Made by a program: the position numbers and the translations under genes
Part shown: positions 1-64,000 of the stretch, one piece after another
How the letters are laid out: each line of letters starts with the position of its first letter
Numbering within the stretch: position 1 is the stretch's first letter
Assembly (NCBI RefSeq): GCF_902713615.1
Contig: NC_052152.1
Span: 52,365,810 to 52,429,809, forward strand
Direction of reading: 5' to 3'
Length of the DNA stretch: 64,000 nucleotides
DNA from: Scyliorhinus canicula
Lineage: Eukaryota
Notes under the pieces: generated by a model
Told to the model about the DNA's origin: nothing
The model's database searches: none
The model's input: the letters and a program-made list of their open reading frames with translations, nothing else

Positions 1-134
1 ATTCTACGAGATAGATGAGCACGCCGGGTTCGCCATTGCTGGGGGGTACCTTATATTCCCTAGGCCCCAATTCCCTCCCTACACCTCTTGGCATCACTTT
101 CTTTCTTTACGAAACTCCTTAAAACCTACCTCTG

Positions 135-2550
135 TGACCACAGGCGGATAAGAGCATTAAAAATAGACCAAACATCTGACGCTCTTCAGGAAATAATTAT
201 TTTGGAGGAATTTATAAAGATTCACTTATCGCAGCAGTGAGAACCCATGTGGAAGGGCAAAGAGTTCAAACTGCTAGACAGGCTGCAGAAATGGCTGATG
301 ATTTTGAATTTGTTTATGTTGAATTGATTCATAAAGCAGTTTGGAAACCAATCTGTGAAGGATATAAATTGGGGAAATGAGAAATTCACAGGTGGTCAAT
401 GCAAAGGAGGTTTCGTTGGTGATGTTAGGCAAGTGTGCCCAAGTGAAAAAGGATACCCATTATAGTGGTAGAGAGGTACGAAATGCAAGTGTTTTGATTG
501 TAATAAAGTTTTACATGTTAAGACGCAGTGTTGGTGGCTTAAGTAAAATTCTGGGTTGACAGACTCCGTGAAATCAGATAAGCCAGTGGGTTTTACTGGG
601 GGGGGGTTATTGTCCCAGGGGAAGAGAGTGTACTACCTGTTCAGTGGCTAGTGTATGAGCAGATACCAGAACTTAACAGTTTCATTTGGGAACACACGGT
701 TTACTCATAGAACATAGAAGGTGGAGTAGGTAAGGGGCTGGTTTAGCACAGGGTCAAATATCTGGCTTTTAAAGCAGACCAAGGCATGCCAGCAGCGCAG
801 GTTCAATTCCCATACCAGCCTCCCCGAAGTCGCCGGAATGTGGCGACTAGGGGCTTTTCACAGTAACTTCAATTGAAGCCTACTTGTGACAATAAGTGAT
901 TTTCATTTCATTATAAGAAGATTAAGATCTTAAGGGATACAGGAGCAAGTCAATCTTTAATGAGGAGAGATTAGGAGATGTCTGGTTTGGAAAGAGCATT
1001 GCCAGAAAAAGTGGTAATATGCGGGATTAGTGGTGAGAATAGTGTGCCAATATGTAAGGTAAGGTTAGAGGGCCCAGTGAAAGTGGTAGTAGGAGTAATA
1101 CTGAAATTACCTTTTTCAGGGGTACAATTTATCCTAGGTAATGATATAGCTGAATCACAGGTGGGAGTGCAGCCTAATGTGATTGAAAAGCAAATAGAAA
1201 GTCAAACAACTTGCAAGAAGTATATCCAGGAGTATTCCTGGATTGTGTGGCAACCTGATCACAAAGCCACAGGTTGAGACAGGAGGGAGGAATAGAACTT
1301 GAGAAGTACCCATAGGGAGGCTGAGGGGCAGTTGTCAGAAGCCATGTTTGAACAGATGGTTAGTAAAGAATGAAAGCACGTGGTTGATGATGCTGGTATC
1401 TTACTGCAAGTAAGTTGGTTGAATTACAACAGAAAGATTCAGAGATAAAGCAGTTACATCAGAAAGTATATACAGAAATGTAATCTGAGTATATGCTGGA
1501 GTGTTATTACATTAGAAGTAATATATTAAAGAGAAAATGGAGACCGTTACACATTTAAGCAGATGAGAAATGGGCAGAAGTTCATGAAGTGGTATTCATA
1601 GAATTCAGTGCAAAGGAAGCTATTTGGCCCATCGACTCTGCGCTTGTATTACCGGTAGGTTACAGAAAGGAGGTTTTGTGGGTAGCACGAGGTTCCAGTC
1701 GGGAGCGATTTAGGAGCACGGAAAACTCAAGCAAAAATACAAAAATATTTTTACTGGCCTAGACTGCATTAGGATGCAGTTAAATTTTGCAATACGTGTA
1801 TATATGTCAGGTAATAGGGAAACCTCAGGCAGTAATCAAATCAGCCCATTAAATACCCATTCCAGCATTTTGAGGAACCTTTTAGTAGGGTCCTAATTGA
1901 GTGGGACCTCTGCTTAAAACCAATAGAGAGAATGAGTATCTGTTGACTATAATGGATGTGTTTACTAGTTTTCCGGAGGCAATTCCATTTCAAACATTAC
2001 ATCTAAGAGGGTTGTAGAAGAGATAACCACATGTTTTACTAGATATGGACTACCAAAAGAAATGCAGTCAGATCAGGGATCCAATTTTATGTCAAAATTA
2101 TTATAGGAAGTTATGGAGCACTTATGAATAAAGAAATTTAACTCAACAGCGTACCATCCAGAATCACAAGGAACGTTAGAAGGGTGGCAAACTCTAAACA
2201 CCATGTTGAGGGCCTATAGTCAGGATCACCCAGAGGATTGGGATAAAGGAATTCCAATTATACTATTTGCAATTAGGGATGCACCTAATTAATGAACTAC
2301 ATCAGTCCACTTAAATTGATACTTGATCATGAGGTAAGAGAACCACTTATATTGATCAAAGAGAAATTGGTGACTTAGTGTTGTTGGACTATGTGTCAAA
2401 CGTTAGGGAGAGATTAACTAGGGTTGGGGAGTTGGCTAGAAAGCATTTAAAATTGTCACATGATGAAAAAAGCATTGAAATCAAAAATGCATAATTTTGT
2501 TAGTGGCGAGTACTCGTATTGTTACCAGTGGTAGGTGTGCAGTGGAACCT
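135..2550 (+). mobile_element. Decayed Gmr1-like Ty3/Gypsy remnant (SCAN-like gag, CCHC, protease, integrase)
   Basis: ALQEIIILEEF..VRTHVEGQRVQTARQAAEMADDF (181-310); CFDCNKVLHVKTQC (~490-531); KILRDTGASQSLM (921-962); integrase YWPRLH*DAVKFCNTC, MDVFTSFPEAIP, QSDQGSNF, AYHPESQG (1640-2330). Many stops and frameshifts. Confidence 0.85.
734..912 (+). mobile_element. Short tRNA-type SINE inserted in the Gypsy remnant
   Basis: ggggctggtttagcacag head, ggttcaattcc B-box, tail gtggcgactaggggcttttcacagtaacttc...cctacttgtgacaataa, ends in (ttca)n. Confidence 0.8.
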
Positions 2551-3759
2551 CGGATGGAGATCATGAAATTTCAGTTTGTTGCCATGCAAGTCAAACCATC
2601 ATGGCTGAAGCTCCATTGCTCAAAGGGACTGTCAGGCTCTCACAGCAGTCGAACAATCTATGCTCATTAGCTTGCAGAGGTGGCACCAATGGGAGTAACA
2701 GCAAAAATGGCCCATAGACGACAGCATGTGTCCCCCAACCACTGCCATTCTCCTTGCTGTTGCCTGCCATTCAACCAGTCCAGGCTGCTGTCCTCCTATG
2801 CCAACATGTACGCAGTCCAAAGCTGGGTCTCGAGGCTGAGGACTGCTTGACATTGTCCTGCAAGACTATTTGTAGTCTGCCCCATTGAAAGTCATCAGTC
2901 TTCTGCTATGCTGCAACCAGTAGGTTGTATATGGACAGGCAACGTCAGGCAACTAAGGGAGTGCACAAGGATGAGTAGTTAATTGTTTGCATAATTTTAT
3001 TTGTTTTTTTGCGACTTGTTGCTGTTCGATGGTGGCCAAGGGGAAAGCTATAATGGGGCAATTTAAGTGGAGTAATTATCACTGAAAACGGTATCAATAA
3101 TCTGCTCTGAGGGGTCATCTGATTTATAGAGGGCTAGGATCCCTTCACCTTCTTCCCTCACTACAGAGCGTCCCCTCTCTGCATCGTCTACATCTTTTCA
3201 TAGTCATGTTACAGGCAGAGAGGCACTGCCATCATAACTCCTCTATCTGGTATCTCTTTGATTTAACTTACTATTTCTGACATGCTGTAGTTGTTGGTCA
3301 GTGTAGCAGCCCTCAGTGAGACCCCAGGGATTCAAAGATGGGCAAGTACGAAAAAAGTGCTTCAGAACCAAGAGAGGTTTTCCAATTTCTCCAGGTTACA
3401 TTCTGTAGGTAGTGAGCTGGGTTGGGCCCATTGGTGACACTACTGCAAGAACCAAAAAAATCCTGAATGGAGCTGGCCCTGCACAAATGTTGCATCAGAT
3501 AACCTTTAGAAGGCATAGTCCTGCACAATTGAAGCTGTTTGCCCCCACTGTGCAGAGGTGAAACATATAAAAACAGTGCAAGATGGAGTGGAGGGAATAG
3601 AAAAGATCAGAGTGAAAGACAGGAGTCAGTTACTGAGAGATAGGCTCCCAGAAATATTTTTCCCATCCGTCTCTAAGCAATGCCACAGTATGAACTAGTA
3701 AGGAATGAACATTTTCTAGAAACATTCAGCAATCAGATGAATACAAACCATGAACAAAC

Positions 3760-3765
3760 TTTAAT
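3760..3765 (-). promoter_or_regulatory. Candidate distal polyadenylation signal ATTAAA
   Basis: Minus strand gttaATTAAAgtttgttcatggtttgt, with GT/T-rich downstream sequence at the edge of the repeat-free zone. Confidence 0.35.
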
Positions 3766-6222
3766 TAACACAAAGCTTTTAGAGTTTTATGTACATACAT
3801 TTGGGAAAAAATGCAACCTGCTGTGCTAAGAAACGGTTCTGTACATTTGCACAGAAGTTTAAACAATTTTTTATAAACTTAAATGCTAAAAAGTTTGCAT
3901 GTTAAAAATTTTAGTTGAACTATTTTTTTGTCCTTTTGATTTCACGCTGACATATTTGGTTAACCCATGTGTACAAGGCAATCACCAAAAGAATATGTTT
4001 AGGAAATCTCCAAGTCGAAAATGATTTTTCAGATCTGTACCCTGAAGGGAATATGTCAGATTCTTTTAACAGTTGAAATAATAATTCAAGAAATCATAGA
4101 GAAAATTAGCTGCTTTTCCAACTGAGCACCAGAATGTGCTTTTAAGATGGGTCGTACCTAAAATGACCTCAGCAGGAAATCATTCCGCAAAGCCTCGGCA
4201 TGGGGGAGGGGGAATTAAGATTGAAAATCCATGATTTTTATACGAGTGGGTATAGCACAGACACATCTTTTGGAAGTGTGGCCAATCTTAAACTACAGCC
4301 AGGTACACCCTGGTAACTTGGTTTTGACAAAGAAACATTTCTCAATTAGATCTTTTTTTTAAAAAACACTACTACCTCCCACTAGTGTGAAATCTAAACC
4401 GCCATGGAGTAAAAGTCAATTGCTAAATGGTATCTGGATTTTTTTTTTTTTAAATCAAGAGGAGGTGATTCAAACTGGATCAACACATTCCCCTTGACTT
4501 GCCACGCATCAAAAAATCCCTGTAAGGTGCAATCAGGCATGCCTGCATCGTTCCTGAACAGGCCCTATTTTGTGATTGACCATTTTAAGAATTTAACATG
4601 CTGCTTCCTTGCAAAGGAAAATGCCAGAGAAAAAAAAATCTTTGGGTCACACTCTGTAAGCGTCAGCAGCAAAGCCAGTCAAAAATGACTTAATTTTCAG
4701 ACAAAACAAACGTGGGGCCGGAAATTTGAATGTCTCAAGCACCTGCCTTGGATCTCAACACGTAATTCCTGCAAAATCCGGAGGTTAATTCTGATATGGT
4801 GTGTTTGAAATTGGCTGGCCGGTTCATTCTATCACCATCTAAACCATTGAATATTTGACACAAAATACAAGATTTAAAAAAAGTACAATTTGGAAATCTG
4901 AAGTAACGAGTATCATAATACCCAAGATTAGTTTAACTGTATTTCCAGAGCTAGTCTGATCCACACTGACAAAGATCAAGGGAAGAGATTCCCTTGGTTA
5001 AAACAAAATTGAGCAGGAGAAATGGATTGTGGGCAACTGGCAGATAAGTGGTTGTGACTAGTTATTAACGTTATCGGTTTAAGTGCCATTGTATAAAAGC
5101 CATTACTTAAAATCTAAGCCCAAATCAATTTAAACATCTTTTTACTGAACACATTTCAGTGATTCAATTAAATAGTTGAAAAGGCTTGTTATGGTAGTAA
5201 TTCTCACTAAATGACATTGGCACTTGGTTTGTTTGCTAATCACATACACATCCTGAACACAAAAGTAGTTATTTGCTTCTTAAGAAAGCGCCAGAGACAA
5301 TAGAAAACTGGTGTTGCACTTCATTGTTTTCTCTTATTAATTACCATGCTTCACTTATCCTGCAAGTGAGAGGCTAGCAGTGTATGGCCATTGTACTGTT
5401 CTACAAACAAATATTCAGGCCCAGATTTCCCTCCAGTTAGGTTCATTGCCCAAGGAGTGCGAGAGGCTGAACTGGCCTTTTAATGTGATGATGATATTTA
5501 GCAATGCAAGCATGGTTTCTGGCAGTGGAAGCAAGCCTACTTCTACCAGGAGGGAATGATAATACAGCAGTGCTACAGTCGGCAAGGTTATAGGCCCAAG
5601 AGGAGAGGCTTCCATTATTGGGTCCCACTCCCCCCAGGAACTGTTTCAATTGGCCTTGCAGTATTGCCTCAAGACCTCTACAATTACCCATCTCCTAGCA
5701 GGCATTGGGATCAGAATCTGCAGCAATAGAATGCAGGAGAATTGGGCAAATTTCTTGGACTCCGCCCTCTGCCAACAAGAATGTGATGAGGTGATGAACG
5801 GGCAGCCAACTGCCTCCCCAGCTAGGGCAGGAGGAAAATCCACAGTGGTGTTGTTAGGGGCGGACAAACGGCAAGTAGGCCTCTTTACCCAAATTCATGT
5901 TTCCACTGCAGAGCAGCTAATTTAGGTCAGTTATCAAGGAAGGAAAGAAAGCATTTGATCATGTTCCCCAACAGTCGCAGTGTGTAAAATAGGAGGAAGA
6001 GAGACAATCAATGAGATTCCTCATCTTGTCTCTCCAGTATCTGCATTAACATTGTGAGCTGCTTAACCAGGGATAAAATGATCTTCAATACAGTGCCAAG
6101 ACAGGGCTGGCAAATTAAAACTATTTAGAAACCAGCCCACCTCTGGAGTTCAAAAAAAGGTTAAAAAAGAAACTAAGATCAAAACAGTGTGTCGTAAGCA
6201 GCAAGTATAAATAGAAACAGGA

Positions 6223-6228
6223 TTTATT
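6223..6228 (-). promoter_or_regulatory. Candidate proximal polyadenylation signal AATAAA
   Basis: Minus strand ccAATAAAtcctgtttctatttatac, followed by T-rich sequence. Confidence 0.35.
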
Positions 6229-7194
6229 GGATGATGCCATATCACATGGAATTACTTGCTGCAGCAACAGTCACCAATTGAGAACTTTAAAAAATAATTT
6301 CTTTAAAACTCCATGAATTGCAACACCACCTTAACTTACATAAACTATATGGATGCTGAAGCAGATGCTTTGTACCACAGATTGCACTGTGCTGTACTGG
6401 AGTGGGCTGTGTCACAATCAATATCCTTTCGGATAAATTTCAACCTGTGCATGTTCAAAGGCATCAATGAACCGTTGCACAATTATTCCCTCTTAATCAT
6501 GTCTTAGGAATGCATTGTATATAATGGAATCTCTGTCCCTCCCTCTAAACACAAAGGAAAAAAAACACGTCTTCTGTTGCAAGCCATTTTAGTCTATGGC
6601 AGTGAAACCATTGGTCTTTCTTGCGAGCCAGTCAGTCTTCTATGTTCCAGGACGGTATTAACATTGTTAATTTTGCTGGTTTCAGCTTTTGTAAGCAAGC
6701 TGCGCGAACTTGGCACTCTGCTCAAATTAATATTTCACTGCAATTTTGAACTTGAATTTGCAGAACAAACCTCCACCCATATTACCATCCAAGGAAATAA
6801 TATTCAGGTTACACCCTGAGCCCATTAATAACCTGAAACCACAGTAATGGTGACTGACCAGCAGAGACCAAGGAAACGTGGCTGGTGTTAGATCTTCTCT
6901 ACAGACATATGGTCAGATGTGGAGAAACATTGGCAGTATCTCTATATAGTACCACTTGCTGCACAAAAGGAATAATTAACAAAATCACACTGACATTCCC
7001 AGTGTCTTTACCCCACTCTGAATATCGGAACATGGCTTTAAAAAAAAACAAAATTACAATCATTGCACATGTTAACATTCTAAAGAATACATAACACCTC
7101 CTCAACATCTGCTCCTTTCCACCCCAAATTGCAGAGCGTAGGTAGTTTCTGCAGTTCATCCAATGGTCACCCTGCAATACTGCAGGAGAACGTC

Positions 7195-7358
7195 TCAATC
7201 CGTGCCCATCGGAATTAATCTGTGCTGCTCATATCTTGGTGTAATTCTCTCCCCGGAGCAGTATCGAGAGGCACACTTTCCAATTGCACAGGCAAGAATT
7301 CCAAATAACAAGGCAAAACCAATCCCATATATCAAAGGCATCTTAAAGGAATCAATCA
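7195..7358 (-). CDS. PTGFRN: PTGFRN exon 9 (coding part): TM helix and cytoplasmic tail; absent from the ORF track
   Basis: Long pyrimidine tract, cccctccag|TG ATT GAT; VIDSFKMPLIYGIGFALLFGILACAIGKCASRYCSGERITPRYEQHRLIPMGTD*, comparable to human VLNAFKYPLLIGVGL...RRRLMSMEMD*. Confidence 0.92.
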
Positions 7359-7429
7359 CTGGAGGGGAAAAAAGGAAGAGGATGAAGAAAAGAAAGTCAG
7401 TACATTTGTTTTGGTGAACAGAGCAGGAG

Positions 7430-7873
7430 CAGTGTCTCAGTCTGGCAGGTTAAACAGTAGTTTTAGACAAGCAAGAATCTGCAAGCTGAGTCCTGAGTGA
7501 TCTCTCTATCTCTAAGCAGGGTATCCAATATATTTTTTATTAAGCAGGCATTCCTGGGTCTGCTAATTGCATTGAAAAGTGGATTTAGACCAGATATGGG
7601 TTTTGCTCGAGTTAAAAGATAGCAGTCAGATTTATTGTTTCATTATACTATTAACTATAATTTAATGGCCAATTGTAAGAGGGTTTTCTTGCATGAGGCC
7701 AAAGTTATTTTAATTCTGTAATAAAATCTGTTTTAATATACCATATTTCTATTTGTGTAGAATCACTCCTGAAGCAAGGTATCCTTTCCTAACAGACTTA
7801 CAAAATAAATAAAATATTGGGGTTTCTGTCTGGTATCCTAGCAACTGTTGGGGTCTGGCCTGGGATCATAACA
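7430..7873 (+). mobile_element. LTR-like fragment in intron 8
   Basis: AATAAA motifs and a ...ggggtctggcctgggatcataACA terminus; 5' end and TSD not found. Confidence 0.4.
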
Positions 7874-9244
7874 AGTCTTTCTGAATTGCATTTTTGAGTC
7901 TCACATCTATTCAGCCCTTCACAGCATCCTGATCATACTGTTGGTCTTTATATTGCCTTTATAGTTCATTTCTCATTAAACAGCAATTTTAAAACTATTT
8001 CTCACTCTTGTTTATCTTTCCATTCTTTCTCATCCAATATCTGTTAATTACTACAGTACTCAAAACTGGTTGGAGGGGAGAAATGTATTAACCAGTGACT
8101 TTACAACTGCATGAAAAGAACTAGGATTATCTTGTTTAACAATGTTGATAATTAAATAATCACAAAATAATTATGGCTAAAAATGAGCCCAGTTGATGCA
8201 TCCCCCTCTACATTCACTATACTCAGTGTATATCTCTATGATCAGAGAAACATAAGAGAATATTTTGTGGCTAATGCTGTAAAATGTGAGGATTATGTAC
8301 TTCATCTTGTAGTTCGGAGCTCAGTATCAATGTCACAGCTGCAAGAAATCCCAGCCATGTAATCAAACCAGCTTTTCTTACATGTTTACTTTCGCAAGAT
8401 GAGCAATTACTGTGTTGTCATAGAAACATTCTCCTCACAACACTGCTCAACAGCTTTCAGGATGTCACCATCTCAAAATAGATTTGGGCACAAAAAAAGA
8501 GCTATTCTACCACAAGCATCCTGATGCACTGGACTGTTAGGCACAGCAAATTCCAGAATTGGAAGACATTGTAAAAGGACTACCTAACCTTCACATTAAC
8601 CGAGTAAAATGTGCTGGTCCCTTCACAAGCACGCAGTCCATCCGTTGGATTTTCTAGCATTTGGTCAATCTAACATTGATGGAATAGGAAAGTCTTTTCC
8701 CGTAGATGGCAAGAGGTGAACCATAAACATGGCATTCTGCCCAGAGTCAAATCTGCAGCCAGTATATGCATAAATGTTCAAAATAGTCTGTAAACATTCT
8801 GAGCTTAACCAGTGATCTTGCTTACTTATAAAAGACATTTCCAATTGATCTCAACAGCTATTTTGACAAAAGCTGCTGCTGCTGCCTCTAGACCAAAAGG
8901 TTCAAGAGACGCAACATCACTGGTACAAGGGCCAACTGTTGTCTGCTAAATCTGCTTTTGGAGGTTGATCATTGTTCTGAACTGAATCAAGGCTTTTCCC
9001 TAATGTTTAAAGTTACTGCCTAGTTTAACAAGTTCTAGAGGTTTGAACTTCGGTCCTCAGCATCAAGTTAGTTATTCTCAGCCAGGTGCTACCATGGGCT
9101 TTAGGTGTCCTCGAGCTGGGAAGGGAGAAGAGGAACAATTTTTTAAAATGTTATTGCTCTTGCTTCCCATCTATTTACTGATCTGGAAAAGTAAACGTGT
9201 GCATCTGTGAACACTGGGTGAAGAATTGGACTGTGATGTAAGAT

Positions 9245-9554
9245 GCGGCACGGTCACACAGTGGTTAGCACCATTGCTTCACAGCGTCAGGGACCTGGGT
9301 TCGATTCCAGGCTTGGGTCACTATTGATGCAAAGTCTGCACGCTCTCCCCTTGCCTGTATGGGTTCCCTCCGAGTGCTCCGGTTTCCTTCCACAAAGGCC
9401 TGAAAGAAGTTAGGTGAATTGGACATTCTGAATTCTCCCTCTGTGTACCCGAACAGGCGCCAGAGCTTGGCGACTAAGGGATTTTCACAGTAACTTCATT
9501 GCAGTGTTAATGTAAGCCTACTTGTGACAATAATAAATATTATATATTATTATT
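9245..9554 (+). mobile_element. V-SINE with alternative (non-CR1) tail
   Basis: tRNA head, V-domain gtgctccggtttccttccaca..., tail cccgaacaggcgcc...gtgacaataataaa. Confidence 0.85.
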
Positions 9555-9630
9555 AGCAACTCCAACCATATCCAAGAACAAAATACTGGTTTGCTCAATG
9601 GCATCTCCTTAATGAGCAAAACAAACTAAC

Positions 9631-9933
9631 CTGAAATATCAACGCGTATGGAAAGCAAATCAGATTGCTGTCGAGGCATTTTCTGCCACCCTCCAGACTC
9701 TGATTTTATCCAAGGTGTGACTGTGCAGAAATAATCGCCAGCAACATCTTTCTCAGAACAGTGTAGTCGTAGACGGAATTCATGTGTACTGACTCGTTCA
9801 ACACTGATGTCGCTGGTGCTACCATCCTTCAGATAGGTCACCACTGACCTCTCATCCACTGACACCAGAGGACTTTGGCTTGTGTTATTGGAGAACCTTT
9901 GGGTCACGAACCATTCGACCTCATACAACACAT
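9631..9933 (-). CDS. PTGFRN: PTGFRN exon 8: C-terminal part of Ig domain 6
   Basis: cctcctcctag|AT GTG TTG; DVLYEVEWF...ERVSTHEFRLRLH...GDYFCTVTPWIKS; donor G|gttagt. Confidence 0.94.
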
Positions 9934-10624
9934 CTAGGAGGAGGAAGATCAATTAATTATTGGGCCACTATAATCATTGGCACATTCAAATTCAATTCAA
10001 CTCTTAAGACTCAATTCCTCCTCTCCATCCAGTTTCCTTCCTTACCGTAAAAACAGGATTTGACATATTTAGCAACTGTGAAATTATGATTATATGTTGA
10101 AACTTAGAGACTGTCAGTATTCCAAGATTAGAGTATTCCTTAATGATTGCAATCAAAATAGATTGCAGAGAGAGAAAAGGGAAGAGAATTAGTCTGTTAT
10201 GCAGGCAGAATGAGCAAGTCAAAAGGAGGGCAGTAGTTTCCTGCAAATAAGCCAAGAAAACCAAGTCATGCTCATAAAATCCTTTCCACCAACACTTCCA
10301 TATTAAAACAAAACAGAAGGATATAGATTAAGGGATACACATGCGCACACTTTGCTGTAGGAGTGGATCTCAGTTGTGAGACTGCCCTTGCCCATTTAAT
10401 CTCAGCAACATTTTGTATGGCAAGCTGCTCAAAGTGCAAGCTGGATACTGCAGTGAGAAAAATCAGGCATCTTGGCCCAATGTTAACAGGGCAAGTACCA
10501 ATCAGATTGAAGGACTATGAAATAAACAGACAAAAGATAGAGAAAGTGAAAATTAGACTGGGTGAATTTGATCAGGTACGAAAAGAGAGAAAATAAAGAT
10601 TGGATTAAAGTCAGAAAACACAAA

Positions 10625-11775
10625 AAATAGAAATAGGATTAGGAAACCAAGCCCTTCAAGCCTGACCTGCCATTCAATATAACGTATACAAGCTTCAACT
10701 CCTTTTCTGTGCTATTTCCCCATAGCCCCTCTATTCCGAGATCTATCAAATATTTATCCACCTCCACTTTAAATACTCCGAATGATCCAGCCTCCATCAT
10801 CCTCTGGGGCAGAGAATTCTGGAGATTCGCCACCCTCTGAGAAGAAATTTCTACACAAACTTGTTTTCAATAAGTGGCCCTTTATCTTGTAGCTTGTTCC
10901 CTTTGTTCGAGATTCTTCTACCAGTGAAAACATCTCCCCATCTACCCTGTCAGGCCACCTCAGGATCTTACATGTTTGAATAAGTTCACCACTCACTCTT
11001 CTAAACTCCAAGAAAAACTCCCAATACAGACCCAGACTATTTAGTCTCTCCTGATAGAATAGCCTCTCCTTTGGACTTCCTCCAGTGTTACTATATCTTT
11101 GAGGCAAACTGTATGCAATATTCCAGGAGAGGTCTCATCAACACCCTGTACAATTGCAACAAACCCACCCTATTCTTAAACTCCAACCCCTTTGCAATAA
11201 AGGCCAAAATGGCATTTGCCTTGTTAACCTGCCTGCTACTGTTTTGTGATTCATGGACTTAAACCCCTAAACCCACTCTACTTCACTCACCTACAGTCTC
11301 TCTCCAGTTAGATAACAATCTGCCTTTTGATTCCTCCTACCAACGTGCATGATCTCAAACGTTCCCACATTAAACTCCATTTGCCAGGTTTTCACCTAGC
11401 CACCTAATCTATCTATATCCCATTGCAGAATTACCATATCCTCATCACAGCATGCCCTCCACCTATTTTCATATCATCAGCACATTTGGAAACCCTACAT
11501 TCTGTTCTTTCGTCCAGGTCATTATGTAATTAGTGAACAATTGCAGGCGAAGAACTGATCCCTGCAGTACTCCACGAGTTACATATTTCCACTTTGAAAA
11601 GGACCCATTTATTCCAACTCTTTTTTCTCTGTGACAGCCAGTTTAAAATCCATGCTAACACTCTTCCTCCAACCCATTCGCTTTGACTTTGTGCATCAGT
11701 CTCTTTTGGAAATCTAAATACACTACATCTACAGCTTCCCCTCTATCTAAGAATTTGAACCAATTTATCAAATGT
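10625..11775 (-). mobile_element. CR1 LINE 3' fragment
   Basis: Minus-strand RT C-terminal text (ERLNSLGLY..LEFRRVSGELI) and CR1 3'UTR. Confidence 0.8.
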
Positions 11776-11854
11776 GATTTAGCGTGAAAAGGAGAAAAAG
11801 TTTATTGTTTTAAACTTCACTTTTAAAATATTGGAGGGAATGTGACTGCAGGAC

Positions 11855-12602
11855 TGTAATAGTTATTTGGTATCAGAGAGACTTATTGGCAAGTAATTAT
11901 TAACATTTTTTTGTGTTGACCTACCAGGGCCAAGCTTTATGGCCAATTAAATCAGATATTCTAAATTAAAGAATTGGGCATTTTATAATCATACAGCCGT
12001 CAAACCTCAGGTAGGCTGTTGGAATTCAGACTTGAACAAGTCAAATACACAAACAACAGACAAGCTGCCAATCACCCATCAGGAGAATATCACACCCTAC
12101 TGATATTGCATAGGTATTGTCAGTAGCCCAGATTGGGCCAGACTTGAGGTGGGCTCAGGTGTCCTGTCAAACGGACATCAACCGAACCATTGGGTACTAA
12201 GACCCACTCCTGAGACATCATTGGCAGAAAGCCTGCGGAAATGGCAAAAGGGCGCGATAGGAGGAGAATTAAAATAGATACTCCAGACTCCCCTACAGCG
12301 AAGATTCGATGTTGGAAGTGACCTTGACCAGATCAGAGAAGGAAAGAGAGAAAAGAAGGAAGCTACTGCCAGCGTGAACCGTCTTCGCGATGACGGACCA
12401 GAGAAATGCAGTGATCGAATCCATAGCCCTACCAAGCCATCTTTTCGGGTATCTTAAACTGATCTTGGGTGCCTCTGGAGAATATTTCCGGGTTAATTGC
12501 GTTAAATAAAGTTTGCTGAATTTGAATGCGTTTGTGGTTTGTTTTCCTCGCTATTAAAAGATACCTTTGCAAGTGAACTGGTCGAAAGTATGAGGTTTTA
12601 CA
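11855..12602 (+). mobile_element. Possible solo LTR
   Basis: TG...CA termini and AATAAA ~95 nt from the end; no matching TSD. Confidence 0.3.
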
Positions 12603-13539
12603 GATGCAATATTGCAACATTTTATTAAAAAATGGACAGCTCATCCAGATTTATTCAAGTATGTGTGGCATTTAAATGACCACAAAAACAGACGTTTTGC
12701 TTCACTTCAGACCAATTCCAACGTTCTGTAGCAACTTTAGATTGCATCTACCATGAAAGTAGATCAACTTTAAGCTGCTCAATGTATTTCACTTGGAAGC
12801 TAGATAGAATGCATGATGCTATGGTGGAGTGACACACCTCAGACAGTTACTTTGGGATTTCTGCTTTCTATTATGCACCTGCCTTCGCCTGAAGTTGTTA
12901 CAGCATTCGCACATAAATATACAGTGAGGTATAAGCTATTTTTAAAAACATTGCACTGAATGAGCTCCAGCCGCCTCATGTCACCGATTTTCTTCACTAT
13001 CCAGCTGCTAAACAGAAACACAAAAATATGGTATTGGTTTTATGTGTTCTGCATTAGTAGAAAGTTACTTTTGATAGTTTTTAGAAAGCCAAGGTCAATA
13101 AGTTAAACAAAAATCGGTTAAAACATTACTGACTGCAGAAAACATAACTCTGATCTCAAATGGGTTACTTAGTACAGGAGTGATTAAATATTAAACTCAC
13201 ACAAGATCAAGTTAAAGTCAAATACTTATATAAAAATCTCTGTCGCAGGATTTGCACTACAAACAGCCTGCTCATTGGTTCCAATGTAAGTGGAATAGGA
13301 TTTGCGTAGAAGGATTTTAAATGTAAATGTACTTTTCCAGAAAGAAGCCCTTATGTAGGCAGTGTCGAAGAGGGTGCTCGTGAAATTCCACAGACAGATG
13401 CAACTGCACCTCTCTCAAGGAGGTATTTTAAATAACCTTTTAAACAGAGTTTTACCAAAAGAGTTGGGGGGGGGGGGTGAATGGGGGTTATGTTGTCCAG
13501 AAAACTACTTCACGCGATTAAATATTTCAATGTTATTCT

Positions 13540-13900
13540 GCAAAAAAAAAAGTTACATGGTGCCTTTTAACAGAATAAAAACATCCCAAGGCAGTTCACT
13601 GTATTAGAAAACGAAATAAGACATCCAGGCAGCTAGGAGATTAGGTCAGATGATCAAATGCTTGACCACAGGAGGTAGCTTTTTAGAAGGGAAGCGAGGC
13701 AGAAACATATACGGAGGGCATTCCAGAGGTGGGACCTAAACAACTGCAAGGCATGGGCCAAGTATAGCGAAGAAATAAAAATAGAGGATGCTCAGGGGGC
13801 CATTGTTCGAGGAGCACAGATATCCTAAAGGATTGTGGGGCTGAAGGAGATTGTACAAATAGTGAGATGCCAGACCAGGAAGGAATTTGAAAATAAAATG
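13540..13900 (-). mobile_element. Old L2-like LINE 3' fragment
   Basis: ttacatggtgcctttt...catcccaaggcag resembles the reverse complement of L2 3' ends as recalled. Confidence 0.4.
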
Positions 13901-13959
13901 TTGAGGGTTTCAGCTATTTTTATTTTTTAAAAAGCAGATCCCACAGAAAGAAAAACATA

Positions 13960-14773
13960 GGGCAGGATTCTCCATTGGCTGATGCTGAAATCGGGAATGG
14001 GCGGGGAATAGGTGCAGACGGCAAAATTGTGGGGGCCGGCGATTCGATGGCAAATCGCGATTCTCCGTCACCTCGACAGTGGGGTCCATGCGTGCCGGAA
14101 AGCACGTACAGTAAACATTGTTTGCATACCATTAGCAGGCCTGACCCGGGGCCTCCACGATCCTCCACCTCCGATGGACAAGTTTTCGACGGTGCGATTC
14201 ACTTGCGCTTTTATAAATTATGAACCGCCGTTGTGGCCGCTGAGGGAGAGAGAGGGGGTATGGAAAGTGTCCAGTAGCGCCATAGTGTGCTGAAAGTTGT
14301 GGCACTGGCTGCCAAGGGGGGGGGGGGGGGGTGCTGGGCTGTGGACGGGCACGGAATACCATTGCCGCAGCCAGAAAGGCAGCCATGCAGCTGCGCAGGC
14401 CACTGACAGCCCTCTGTGAACTCAGGGCCATGGGCCGTACAGGTGTCCCCAGGCCACCCCCCTTAATGCTCTCTGGCCCCAGCCAATCCATGAGCTGTAT
14501 GGGCATGCTCCAGCGCAATCAGTACCATCTTGTTGGCTAGGATGAGTTGTGTGTGGGGATTGTAATATGTATTTGTGGCTACAGCTCGTCATTCATGGCC
14601 CGGTGAATCCCACACCATTTTTCATTGGAATCGGTCGTGTTCCACGTGGCGTCAGTGCTAGTTCCTCCATGGTAGCAGAATCGGTCCAGTTCGGCGCCAG
14701 TTTAGCGTCCGAGAAAGTCCACAAATCCTGCCCAGGCGTCAACGTTTAGTCTCAGAAACAGAGAATCCAGCCC
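13960..14773. mobile_element. Non-autonomous DNA transposon, PIF/Harbinger-like
   Basis: Terminal inverted repeats gggcaggattctc / gagaatccagccc (12 of 13 match); GC-rich non-coding interior; TSD not clean. Confidence 0.7.
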
Positions 14774-14780
14774 AGGGTTA

Positions 14781-14993
14781 AATTTTTTTTTTAAATTTAA
14801 AGTGCCCAATTCCCCCCCCCCCCCCCTCCAAATTAAGGGACAAATTTAGCATGGCCAGTCCACCTACCATGCATATCTTCAGGGTGTGGGGATGAGACCC
14901 ATGCAGACACGCGGAGAATGTGCAAACTCCACACTTTTGCCGGGTCCTCAGCATCGTGAGGCAGCTGTGCTAACCATTGCACCACCATGCCGC
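14781..14993 (-). mobile_element. Short V-SINE
   Basis: V-domain plus tRNA head on the minus strand, poly-C linker. Confidence 0.8.
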
Positions 14994-15737
14994 GCGCAGA
15001 AAAATATGACTTGAGAAATACAGTGTAACATTATCTATGCAACACAGGCATTGATATAAAAAGGAATAATTTAGCCAAGGAGAAAAGGAATTTTGTGTTT
15101 GGACTCCCATCTTGAAGAGTATCTCACAGGATCTTCCTGCACCCACTACCTTACCCATTACAATCACCCATTTGATATTACCTAAAGACCTGCCCCCTTC
15201 CCAATCATTTGCCAAAAGATCAAATCGAAAGAAACGCGTTTTAAAAAGAAACATCATTTTTATTCAAGGTTTAAATTTCCATTTTCTCTTCAATAGAGCC
15301 AAAATTTGCTTCAATCACCTCTGTCCAACCAGAATAAATCATGGCCAGAACCCCACAACAGTTTTATCAACTTTCTGTAAAATTTCAACAATATTTAATT
15401 TGAGATGCAAAATTTTAATAGAAGAACTAGAGGATCTGATGTACTGTAATCAGGGGCCAAGCAATAAAATTGGGGAATTCATTTGAAAAATACTGCTCCT
15501 TCAGTGAACTGTTCATATTCAATGTGCCACATACGTACGAGTATGTAGGACAGGAGCCAGGCTGTATGAATAACAAGCCACAGCAAATTCCTAAGCAGCA
15601 GCAGCTGTTCAGTGGAGATACCCATCATGGCTGCCTAAAGATTTCAAATGCAATCTGCTTGAAACCATGAGCCCTTCAGTAGAACGTATTCTTGGGAAAG
15701 TGGTCAGGACCCATGATGGACCGGTTGCCATAATTAC

Positions 15738-15845
15738 CTGAGTTGTTGGGTATGTCTGACAGATCGACAGTGCAGTTCATTTCCACAGTCTCGCCTTGGT
15801 ATACGTGAGGCCTCTCAGAATGCAAAGTCACATTAAACCGGGGGG
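15738..15845 (-). CDS. PTGFRN: PTGFRN exon 7 (108 nt): N-terminal part of Ig domain 6; absent from the ORF track
   Basis: ctctctgcag|CC CCC CGG; APRFNVTLHSERPHVYQGETVEMNCTVDLSDIPNNS; donor G|gtaatt; supplies the first Ig6 cysteine. Confidence 0.92.
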
Positions 15846-15933
15846 CTGCAGAGAGTAATGAGAACAGTTCATTTATTATGCTCAGTAATCACTTCAAGTT
15901 CAGTTTTAAACTTTGAAATGGCACTTACTAGAA

Positions 15934-15936
<3 letters not shown>

Positions 15937-15969
<33 letters not shown>
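15937..15969. repeat. (AG)16 microsatellite
   Basis: Direct reading of the sequence. Confidence 0.95.
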
Positions 15970-15972
<3 letters not shown>

Positions 15973-16746
15973 TTTTATATGCATGGCTCCTGCACTGAAT
16001 AATTAAGAGGGAGGGTTCACTCTCTGTGGTTGGGGCGCAGCAAGTCCAGGTCACAAAAAGTGAAATGCTAATTTTGAAACCGGTTTTCTCCCATCCAGTG
16101 CTGAAGGCACTGAAATCTTGCTGACATGCAGTTCTGTTGGCACAGGTTAGCCCTCCAACACAGAGTCTTAAAGTCAGTCTTTTCTTCAATAATTCCCAAC
16201 CAAAATCATGAAGAAAGGTCACTTTTTAAATGCAGTGTATTTTTGGATGGGGATCATCATAAAGCTATTGAACTACATACAGCCTTGCAGCCTAACTCAA
16301 TCATGGGAGCTATCTCAGAACAGACTGGAAATTGAAGCTGGAACCTCCAGTCTGTACAGCTCAATGCCACAGGTGGTGTCACAGCAATGTTCCAACTATC
16401 TATTCCTGTATGAATGCTCCCTCCCCTTGGGCCAAATTAAATGCTCAGGAGGTGAAGTGAGAGCATTTGAACCAGTAACAAATGCACTTCAACCTTACAG
16501 GAACAGCAAAAGAAAACAAACCCTGTGCCTTTTCAGTAGTGCCAGCTGCAACTTGATCAAAACAGCATATACATTCATCTTCTTGCATTAATTAACACGA
16601 CAACAAAAATTTCACTGAGCAGAATACTGTACTCACCTATAAAAGAGAAGCTGGAGGGTCAAAACTGAAACGGTGTGCGCATTGATGCAGAGAACTTAGA
16701 AATAATGCAGCATCTAAAATAACGTTGAGCCGAGATATCAGAATAA

Positions 16747-17064
16747 GGGGAGACAGTGGCGTAGTGGTATTGCCACTGGACAATTAATCCAAAGACTGCT
16801 CTGGGGACCAGTATTCAAATTCCACCAAGGCAGAGGGTAAAATTTGAATTCATTAAAAAAGAATCTGTCAATTATCATTAAAATAACTCCATCTGGATCA
16901 CTAATATCCTTTAGGGATCAAAAGCTGCCACCCTACCTGGCCTGGCCTTCTTTCCAAATTCTTAATTCAAAATGCCCTCCGAAATGGCCCTAGCTGATGT
17001 TCTCAGTTGTAGGGAAATAATTGCTGGCCCAGCCAGTGACACCCACATCCCAAGAATAGAAAAA
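16747..17064 (+). mobile_element. SINE family B (tRNA head; tail ...gctggcccagccagtgacacccacatccc)
   Basis: Homologous to the copies at 29151, 38512 and 44003; tail resembles SlmI/RSg-1-type tails as recalled (not verified). Confidence 0.7.
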
Positions 17065-17098
17065 TACGCACAGCCACCTGAATCAAAACCCAGTTTAT

Positions 17099-17428
17099 AT
17101 CATAGAATTTTCAGTGCAGAAGGAGGCCATTCGGCCCATTGAGTCTGCACCGGCTCTTGGAAAGAGCATCCTACCCAAGGTCAACACCCCCACCCTATCC
17201 CCATAACCCAGTAACCCCACCCAACACTAAGGGCAATTTTGGACACTAAGGGCAATTTATCATGGCCATCCACCTAACCTGCACATATTTGGACTGTGGG
17301 AGGAAACCGGAGCACCCGGAGGAAACCCACGCACACACGGGCAGACTCCGCACAGACAGTGACCCAAGCCAGAATCGAACCTGGGACCCAGGAGCTGTGA
17401 AGCAATTGTGCTATCCACAGCGCTGCCC
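17099..17428 (-). mobile_element. Full-length HE1-type V-SINE with CR1-derived tail
   Basis: gggcagc head, A/B boxes, V-domain, tail gggccgaatggcctccttctgcactg..ctatgat. Confidence 0.92.
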
Positions 17429-17709
17429 TGGGTCCAGGGTCTAACACTGAAGATTCTGGCAAAGAAGGAGCTAGAGTAATAATTTACAGGTTTTTAAATG
17501 TGAAACACCAAAATCAAAATGGAATTATGTATGATTGACAGTGTAAAGATGTGCTTTTAGCAAATAAATACATTTGAAAAGTTTCAAAGGATCTTCCTGT
17601 TGAATCCTTAATTTCACATTTATTTTACTTTCCGTCATCATTTTGATCCATGGATACTTAATGGAAGTATATTTTTAAGTCAAGCAGAGGAAGTGAGGAA
17701 CTGAAAAGC

Positions 17710-18284
17710 TGCAAAATGATTAGCTTTTGAATAGCAGAACTGAGACTTTCTGGCACCCGAGATCAGAGGGATTCGGTTTGATTGGTTGGCTGGCAGCCAA
17801 TGAATTGACTAAATACTGTAATCTGCCCAGCATCAGGCGGTGATTGGGTCCTATCCATGTGGGGTGATTTTCAGAGAGCCCAGGAAGGGCCAGTCGGATC
17901 CTTGACACAGAGAGAAGCTGTGAGATGCTGTCTCCCTCTCTATTTCTCCAAAGATGTTACCTACCTACTGTTTTATGAACCTGCAGAGAAGTTTTGAGAC
18001 ATTGATGAATCTATAGTGCAACCCATTAGAGCCCGAAAGCAAAAACCTCCAACTGAACGACTAGACTGGAAGACGTCTATCTGAAAGAGGCTTTTATCCT
18101 TTTTATTTTTCTTCACAGCAGTCTTTCCTCTGTGTTTGTGTGTCACACACAACCGTATTTACTCAGTTGTTATTAATAAAAAAATAAATTTACATACCAT
18201 TAATTGTTAATTTTAATTGTGTTGCAACTCCAGGTCAAGCGGGGCTGGAATTGAACAAGCACTAATTCCCAGCACGTTGTAACA
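17710..18284 (+). mobile_element. Candidate solo LTR
   Basis: TG...ACA termini with AAGC on both flanks (17706-17709, 18285-18288), AATAAA; 3' end resembles that at 20420-20473. Confidence 0.5.
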
Positions 18285-18844
18285 AAGCCAATTGTTCTCT
18301 CTCTGCTCGTTCCACCACCACACTCCCTGCTATCTTATTAATATACTAAGATTTGTTTAACAGGTTTTCCTCATACTGAAGCTTCATTAGGACTTGATTT
18401 TTAAAAAATTGTGTAAACATTTTACATTTGGAATTCACATTCTGAACCACGAAAGAATAAAATCTGGTGGAATTTTATTTTTCACAACTGAATGCAGGGC
18501 AGAGATAGCATGGGCTTTTGAAAATGCAGATGCAACATTTGTACTTTGAACCAAGGCAAAAAGAGGAATGTGTGGTGGTGGAAATGGAGAATAATGAAAA
18601 ATTAAAATATAATGGGCAGCAGGAGAGAAGGGATAAAAAGGCTCAAGGCTTTTCAAACAAAACAGATTTAAGAAAAAAAAGGGAGAAACCCACAGAACTG
18701 CAATTGATCTGGTCATATTAAAAGTTGAAATGAAATTTACCCAACAGTTTGAACATCAAATGTTAATAGATATATCATGATGACATGATGTGAAGACCCA
18801 TAACAAACCAATTCACATCAAGTTTCCAGCATAAGTGACACCAT

Positions 18845-19693
18845 GAGTGGTCAGTGAAGATGGTTGTCTAGGATTGCAATGGGATCTTGGATCAATTGAG
18901 CCAGTGGGCCCATGAATGGCAGGTGGAGCTTAATTTTGGTAAATATGAGGTGACGAATTTTGGAAGATCAAATCGGGGTTGGACCTACTCAGTTAATAGT
19001 AGGGTGTTGGGGAGAGTTATAACTCCTTGAAAGTGGAGTCACAGGTGGACAGGGTGGTGAAAAAGGCATACGGCAGGCTTGGTTTCATTGGTCAGAACAT
19101 TGAATACAGCGGTTGGGATGTATTGAAGTTGTACAAGACATTAGTGAGGCCACATTTGGAATACTTTGTACAGTTGTGGTCACCCTATTATAGAAGGGAT
19201 ATTAAACTAGAAAGAGTGCAGAAAAGATTTACTAGGATGCTCCCGGGACATGATGTTTTGAGTTATAGGGAGAGGCTGGATAGACTGGGACTTTTTTCCC
19301 TGGAGCGTAGGAGACTTAGAGATGATCTTGTGGATGTCTTTAAACTAAGGAGTAGCATAACTAAGGTAGATAGTCAACACCTTTTCCCAAAGGTAGTGGA
19401 GTCAAAAACTAGAGGGCATAGGTTTTAAGGTGAGAGAGGAGAGATACAAAATGATCCAGAGGGCAATTTTTTCACAGAGGGTGCAAGTCTGGACCGAACT
19501 ACCAGAGGCAGTAGTAGAGGCGGGTACAATTTTGTCTTTTAAAAAGCATTTAGACAGTTATATGGGAAAGATGGGTATAGAGGGAGATGGGCCAAATGTG
19601 GGCAATTGGTATTAGTTCAGTGGTAAAAACTGGGCGGCATGGACAAATTGGGCTGAAGTGTCTGTTTTCATGCTGTAAACATCGATGACTCTA
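18845..19693 (+). mobile_element. CR1 LINE 3' fragment
   Basis: ORF 19027-19428 LYKTLVRPHLEY.VQLWSPY...LERVQKRFTRMLP; CR1 3'UTR. Confidence 0.92.
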
Positions 19694-19699
19694 CAAAAG

Positions 19700-20473
19700 T
19701 GTATTGAGAAAGATAACAATGCAAAAAGGTCAATACCTTCTCACTGAGATTTTTAAACCCTGGCAGGGGGACATGGATACTCCAAAATATAATTCCGAAG
19801 ATGTGGAAATCTCTGACTCTGTAAAAACAGAGGTAAAGATTGTCCATGTGGCAGCACTGGGATTGTGGGATAAATGTCTACTTTCATTCTCTCGTGACTA
19901 AAATGGCTAACCATGAGCCGGAAGCAGGGTTTGATATGAGATAAAGTATCTCAAGAAATAAATAGGCCCGAGTGAGCCTCGAGCTGATGGTCCAGTTTGA
20001 TAAGAACTAAAGTAAGTCCCCAGAAGGCCTGCTGCTTGTAAGTACTATACTGAACAAATGACATGCCTGGAAGACCATGACCAGCTGAAACCAGAGGCTT
20101 TGATCAGAGAACATGCTGCAAGGAAAGTGTGTCAAAAGGACCATTTGAAGCAGACTCTTGTATTTTTAACCCCCCCCCCCCCCCCCCTCTGTGTTTGTCT
20201 GTCTTCTGTGGGTGGGTAGAGGGTGGGACAGTTAAAGGGGGTAGTAGGTAAGCTTGTTATTATTCAGTTGTAATTGCTGCATATTTCATATTTATTCTCA
20301 ATATGAATAAACAGTAATTGTATTTCAACTTACAAACCTGGTGACTGTAATTATTGGACAACCAACAGCCAAAGATTTCGGGAAGTTTCATAAGAATTAT
20401 TGGTTAATTCAGTTTGTGTTGTGACTCCGGGATGAGAGGGACTGAAATTGATCGCCCACTAAAGTGATTCACA
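19700..20473 (+). mobile_element. LTR-like fragment
   Basis: AATAAA and a terminal gactccggg...gaaattga...cact...ACA similar to the 18225-18284 terminus; no TSD. Confidence 0.45.
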
Positions 20474-21249
20474 ACTAAAGTACTTTTGAACAGCAGCCAG
20501 TGTCATATAATGCAGGGAAATTTGTTCACAATGTCACATGCACATAAATGGGAACGGCCAAACAATTTGGTTTATTGGTGTTGGCTAAAGCATAAACAAA
20601 CATCAGCCAGCAAACTGGTAGAAATCGAATGCTATTTTTTATATTCCTTCAAGGTCAAAGTCCTAAACTGGAACAGCAACATATTATTGTGGCAACATGG
20701 AAATGGATGCAACTTAATGGAAAGGAGAGTTTAAACTTTATTTGACCCCTCTCAGGGCTCCAGGATATAACCAAAGTTAAATAGCTGGGACACTCCTTCA
20801 GGAAGATTTCAAGTATTTAATGAGTTATAGATAAATGTCTTACTGTACACAATAAGTTTAATTGCATATTTGCAAAATTTAAAAACTACCTACTTTCATT
20901 TTTAATTATTCCCTGCCAAGATGTTCCAAATTGTTGATGATTTCCCAGTTGACAGAAGCCAAGTAAGCTTTTCCCAAGTCTCTGCCCATTTACCAATGGA
21001 GTCTATGATGTGAAAATGCAACTTGCCCAAGTCAATCTTCATTACTTTCTTCCCTCCTTTGTAATGTCTTGCACTGTATCCAAAATTATGTATCCAAATT
21101 AAGGTTTCCGGATATTAAACTACCAAGCCATCAATGCATAAGTTTTATACCAGTCAGCAGTTTTCTGTCAAACTATATCTGCAAGATATGTACACCAATA
21201 TTTCATCTGCTAATGACTTGTCAATTTTTTGATTAAATTCAAAACCTAC

Positions 21250-21663
21250 CTGCTATTTTAAAGGCAACAGCTACAGTGTTGGACAAATTTGCAACTACTT
21301 CAGACCACTGTCCATTTGCATTTGGAGCCCACGCTTGGACAATACAGTAATATGATCCTTCATCAGAAAATTGGGCCCTGTACAGGCGAAAACGGAACTC
21401 CTCATCGCTGACTTTTTCCAGAACAACATCCTCTAATCGGTCATGGTCATTCCATCTCTCCAGTTTGACCACCGAGTCCTTGGTCAACGAAATAAGCATT
21501 TTGCTGTCCTCTACATCAGTAAAAGCTGGTTCGTTCATTGCTATAGCCACAGAGTAGTGAGGACCTTCAACATGCTCCGCAGAAACACTGCAGATCATCT
21601 CAAAGGTGTTGCCTCGCATAGATACTGGTTTCTTTTCAGTTGCTGTAATACTCAGGCTTGGGT
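21250..21663 (-). CDS. PTGFRN: PTGFRN exon 6: Ig domain 5
   Basis: ttattttag|AC CCA AGC; FEMICSV...EFRFRLYRAQFSDEGSYYCIVQAW; donor G|gtaggt. Confidence 0.94.
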
Positions 21664-22066
21664 CTAAAATAAGTGAAGGGAATATTAAATGCAATTAAAA
21701 ATACAGGTTCAGTGCAATCTTAAACCAGTGACTACTATGATCTAAAGGCAACATGCATGATGTATTATGCACACTAATCATAGTCATGAATTACTCTACT
21801 GGAGAGAGCAGAACATGCACACTGATGTGCACAATGAAAAGTTCTTTGTGAATGATCGCCAACATAGCCCTTGCCTTGTTCTCCCAATCATGGTTACACG
21901 ATCATGGAAAATAAGCAATAGGTCAGGTAACTTCCTAGAAGTTGGCGGAAAGGAAAAGAAGGATGGGTTAACAAAATCTGGCTCACATTAACCCTTTTAG
22001 ACTATGAAAATAATTTTCAGATAAGAATACACAACCTCCAACAATATCATGTCTGCAATAGTACTT

Positions 22067-22295
22067 TTTAAAAAAAATTTAGAGTATCCAATTCATTTTT
22101 TTTTCCAATTAAGGGGCAATTTAGCGTGGCCAATCCACCTACCCTGCACATCTTTGGGTTGTGGGGGCAAAACCCACGCACACACGGGGAGAATGTGCAA
22201 ACTCCACACAGACAGTGACCCAGAGCCAGGATCGAACCTGGGGCCTCGGTGCCGTTTGGCAGCAGGGCTAACCCACTACGCCACCGTGCTGCCCA
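22067..22295 (-). mobile_element. Short V-SINE with 16-bp TSD, in intron 5
   Basis: GTCTGCAATAGTACTT at 22051-22066 and 22296-22311. Confidence 0.92.
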
Positions 22296-22426
22296 GTCTG
22301 CAATAGTACTTATCAAAGGATTAAAATTTTGTTCTCCATTTTAAAAAAAAGGTTTTTACACTACAAAATGGCAGCTTAAAAGAAAACAAACAAGAAACCT
22401 TGCAAAGAACTGAAGGAGTATTTTAC

Positions 22427-22849
22427 CTTCTGTTTTCCAGAACATATCAATGGCAAGTGAAGAGATTTCCTGCTTTTCCAACCATGCATTGTTTCGTTGT
22501 TTAACCCAGGCAGTAACATTGCAAAAATATTCTCCTCTGTCAGAGAGAAGGGCATGTTGCATCTGAAACTTGAAAGCATGTAGCTCAGGCTTCATAAAAA
22601 CAGTCTCTCCCTTTTCCGCTCTCTCAGTATAGTTAGTGCCCAGTTTTAGCGTCCAATCCTGATCCATTGTTGCAATAAGCACAGTTACTTCAGGAGCTCC
22701 ATTCTGCCCTTTTGGGATGAAATACCAGGTCACAGTCAGCTTGGCATTTTCTGCGTTTTGTAAATTCAAGACTCGGCACTCAAGCTCGGCCGACTCCCCA
22801 GAGGAACTAGGTACCTTGATGGGTTGCAGCTGAACAATGTACGTAGGAT
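22427..22849 (-). CDS. PTGFRN: PTGFRN exon 5: Ig domain 4
   Basis: tatccacag|AT CCT ACG; DPTYIVQL...AELECRV...LTVTWYF...DRGEYFCNVTAW; donor G|gtaaaa. Confidence 0.94.
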
Positions 22850-23480
22850 CTGTGGATACAATTAGAACGATTAGATTACCTCTAACGCAGGCTGTAAAAT
22901 TAACAAACTTAATAGTTCAAAAAACCGATATAGTTCAACCAATAATAAGTGGTCCCATAGATAAAAAGTTGCAATTGGATTTTCCCCAATAAACAAGTTG
23001 ACTCTGAAATTCTACTCCCAAGAACATTCCACCTTGAATAGTATTTTATATCTTGGTCTGAATGGTCAGGCCTGTTTGCAATCGCAGATAATGACACATG
23101 CACAAGGGAACTCTAAATATGTCTGAGTTTCAAAAGTGTTCCATCAAGGTGCAGAAGCTTCGCAAGCTGCTTAGAACATTTCCCCCAACTATTTCAAAGG
23201 AACAAAGTGGGACAACATATACAATTGGTGAATGTAAACCCAGGACAGGTCAGAGTACATTCACACCCACAGCTGCCAGTTGCACTGATGCTGCAATTAG
23301 TTCAAATGTAGTCAGAATCTGGAAATCAATGCATCAGTGTAAAGAGGAGGGAAAATGCAACACTGCTTTTCAAGAGTGAGAGCGAGAGAAAGAAAACGGG
23401 CCTGTCAGTTCCACTCCAATTGTGCTAGAATCTATTATTAATGAAGTCACAGCAATGCACGTTAAAAACTAAATCACCAG

Positions 23481-25643
23481 CGGATGGGGGGGGGGGTAGA
23501 TTTCTCATGTTCCGGGGCAAGCTTGAGGGGGTGAAGGTGGTCCTGTTTATGCTCCAAACTGGGATGATGTAGATTTCATCAAAAGGCTGCTGGGGAAAAT
23601 CCCCGACTTGGATTCGCACAAGTTGATTACGGGTGGGGACTTTAATACAGTCCTTGACCCCGACCAGGACCGGTCGTGCTCCAGAACGGGCAGGGTCCCG
23701 GCAATGGCAAGAGAACTGAGAGGGTTCATGGAACAAATGGGGAGAGGTGGATCCCTGGAGAATCCGTCGGCCAACGGGGAAGGAGTTCTCGTTCTATTCA
23801 CAAGGTTTATTCTCATATTGACTTCTTTATTATGAGTAGGGACTTTTTGGAGGGGGTGAGGGATACAGAATACTCGGCGATCACTATTTCTGACCATGCT
23901 CCACATTGGGTCGACCTGCTGGTCTGCAAAGAAAGTTACCAGCACCCACAATGGAGGTTAGAGGTGGTATTGTTGGCAGATGAGAAGGCGTGTGAGAGAG
24001 TGGGGAAATGCATGCAGGACTACCTGCAGGTAAACGATACAGGGGAAGTCTCAGCAGCGGTGCTCTGGGAGGCGCTGAAGGCGGTGGTGAGAGGGGAACT
24101 GATCTCAATCTAAGCCCATAGGGACAGAACGGATAGGGCAGAGATGGACAGACTGGTGCAGGAGATGACACAGACGGATAGGGAATATGCGGACTCCCCG
24201 AGGGCAGAGCTATTTAGGGAATGACGGAGACTGCAGGCGGAGCTGGGAGCGCGATCCACTGCGAAGGCCGTAGAGCAACTCAGAAAGGCTAAGGGCGCGG
24301 TGTATGAGTATGAGGAGAAAGCCAGCAGAATGCTTGCACAGCAACTTAGGAAGAGGGAGGCGGCCAGTGAGATAGGGACGGGGTACGGAACCGGGTGGGA
24401 GACCCGGCAGGACTGAACAGGGTATTCAGGGACTTTTACAGTAAGCTGTACACCTCGGAACCCCCCCACGGGGCCGGAGGGGATGAGGCGCTTCTTAGAT
24501 GGGCTGACCTTCCCAAAGGTGGGCAGGGGGATGGTAGAGGGGCTGGGGGCCCCAATTAGAGCTGAAGTAGTAATGGGGGGCCAGAAGGCCATGCAGTCGG
24601 GTAAAGCCCCGGGGCCGGATGGGTATCCAGTGGAGTTCTACAAAAAGTTTGCGGGTATACTGGGGCGGTGCTGGTTAGGGTGTTTAACGAGGCGAGGGAC
24701 AATGGGGTGTTACCCCAGACGATGTCGCAAGCCACCATCTCGCTGATATTAAAACAGGATAAGGATCCGGAGGTCTGTGGACAGGGTAATTTCCAGGGGT
24801 GAGGTAGGAGAGGGGAGAGTCTCAGATATTTATAAGGAGCTTATGGGATCGGAGGACACAGGGACCGAGGGAGTGAAACTTAAGTGGGAGGAGGAGCTTG
24901 GTGGGGAGTAGGAGGGAGGCGTATGGGCAGACACTCTTGAGGAGGGTAAATGCAACCGCAACATGTGCCAGGCTCGGCCTGATTCAGTTCAAGGTGGTTC
25001 ACCGGGCCCACATGACGGTGGCCCTGATGAGCAAATTCTTTGGGCTGGAGGACAAGTGTGCTAGATGTGGGGGAGGACCAGCGAACCACGTCCACATGTT
25101 CTGGTTGTGTCCAAAACTCAGGGGATACTGGCAGGGATTTGCGGACGTCATATCCCGGGTATTGAAAACAAGGGTGGCGATGAGTCCAGAGGTAGCGATT
25201 TTTGGGGTGTCGGAAGACCCGGGAGTACAGGAGGGGATAGAGGCCGACGTTGTGGCCTTTGCTTCCCTGATAGCCGGGCGACGAATACTGTTGGCCTAGA
25301 TGGGACCCAAAGCCCCCAAGGAGCGAAGTATGGCTGTCAACATGGCAAGCTTTCTCGGCTTGGGAAAAACAATCAAGTTCACCTTATGAGGATCACTATC
25401 GGGGTTCGCCCGGAGGTGGCAACCATTCATCGACTTCTTCGCGGGGAACTAATCGTCAGCTTGGGGGGGGGGGGGGAAAAGAGAGAGAATAGTGTAGAGT
25501 TGGGGGGAAGAATAGGCGGGTCTATTTGCGAGAGTGGTTCTGTTATTTGCACTATGTTTTTTGTAATTGGTATCTGCACACTAATGTATATTGTTACTGT
25601 TTACAATGCCAAAAATACCTCAATAAAATTGTCTGTTAAAAAA
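23481..25643 (+). mobile_element. 5'-truncated L1/Tx1-clade LINE with internal deletion of the RT core
   Basis: APE motifs GGDFNTVLDP, HIDFF, ISDHAPHW; GKAPGPDGYPVEFYKKF; C-terminal CARCGGGPANHVHMFWLC; AATAAA and A tail; 10-bp TSD aaatcaccag (23471-23480, 25644-25653). Confidence 0.92.
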
Positions 25644-25995
25644 AAATCACCAGTGCAATCCTACAAAATCAACAAGGTTTCACAAAAGGGAAATTGTGTT
25701 TAACAAACCTACTTTTTTTTTTGAAGACGTACCTAGTAGGGTAGACAAAGGAGAACTTGGATTACTGGGAGTAAATTTGGATTTCCAAAATGTATTTGAT
25801 AAGATTTCACACAAAAGGTAAGACAAGCCAAGGGCTCCTGGAGTTAGGGGGAATGTACCAGCTTGGATAAAGGATTGGTTAACCAACAGGAAGCAAAGAA
25901 TAAATGGAGAATTCATTTAGCAGGCTATGATTAGTGGAATGTCGGAAGGATCAGTGGCTAAAGTCTAATATAGACTGTAAATAGTTGAGGCAAAG

Positions 25996-26318
25996 TGATA
26001 GAATACCTGAGGCCATTCAACGGGTTTGCATCAAACCTCTGAAAGAGCACTCTAACTAGCCCCCCCCCCCCCCCCCCCCCCCCCCCCGCCCACCCGCCCT
26101 ATCCCTGGATCCCCACCTCCAGATAACCTTTTGACATTAAGGCACAATTTAGCATGGTTATTCCACCTAACTTGCAGAGTGGGAGGAAACCGGAGCAGCC
26201 GGAGGAAACTTACAGATGGAATAGAAAGTGAAAACTCCATACAGACAAACACCCAAGGCTGGAATTGAACCCAGGTCCATGGCGCTGTGAGGCAGCAGTG
26301 CTAACCACCTTGCCACCC
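25996..26318 (-). mobile_element. HE1-type V-SINE (diverged)
   Basis: Head, V-domain and CR1-type tail; long poly-C. Confidence 0.8.
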
Positions 26319-27974
26319 TTAGATAGAAATGTACCTAAATTTGATGACAGGCCAAAACTAGGTGGAAATAGAAGCTATGTGGAAGGCACAAAGAGGCTGC
26401 AGAGAGATATGACTGGTTAATGAGCGGGCAACAAGGTGGCAGATAAGAGTATAACGTGGAGAAGGGAGAGGTTATTCGTTTTGCTCACAAGAATGCATAA
26501 TCAAAACTTTTTATTTAAAAAATGTGCGAAACTTGTAAAAGAGGTTCAGAGGGATTTGGGTACACTCATACAAAGAACACATCAGCATACAGGTACAGCA
26601 AGCAATTAGAAAGGAAAATGGAAAGGTGGGCTTTATTCGTAAGCTTCAATAAATCTTGCTATAACTGCACAGAATTTTAGTGAGAAAACCTGGGGGAAAT
26701 GGCCAGAATTTTACTCAGCTCCCCCCTCAAAAGTGGATTCTCAGAGGCAGTGGGGGAAGAGATGTGGATGGTCAAGCGTGAAACCGTATGGATGGAATTC
26801 TTTCCGGGCTCCGGCTGCCCTGACCTGGCTGCGATTTCTTGCTGGGATGGGTAGGGCCTCCAGCAAGAGGCCTGCCCTTTCCCCAATTAAGGACCTTAAG
26901 GGAAGGCCTGATAAAAACAGGAAAGAGAATGTGCGCAATCCCCTGAACTTTCCCTACCCTCCCCACCCTGGAACCACAGGCCCGTAGCCGCCCTCTTGGT
27001 TCCACGCAGTTCCCTGTAGTACTTCGTCTGGCCACTGCAGCACTGTGCCTGGAGAGGCTGGAGAGCCACTGGCCAATTTTACTAAATTTTAACATTTGCA
27101 TTATCTACGGATTTTATTTTTAAAAAATCATACGTAGTGTCAACTTTTTGTCGAACAATTAACAGACAAGGCAGTTGGGAAACAGGAAAGCAGTTGTTCG
27201 CGAAACTACAAAGTTGTGTTATGAGGGAGCTCCTTGGAGTCTTGAGCTGAAGCTATCCAAAAGGCCACAATGCAATTAATTGTTTGTTTTTAAAAATCAG
27301 TTTGAATGAATGAGAAAGCTAAAATAAGCCTGAATTTATGTGCCAGAGATGGAAACTTTGTTTCTCATAAGATGCCAGGAAGTGGTTTCAACAGCTTTAG
27401 CATGGGATTTGGTTAAGATATGTTGACAAGAGAATGTGACTTTTATTTATGGCTCGTGTCTATGTAAACTTCTGGAGTTTATGAGCGATAAAGCAGGGAT
27501 TGATGCGAAGATGGTGTGACAGGAGATGATTTGCGTCCTGCAGCCAACAGGAGGAGTGAGATTTGGACCATCTCCAAAGAAAAAAGGGGAAATCAAGGGA
27601 TATGAGAGCAAGTGAAAAAGAGGAGTTCAAGTGAAAGATCAGGCATGATCATATTGAATGGTGGAGGCCATAGGCGCTTCTTATGCTCGCATTTTTTAAT
27701 CTTCTGGAGTGAGAAAAGTCGTGGAGGAGACATTTTTACTTTGAAGTCAATTCAGGCCTCAACAACGGATTTCCATGATAAAGCCCTGATTTGGAGGCAG
27801 ACAGAATGGGCCATTTTAACTCATGGGGCCTATTTAAAGCCAAGCTCTCACATCAACATCGCCAGGCAGAAGTTGGGCAAGCATAGAAGTGGGTCTTTAT
27901 TTGGATCCTGTGGGAATTTTACCCAGCAATCAGATAATTGAGGCCAGGATAGACAGAAGCAAGAGATTCAATGG

Positions 27975-28277
27975 TCATAGATCATAGAATTTACAGTGCA
28001 GAAGGAGGCCATTCGGCATATCGAGCCTATACTAGCCCTTGAAAGAGCACCCTACTTAAGCCCACACACCCACCATCTCCCTGCAACCTAGCAACCCCAC
28101 CTAACCTTTGGACACTACGGGCAATTTAGCATGGCCAATCCACCTAGCCTGCGCATATTGGGGTTGAGGTGGAGACCCATGCAGACACGGGGAGAATGTG
28201 AAAACTTCGCACGGACAGTGACCCAGGGCCTGGATCGAACCCAGGTATTCGGCACAGTGAGGCAGCAGTGCTAACCG
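27975..28277 (-). mobile_element. HE1-type V-SINE
   Basis: tcatagaatttacagtgcagaaggaggccattcgg tail plus V-domain. Confidence 0.88.
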
Positions 28278-28518
28278 TACTAGGTTAGATTACAGTGTGA
28301 ATACTTGCAACTACCATCCTTCACAAAAAGTCAGCTATTTTGAGTTAGCTTTATAGAAATAGCTTAATTAGGCGCAATTCTATTTCAATATTGTTAATAC
28401 ATGTGCCAAAGCAGGCAGATGTAATGAGACACAAAGATATTTTTTGTAAATGCTCTAACTTCATATGTACTGGATTTAATAGCGATTGCACTTGGAAAAC
28501 ATTGAAGAATTTAATTAC

Positions 28519-28902
28519 CTAAAAGACCAACAATGATACCGACAGGACTGGATATTCTCTCCGCTACTTTGTCCCAGGTCCCATTGGTAGACTGGATCCA
28601 GGCAGAGGCTGTACAGTAATAATATCCATTGTCTGTTTCATCAATCTGTTGCACTCTCAGTTGGTAATCGGTACCATTAATCCTGCTCAATGTGACAAAA
28701 TTTGTATTGTTCACCACTGCCGCACGGTTCACGTGCACTAAAACATTATCGCTCAGAGGATGAACTGTTGCAGATATGCTGAAATGCCAGCTCACTTCGA
28801 CTGCCACATCTTCAACTCCTGTTACACTGCAGAGGAGATCAATCTCATCACCTTTGTTTAAAGTGTGGGTCCCTCCCATTGTAGAGACTTGTAGGATCTG
28901 GG
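28519..28902 (-). CDS. PTGFRN: PTGFRN exon 4: Ig domain 3
   Basis: tgtttgttatag|CC CAG ATC; IDLLCSV...VEVSWHF...DNGYYYCTASAWIQ; donor G|gtaatt; 384 nt keeps frame. Confidence 0.92.
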
Positions 28903-29175
28903 CTATAACAAACACATTATATTCGTTAGCAAGGTTTTCCCCAAGAGTATTCCAAACTTCAACAATTACCTGAACTTGACCATTCTGACCAAAGAACATT
29001 GTAGCAGACGGATGAATCAGCCATGAAGTAAGTGACTCATCAAGTTCCTCAGCACAGTTTCAGAAACATTCATGCAAAAAACTGTTAGTTTACATAAGAT
29101 TAATTCATATCATCCGCTAGTCCATAGTGCCTCCTCTGATTTTATAAACAGGGGCGGCTGTAGCATAGTGATAAT

Positions 29176-29277
29176 TACGAAAGAGAAAATGCTGGAAAAT
29201 CTCAGCAGGTTTGGCAGCATCTGTAGGGAGAGAAAAGAGCTAACGTTTCGAGTCCGATGACTCTTTGTCAAAGCTCC
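29176..29277 (-). mobile_element. Penelope-like element terminal fragment with 9-bp TSD
   Basis: AGTGATAAT at 29167-29175 and 29278-29286; homologous to 38755-38858; carries a hammerhead motif, as is typical of PLE pseudo-LTRs. Confidence 0.8.
29236..29277 (-). ncRNA. Minimal type I hammerhead ribozyme motif (U3-A8 variant, palindromic stem III)
   Basis: Minus strand G-GAGCU-UUGACAA-A-GAGUC-AUCG-GACUC-GAAA-CG-U-U-AGCUC-U: stem I 5 bp plus G-U, stem II 5 bp, GAAA, GUU site. Activity untested. Confidence 0.75.
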
Positions 29278-30267
29278 AGTGATAATGACACTGGACTCAT
29301 GATCCAGAGGCCCAAACACATGCTCTAGAGACATGGGTCCAATTCCCACCACAGCAGCTGGCAGAATTTGCATTCAATAAATCTGGAAATGAACATTAGT
29401 CTCAATAATGGTGACCATGACAACGATCATCGATTGCTGTAAAAACCCATCTGGTTCAGGAATGCCCTTTAGGGAAGGAAATCTGCTGTCTTTCCCTGGT
29501 CTGGCCTTCATGTGACTCCAGACCCACAGCAGTGTGTTTGACTCCTAATTGCCCTCTGAAATGGCCTCAGAAGCCACTCAGTTCAAGGGCAATTAGGGAT
29601 GGTCAACAAATGCTGGCCGTACCAATCATATGCTTAAAAGAATAAAGAAACCCTTTCGATTAACCACTTACTGAATCTTATTTTTAAATGTTGACACTGA
29701 AAAATTCTTATGAGCGGCTCAGAGACACGTATTGGTCAACCATATTGATTCAACCATCAGTTCCAGTAGTACCTTCCAGGGATTTACACCCCTCTGTGAA
29801 ACATATTTTCCTACTCGCAACTACCTACTTATTTTAATCTTGCGCCTATTATTCCCCTTCGTTCTAGATCCCTCAACGTTGGAAACAGTATGTTTCTATG
29901 ATTCTGTCCAATATCTTAATTTCAAAAACATCACCGGGCCCTCTATTGCTTAAACATCCTTGTGGAGTAGAACACAAAACCGTAACCTTAGTAAATATTT
30001 TATATCCATGCATTACATCTCAGCTTTTGTATCTTATACCTCTTGCCGCGCAACCCTGTAGTCCATTGATTTCCTCGAGATACTGCTCAGATAATACCTA
30101 CGGTAAAACAGCTTGCCGAAATGAAATATTGGATTTAAACCTGGTTTTTAATGCTTATGTTAGCAATTACATTTAAACCACCCTCTATCCTGGGAAGAGT
30201 CATTCAATAATATTTGCATGAAGATTTAATCAACGTACAATCAAATTATTTGCTGAGAATAACATAC

Positions 30268-30690
30268 CTAATTGTTGCACTGTGACCATTGCAATGTCTG
30301 TAGTTTTTTCTTGGATTTTTTTCCAGTTGGAGCCATCTTCTTTGACCCATTCTGCTGCTACACAGGAGTAAACACCCTCGTCCTCAGGTCGCAAGTGGGT
30401 GATTATCAATTTGAAGATACCATTTTCCTCCATCCCCATTCTAATATCACCACTCTGATACCTATTTTCATACAAATTACCGGGCTGAAACCAGTGACCT
30501 TCAGTGAATGACAGGACGTCCTTAGTCAGACTGCCGTTTACCTTTAACTGCCACGTTACGGAGAGATGAGTGGGAACAGACGAAGTAGTCTTTGCAACAC
30601 ACTGAAGTTCCAGAGGCTTCCCTTGGGTGTAACTCGTGGACTTTACACTTCTTGATTTTTCAGATGATAAAGTCAGTCCATCTGGGATCA
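30268..30690 (-). CDS. PTGFRN: PTGFRN exon 3: Ig domain 2 (EWI motif, here EWV)
   Basis: aaacag|TG ATC CCA; VIPDGL...LELQCVAK...HLSVTW...EDEGVYSCVAAEWVKE...KIQEK; donor G|gtatgt. Confidence 0.95.
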
Positions 30691-31049
30691 CTGTTTGATG
30701 AAGGAATGCATCAGGATTACTAATGAAACGAAAATGCTAGGAAGCTTAAAGAGAAAGTAAACTCAGGACCTTGATCTCGCTCAATAACACCTTCTGTTTC
30801 ATTCACTCAACGTTTCAGTTCTAACTTTTTCTGTGAAAAGGGGGAATTTTTTTTTCAATACAGATTTTAGTGGTGGAGTTTAAAAATCGTCCTAACACAA
30901 ATGTTGGAGTAAAGACCAATGGAATGGTTTTATTATTTGATAGAATATATGTGATGGGTATAATTTAGATACTATTATGTGCTTTGAAGGAATATTCCTT
31001 TTGTGATGATTCAGTTCCATCTAGTTTCGGGCAAGACATTCCACGTCCA

Positions 31050-31450
31050 TTAGCTTAAATGCATCCAAAAAATTCCGAGCCACGGGTTTCCATTTTAGCA
31101 AAACTCTTTAAATTTGTCATCTCATTACCAATGCACCAGCCAGTGGAAATTGATTTGTCCCCAGTTATCTTCGGACTTGCGCCCCACCTGCACTTTTCTC
31201 TGAAAAAATTCCTTCTCGGTCTAAAATGCCTCAGTTTCTCCAGTCTGCCTTTTGTAGTTAAAACCACCTTGGGAGATTCCTGAAGTAAAGCACCCGAGGC
31301 TGACCAGAATGTTCTAATGAGGTTTAACCAATGAGCTGGAGAAGTTGAACTTCACCTCTGTTTTTGCACTTTGTACCTTGGAATGTAGGGACTGAAACAG
31401 AAAGCTTCCATGAACACTTTACAGACTTCATTGATTACACGTTTCTGAAC
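31050..31450 (-). mobile_element. Old CR1 fragment
   Basis: Degenerate RT C-terminal and 3' sequence. Confidence 0.45.
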
Positions 31451-31868
31451 TCACTTACAAAGAGCCATTCTACATGACTAAACCGATTATGGGAACTGGC
31501 AGCTTCCCAGGACCTAGACAGCATTTGCAAGGATATCAGATAGATTGTTTAGAATGCTAAAACTGACAAGTGACAACAAAGCCTAGTGTCAGTAACTGTG
31601 AGACATTACAGGGTAGAAATACTTCACAATTCATTCAGTTATTAACATGAAACCTCCAGCAATCAATGCTCAGCCATGTACGCACTGAAGGAGGCTGTCT
31701 TTTCTACCATCCTTTAACAGCACAATATAAATTGAAGTTATTATGGTTTCACCATCGCTACACTATTCGACTGAAGAGCGACAATTAACTTTCCTGCTTA
31801 ATGCAGGCCGAGACCCTCTGCTTAAATCACATTGTCATTTTGAATCTTGTTATTAGATTCTATGCAAT

Positions 31869-32066
31869 TTAAAAAAAAATTAGAGTACCCAATTATTTTT
31901 TTTTCTAATTAAGGGCCATTTAGAGTGGCCAATCCACCTAACCTACATATCTTTGGGTTGTGGGGATGAAACCCACGCAGGCACGGTGAGAATGTGCAAA
32001 CTCCACACGGACACTAACCCACGGCTGGGATTCGTACCCGGGTCCTAAGCGCCACATGCCGCTCCA
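31869..32066 (-). mobile_element. Short V-SINE with 12-bp TSD
   Basis: ATTCTATGCAAT at 31857-31868 and 32067-32078. Confidence 0.88.
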
Positions 32067-32282
32067 ATTCTATGCAATGTTCACCAATTATAATTTTCTT
32101 TCAATTACAGTACACCAGAATCAAATCATATAAGCAAACTACAGCAATCCAAATATTTTCAAAATTGAAAATGTAAAAGAAAACCATAATCAGTGAAGTA
32201 TAACAATTAACAGAATTCGAATCAAGTATTTTATAGTCAGCGCAGGGTGATTATCGCCCATTCCAGAGTTCTAAACGCAAAG

Positions 32283-32463
32283 TGTCAGCACTGGTGCAGT
32301 GGTAGTGCATTGACCAGTGGAAGAAAGCTGTGAATTCAAACACAATTTCAAGATTATAACCTGAACTGACTAGTGCAGTACTGAGTGTCGTGCAGTGTCA
32401 AAGGTGCCATCTTTCACAGAAGAGCTTAAACTGTTACCCTGTCTGTCGGTGGATGCAAGAGAT
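32283..32463 (+). mobile_element. Old Deu-domain SINE (SacSINE1/AmnSINE-like) 5' part
   Basis: Decayed tRNA head, then agtgcagtactgag..tgcagtgtcaaaggtgccatctttc..ttaaac, resembling the Deu core as recalled. Confidence 0.5.
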
Positions 32464-32464
32464 T

Positions 32465-34337
32465 GAAATGGAGCTGGGACACCCTAAAATATGGCAAAGC
32501 CCTCGAGTACAGTGAAAGTAGGAAGGAACTTAAACGTGGAATTAGGAGGGCTAAAAGGCGTCATGAAATGTCTTCAGCAAACATGGCCAAGGAGAGTCCC
32601 AAGGGTTTTTGTGCATCCATTAGGAGCAACAGGGAAGCAAGAGAAAGAGTAGGCTCACTCAAGGACAATGGAAGAAGTTGGTGGAACCACAGGAAGTGGG
32701 TGAGATACTTAATGAGTACTTTGTATCAGTATTCACCAGGGAGAGGGACATGATGAATATTGAGATCAGGGATAGGTGTACGTATAAACGCTCTTTGAGA
32801 ACATCAATATATCAAAGGAGGAAGTGTTGAGTATCCTAAATTGTATTAAGGTAGACAAGTCCCCCGAGCTGGATGGGATCTATCCCAGGTTACTGTGGAG
32901 GCAAGGGGAGAAATAGCTGGGGCCTTAACAGCCATCTTCATATCCTCTTTGACCACAGGCACGGTTCCAGAGGATGGAGAATAGCCAATGTTGTTCCCTT
33001 GTTTAAGAAAGAAAGCAGGGACAATCCAGCAATTTATTGGCCGGTGAGCCCGACATCAGTGGTGGGGAAGCTTTTAGAAAAGATACTGAGGATATATGCA
33101 CATTGAGGAAAATGGACTAGTTAGTGACAAGCAGCATGGTTTGTATGAAGGTCATGTCTCACCAACTTGATTGAGTTTTTATAAGAAATTAGAAAGAAAA
33201 TTAATGAGAGAAAGGCTGTAGTTTAGTAAGGCATTTGACAAGATCCCACATAGCAGGCTGGTGCAAAAACTAAAATCACATGGGTTTCGGGGTGGGCTTG
33301 CTAAATGGATACAGAACTGGCTTGGTTATAGAAGGCAGGGCGATGGAAGAGTGTTTTTCAGAATGGAGATCTGTAGCTAGTGATATTCCACAGGGATCAG
33401 TGCTGGACCTCTTGTTTGTAGTATACATAAATGATCTGGAGGAAAATGTGGGTAGTCTCTGATTATTAAATTTGCGAATGACACAAAGATTGGTGGAGTT
33501 GCTGATGGTGCTGAGGATACAACAGGATAGGGCCAAGGCCAACAGGATGTAGATAAATTGAAGTCTTAGGCACAGATATGGCAGATGGAGTATAATCTGG
33601 ACAATGCGAGGTGATGCATTTTGGAGGATCAAATCTAGGTAACCCTTAGGAACAAGAATTTAGAGGGATCTGGGTGTGCAGGTCCACAGTTTCCCAAAAG
33701 TGGCAACACAGGTGGCCAAGGTGATTAAGAAGGCATATGGCAGGCTTGCCTTCATCAGCTGGGGCATTGAGTACAGGAGTTGTGAAATCATGTTGCACGT
33801 TGGTTAGGCCGCATTTGGAGAACTTCGTGCAGTTTTGGTCACCACATTATCAGAAGGACATGGAAGCTTTGGAGAGAAGTGCAATGAAGGTTCACCTGGA
33901 TGTTGGCAACGAGGAGAGGTTGAATAAACTAGGATTGTTTCCACTGGAAAGACGGAGGTTGAGGGGAGACCCGATGGAAGTCTACAAATATATGAGAGGC
34001 ATAGACAGGGTGGATAGTCAGAGGCTTTTTCCAAGGGTGGAAGTCTCAATTACAAGGGGGCACAGGTTCAAGGTGAGAGCGTGAAAGTTTAAGGGAGATG
34101 TGCGAGGTAAGTTTTTCCACACAGAGTGGTGGGTGCCTGGAACCCACTGCCAGACGATGTGGTGGAAGCAGGCACATCAGCAATATTTAAGAGGCATCTG
34201 GATGGGTACATGAATAGGGAGGAAATAGAGGGATACGGATCGAGCAAGGGCGGAAGGTTTTTTTTTTAAAGTTACGGGCATCATGATCGGCACAGGCTTG
34301 GAGGGCCGAAGGGCTCCTGTGCTGCACTTTTCTTTGA
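32465..34337 (+). mobile_element. CR1 LINE ORF2 3' half (decayed) and 3'UTR
   Basis: VDKSP.LDGIYPRLL, YWPVSPTSVVGKLLEKI, PQGSVL, YINDL, FANDTK, VRPHLE..VQFWSPHY. Confidence 0.92.
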
Positions 34338-34523
34338 TGCTCCAGGAAACACTAACACCTCAGCAGCCACCACCAGATTAACTCGTCATTCACCATTTTG
34401 CTCTTGGTGGCACCTTGCTCTGTGCAAATATGTTGCAACACCATTTCAACAACTCCCACACAAGCCTCAATGGTACCGAACTAATTGCTCAGATATTCCA
34501 CTCGGGGATGGAGAAGAAATGGA

Positions 34524-34819
34524 ATAGAACAAAATCCCTACAGTGCAGAAGGAGGCCGTTCAGCCCATCAAGTCTGCACCGATCCTATGATAGAGCACCC
34601 ACCCAGATGCTCCCCCACCCTATCCTCGTACCCCCACCTAATCTGCACATCCCTCGACACTATGGGGTAATTTTAGCACGGCCAATCCACTTAATCCATA
34701 CATCTTTGGCTAGAAACCCATACAGAGAATGTGCAAATTCCACACAGACAGTCACCAAAGGCCAGTATGGACCCCAGTCCCTGGCGCTGCGAGGCAGCAG
34801 TGTTAACCATTGTGCCACC
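34524..34819 (-). mobile_element. HE1-type V-SINE (internal deletion)
   Basis: CR1-type tail, partial V-domain, tRNA head. Confidence 0.8.
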
Positions 34820-35283
34820 AAAAGGAGAGGGTGTAGAGAGAATTAGTGATTGGAAGACACAAGGTAAAGGAGCAACAGTGTCTGACATGAAGAGAGAGAA
34901 ACAAATACCCCCTATAGATAGGACAAACCACCTGAACCCCAGGTGCTGAACATTCATCTGAAAATCTATGCAAGGGCGGAGAACTGCTGCAAATCATGAA
35001 CATTCTTTTGAAGATGGAAAGTTGCAGAAGCATACAAGCTACATGACCATTAACACAATGAAGGCAATTTGTGAAGTATTGCAGTTCACCCTGTGGTTGC
35101 CCAAGAAAGATCTGCAGCTAAACTGCTGAAATGTGACCACAGACAAGACAGTCCAACTCTGGAATGGAAGCTATGAATTGCATCGATAAACTCCTAGCAA
35201 GACAGCCATAACAGCACCAGATCGTCCTGGCCACATCTGGGATTGTGTGATCTGTTCTGCGACTGACAATTCCCCGCATACAT

Positions 35284-35585
35284 GGGTGGCACTGCAGCAC
35301 AGTGGTTAGCACTGTTGCTTCACAGCTCCAGGATCTGAGGTTCAATTCCCGGCTTGGCTCACTGTGTGCAGAGTCTGAAAATTCTCCCAGTGTCTGCGTG
35401 GGTTCCCTCCGGGTGCTCCAGTTTCCTCCCACAAGCCCCGAAAGACGTGCTGTTGGTTAATTTGGACATGCTGAATTCTCCCTCTGTGTACCCGAACAGG
35501 CGCCACAATGTGGCGACTAGGAGCATTTCACAGTAACTTCATTGCTGTGTTAATGTAAGTCTACTTGTGACAATAAAGATTATTA
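35284..35585 (+). mobile_element. V-SINE with alternative tail
   Basis: Same architecture as 9245-9554. Confidence 0.88.
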
Positions 35586-36761
35586 CAGTAGGATATAGGG
35601 AGTAATAACTGAAGATGCTGCTGTGTCTCAAGGAGGAATGACAATATATATTCAAAATGCTGTGAGAATCTGGTCCCTGCACCTACTTAAATCATGTTAT
35701 AAAGTCTCACTTATTTTAGGCGAATTGGCTATGCTAAATTGCCTCTTACGTGTTCAAAACATGTACAGTTCAGGTGAATTGGCCATGATCAATGCACAGA
35801 GTTACAGGAAAGGGCAGGGGGAGTGAGCTCAGACAGAGTCCCAGAGGGTCAGTGCAGACCTGATAGCCGAATGGCCTCCTTCTGCACTGTCAGGATTCTA
35901 TGGATTTTGGTGAGGAACAGATTGCATGTTTTACTATCCTTATTAGAATTTAACCTCTGTGCACTACTAAGTGGTATAGTGAAATAGATGATGTACTTCT
36001 AATGGTTTCTGGTCACAACCTTTTAAGCCAGTGACAGTGTAAAGGCATTTGGCACTGGTTAAATTAATGGCTAAAATTTCTTAATTCAAAAATACACTAG
36101 AAAAATAACAAGAGAACAGAGGGTGCTGGAAAAATTCAGCAGGTCTGCCAGCATTTCTATCCAACTAAAATAACTAATCATACATGCATGACATAATGAG
36201 CAAATACAGACCAGAAAGACAGAATTCCATTTATGGGCCCTGCCAATTTAACTAATCTTAGTCAGGGTAAGAGTAGGGACACAGCAATTAGCAACAGTAC
36301 TCCTACCTTGATACAGGGGGTTGGGTGGGAGGTTGGGGTAGGGGATAATAGAAGTAAGACACCAGTGTTCCTTTTTTCTGATCAATTGTCAGGAACTGTC
36401 ACCAGAGAGCGGTGTGTTTATGCAGGTGTATGAGACAAGTAAAGATAAGAATAAGCTCAGTTGAGTGGCTTCCACAGTTGAACAACTGATCATTCGTGGT
36501 CAAGATCTTCACATTAAAAAGATAGCTACTTGGGTGAGATAAAGTAAGCTGCCTGAACATGCAGAAGCATATCCCAGTATCAGGCAGCAACTTAAGTGGA
36601 GGGGGGTGAAAATTGGAAAAGGTGAACTTATTTTGCCCCAAATTATAAATAGTGAGAAAGCAGATACAAGTAGGATCAGTGCTATGTAGTCATGTGACAT
36701 ACGCATCCACTTAAAATGAATTAATGGTAATAGCAGTTAATGTATCAATTGCAAAGCTTAC

Positions 36762-37124
36762 CCCTCAAAGTCACACTGTCCTTATAATTTCCAGAACTAT
36801 TTTCATCTGTGCTAGGTGTCTGGCACTCATATTTCCCAGCATCTTCAAATTGTACACTCTTGAAACGCAGCTCAACAGAGTTGTCACCAAGTCTCTCCAC
36901 CCAAATCTCCTTCTTCAGGATTTTATCCTTGTATTCAGCATCTGAAAATTCGGGTTCCAACGTGCTGACAAGATTTTTCGCTCCCCCATTTAACACAATC
37001 CAATCAAAGTTTTGTTCATCTGGCCCTTGATATTCACTAACGTTGCAGGGAATGCTGACTGGCGTTCCAACTACACGGTACAGATCACCTGCTGGGACTT
37101 TCACAACACGTCCTGAACTTAGTC
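36762..37124 (-). CDS. PTGFRN: PTGFRN exon 2: end of signal peptide + Ig domain 1
   Basis: ttttctcacag|GA CTA AGT TCA GGA CGT; RVVKVPAGDLYRVVGTPVSIPCNVSEYQGPDEQNFDW...YECQTPSTDENSSGNYKDSVTLR; donor G|gtaagc. Resembles human RVVRVP...IPCNVSDYDGPSEQNFDW as recalled. Confidence 0.95.
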
Positions 37125-38511
37125 CTGTGAGAAAAGAAAAACCCAAACATAAATACCTCTCAACCAAGCGACAGAACATCGAGTCAGATGAGAAACCCCC
37201 ACATTCTGGCCAACATGAAGTCAATAAATGCTTTCAAACAAGCATAAGCATAGCTTGTTATACTTTTACAGAGAGTCCTCAGATTTCCAACATGATTGGT
37301 TCCTGAGAACAGCACCTTAAGTCAAAAACGATTTTACCACAAGAACAATGTTATAAACCGGGGATTGATCCCTGAACCAAGGCCTGATACCCTATTTTCA
37401 TCAAAATATCTATTAATAATTTATAAAGTATTATAAAAATATAAATTTTAAGTAAAAATTTGGAAAGACAAAGATTCACAAAGTAAAAATGTCTTGAATG
37501 GCAACCAAGTGTTTCGAGTCATGGACCTGGCCAATGCAGAACGTCAATGCGCACAAATGAATATTTGAGCAGCCTCACTGGCGTGCGCCACAAATTGAAA
37601 CATACGACGTTTATACGAAGCAGGTGGTCAATTTATAAATGTTGCAAGTGCCATTGTCATGACTTGAACATCATAAATATGAGGACTACCTGCACTAGAT
37701 ATGGTTGCAATTCGCTGAAATCTAACTGCTTTAATCTCTGGATCATCTGGCGAATGGCAACATAGCTCTTAAGAAGCAGATGAGACGTGCATGTTAAAAG
37801 GGCATTTACTGACATGAGTGATTCCATTAATGTGATGTGCTTCATTTCACAAAGTATCACTTTCCATCATGTACTAGGTTTCAAATTTTGAACCATCTAT
37901 TTCTCTATGCAAACTTCAGGAGAGAAATGGGTGCATAATGCCACTTGTTCAACACATCAGCTATTAACCACATGGTTATCTGAAAATCCAGATGTGACTA
38001 ATTGTATTATTGATAATGGAGTAATAGACACGGTTCTTGTGTTTCACCTCAATACTCAATTTGCATGGTAGGTACAAAGGACATGTGTATATCAATGCTT
38101 ACATGTGAATAATTGTATCTTTGCTATGGTATGATTCAAAGGGCCATACTTTGAGAGCGCGTCTAACAATGTCTGCAGTTAGCCTTTCCTTGTTAATCAC
38201 AATAATATGTTGCAAAAGTTACTAAAAATGCAATCTCAAAGTCGCAATAAGAGAAAATGGGAAACCAGGACACGCGAGAACAGGACAAGCAATCTGCTCA
38301 CTCAATCAGACTGAAGGATTGTGACATTAACAGCACAAGAATTAAGAGAAACGTAATTTAGAATGGGTGAATTCAATGTTAAAATCAAGCACAGCAAAAG
38401 AGAGACAAATATCTATTTTCCGTCCCTCTTCATCGAACAAAAAATAATAATTTAAAATGTGACTTTTTAGAAAAAATATTCAGCAATTAAAACGGAAAAG
38501 AATGAGACTAG

Positions 38512-38675
38512 GTGGCGGCATTGTCACTAGACTAGTTACCCAGAGATCCAGTTTCTGGGGACCCAGGTTCAAGCCCCACTACGGCAGATGCTGGAATTTG
38601 AATTCAATAAAAATCTAAAATTAGAATTAAAAGTCTAATGATGACCATGAAATCACTGTCATAAAAACCCATCTG
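38512..38675 (+). mobile_element. SINE family B, 3'-truncated
   Basis: Head plus body up to aaaaacccatctg. Confidence 0.7.
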
Positions 38676-38714
38676 TACCTCGGCACACGGGACAACGACC
38701 AAATCCAAAGAATA

Positions 38715-39115
38715 CGACACAAATGATAAAAGCAAATTACTGCAGATGCTGGAATCTGAAGCCAGAAAGAAAATGCTGGAAAATCTCAGCAGGTCTGGCA
38801 GCATCTATGGGGAGAGAAAAGAGCTAACATGGAGTCCAGATGACCCTTTGTCAAAGCTACCATACAGAGAAAGTGGGAAATATTTATACCATGGAGTGAG
38901 AATGAAAGATGAGTCAAAGCCACAGAAACCCAGGGAAACGGGGTGCTAATAGCCACAGAAAGCAAGGTGAAAGACTGCTAAGGGCCGTCCCCAGAGAGAA
39001 CAAAAGATGTGAAAGGCCAAACTGCAGAGAAACTATCAGAAGGTAAACTGTGACAGATGTCGATGTGTGGGGAGGGGAAGGGGGAAGCAAAGGGGAGGAA
39101 GGGTAATGAAAGTTT
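38715..39115 (-). mobile_element. Penelope-like terminal fragment with disabled hammerhead motif (38821-38858)
   Basis: Homologous to 29176-29277; AGCU-UUGACAA-A-GGGUC-AUCUG-GACUC-CAUGUU-AGCUC, i.e. GAAA lost. Confidence 0.72.
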
Positions 39116-39117
39116 GA

Positions 39118-39460
39118 ACATAGAACATAGAACAGTACAGCACAGAACAGGCCCTTCGGCCCTCAATGTTGTGCCGAGCCATGATCACCCTACTCAAACC
39201 CACGTATCCACCCTATACCCGTAACCCAACAACCCCCCCCTTAACCTTACTTTTATTAGGACACTACGGGCAATTTAGCATGGCCAATCCACCTAACCCG
39301 CACATCTTTGGACTGTGGGAGGAAACCGGAGCACCCGGAGGAAACCCACGCACACAGGGGGAGGACGTGCAGACTCCACACAGTGACCCAGCCGGGAATC
39401 GAACCTGGGACCCTGGAGCTGTGAAGCATTTATGCTAACCACCATGCTACCCTGCTGCCC
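39118..39460 (-). mobile_element. HE1-type V-SINE, subfamily with (ctatgtt)n CR1 tail
   Basis: aacatagaacatagaacagtacagcacagaacaggcccttcggccc tail, intact V-domain and head. Confidence 0.92.
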
Positions 39461-39768
39461 CGCAGTTGTTGTTGTTGAATTAAAGTTGAATTCAACACAA
39501 ATGAAATAGCTTCAAATAATTGAATATATTTGAATGATAAATCAGACACAGCAAAATAAGTCTAAGAGCAGAGAACATTTCAGACAGAAATTTTGAATTT
39601 CTACAATTAACTGCTCATTGTGTGCGCTTGAAGTTGCATAGCATTTCAGGAGTACCCAAAATTTCCCACCACCCACAGAACATCCAAGATGAAGTTTTCA
39701 TTTAAAAGCATTATGGTCAGTTCTTAAAGGTTGTGCCTTGGAACATAAAGCATGTCAATTTCCCTCCT

Positions 39769-39987
39769 TTTTAAAATAAATTTACCGTATCCAATTATGT
39801 TTTTTCGAATTAAGGGGCAATTTGGCATGGCCAATCCACCTAGCCTGCACATCTTTGGGTTGTGGGGCAAGACCCACACAGACATGGGGAGAATGTGCAA
39901 CCTCTGCACGGACAGTGACTCAGGATCGAACTCGGGTCCTCAGCGCCGTGAGGCAACAGTGCTACCCACTGCACCACCGTGCCGTCC
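39769..39987 (-). mobile_element. Short V-SINE with imperfect ~16-bp TSD
   Basis: tgtc-aatttccctcct (39753-39768) / tgtccaacttccctcct (39988-40004). Confidence 0.85.
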
Positions 39988-40349
39988 TGTCCAACTTCCC
40001 TCCTAGTCTTTAATATTCTTCAAAACTAAAACAACTGCTTCCTAAATTGCCCACTGTATAAAAGATCCTTTGGGTAGTGATGTTGTGCAATAATTTTGTA
40101 ACTATCAACAGAACATCCCTGATTTTAATTTAATGTAATGGCAAGAGAGCTGATATGCAAGTGGAACCCACTGACAACTTGTGGGGTGGGGAGGAAGGAT
40201 GAACATTGATAACTGGTGCATCATGGCAATCCCGTATGCAAGTAACACTACATTTTTCATATAACGATTAATCGTTTGTACATACACACCACAATCATAA
40301 AACAAATAATGGTCTGTATTAGCGGGGTCATTGTTCTCCCTATTTTCTT

Positions 40350-40589
40350 TCAATTTAAAAAAAAATAAAAGTGCCCGGTAAGTACCCAGTTCATTTGTTT
40401 CCAATAAAGGGGCAATTGTAGCGTGGCAAATTCACCTAACCTGCATATCTTTGGGTTGGGGATGGGGGGGTCAAAACCCACGCAAACACAGGCAGAATGT
40501 GCAAACTCCACATGGACAGTGACCCAGAGCTGGGATCGATCCTGGGACCTCGGCGCCGTGAAGCAACAATGCTAACCACTGTGCTGCCC
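40350..40589 (-). mobile_element. Short V-SINE with ~12-bp TSD
   Basis: ccctattttctt (40338-40349) / ccctatttcctt (40590-40601). Confidence 0.85.
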
Positions 40590-42351
40590 CCCTATTTCCT
40601 TAAACGATCACCACAGGGATTAAGCTTTGCCTTGCTCAAACAGGATTCGCGGCCAGTCTTGCAGGCACTTCAGAGTTATTTTTTTATGCTGCTAACATAC
40701 AGCTGGTGAGCCTTGGAAGTTTGTCCTCAGGATCTCTCTCATGGATGAATTTAAACCATACCAGCAGAAAAGTGAGCTGACCTATTAGTCCCGAGAAATT
40801 CAATCCAGCGTGACTAACTAAAGTGTCCGGCCAAATACGAACCAGCCAGCAGGAGCGAAGGAAAATGAAAACCCATCAGTCTTCGAGGGATCAGACATGA
40901 CAAATTTCTATTGTACCTACCTCACATGGTCCATCTAATAGAATGATTCAAATTATCCACCATTTCCAAACTTTTCTTTAAAACCAAAGGGCCACAAAGT
41001 GATAACATATCTGCAGAAGTTATTATCTGCGTTCTTCCAAGAAATGCCCAAAGGCCTTCTGTACGAACAAGCTTTGCTGATGTTCCGTAGGTGAAAGATA
41101 GTATTTTGAAACCAGTGGCATCAAACCAGGAGAATCTAATCAAGCACAAGTCCTGCCCTTCCCCATGATAAACTGAAGGACATGTCTATGGCTTAAGCAC
41201 GAGTCACTTCAACGATGAAGTCAGCTCTTAAAAAATGAAAATAAGTGAGGGAACCTAAAAGCTTGTAACTTAATCCAAAACATTTAATCATTCTGCAAAA
41301 TTGAAATGATTTATGATCAGAACTATCCTGGATTGTAACTCACCCTTTGTTTCTTTATGCTTGGTACATGACCCCACAGCGGATTAATAATAGGAGCACC
41401 TTCACTTTCTACTCTGCAAGTAAATGGACAATGACAATTGCACCAAAAATATATGCCATGTGCACAGAAGGATGCTGTGATGCACCAATGTAGCAACATT
41501 TGTGTCCCGTGGTCCCTTTCACCCTCTATCAGATTATCAGTATGATTCCTTAGAGAATCCGGAGCAGAAGATTGTACAAAAAAATTTACATGAATGTTCT
41601 GTAAATTGATACGAAATTTTGTAGCGTAACATGCGGACTACGTTTGCAAATGACAGTCACAGCCTCGGCTTACAAGTGTTGAGTGCACAAAAGGTCAGAA
41701 TTATATATGTGCATGCTTTAGGGGGAATTGCAATGATGCATTTACATTAATTTGGTTGGTTTCCAGCATCATCTGATCCATGAACCATTCGACATGAAGT
41801 ACTGTGTTGCCATTAGCTTGCAGTCAGGTCTGATGCAGCCATCCGTACAGTCCCCACCTTCCAGGAACCCAAATTCCACAGCTGAAAACTTGCAGAGCCT
41901 GAATGGTGTACAATATTTGTCATTACCATAGTAACCCATTTGCAAATTTCTCTGGACTGCTGAGAGCTCTAATAAAGACTAACCTGTCAGAAACAGGGAC
42001 AACAAAAATAAAAAGCTTTTTGAAAGTGGGAAATATATTTCAAAATAAAATGTAAGCATCAATTGAATGAATTAAATTGGTTCTTTTGGGGAAAACTTGG
42101 GCAGCGTAGTGCAGTGGCATTCAGCAATTCTATAGTACTGCACAGATCACAACTGGAAATTCATGTATTAATGAATTAATGTATTGTAAGGTTGGATTCA
42201 GTTTGGAAAAATATTTGGCATAATTGATCTCATCCTTCCTGAAACAGATTCTTCTACTACATATCCTCCAATGATGCAGGTGGGGACATTCTGCTGTCAG
42301 AACTAAAACCATCATGTCAGTATTCTTCAGCCTGCTCCCTTCCCTGTAGAT

Positions 42352-42729
42352 CAGGGGTGGGCAAACTTTTCCGTGCAAGGGCCGCATTCAGAAATTCACA
42401 ATTCACAAAGGGCCGCATAGTATATTAAGTAAAATAATTACTTCACCCGGTTATGATTCTGGGCGCCTCATATAGAACATAGAACAGTACAGCACAGAAC
42501 AGGCCCTTCGGCCCTCGATGTTGTGCCAAGCAATGATCACCCTACTCAAGTCAACGTATCCACCCTATGCCAGTAAGTAACCCAACAGCCCCCCCACCCA
42601 TTAACCTTTAAAAAAAAAATTAAAAAAAAAAAAATTTTTTTTTTTTTTTTTTAAAAATGACTTGGTGGGCCGCAGAAATACCTTTGGCGGGCCGCATGCG
42701 GCCCGCGGGCCGTAGTTTGCCCACCCCTG
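42352..42729. mobile_element. hAT (Charlie-type) MITE carrying a SINE tail fragment
   Basis: Perfect 16-bp TIR CAGGGGTGGGCAAACT; perfect 8-bp TSD CTGTAGAT (42344-42351, 42730-42737). Confidence 0.95.
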
Positions 42730-42804
42730 CTGTAGATGGTGGACACAATGCTACATTCACACAGGATGGGCTAAAATCGCCACAATACCTGCAGAATCTG
42801 AGCT

Positions 42805-43144
42805 AGCACGGTAGCATGGTGGTTAGCACAATTGCTTCACAGCTCCAGGGTCCCAGGTTCAATTCCCGGCTTGGTTCACTGTCTGTGCGGAGTTTGTACG
42901 TTCTCCCCGTGTGTGCGTGGGTTTCCTCCGGGTGCTCCGGTTTCCTCCCAGTCCAAAGATGTGCAAGTTAGGTGGATTGGCCATGCTAAATTGCCCTTAG
43001 TGTCCAAATTTGCCCCGAGTGTTGGGTGGGGTTACTGGGAAATGGAGGTAGGGTGGAGATGTGGGTTTGGGTAGGGTGTTCTTTCAAAGAGCCGATGCAG
43101 ACTTGATGGACCGAATGGCCTCCTTCTGCACTGCAAATTCTATG
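42805..43144 (+). mobile_element. HE1-type V-SINE, near full length
   Basis: Head, V-domain, CR1 tail ...ctgcaaattctatg. Confidence 0.92.
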
Positions 43145-43496
43145 TCTAAAAGTCTATAAGCTTCTATTTTGAATGTCAACAAATAGCAGTTCTTTTGAAC
43201 CAGCTCCTTTCTTCAGAGTTTCCACAGCCATGTCCAAGCTGGTAGCCTCAGTGGGAGAGGCAGGCAGAGGCAACCAGCAGTGCCTCCATAGTACATAGAG
43301 GCGTTTTCACTCTGCAACACTAAAAAACACACCACCATCGGATGGTTTGCGGCTCTTTCGCTCATATCCCAGTGGATTAAAATAGGGGCATAGCCCAATA
43401 ACACCATTAAAATGGTCGGCCACAAATGGTATGGGTTGAAAGAATCCGTTCCTCCATTTCTTATCCACTTCTGTTAAGTGCAATGAATCAAAACAC

Positions 43497-43816
43497 CAGG
43501 CAGAATTTCCCCATTCTAGGAGAGGTAGTTAGAGAGGCAAAACTGGGAGCAAAACTTTAGTGACTGAGAAGAGGCATTGATGCCCCTCTGGTCTGCTGCT
43601 AGGATCCACCTCCAGTTAAATGCCATGTTCTAGCCCGAGTCTATCATCAGGAACATGCCCACGGCACCATCACCGTTCAGGTATTCTGATCCCTAAATTA
43701 GCCGAATTGGCTACCCTCCACTGCCAGTTTTTGCCATGTTAACCCGACGTATTTTACAACTTTAATCCTAGTCCTGCCTCCTAAACCACCCTCCCGGAAC
43801 CGGGAAATTCTGCCTG
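43497..43816. mobile_element. 320-bp MITE, Harbinger-like
   Basis: Perfect 15-bp inverted ends caggcagaatttccc / gggaaattctgcctg. Confidence 0.65.
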
Positions 43817-44002
43817 CGCTTCGACTCATTGCAGTGAACACAATACAGACAGGAGGGGTCTGTATTATGCTCCTATTTTAATCAACTCCCAACATGCAAA
43901 GGGGATTACAAATCAAGACTATGGTGACTAGAGTTGACGTTAAATCTTTCAGTAACTGAGCTAGCACTATACAAGTAATTGTTGGGGAGGGGGGGTTGCA
44001 AG

Positions 44003-44528
44003 AGGCGGTGGTGCAGTGGTATTGTCACTGGACTAGTAAACCAGATACCCAGAATAATGCTCTGGTGACCCAGGTTAAAATCTCGCCATTATGTAAAATA
44101 TGTATGCCGGCTAAAGGGGGGAGGCCACAGTTAGTATTACGAAGATGCTGACCTGTAAATATATATGTTAATTTTTGCGTGTTCTTTTTTTTATTTTATT
44201 TTTTAATTTATTTGTTTGTTTATTTTTTTTTCTCTTCTCTCTCTCTAACAATTTGTGATTTGTTCAATATAAAACATGAAAACTGAATAAAAAACATTTA
44301 TAAAAAAAAAAAATCTCGCCATTGCAGATGGCGAAATTTGAATTAAATAAAAATCGAATGATGACCACAAAACCATTGTCGATTGTCACAAAAACCCATC
44401 TGATTCAGTAATGTCCTTTAGACAAGGAAATCTGCTGCCTTACTTGGTCTGGCCTATATGCAACTCCAGATCCACAGCAACGCGGTTGGCTCTTAACTGC
44501 CCATCAAGGGCAATTAGGGATGGGCATT
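44003..44528 (+). mobile_element. SINE family B interrupted by a poly(A) retro-insert
   Basis: Collinear with the 29151 copy once 44091-44309 is removed. Confidence 0.85.
44091..44309 (+). mobile_element. 5'-truncated polyadenylated retro-insert (L1-type 3'UTR or mRNA 3' end)
   Basis: AATAAA and A tail; 14-bp TSD aaaatctcgccatt (44077-44090, 44310-44323); target TT/AAAA. Confidence 0.85.
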
Positions 44529-45101
44529 CCCAATTTTCTTTTGGTGGGTGTCTCATTTGCCTGCACAATCCGGCAGGTTAACATTGGATCAGGGTCTGAG
44601 TCTCTGTTTTTAAACTCACCGTTCCGATGGACGAGTAGGGTCAAAATTCACTCCATGGTCTCTGACCATGCATACCTTCATTACTTAAATGAAATGCAAT
44701 TCCAACACTGAGACACAGAAACATCTGGTGTAAACATGGAGTGGTGGAATACTTCCAAAACGTTAGCTGATATGGACTTGAGAGTCATTTTATTCCCATG
44801 TCTGCACCTACCCAGTGTTCCCATCAAATTCCCATATTCAAGGCAGCATTTACACAGTGAGTGGGGTGACTAGTAACAAGAGTTTTTTCTTTTAAAATCA
44901 ATGGTTTAACTGAAGCTGTTGAGCAACCGCAAAGAGTCAGTACCTCGCTGAAGGAGTTAAATTAGATTTTTGGTGATCAGCAATAAAAATGGAATCCTTT
45001 CCCCCTGGTTTTGCGCCTCAGTGTTCAATGCTTGTCTTACAAAATTGACTACGAAAATTGGACTGTCAAAAGGTAAGGAGCAGAATTTACATTTTTGATA
45101 T

Positions 45102-46012
45102 AGGGTGTGATCTAACAGCCTTGCCCCACCCGACTCGGGGCGCAATGAGGCCGGTAAATCTCACGAGAGGCCTCTTGCGCGATTTACGATGTTAGTTACA
45201 CCTTGAGAGATCTCATGGACTCGCACAAGGTGATGGGACCCGAATTACACCCATTGAGGGCGGATCCATATTTGCATATTTAAGTGAGTTGTTAGTCTCA
45301 CCCATGCCTGAGAGATTCAGGCCGGGTGCTGTCCAGCACTGGTTTCTACAAAAGTGGACCAAGCATATCAGCACTTGGGGAAGGGGGGGGGCATCTCCCA
45401 AGGCGATAAGAGGCCCCTGGGGGTCGGCTTTGAGCAGGATGGTAACCTAGCACCCCCAATGCCATCCAAGCACTGTGGGCACTGCCAGCGTTCCCTGGTA
45501 AGCCTTACCTATTTGGTAAGTTGGGACTGCCAGGGGTCCAGAGATCAGGGCCTCATTTACTTTTTAAAAAATTTAAATTACCCAATTCTCTCCCCCCCCC
45601 CCCCCCCCCCCCAATTAAGGGGAAATTGAACATGGTCAATCCACCTACCCCACACATCTTTGAGTTGTGGGGGTGAGACCCACGCAGATTCGGGGAGAAT
45701 GTGCAAACTCCACGTGAACAGTAAATGCGGGTCCTCAGTGACGTGAGGCACCAGTGCTAACCACTGCACAACGATGCCACCCTGGGGTGTCATTTACAAA
45801 TGGCACCCCGATCTCTTCCTGCACTGGTGAGAGGAGCTCATTAATGCAGGAAATGAGTTGAATTGCGGCCTCAGCGGGATATTCCTCAGCGAGGTTCGGA
45901 AATGAAGCAGAGACCCGTTGAATAGCGTGGTTGCTCTTGGAACTGCAAGCACCAGGAAACACCCCACTAAACACGGCCAAAATGGGACTGTTTCATTTCC
46001 ATCAAATTGCAT
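45102..46012. mobile_element. Harbinger-like non-autonomous element interrupted by a V-SINE
   Basis: Degenerate termini gggtgtgatctaa / tcaaattgcatcc; interior related in inverse orientation to 53120-54699. Confidence 0.5.
45561..45785 (-). mobile_element. Short V-SINE
   Basis: V-domain plus head; tcatttac duplicated on both flanks. Confidence 0.82.
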
Positions 46013-47589
46013 CCAAAAAGTGTGCCACACGCACACAAGAATCTAACGCTATCCGTGAGTTTTATATTAACGAGTCAAAAAAATTCAGACACATTAATAT
46101 TAAAGTCAAGAGTCATAATACTAGTATCAAGTGCCAATTCCACAGCACTAAAATTATTAGAATTAATTCAGGAGCTACTGCATGGTTCAACAATACAGTA
46201 CTTTAAAGAATGCCTCTGGCAATTCGCACTCAAGTATTTTTTGCTCTCCCCAAGTATATGATGCTATTGAAACTGGAATCATGTTGCTGTTTCCATATCT
46301 TGCATAGATCAGACTACATTACTCACACACTTGCATGCCATTACATGAAAACAGAGGACTCCGACATCTGCCCAAATAGGGTGAAAGCTATTAATCATAT
46401 CTTCATTTAACTTTATTTCCTGAAGCATCAGTGTAATTTTGTACAAGTGAGCAGCTGGAATTGAAGATTCAGGAACAATTGCTGGCACTGAATCATCCAG
46501 ATAAAGGATATAATCACCATTTCTTCCAAATCAAGGAACTCATCAAGCAGCCTCCACATACTCCTATTTTAATTCCAAGAGCTGTTAATGGCTTGCTTCC
46601 AAGTGTTTCCGCAATTATTTTTGGTCTAGGTATCATCCCTGTTTTCTCTTCTTTCCCCCCCCCCCCCCCCCCCCCCCCCCCACCCTCCGCGCAAACAATC
46701 TCCCTTGAAGGTGCTTTCATTTTCCACCATAGCTGTTCAATGTGGCTCTGGCCCTCTTTGTGGGGTCTCGAGTCAAGTTTCAGTGCTGCTCCCTCTTTAT
46801 ATTGCACTTCTCCAAAGTATTTTGAGGAAAGCCATTAGATATATATTACTTCATCTATTCAGGGAGATCCAAAAATCATCCCCTACACTTAACAACATCC
46901 AAACGTTACTTAACTGGCACCACAGTTTTTACCTTCTTTAGTCTCTGCATGTTTATCACTAATGAAGAATTCAATGTCATAAAAGTACCAGTGTTGCCCG
47001 ATTTATGCCCTCTGTTTAAGTAATATTTCCCACCCTTTGGAATCTTCTACATCTCTAAAGATTACCTTTCAAACCTTCTACCCTGACTGAAAAACCTCTG
47101 GTTTTCTTCATACCGACAATATTGGCGGTTAAGCAAGAGGCCCTTTTCCAAAATGCCTCCAGCAACAGGAAGTCTTGCTCATTTCTTTGTGACCAGAACT
47201 GGATGTAGTATTGATTAGGTGTAGCCTAGTGTCCCACCTAGCTGCATTGCCTTTACTCAGTGCGATATACAACAGAAAGATGGGAATGGGATGGAATTTT
47301 CTTTTACGTTTCACTTTAAGAGGTTAACAACTGATGAACATATATGTCCTTGGCACTCCAACACTAAACTTTGAGGAAGTTTGAGCAATCTGAAAGATTG
47401 ATCCAAGTACACATGGTGTGCAATTGAAAATAAAATGGCACTGAAGGCATATTTAGAGAAAATAGGGAAATTAAACCAATGAGGAGGACTGGTGTAATTA
47501 TGAACAACGGTTGCAGATATGGCAGAAAGGGAATTAAACAGGAGACGAAGACGAAGTAAATGTTTTTCTCACCAGATCCTTTTGAGGTA

Positions 47590-47863
47590 CTGGTTGAATA
47601 TCCTTTATCCATATATCTGAAAACTGATCATAATCAAAAACGGAATGTTCTTTTGTTAAGAACTGTAATATTATATTACAGTTGTAATAAGTGTTAACAT
47701 GTAAGAAGTAGGGAAATTGACAGATGGAGAAACAACCTAGTTGTGGACGATTATTGTAATGCATGTAGGTCCACCATGTGTATGGCAGATCTGAAAACAG
47801 AAAATATCTGAATACCAAAACGTAATCGGCCCCAAGGGTTTCAGATAAAGGATACTCGGCCTG
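47590..47863. mobile_element. Tc1/mariner pogo-type (Tigger/MER46-like) MITE
   Basis: TA flanks (47588-89, 47864-65); TIRs CTGGTTGAATATCCTTTATC vs CAGGCCGAGTATCCTTTATC (16 of 20 match). Confidence 0.72.
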
Positions 47864-47926
47864 TAGTGTCGAACCAATGCTGCCCGTGAAAGCCCAGTAC
47901 TATGAAATAAATGCACAAAATAATCA

Positions 47927-48390
47927 GGGCGGCACAGTAGCTAGCACCGCTGCTTCACAGTGCTAGGGACCCGGGTTCAATTCCAGCCTTGGGTGACTGT
48001 CCATTATGAGTTTGCACATTCTCCCCGTGTCTTAGTGGGTTTCCTTCGGGTGCTCCTGTCTCCTCCCACAGTCCAAAGATGTGCAGGTTAGGTGGATTTG
48101 CCATCCTAAATTGCCCCATAGTGCTCAAAAAAGATACATAGGTTAGGTCAAGGGGTAATTGGGATAGGGTGGGTGCAATACTCTTTCAGTGGGTCAGTGC
48201 AGAATTGATGGGCCAAATGGCCTCCTTTTGCACTATAGGGATTCTATGAATTGCTCATATCCTAGCCATGATCAATGGGCACGGTTTGGGATAAGTGCAG
48301 GGAATGGGTCTGGGTAGAGTGCTCTTTCGGAGGGTTGGTGCAGACTCAATGGGCCGAATGGCCTCCTTTTGCGCTGCTCGGATTCTATGA
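47927..48390 (+). mobile_element. HE1-type V-SINE followed by a second copy of the tail
   Basis: Full element to ~48248; extra CR1-type tail at 48276-48390. Confidence 0.85.
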
Positions 48391-48479
48391 CATGGCCGAA
48401 AATAAAATTGCACTGAGATTTATATGTTCTTTCAAGGAAAGCAGTTGCCAAATGCGACTGTTGCAGATTACATTCTCAA

Positions 48480-50720
48480 ATTAAGGAAACTCATGTGCCA
48501 CTGTGAGTATGGTGTGAACTTATCAATGTGGACATGCTCACAGGAGGCCTAAAGAGCAATAACATCCAGGCCAATCTGAAGGCAATAGGCTGATGTGGAA
48601 GCAACCCTGTGATGAGGCTCAGTCATGGAAATGGCAGATTGCTTTTCCAGAGCTGACAGGGAAGGTCTATCAGATTTAAACAAGATGCGGGCCATGACAG
48701 CCAAGTTCACAGTATGAGAGCCAGAACATTAGATGCTACTATTGCCATAGTAGCAACCAGCCAACAGGCCTGTGGGAAAATCTGTTCTACCTAGATGGCA
48801 TGCGACATAGGAAACAGTAATTCCCAAGGTCGCAGTACAGCACTAAGTCACAGCCATGCACCAGGATAAAGTAGATCTAAAACTAGTTCAGGAATATGGA
48901 AATCCTCAAAATGCGCAGATGATAAATATGAAAACAGAAGTTGATGTTATCAAGCAGGAAGATCTATTCGGTCAATGAGCAAGAAAAACAGCAGCACATG
49001 GAAGATGAGAATAGGGCTGAAGATACAATTCCAGTGCCGGAGATTCACAACTTACTTTCACTGTTGATAGTGTCTGTTACCTCAGAAAGAATGCACAAGA
49101 AATCCCCATAATAATTTCCTTATGCAAATCTGGTGTGAAGCTGACTATTAGTGGAACAACAATATTCCACTGCTATGTTAAGAGTGGATATGAAGAAGTA
49201 TCCTCTTGTCACTTATAGTAGTAGGAGGAAATAAAGTCTCCCTGAATGGAAATATTTGGCTTATATGATAAAATTGGGCAAAGTTTTTTTTTTACAGTAG
49301 GGCTCATGAAGTCTATCACTGAAGAAGTGCCAAAAGAGCACTCAGCCAATGTGGTCTTTGAGCAGGGAGGACCAAATGATAAAACTAGCCATCAATATGA
49401 TATTAAATACAATTCAGCAGGCCATGCTAATACAGATGTGCTTTCAAGATTTCCTGTGAACATTACCACTGAGTTCACTTTACATGCACAAATGAACTGC
49501 CAAAGTAAGGTGGTGATGAAACACGCAAGGATATGGTGTTCAGTAAAGTGCTCAATTCTATCATAAACACTGGCCTAAACAAGATGAGAAATTGTAGGAG
49601 TATTTCGCATGTAGAAATAAACCAAATGCAGATCAAGATTGTCTCATTATTTTGCCAATGTTTTGAGCGAGATTGTTGGAGAGCACAAAAGATAGCCGAT
49701 ATGAAAGAATGAGCAAAAAGCTATTTCTGGTAGCCAAGAGGTAGATGAAGATTTTGGAAGAGTTGGTAAAACGTGAAGCACATCTCATGAATGAGAACGA
49801 TCCAACAAAGATTCCTGTCATTCCATGGTCAAACACAAGAAAACTGTGGGAATGAGTACGTGTCAATTACTCAAGTCAAAGAGAAAGTGGACCTTGCTTT
49901 GGTCGATAGCTATTACAAGTGCTCAAAATTTCAAGTTAGCTTGCAATTTCCAAGTTGCCAGAGGTGTTTGCATCAGATAATGGTCTACAGTTTATATCAA
50001 AAGATCCTGAATATTTCGGAGTAAGTGTGCAGTCAAACACACTCCAATATCACATCACCTGCAGAATGAATTACACAGATCATGAAGAGATCTTTGCAGA
50101 AGTATTTGCTAGGTGATGAGCTAGTCAGTAATTTTCCCCCTTCCCTTTGGCAGACTGGACAATTTTCTATCCCTTACGGAATAACCAGTCTACAACCGGT
50201 TGCTTACCTTATTAGTTAGTGTTTAAACACACACTTGGAATAAGTTTCAGTTTGCTCTAGTCTGACACCAGTAGCAAAGTACGAAAACAGCAAGACAAAA
50301 TGATGAGGAGTCATGATACAGGAGGGATGAAACCTAAAAAGGAATTCAGAGCTGGTTTAAAGGTTGTGGCAATAGACCACGGTGATGAGGAGAAGTGTGT
50401 GATTTGAATTGTAGGAAAGAAACCAGGTACATTTACACATCTAATGAAGATTGGAGAGAGATTACATCAGTGTCGTGCAGATCATTTCTTGAAAGGGGAA
50501 ATCCAACAAAGGGAGAGCAGTCGAAAACCCCTGTCGTCCAAATTCCTCCGACAATACAAACTACAGTCAGAAAGAAACAAAGTTTTCCAGTACAGAAACC
50601 ACTGGTCGACCAACTGGTCTTTGGTTGGGACTGTGACACTGATTTGGCTTAATCATTCAGTGGAGATGGTAGCCAAAGTTCAGTCTCACAGTCAAGACAA
50701 AAGCCAGGTTGGTTAATGAA
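48480..50720 (+). mobile_element. Highly decayed Ty3/Gypsy remnant (gag; RNaseH-integrase)
   Basis: LRKLMCHCEYG (gag-like), HANTDVLSRFP, IPVIPW, HQ.VYSLYQ (DNG region); RT missing. Confidence 0.55.
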
Positions 50721-51386
50721 AGTATGTAGGAGGGAGTTTAAAAAAATTATTTGTCAAATGAAGATAAGGAAACACATTTCACATGTATATTATTCTGGTA
50801 GTACCAGTCAGTTGTGTTTTGGTTGAGAATACAGGAAAAACAAGTAGACAAGCCAATCTGTTAAATGTCAAGCATTGATATTGATTTATTCACATTGTAC
50901 TGTGAAAATATGTACCTGTATCATTTTTACATTTTAATGTACAAGTTGTTTTTAAGTGGGGAGTATGGTATCTTTCAAGAACTCAGTATTGTTATATTGC
51001 CCTCTCTGTTTGGACGTGTAAATAAAGTTAGTTCAATAATGGCCACCTGCAGCTGAGCATGTGTTAGTCAGTAATATCCATGCTTAAATCATTTACAGTA
51101 ATTTTTTATTTTTTTTTTTTTTAATTGCTATTTTCAACATAATAGCCCTGAGGTGCTTCAACCTCCCCCCCCCCCCCCCCCCCCCCAAACCTCCATTCTG
51201 ACAGCAGTCATTTCTTCTACTCTTCAAACAAGCCAGTCCCAGATTTATCCCAAATTCCCATAACTTTAAATGTTTAAAAGACATATTTACAGAACATTTA
51301 TGGAAAGCCTTTTTGAAGTTGAAGGATGCCACAACATGGGACTGGTCATAAATGGGCTGTCAGTTGCTCAAAAAAAAGTTAAAATA

Positions 51387-51744
51387 GGGCAGCACGGTAG
51401 CATTGTGGATAGCACAATCGCTTCACAGCTCCAAGGTCCCAGGTTCGATTCCGGCTTGGGTCACTGTCTGTGCGGAGTCTGCACATCCTCCCCGTGTGTG
51501 CGTGGGTTTCCTCCGGGTGCTCCGGTTTCCTCCCACAGTCCAAAGATGTGCAGGTTAGGTGGATTGGCCATGATAAATTGCCATTAGTGTCACAAATTGC
51601 CCTTAGTGTTGGGTGGGGTTACTGGGTTATGGGGATAGGGTGGAGGTGTTAACCTTGGGTAGGGTGCTCTTTCCAGGAGCCGGTACAGACTCGATGGGCT
51701 GAACGGCCTCCTTCTGCACTGTAAATTCTATGAAATTCTATGAA
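51387..51744 (+). mobile_element. Full-length HE1-type V-SINE
   Basis: gggcagcacggtagc head, B-box ggttcgattcc, V-domain, tail ending (aaattctatg)2. Confidence 0.95.
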
Positions 51745-53119
51745 ACATGCCATACTACATCCATGTTGACTGCTGTTTACTAGATTGTTGTTGTACAGAA
51801 GATGCTCACGTTTACTCCTGATAATTCTATTATGTCAAATGGAATGGAAACAAGACTCATGGGTCTTTCATTGCTCTTGCCTGCTGTCACTCTATGAATA
51901 TGGGCACCACTTCTAATCTACTGGTACCTTTCTATCGTCCAGCGGTCCGTTTTGGCTACAGTCAATGACTGCAGATGTGTTCCCTCATTTCTCCAAATAC
52001 TCTAGGATAAATAACACCTCTCCAGAAGGAATTATTTGTTTTAGGCGAAATAACCTGACCAGAACTTAAGCTTATTTATTATGGATATTGATTTTACTGT
52101 TGTTATGGATGTTTGGAAACAGTCATGCTGTTCTCATCTCTCCTTGTAAACACTTGATGAAGGGGGAAGGGGAGAGACAGCAGAAAGGGAACACACATTA
52201 ACAGCAATACCCAAGGGAGGGCAGCAAATCAGCAGAACACTGATGAGAAACACCATTATATCTTAAACACCTCAGAGAAAGTAGCACTATTGTCAGCAAT
52301 ACACAGATGATAGAAGCACCATCAGGAGCACACTTGTGCGTTAAAATTAGTGGATTAAAATTTACCGAGAGCAGGGATGTTATCACCATCAACCACTGTG
52401 ACTCACGAGGCACAGGAAATTTAACTCTCCTGATGTTAAGGCAAACACTATTATTTCTAAGAGTTGAACTAAGCTAGTGCTGCCAGAGGGAACCATACTG
52501 TCCCCCCATACTAAAGACCATGTGTCCAAGAGAGCTTGATCAATAACATTAGATCATTTACATAATTGACATCCTGCACCCTGAACATGACGGGAAATGG
52601 CCAGATTTAAGAATTGTCAGGGGCTTTCTAAAATTGTGTGTGTGCAGCTCCAGTGTAGGAACTGAAGCAGCTGGTCTGGAGAAAAATAAAATACTGGCTC
52701 TTTAAGAGCATTGTTTACATCAATATTTAGTTGGCGTACAAGGAAGAGAAACAGTACACCGGTGACTGGTGGCAAGTGAGACGGTCAACATACAAATTCA
52801 GGAGCTTAACCTATGAAGCAAACAGATGAAGAGGGTCCCTGATTTGTGCAAGTGTTGCAGATTTCCAGTTGGGGTTCAGATGTCTGCTTGAATAAGGGCC
52901 ATGTCCAAATGCTGAAAATTCTAAATCACAGGGTAGACTGGAGCAAAAGTCCTTCAGCTTGGTAGCATCTTTCTAGAGTATGAATTCTCCCTTTATAACA
53001 CTAGCTTTATTATTCTGGGGTTGCTAGGATGGCTGTCTGCATTGTAGCTGCTCCCGACAGTTCCTGATTTTGGGAAGTAACAAAAATTATTCCTAAAACT
53101 ATCAAAATAAAATACTTCC

Positions 53120-54699
53120 TTAGCCGGTGAATTCTCCACCGAGAATGTCAACTTTCATGCCTCCCGGGCTTGCCCACAGTTAGAATTTTTTAATCACTGG
53201 GGAGCTGAACGCGCTGGACAGACTAGTTCCTCCGAGATCGGGCCACCATTTTAAAAGGGCACCCTGATCTCCAAGTGAGCTTGAGGGTCCCACACCCTCC
53301 CCATCCATGAGCAATATTACCCCCCACACACATGGGCATAATCCCACACACCTCCAAGTGAGGACACACCACTATCAGGTCGCTGAGGGCCCCTCCCTTT
53401 CCAGGACCCCCCAACCTTCAGACCCCCCACCCCCCCTTTCATGAGTATGGGGCTCCAAGGCCCTGATACTTGGTAGTGCCACAATGCACCATGGCGGTGA
53501 AACCCTGGCAGTGCAATCCATGCACCCTGGTAGTGTCAGGATGGCAGTGCCAACGTGCCAGTCTGACAGTGCCAAGGTGCCTGGGTACCAGGGAGATGAG
53601 CCAGGGTGACCCCTACCTTGTCACTGACCACACACGGACCTCCAATGGCCTGAGACATCCCGCCTGGTGCTGTTCCACCTGTGCACCTTTGCTTGGACCA
53701 GTGCTAATCAGCATTTTGGAAGATACAATTCAAGAGCAGACTTTCCAGTCAATGGAAGAGTCCTGGGGAAAATTGATGTACAGAGAGATCTGGGAGTTCA
53801 GGTCCACTGTACCCTGAAGGTGGCAACGCAAGTCGATAAGAGTGGTTAAGAAGGCATATAGCATGCTTGCCTTCATCGGACGGGGTATTGAGTACAAGAG
53901 TCAGCAGGTCATGTTACAGTTGTATAGGACTTCGGTTAGGCCACATTTGGAATACTGCAGTTCTGGTCGCCACATTACCAGAGAGGGTGCAGAGGAGGTT
54001 CACCAGGATGTTGCCTGGTATGGAGGGTGCTAGCTATGAAGAAAGGTTGAGCAAGGTTAGGATTGTTTCCATTGGAAAGACGGAGGTGGAGGGGGGGACC
54101 CGATTGAGGTCTACAAAATTATGAGAGGTATGGACAGGGTGGATAGCAACAAGCTTTTTCCAAGAGTGGGGGTGTCAATTACAAGGGGTCACGATTTCAA
54201 GGTGAGAGGGGGAAAGTTTAAGTGAGATGTGCGTGGAAAGTTTTTTTACGCAGAGGGTGGTGGGTGCCTGGAACACTGCCAGTGGAGGTGGTAGAGGCGG
54301 GCACGATAGCATCATTTAAGATGCATCTAGACAGATATATGAATGGGCGGGGAACAGAGGGATGTGGATCCTTGGAAAATAGGCGACAGGTTTAGATAAA
54401 GGACCTGGATCAGCGCAGACTGGTAGGGTCGAAGGGCCTGTTCCTGTGCTGTAATTTTCCTTGTTCTTTATCCAGCTATGATCTCCCTGGGGAGGCTAAT
54501 AAATACCGGCGGTTGGCTACATCCGGCGTCAGCATGATTAAATGGGTTCTTAAACCACGGGACCCAGATTACAATAAGAGATCTGGTGAGATCTTACGAG
54601 GCACAACGGCTGTTGGGAAGCCTGGGGGATGCCTCTCCTGGCATCTACGGGTCACGTCATGCTCCTATTCTGGCGGGACACAGCCAGTAAATCACGCCC
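53120..54699. mobile_element. Harbinger-like non-autonomous element split by a CR1
   Basis: Right end gtaaatcacgccc; interior resembles the 45102 element; left end uncertain. Confidence 0.45.
53716..54470 (+). mobile_element. CR1 LINE 3' fragment
   Basis: VKKAYSMLAFIGRGIEYKS..VMLQLYRTSVRPHLEYC; tail gaagggcctgttcctgtgctg. Confidence 0.92.
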
Positions 54700-55129
54700 C
54701 GAGACCAACCATGAAAAAGCTGCCTCCTTTTTCTCACTAGCTTAAAGGTCCACCCCGATAGTGGCAGCAGCATATCTACAACAGGCCTTCCCAAACTGTA
54801 GGTCGTGTCTCCAGTGGGAACTCGACAAGATTGAGGTTGTGAGCTCCGAGGCAGCAATAGGCTGAATGTTGACAGATGTGGGACTCCTTTAAATCCTCGC
54901 AGTTACCCACCTCCAAATGGTGGCATGGTCTAACTGACCAATCTTTGAGACCTAATTACTGCTCCAAAAAGCTAGTGAATAGGTAGGCAATTTTATTTTA
55001 GAAACCCAGTAATTAAAAAACGGCATCTCCATCCTTGCTCTCTCAACCGTGTCTCCTGCCCTTGTTAATACCTCTTGTCTCACATGGCGGTCACAGTAAT
55101 CTTCAAGTCTCAAAATGGGGTCACAGTGG

Positions 55130-55480
55130 GAAAGGTTTGGGAAGCACCAATCTACAAGATGCACTGCAGCAACTCCTCCAAAAGCACCTTCAACAGCATC
55201 TTTCTAAAGTTACAACCTCTGTCAAGGAGAAAGACAAGGGCAGATCATAGAATCACAGAATTTAGAGTGCAGTAGGAGCCATTCGGCCCATCGAGTCTGC
55301 ACCAGCCCTTGGAAAGAGCACCCTACTTAAGCCAGGCTTCCACCCTATCCCCGTAACCCAGTAATACGACCTAATCTTTGGACACTAAGGGGCATGGGAA
55401 CACCACCACCTCGGGTTCCCCTCAAAGCCACACACCATCTTGATTTGGAACTATATTGCCGATCTGTCACTGTGGCTGGG
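55130..55480 (+). mobile_element. LINE 3' fragment (RSg-1-like, as recalled) interrupted by a SINE tail
   Basis: ctacaagatgcactgcagcaactc...catgggaacaccaccacc...cttgatttggaactatattgcc. Confidence 0.5.
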
Positions 55481-55845
55481 TCAATTTTCTTTTCAATAAA
55501 TGTAGAGTACCCAATTACTTTTTTTCCCAATTAAGGGGCAAATTAGCATGGCCGATTCACCTACCCTGCACATCTTTAGCCTGTGGGGGTGACTGACACA
55601 CACTTTCTCCTCGTGTCTGCGTGGGTTTCCTCCATGTGCTTCGGTTTCCTCCCACAGTCCAAAGGTGTGCAGGTTAGGTGGATTGGCTATGCTAAATTGC
55701 TCCTTGTTCAAAAACATGATGTGTAGTTTAGGTTAAGGGATTATTGGGTTAGGGCAGGGAAGTGAGTCTGGGTGGAATACTCTGAAAGAGGGTCGGCGTA
55801 GACTCGATGGACCAAATGGCCTCCTTAGGCACTGTGGGGATTCAA
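55247..55845. mobile_element. Cluster of V-SINE fragments incl. a head-to-head junction
   Basis: Minus tail 55247-55395, minus V-domain 55490-55590, plus body and tail 55598-55845. Confidence 0.8.
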
Positions 55846-56244
55846 TTAAAAAAATGGAATCTGTAACGTTCACTCAAGAGGCATTTGGCATCTCCATTTA
55901 ATATCTCGACTGAAAAACACTCCCTCAGACAGTACAACACTCAAGTGCTCGTGGCTCCCAGTTAAGTAAGGACAGCCAAGGTCTGCTGACAAGTGGGTAC
56001 AAATGGCTATATCCATGGCATCCTTGAAGTTCCACATCTTTTTGAAGGAAAGATTTATTAATGTGATTTTCAAAACCCATACCCATATAGTGCTGAGTGG
56101 AATCTATTACACTGCTTGTTTTGATAGAGGTATGACACTTATAATGGAAACAGTCACAACGATGGTGGTGGCAGAAGGTAGTTAAGTAGATCCTTGGAGC
56201 TTTGCGCGCGTTACCTCAATCCTGGGTTTAGTTTGTTAGCTAAC

Positions 56245-56461
56245 TGTGGTAAATCACTGTTACACCTGTATTTGGTGATGTAAAGTAGGACCTGTACTAC
56301 AGGTTCGCCGGTAGTCCCTGCCTGCTAGCTCCGCCCAGTAGGAGGAGCGTGTCCACTATTCAGCAACCATTTTGCCAGCTGCTGTGGGAGGCCACACATC
56401 TTACTGCAATAAAGCCACAGTTGTGTCCAACCTTAGTCTTTGTACAATTGATCGTGCATCA
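56245..56461 (+). repeat. 5' LTR (217 bp)
   Basis: TGTGGTAAATCACTG...GATCGTGCATCA; contains AATAAA. Confidence 0.95.
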
Positions 56462-56488
56462 ATTTATTGCAGTAAGATTTTCTAAAAG

Positions 56489-59400
56489 ATGGACCTCCGA
56501 ATCAAACCACATCGTCTGCAGCTGGATCCGCAATCAAGTGATGCCAGAAAGGACTTTAATCACTGGCTAGCTTGCTTAGAGGCCTATATCAACTCAAGTG
56601 ACCACCCCTCCAACGGAGGCTCAGAAGATACAGATCCTGTACTCAAGGTTGATCTCCAACATGTTTCCGCTGATCCAGGACGCCCTGAATTACACAGGTG
56701 CCATGGCTCTCCTCAAAAGAAAACTATGCACAGAAAACGAACATACTCTTCGTCAGGCAAGTACTCGCCACTCACTCTCAACTCCCTGGCGAGTCCATAG
56801 AAGACTTCTGGCGGGCCCTAATCCCACTCGACCGGGACTGTGACTGTCAGGCCGTTACGGCCACCGAGCATTCCAACCTTCTTATGCACGATGCGTTTGT
56901 AACGAGGATTGGGTCGGACCTCATACTCCAAAGACTGTTAGAAGGGGCCACGCTCGACCTAGCTGAGACTAAAAAGCTAGCACTCTCCATGACGGTCACC
57001 TCACGTAATACTCAGGCCTACCACTCCGACCGCACGGCCCACTCCTCCTATCCCTCGTGGACCCCACAGACGGCCGCCCCAGCCGGGGCTTTACCCAGCC
57101 AGTACGCCTGCGCCACACGCCAACCCGCGCACCCCGGGGGGTCCCCGATGTTAGTTCTGCGGCTAGCAGAAGCACCCCCACCAACGCTGCCCAACCGGCA
57201 CTGCCATTTGCAAGGATTGCGGCAAAAAGGGGCACTTCGCTGCGGTGTGCCAGGCCCGCAGTCGCCGCTATCGCCCCCTCCCCCGACCTACACACAATGG
57301 GTGCCGCCATCTTAGTCCCGGACCACGCGCTCCCAGTGGGCGCCACCATCTTCACCTCCCCGGACCACGCGCGCCCAGTGGGCGCTGCCATCTTCACCTC
57401 CCGGGTCCACGCGCTCCCAGTGGGCGGCGCCATCTTCGCCATGCACGGCCCATGAGCGCCGCCATCTTTCTCCCCCACTCAGTCCACGTGCGGCCCATGG
57501 GCGCCGCCATCTTGTCCAGCCCCCGCAACATGCAGCCCATGGCGTCACCATCTTGTCCAGCTCCCACAACGTGTAGCCCATGGGCGCCACCATTTTGTCC
57601 CTGGCAGGATCTTCAGGCACCGCCATCCTGTCTTCCCCACAGAGTATGAACGCCGACAGCATTCCACAACCTGGGCCCCCTACGCTCTCCATCTTCTGAC
57701 GCCAGCGATGACCGACCGCAGCTCGCCTCAGTGACGATTGACCAGTCTCGTCCACACAACCTGGCCACCGCTTCGACCAGTGTGAGAATGAACGGTCACG
57801 TGACCTCTTGCCTGCTGGACTCCGGGAGCACCGAAAGCTTCATCCACCCCGATACGGTGAGGCGCTGCTCCCTTGCGGTCCACCGCGCCAATCAAAGAAT
57901 CTCCCTGGCCTCCGGATCCCATTCCGTCACGATCCGGGGGTTCTGCACAGTCACGCTCACGGTCCAGGGCGTAGAATTCAGTGGCTTCTGCCTCTACGTC
58001 GATCTTAATCTCTGCGCTGCACTACTACTAGGCCTGGACTTCCAGTGCAATCTCCAGAGCCTTACCCTCAAATTCGGCGGGCCCTACCACCCCTCAAAGT
58101 GTGTGGCCTAGTGACCCTAAAGGTCGACCCACCCTCCCTCTTTGCCAATCTAACTCCGGATTACAAACCCGTTGCCACCAGGAGCAGACGGTACAGCACC
58201 CAGGACAAGACCTTCATCAGGTCCGAGGTCCAGCGGTTGCTTCGGGAAGGCATCATCGAGGCCAGCAACATCCCCTGGAGAGCCCAAGTAGTAGTCGTTA
58301 AAACTGGGGAGAAACACAGAATGGTCATAGACTTCAGCCAGACCATCAATCGGTACACGCAGCTCGACGCATACCCACTCCGCGCATATCTGATATGGCC
58401 AGATTGCGCAGTACCGGGTCTTCTCAATGACAGACCTCAAATCCGCCTACCACCAGCTCCCCATTCGTAAATCGGACCGTCCATACACTGCTTTCGAGGC
58501 AGACGGTCGTCTCTATCACTTCCTCAGGGCTCCCTTTGGTGTCACTAACAGGGTCTCGGTCGTCCAAAGGGAGATGGACCTAACGGTCGACCGGTACGGT
58601 TTGCGGGCCACCTTCCCATACCTAGACAATGTCACCATCTGCGGCCATGATCAGCAGGGCCACGACGCCAACCGTGCCAAATTCCTCCACACCGCCACTC
58701 TCCTCAACCTCACCTACAACAAGGAGAAATGAGTGTTCAGCACAATCCGCTTAGCCATCCTCGGCTATGTGGGCCAGAATGGAGTTCTGGGGCCCGATCC
58801 CGACCGCATGCGCCCCCTCATGGAGCTTCCCCTTCCCCACTGCCCCAAGGCCCTCAAATGCTGCCTGGTGTTCTTCTACATCCAGTGGGTCCCAAACTAT
58901 GCGGACAAGGCCCGCCCACTCATTCAGTCCATCCACTGGCCTTCGCCCGTATCAGAGCTGATATAGCCAAGGCCGGGACGCACGCAGTAGATGAGACACT
59001 GCCCTTCCAAGTAGAAAGCGATTCATCAGATGTCGCACTTGCCGCCACCCTCAGTCAGGCAGGCAGGCCCGTGGCATTCTGTTCCCGCACCCTTCATGCT
59101 TCAGAAATTCAGCACTCTTCTGTCGAAAAAGAGGCCCAAGCTATCACTGTAGCTGTGTGGCATTGAAGGCATTAAGTGGCCGGCAGGTGATTCACTCTCC
59201 TCATTGACCAACGGTTGGTAGCCTTCATGTTTAACAACACGCAGCGGGGCAAGATCAAAAACGATAAAATCTTGCTGTGGAGAATCGAGCTCTCCACCTT
59301 TAATTACGAGATTTTGTATCGCCCCAGCAAACTCAACAAGCCCCCAGACACCCTACCCCGAGGTACATGTGCCAGCGCACATGTAGACCGACTCCGGGCC

Positions 59401-60480
59401 CTACACAACAGCCTTCGTCACCCAGGGGGTCACACGATTGTACCATCTTGTCAAGGCTCGCAATCTGCCCTACTCAGTCGAAGAAGTACCGACAGTCGGC
59501 AGGGGCTGCCAGGTCTGTGCGGAGTGCAAGCTGCACTTCTACCGGCCGGACCGAGCGCGCCTGGTGAAGGCCTCCCACCCCTTTGAACGCCTCAGCGCGG
59601 ATTTCAAAGGGCCCCTCCCCTCCACCGACCAAAACACGTATCTTCTCAGCGTGGTCGATGAGTACTCCAGATTCCCCTTCGCCATCCCATGCCTCGATAT
59701 GACATCTGCCACCGTCAAAGCCCTAAACACTATCTTCGCTCTGTTCAGCTTCCCCGTCTACATCCACAGTGACAGGTGACCCTCATTCATGAGTGATGAG
59801 TTGTGTCAGTTCCTGCTCAGCAGGGGCATCGCCTCCAGCAGGACGACCAGCTATAATCCCCGGGGAAACGGGCAGGTTGAAAGGGAGAATGGGACGGTAT
59901 CGAGGGCCGTCCAACTGGCCCAACGGTCCAGGAACCTCCCAGCCTCTCGCTGGCAGGAGGTCCTCCCTGATGCACTAGACTCCATTCGGTCACTACTGTG
60001 CACCGCTACGAATAACACACGCCATGAACATCTTTTTGCCTTCCCCAGGAAGTCCACATCTGGGGTGTCGCTCCCCACTTGGCTCGCAGCTCCAGGACCG
60101 GTCCTGCTCCATAGGCATGTCCGACTCCACAAGGCGGACCCGTTGGTGGATAGGGTTCACTTGCTCCATGCCAACCCCCAGTATGCCCATGTGGTGTACC
60201 CCGACGGCTGCCAAGATACTGTCTCCCTCAGGGACCTGGCACCAGAAGGTTCCACCAAAACACACTTCTCTGGTCCGGCACCACCCTCCCCTCCCCCGGT
60301 GCTCCCAACATTAACCCCACCAGGACCATCCCTCCTTCCCCTGCCCACGCCAGAGGATGAAGAGGATTTCGACACAGTTCCGGAGTCATCCAACATCAGG
60401 CCAGCATCGACATCGCCGACACCGCTACGTTGCTCCCAGCGGAACGTCAAGGCACCAGACCAGTTGAATCTCGAACTGGC
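56489..60480 (+). pseudogene. Frameshifted gag-pol polyprotein of the Gypsy element
   Basis: MDLRIKP..; CKDCGKKGHFAAVC knuckle; LLDSGSTESF protease; DLKSAYHQL, PFG, YLDNV RT; ESDSSD RNaseH; CQVCAEC, DFKGP, VDEYSRF, HSDR, YNPRGNGQVER integrase; several frame breaks. Confidence 0.92.
57295..57630 (+). repeat. Imperfect ~42-bp tandem array inside the gag-protease linker
   Basis: Nine copies of a (g)ccgccatctt-like core at 57303, 57342, 57384, 57426, 57458, 57503, 57544, 57586, 57619. Confidence 0.9.
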
Positions 60481-60597
60481 ACCGGACTTTCAAAAGGACA
60501 ATTTTTTTCTTTTCCCTGATAAAACACTGTACATAAATTCACTACTGTATATAGTTCTCCACCACCCCTGCCGGACTCATTTTTAATAGGGGGTGAA

Positions 60598-60771
60598 TGT
60601 GGTAAACCACTGTTACACCTGTATCCCCTGCCTGCTGGCTCCACCCAGTAAGAGGAGCATGTCCTCTATTCAGCAGCCATTTTGCCAGCTGCAGCAGGAG
60701 GCCACACATCTTACTACATTAAAGCCACAGTTGTATCCAACCTTAGTCTTTGTACAATTGATCGTGCATGA
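60598..60771 (+). repeat. 3' LTR (174 bp, 43-nt internal deletion)
   Basis: TGTGGTAAACCACTG...GATCGTGCATGA; ~15 substitutions vs the 5' LTR, counted by eye. Confidence 0.95.
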
Positions 60772-61289
60772 CTAACATGGGCTCATAATACTGTGTAACA
60801 AGGGCTTGGCCTCACTTAAAAAGATTTCACTGTTGTTCTGCCAGCGCTTATAACTGAGTCAGAATAACGAATAAGAGTCCAGGCAGTTAGTGAGATTCAG
60901 AATTTCCAATTAACCATACAACCAAGTGCTTACTTAGGAACACATTTTCCATTTCAAAAAGAGATGTGCAGACACTGCACAAATTTCAATCAAGGGGACC
61001 ATAATTTAGTGCATTCCTCATTGAAGTTTTTACCTGGTCTAACCAGGATTAGGCAAAGAAATCTAATATTCACAAATGAGACGCTGCCAAGGTTCCCAGT
61101 GAGTTCACGGATGCTTTTGTTTCAATAACAAAATATATATTTCAAAAAACAAATCATTGTGGCCGAGTTTAAATTACGGTATTAATTTAAACCTTGGGAG
61201 GATTCATTTGCCCAGTTCTTCACCCTTAATTCCATTTCTTGGTCCTTTGTCCATGTATTACTTTCTGTTTTTTCAAATACTAATCCAAT

Positions 61290-62030
61290 TCCCTTTGAAA
61301 GTGACGTTACAATCTCAGCATCAATAGCTGCTTGATGTAAAACATTCCAGATTCTCATAAAACCTTTACTTTTGCATCAATGCTATCGCCATAATCCTGA
61401 ACATGAACAGTCTATCAACTGGCAGAAACATTGTTTTTACTATTTACTTTCTCAAAATCATAAAGAATCATAGAACCCTTAAAGTGCAGGAGGCGGACAT
61501 TCAGCCCATCGAGTCTACACCGACTTTCTGACCCCACCTAACCTTTGGAAACTATGGGACGATTTAGAATAGCCAATCCACCTAACCTGCAATTCTGAAA
61601 ACTGTTACCTCTTCCAACTGTAAAACCTTCTGCTCCCATGCAAAAAAGTCAATATTCAAGCCTTTCATAACCTTTTCTTCCAAGTATAATTTCAGTGGAA
61701 TATTCTGTGGTTTTGCATTTCCAATGATTCCAAGAACCTTCTGATAAAAGGGATGCCCAGAATTGCACAAAGTATTCCATGTGATCTAACCAATTTTCTA
61801 TACAAATTCAAAATAATGTCCTTGCTTTGGTATTCAATGCCCCATGTGCAAAACAGGATCTCCCTGGCTTTTTATGGCCTTTCTTATCTGTGTTCAAATG
61901 TCAAATGTCTGTGCATTGGCACTGCCAGACTGTTCTGGTCTGACCATTTCAGTTATAATCATTTGCATGGTTCTTGCTCCCAAAATGTACTGCTTCTCAT
62001 ATTCTGCATCAAATTGCATTTGCCCAGCTA
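61290..62030 (-). mobile_element. Old CR1 fragment interrupted by a SINE tail (61467-61590)
   Basis: Reverse complement of RT C-terminal text (LVRSHGILCAIL..); degenerate. Confidence 0.55.
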
Positions 62031-62749
62031 TGCCTGAGCAAAGAGGCAAATTAAAGAGTTAAAAGAGCCAATCCTGTCTTTGTATAGAGTACATGTGCAC
62101 ACCATTGAATCAACATGCACAGGCATGGGCACAATCAACGTCTGGAGACGGTCACATACCATGCAGGGTGAATAAATAATGTCTCAACTGTACAAAGGTT
62201 GCGCTCTTGAGAAGAAGGTTATGCTCTTGAGCAGAAGGTTGCACAACAAGGCGAGTCAACCAGACGCACCCAACAACAGTTAGGAGGAAGAATGTCTGCG
62301 AATGCAAACGTCGCAGACAGTGATCACATTTCCCATCTCCCCGCCCCTCCCTTGACCTTCAGCCACTTCGAGGGGCAAGCAAGCAAGGGAGACTGGGTGG
62401 TTACGGGCAGTAAGTAACGGGTGAGGATTTTTTAAAAAGTGAATCATCGCTGGAGCTGCTACACACCTGTTAAGGTACGAGGGACATGGACAAAATGGGC
62501 AACATTATGGGGAGTAACCAAGAACAATTTCTCATAGAACTCGAAACAGTGAGGCGATAGATTAGCAAATTTGTCACCTTCCAACAAAAATAAGAGAAAT
62601 ATTGGAAGACTTCAATTACCCCAATACAGACTGCGAAAAATATATTGCTAGGGATCATAAGAGTCACAGATGTTTACAGCATGGAAACAGGCCCTTCGGC
62701 CCAGCTTGTCCATGCCACCCATTTTCTATCTCGAAGCTAGTCCCACTTG

Positions 62750-64000
62750 CACTGGAGTGCTGAACTGTTTGCATTTGAGTGCTACAGTGAGAGTTTGGTA
62801 ACTGACGGAATTAGGTGAGGAGGGAGTAAGGTGCTCCTTACATTTCATTTCCTATATTTATCAAAGAGCGTGAAGGGAGCCAGGAGTTTAGAGTACAACT
62901 GACTGGAAGCAGAGTCAGAGGGACAGTCGGTCTACGGGGCAGATAATTCTGGAAAGTAAGAGGGGATGGAGGCTAGGGCAGTTGCATGCTCCTCCTGTAG
63001 GATGTGGGTGGTGAGGGGAATAGGTAGGAGATTCTGTGGTCGCGAGCGAGACTCCCGGAAGGTATGTTGCCTCCCGGGTGCCAGGGATGTCTCGGATCGT
63101 GTCTTCAGGATCCTGAAGGGGGAGGGTGAGCAGCCAGAAGTCGTGGCGCACATAGGTACCAACGACGTAGGTAGGACAAGGGGTGTGGAGGTAATAAACA
63201 AGTTTAGGGTGTTAGGCTGGAAGTTAAAGGCCAGGACAGAGAGTTGTCATCTCTGGTTTGTTGCCGGTGCCACGTGATAGCGAGGCTAGGAATAGGGAGA
63301 GAGTACAGTTGAACACGTGGCTGCAGGAATGGTGTAGGAGGGAGGGCTTCAGGTATTTGGATAATTGGAGCACATTCTGGGGAAGGTGGGACCTGTACAA
63401 GCAGGACGGGTTGCATCTGAACCAGAGGGGCACCAATATCCTGGGGGGGCCTTCTAGTAGTCTTTGGGAGGGTTTAAACTAATTTGGCAGGGGAATGGGA
63501 ACCGGATTTGTAGTCCAGCAACTAAGGAAGCCGATATACAGGACGCCAAAGCACGTAGTGATGCAGTGGGGAAGGTAACACTGACCAAGGAGAGTACTTG
63601 CAGGCAAGGAGATGGGTTGAAGTGTGTATACTTCAATGCAAGAAACATCAGGAATAAGGTGGGTGAACTCAAGGCATGGATCGGTACTTGGGACTATGAT
63701 GTGGTGGCCATCACGGAAACTTGGATAGAAGAGGGGCAGAAATGGTTGTTGGAGGTCCCTGGTTGTAGATGTTTCAACAAGATTAGGGAGGATGGTAAAA
63801 GAGGTGGGGGTGGCATTGTTAATTAGAGATAGTATAACAGCTGCAGAAAGGCAGTTCGAGGGGGATCTGCCTACTGAGGTAATATGGGTTGAAGTCAGAA
63901 ATAGGAAAGGAGCAGTCACCTTGTTGGGAGTTTTCTATAGGCCCCCAATAGCAGCAGAGATGTGGAGGAACAGATTGGGAAACAGGAATGGTGCAGAAGT
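62750..64000 (+). mobile_element. CR1 LINE 5' portion: 5'UTR, ORF1 (SGNH esterase-like, internally deleted), start of ORF2 endonuclease
   Basis: VACSSCRMW; CLPGA; HIGTND; DGLHLN; ORF2 CVYFNARNIRNK..DYDVVAITETW; runs off the window end. Confidence 0.9.

What the first reader, a model, noticed from the sequence alone, without database searches (positions are those of the whole stretch)
29236..29277. Apparently intact dimer-type hammerhead ribozyme with compensatory U3-A8 core, sense to the PTGFRN pre-mRNA
Seen: the minus strand (gene sense, intron 3, ~340 nt upstream of exon 4) reads GGAGCU UUGACAA A GAGUC AUCG GACUC GAAA CG UU AGCUCU. Stem I (GAGCU/AGCUC plus G-U), stem II (GAGUC/GACUC), GAAA and a GUU site are all intact. 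The core is UUGACAA instead of CUGANGA, so positions 3 and 8 have both changed. Established: C3 and G8 form a tertiary Watson-Crick pair in hammerheads, and U3-A8 is the compensatory swap. An extra A between A9 and G10.1 occurs in natural hammerheads. Penelope-associated minimal hammerheads with a tiny palindromic stem III (here ACGU) are reported to cleave as dimers. Inference: this shark PLE family carries a covariant, possibly active ribozyme. This copy could cut the PTGFRN pre-mRNA between 29242 and 29241 if it pairs with a second copy in trans, coupling host transcript processing to PLE RNA abundance. A plain CUGANGA motif search would miss it.
Basis: partly seen in the sequence, partly recalled or inferred. 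Interest (0 to 1): 0.85.

Follow-up and report, generated by a model that had tools for sequence, protein, structure and literature searches.

The report
Variant hammerhead motif in retroelement fragment
The hammerhead-ribozyme-like motif is real and carries a paired U3-A8 core change shared by tens of thousands of copies of a shark Penelope-type repeat, but this kind of variant was published in 2014, this copy is a 102-base dead-on-arrival fragment, and nothing supports it cutting the host gene's RNA.

Summary
It is not chance: 0 of 300 simulated windows match a minimal-hammerhead descriptor.

It is also not special to this locus. The motif sits in a 102-nt, 5'-truncated retrocopy (29277-29176). 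A perfect 9-bp target-site duplication flanks it, inside an older repeat in an intron of an EWI-family Ig gene (PTGFRN or IGSF3-like).

Public shark DNA contigs show the same module at roughly 10^4-10^5 copies in two species. U3, C7, A8 and the bulged A are the majority letters throughout. A roughly 385-nt fuller copy lies at 38725-39111, in the intron upstream of the 36.7-37.2 kb Ig exon, and has lost GAAAC.

U3-A8 minimal hammerheads in Penelope-like elements were already described by Cervera & de la Pena in 2014. This is a new member of a known kind. This scan has already flagged the same family about 65 times elsewhere in this genome.

The proposed trans-dimer cutting of the host pre-mRNA is unsupported:
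- The 4-bp helix III is worth about -1.7 kcal/mol.
- Single motifs showed no cleavage in published assays.
- RNA reads run uncut through intact copies, with no pile-up of ends at the predicted site.

The parts
29236..29277 (-). Minimal type-I hammerhead motif with a U3-A8 core. Contains stem I, UUGACAA plus a bulged A, stem II, GAA, the palindromic helix III ACGU, and U17. The predicted scissile bond lies between 29242 and 29241.
   Evidence: Sequence read; fold; chance control.
29176..29277 (-). The 102-nt 5'-truncated retrocopy that carries the motif. It consists of the hammerhead plus a roughly 65-nt downstream tail, and it lacks the optional roughly 40-nt 3' extension seen in copy 2.
   Evidence: The reconstructed empty site aligns straight through another copy of the host repeat. 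Sharp depth boundaries at about 29176-29184 and 29275-29279.
29278..29286 (-). Target-site duplication ATTATCACT, 5' copy.
29167..29175 (-). Target-site duplication ATTATCACT, 3' copy.
29287..29650 (.). An older, unrelated interspersed repeat (element A) into which the fragment inserted. It continues at 29135-29166 beyond the insert.
   Evidence: BLAST finds copies at about 44.0-44.5 kb, 38.57-38.65 kb and 16.9 kb, none with a hammerhead tail. Alignment.
38725..39111 (-). Fuller (~385 nt) copy of the same family, same strand, lying upstream of the 36.7-37.2 kb Ig exon. The hammerhead region at 38858-38821 has the same AGCUUUGACAAAG core. GAAAC is lost there (it reads CUCCAUGUUAGC), so the copy is catalytically dead.
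   Evidence: The whole span is repeated in the DNA of both species, with sharp ends at 39111 and 38725/6.
36124..36155 (-). Tail-only relic of the same or a sister family, with no hammerhead part.
28531..28903 (-). Downstream Ig V-set exon of the host gene. The acceptor lies 338 nt 3' of the predicted cut site.
30266..30690 (-). Upstream Ig V-set exon of the host gene, EWI family (contains EWV).

Best explanation
The motif is a genuine, sequence-intact copy of the minimal hammerhead carried by a very abundant shark retroelement family of the Penelope-like or non-LTR-retrozyme type. The family's consensus core has the covariant tertiary pair U3-A8 instead of C3-G8.

The copy at 29.2 kb is a 102-nt, 5'-truncated, dead-on-arrival retrocopy. 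It inserted with a 9-bp target-site duplication into an older repeat inside an intron of an EWI-family Ig gene, before the two sampled shark species split.

Inferred: in source elements, the ribozyme acts, if at all, as in other Penelope-like elements. Two copies in one tandem transcript would build a composite helix III from the ACGU palindromes and cleave slowly after U17. The paired 3/8 change, with every other catalytic nucleotide kept, argues that the fold was under selection in the master copies.

The solitary intronic copy has no partner in cis and only a 4-bp trans contact. It is therefore most likely a neutral fossil that does not measurably cut the host pre-mRNA.
For: Shown directly:
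- Motif anatomy.
- Non-chance occurrence.
- Stems I and II are the minimum-free-energy fold.
- The insert is discrete, with a perfect TSD and a continuous empty site.
- A second copy in the window has the same core.
- Summed contig depth is about 2x10^5 over the core and about 1.5x10^6 over the tail, against about 5 in the unique flank. There is a 5'-truncation gradient. All of this is seen in organism A and organism B.
- With copy 2 as the reference, so that the core is internal to the alignment, no majority variant appears at any core position. Position 10.2 splits about 50/50 between G (a G.U pair) and A (an A-U pair), so pairing in helix II is kept.
- An organism-B contig bridges the 5' junction at 29226-29338 (table 8, record 16).
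- CpG decay at ACGU and at C11.1-G12 reaches about 6-12% per site, as expected for neutral copies.

From the literature:
- U3-A8 minimal hammerheads, a bulged nucleotide 5' of helix II, a 4-5 bp helix I, the dimer requirement and low activity in vitro (PMC4209133).
- Penelope-like element insertions show an AT-rich ATT target preference and an optional 30-40 nt tail. No RNA-seq ends were found at the hammerhead site in Anolis, and the hammerhead is not needed for insertion in vitro (PMC11167929).
- Retrozymes derive from Penelope-like element terminal repeats, with a mean consensus of 363 bp in Chondrichthyes (bioRxiv 10.64898/2026.07.22.740005).

Inference: if two substitutions fell at random among about 11 invariant core positions, about 1% of outcomes would be a compensatory Watson-Crick swap.
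Against: - No reverse transcriptase or GIY-YIG ORF is linked to this family in the window. The Penelope assignment rests on motif type and insertion signatures.
- Low-frequency variation at positions 3 and 8, and its linkage, could not be measured. The variant table is truncated, and the core lies near the alignment edge.
- No sister family with C3-G8 was recovered here, so covariation is judged against the general hammerhead consensus, not within one alignment.
- Catalytic activity of this U3-A8 and GUU-site version is untested.
- The RNA-seq libraries (oligo-dT, single-end) are insensitive to 5'-OH ends, so the absence of ends is weak evidence.
Confidence: 0.75

Rival explanations
1. Active host-RNA cutter. 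The intact intronic copy pairs through ACGU with another family transcript in trans and cleaves the host pre-mRNA at 29242|29241. This would tie host transcript processing to the abundance of Penelope-like element RNA.
For: - All catalytic positions are intact in this copy, in gene sense.
- Family RNAs of exactly this form are present in RNA-seq (303 reads), so partners exist.
- C3/G8 double mutants that keep pairing retain partial activity (PMC11167929).
Against: - Helix III alone is worth -1.7 kcal/mol. The predicted dimer fraction is 0.02% at 1 uM and lower at cellular concentrations.
- Single motifs showed no detectable cleavage, and dimeric or trimeric constructs showed only low activity, mostly at non-physiological Mg2+ (PMC4209133).
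- Reads span the scissile bond of intact copies, depth is flat across the site, and no begin/end pile-up is seen in two RNA runs.
- The only other copy found in the same gene's introns has lost GAAAC.
- This scan's notes report sense-strand intronic copies as common. That would not be expected if such copies were harmful. These notes are unchecked.
Confidence: 0.04
2. Inactive family-wide relic. The master element's hammerhead lost activity through C3>U and G8>A drift. The family spreads without any ribozyme function, and the motif is kept only by descent or as a protein-recognition structure.
For: - Hammerhead catalytic mutants do not affect Penelope-like element insertion in vitro, and no RNA-seq ends map to the site in Anolis (PMC11167929).
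- No ends are seen here either.
- No loose-end cluster at 29241/2 appears among the best-supported genomic 5' ends.
- The GUU site and the lack of loop-loop contacts predict slow chemistry.
Against: - The only two departures from the invariant core hit the two partners of one tertiary pair and restore Watson-Crick geometry, which is about 1% by chance (inference).
- All other core nucleotides, the palindromic helix III and helix II pairing (G.U or A-U) are kept in the consensus of two species.
- The same covariation arose independently in flatworm Penelope-like elements (PMC4209133).
Confidence: 0.2
3. Chance resemblance to a hammerhead in an unrelated repeat tail.
For: Rfam hammerhead models give no hit even at E<=10.
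Against: - 0 of 300 simulated windows match the descriptor.
- The full set of 11 or more core positions, three helices and the bulge match the published Penelope-like element minimal-hammerhead architecture.
- The Rfam miss is expected for a motif with no helix III hairpin and a changed core.
Confidence: 0.01

Closest known systems
Minimal hammerhead ribozymes (min-HHR) of Penelope-like elements, including the U3-A8 covariant variant of Schistosoma mansoni Cercyon elements (Cervera & de la Pena 2014, PMC4209133)
   Same: - Type-I order of strands.
- Short helix I (4-5 bp in the consensus).
- An unpaired nucleotide 5' of helix II.
- No helix III hairpin, only a short palindrome, which implies dimeric action.
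- Massive dispersed copy number, mostly as single truncated motifs.
- The same U3-A8 replacement of C3-G8.
   Different: - The host is a shark, not a flatworm. The vertebrate Penelope-like element hammerheads reported there were in bony fishes, coelacanth, Xenopus and reptiles.
- Helix II is 5 bp here, not 6-8 bp.
- The cleavage triplet is GUU.
- Linkage to a Penelope ORF is not shown in this window.
Dimer-forming small hammerhead variants associated with Penelope-like elements (Lunse, Weinberg & Breaker, RNA Biol 2017; cited in PMC6765202; the paper itself was not readable here)
   Same: A tiny palindromic stem III, with cleavage reported only as dimers.
   Different: I could not read that paper, so I cannot say whether it lists shark or U3-A8 examples.
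Non-LTR retrozymes, the non-autonomous derivatives of Penelope-like element terminal repeats (Cervera & de la Pena 2020, PMC7229834; Li et al. 2026, bioRxiv 10.64898/2026.07.22.740005)
   Same: - A non-coding unit of a few hundred nt carrying a type-I hammerhead. The fuller copy here is about 385 nt, against a mean consensus of 363 bp in Chondrichthyes.
- Monomeric dispersed copies are frequent, including in introns.
   Different: - Retrozymes are defined by tandem arrays and circular RNAs. No tandem arrangement or back-joined reads were seen here. A few 'goes back' contig joints do exist at very low depth.
Conserved intronic hammerheads of amniotes (HH9/HH10, in the RECK and CTCL introns; reviewed in PMC6155905)
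   Same: A hammerhead in gene sense inside an intron.
   Different: - Those are single-copy, conserved and monomeric, with a stable helix III and loop-loop contacts, and Rfam recognises them.
- This one is a repeat-borne minimal motif with no sign of selection at the locus.

Membership tests
Hammerhead ribozyme (catalytic core) | Invariant core: C3 U4 G5 A6 N7 G8 A9, G12 A13 A14, A15.1-U16.1, H17. | tested here: inconclusive
   All positions are canonical except 3 and 8, which are U and A. This is the covariant pair reported in natural Penelope-like element hammerheads (PMC4209133). It keeps the pairing but is not the canonical identity.
Hammerhead ribozyme (catalytic core) | Three helices around the core: I and II within the motif, III closing 15.1-16.1. 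| tested here: met
   - Stem I is 6 bp in this copy and 4 bp in the family consensus.
- Stem II is 5 bp.
- Helix III exists only as the palindrome ACGU, so it needs a second strand.
Hammerhead ribozyme (catalytic core) | Match to curated covariance models (the Rfam Hammerhead families). | tested here: not met
   No hammerhead family matches at gathering score or at E<=10 on 29150-29350.
Hammerhead ribozyme (catalytic core) | Site-specific self-cleavage that yields 2',3'-cyclic phosphate and 5'-OH ends. | not testable with these tools
   Only indirect evidence is available. There is no read-end pile-up at the site, and reads span it, in two oligo-dT RNA runs.
Penelope-like element min-HHR (Cervera & de la Pena 2014) | Minimal architecture: short helix I, a bulged nucleotide 5' of helix II, and no helix III hairpin (a palindrome instead). 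| tested here: met
   compared with the description in PMC4209133.
Penelope-like element min-HHR (Cervera & de la Pena 2014) | Location in the terminal repeat of an element that encodes a reverse transcriptase plus a GIY-YIG endonuclease. | tested here: inconclusive
   - No such ORF exists in the window. ORFs of 130 aa or more give only Ig domains or nothing.
- Consistent signatures are present: 5' truncation, a TSD, an AT-rich target containing ATT, and two alternative 3' ends about 40 nt apart (compare PMC11167929).
- First-stage notes from elsewhere in this genome claim GIY-YIG linkage for hammerheads. I did not check them.
Penelope-like element min-HHR (Cervera & de la Pena 2014) | High-copy dispersed family, mostly as single truncated motifs. 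| tested here: met
   Summed contig depth is 2x10^5 to 1.5x10^6 against about 5 in the unique flank, in two species. The window holds three copies of differing length.
Non-LTR retrozyme | Tandem repeats of a hammerhead-bearing unit that give rise to circular RNAs. | tested here: not met
   Both copies in the window are solitary. No supported back-joined RNA reads were found. Only single low-depth 'goes back' DNA contigs appear.

The most novel reading that the evidence does not exclude
The U3-A8 hammerhead family is catalytically competent in vivo. Intact sense-strand intronic copies such as this one would then be cleaved whenever family RNA is abundant enough to supply helix III partners, or with the help of a chaperone or the element's own protein. 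Thousands of shark pre-mRNAs would carry conditional self-cleavage sites.
Probability: 0.04. Interest if true: 0.7.

Novelty: new member of a known kind. Interest (0 to 1): 0.25.

Why it matters
If the family is active, it would be a second, independent natural case of the C3-G8 to U3-A8 swap, after flatworm Penelope-like elements. It would also be a very large one, at roughly 10^4-10^5 copies in sharks. That would be useful natural data on how strictly the hammerhead's tertiary pair depends on geometry and not on base identity.

It also shows that motif searches and Rfam under-count hammerheads in cartilaginous fish.

For the host gene, the finding is most likely of no consequence.

Tried and rejected
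- Rfam at gathering score and at E<=10: no hammerhead match. This is uninformative, because minimal motifs lack helix III.
- Search for further hammerhead-like motifs in the window: the only other hit, at 46.5 kb, has a 4-bp stem and no family context, so I treated it as chance.
- Search for a Penelope ORF in the window: none.
- PDB sequence search to name the host gene: only generic Ig hits. The ESM Atlas placed it in the EWI family without separating PTGFRN from IGSF3.
- Scans of viral and metagenome collections for the tail motif, to collect sister families: 0 hits and 1 chance hit in an unrelated coding region.
- ARAGORN on the host repeat: no tRNA called, so I make no SINE/tRNA claim.
- RNAcofold cannot represent the true double-hammerhead, which is a kissing topology and gave an energy error. 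I therefore evaluated only helix III and nested dimers.
- The Lunse et al. 2017 paper is not held in the library.

Full report
**The observation**

- Stem I is GGAGCU (29277-29272) paired with AGCUCU (29241-29236).
- The core is UUGACAA (29271-29265), so position 3 is U and position 8 is A. A bulged A follows at 29264.
- Stem II is GAGUC/GACUC, closed by AUCG.
- GAA supplies G12-A14.
- ACGU (29246-29243) stands in for helix III, and U17 is at 29242. The predicted scissile bond is 29242|29241.

The two-stem scaffold is the minimum-free-energy fold of the isolated 54-mer (-14.9 kcal/mol). Stem II and a 4-bp stem I survive in a 181-nt context.

A descriptor accepting C3-G8 or U3-A8 minimal hammerheads finds this single site in the window and none in 300 simulated windows. 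Rfam gives no hammerhead match, even at E<=10.

**What the motif sits in**

BLAST of the surroundings against the window shows that similarity to other copies begins at 29275 and ends near 29184. The 360 nt upstream belong to a different repeat, with copies at about 44 kb, 38.6 kb and 16.9 kb that lack any hammerhead tail.

The 9-mer ATTATCACT occurs at 29286-29278 and again at 29175-29167. Removing the 102 nt between them, together with one copy of the 9-mer, gives a sequence that aligns straight through the other copy of that older repeat.

The hammerhead therefore lies in a discrete 102-nt, 5'-truncated retrocopy (29277-29176) with a perfect 9-bp target-site duplication. The two leading G's, which lengthen stem I to 6 bp, are junction-specific. 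The family consensus upstream of AGCU reads ...CUGUU, which gives only the 4-bp stem AGCU/AGCU.

**The family**

A second copy on the same strand (38858-38768, 90% identical) shares AGCUUUGACAAAG, so the U3/C7/A8 state is inherited and not private decay. That copy has lost GAAAC and is catalytically dead.

I laid public shark DNA contigs on the 29.2-kb copy.
- Summed depth is about 2x10^5 over the core and about 1.5x10^6 over the tail, against about 5 in the unique flank.
- The boundaries are sharp and there is a 5'-truncation gradient.
- The picture is the same in two organisms.
- The tool warns that summed depth is not a copy number, so I say only roughly 10^4-10^5 copies.

I then laid the same runs on the fuller copy (38720-39130).
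- The whole span 38725-39111, about 385 nt, is one family with sharp ends and A/T-rich flanks.
- No majority variant appears at any core position.
- Position 10.2 is G (a G.U pair) or A (an A-U pair) in about equal halves, so helix II pairing is maintained.

The exact form seen at 29.2 kb (GAGUC AUCG GACUC) is a subfamily form. It recurs as the consensus of 303 RNA reads.

The commonest variants in the hammerhead are CpG transitions at ACGU and at C11.1-G12, about 6-12% per site. That is what neutral decay of copies predicts.

An organism-B contig bridges the 5' junction (29226-29338, table 8, record 16). The insertion therefore predates the split of the two species.

**Caveats on the family data**
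- In one search the core lies within 5-10 nt of the alignment edge, so mismatches there may be clipped and not counted.
- In one search the variant table is truncated (226 rows not shown).
- I can state that U3 and A8 are the majority letters. I cannot give their minor-allele frequencies or their linkage.

**Is it a Penelope-like element?**

The architecture matches the published minimal hammerhead of Penelope-like elements: a short helix I, a bulged nucleotide before helix II, and a palindrome in place of helix III (PMC4209133).

The insertion signatures also fit:
- 5' truncation and a target-site duplication.
- An AT-rich target containing ATT.
- Two alternative 3' ends about 40 nt apart. 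The copy at 29.2 kb stops at the first, and the copy at 38.7 kb carries the extension. Depth falls about three-fold between them.

These recall the ATT preference and the optional 30-40 nt tail described for an Anolis element (PMC11167929).

The roughly 385-nt non-coding unit resembles the retrozyme and terminal-repeat derivatives of Penelope-like elements, whose consensus averages 363 bp in Chondrichthyes (bioRxiv 10.64898/2026.07.22.740005).

No reverse transcriptase or GIY-YIG ORF is present in the window. Membership is therefore by signature, not by linkage.

**Does it work, and does it cut the host RNA?**

The only two departures from the invariant core fall on the two partners of one tertiary pair and restore Watson-Crick geometry. 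By simple counting, about 1% of random double changes among about 11 invariant positions would do so (inference). Together with the maintained helix II pairing and the palindromic helix III, this favours a fold that was selected in master copies.

Activity itself is untested. The published behaviour of this class is:
- No detectable cleavage for single motifs.
- Low activity for dimeric or trimeric constructs, mostly at non-physiological Mg2+ (PMC4209133).
- In Anolis, activity that depends on C3-G8 pairing, no RNA-seq ends at the site, and no requirement for the hammerhead for insertion in vitro (PMC11167929).

For the solitary intronic copy:
- ACGU/ACGU is worth about -1.7 kcal/mol.
- The nearest-neighbour model predicts 0.02% dimer at 1 uM. 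Tertiary contacts are not modelled.
- In two oligo-dT RNA runs, depth is flat across the site and reads carrying the intact form span the scissile bond. No begin/end pile-up is reported at the site. The only one lies at 38896.
- These libraries are insensitive to 5'-OH ends, so this evidence is weak but consistent.

I conclude that the copy is a neutral fossil and that the proposal of host pre-mRNA cutting is unsupported.

**Host gene**

Minus-strand ORFs at 36.7-37.2, 30.2-30.7, 28.5-29.0, 22.4-22.8 and 21.2-21.7 kb are Ig V-set domains. The exon upstream of the insert groups with IgSF3 and PTGFRN clusters. The gene is an EWI-family member. I did not verify the name PTGFRN or the intron number.

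**Comparison and novelty**

U3-A8 covariant minimal hammerheads in Penelope-like elements were published in 2014 (PMC4209133). A full-text search for 'U3-A8' together with 'hammerhead' returns only that paper. No paper in the library links sharks, Penelope and ribozymes in substance.

This is a new member, in a new host lineage, of a known kind. The scan itself has already flagged the same family about 65 times elsewhere in this genome. Those notes are unchecked and were used only as leads.

Noticed in passing
window 29221-29240 (minus strand), and the same place in copy 2 at 38806-38825: Directly after the hammerhead, the family carries a near-consensus 3' splice-site tract (UUUUCUCUCCCUACAG) followed at once by AUG. 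In gene-sense intronic copies this could act as a cryptic acceptor. In the element itself it may mark an intron end or an ORF start, since Penelope-like elements are known to retain introns.
   Followed up: no
window 29218-29220 onward; copy 2 at 38726-38803 (minus strand): The ATG after the hammerhead opens a frame with no stop to the end of the element, 26 codons in copy 2 (MLPDLLRFSSIF...). This recalls the Anolis element, whose ORF starts at the hammerhead. An open run of this length has about a 0.3 probability by chance.
   Followed up: partly
window 29249-29255 and 29244 (RNA run X22): RNA reads are dominated by variants that are rare in DNA: 29253 T>C in 65% of reads against 0.3% of DNA depth, and 29244 C>T in 59% against 12%. 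Most family RNA in that library therefore comes from a few loci, probably embedded in highly expressed host transcripts.
   Followed up: no
window 29287-29650 plus 29135-29166; also about 43960-44530: An older interspersed repeat hosts the insertion. Its plus strand has a T-arm-like box (GGGTCCAATTCCCACC). That gave only a weak partial Rfam match (E=8), and ARAGORN called no tRNA. It may be a tRNA-derived SINE.
   Followed up: partly
window 29224 and 29235 (loose ends); 38819: Sister subfamilies share the tail but have a different stem I and a decayed helix III (for example ...GGACUCGAAACAUUAACUCUG...). Their cores could not be seen. They are the natural place to look for C3-G8 relatives.
   Followed up: no
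window 56398-56478: Another first-stage note on this window concerns a Gypsy element with a fold-back onto its own LTR. It is unrelated to this finding.
   Followed up: no
L001 2088-2109: The only metagenome hit to the 22-nt tail motif lies in an unrelated coding region. It is a chance match.
   Followed up: yes
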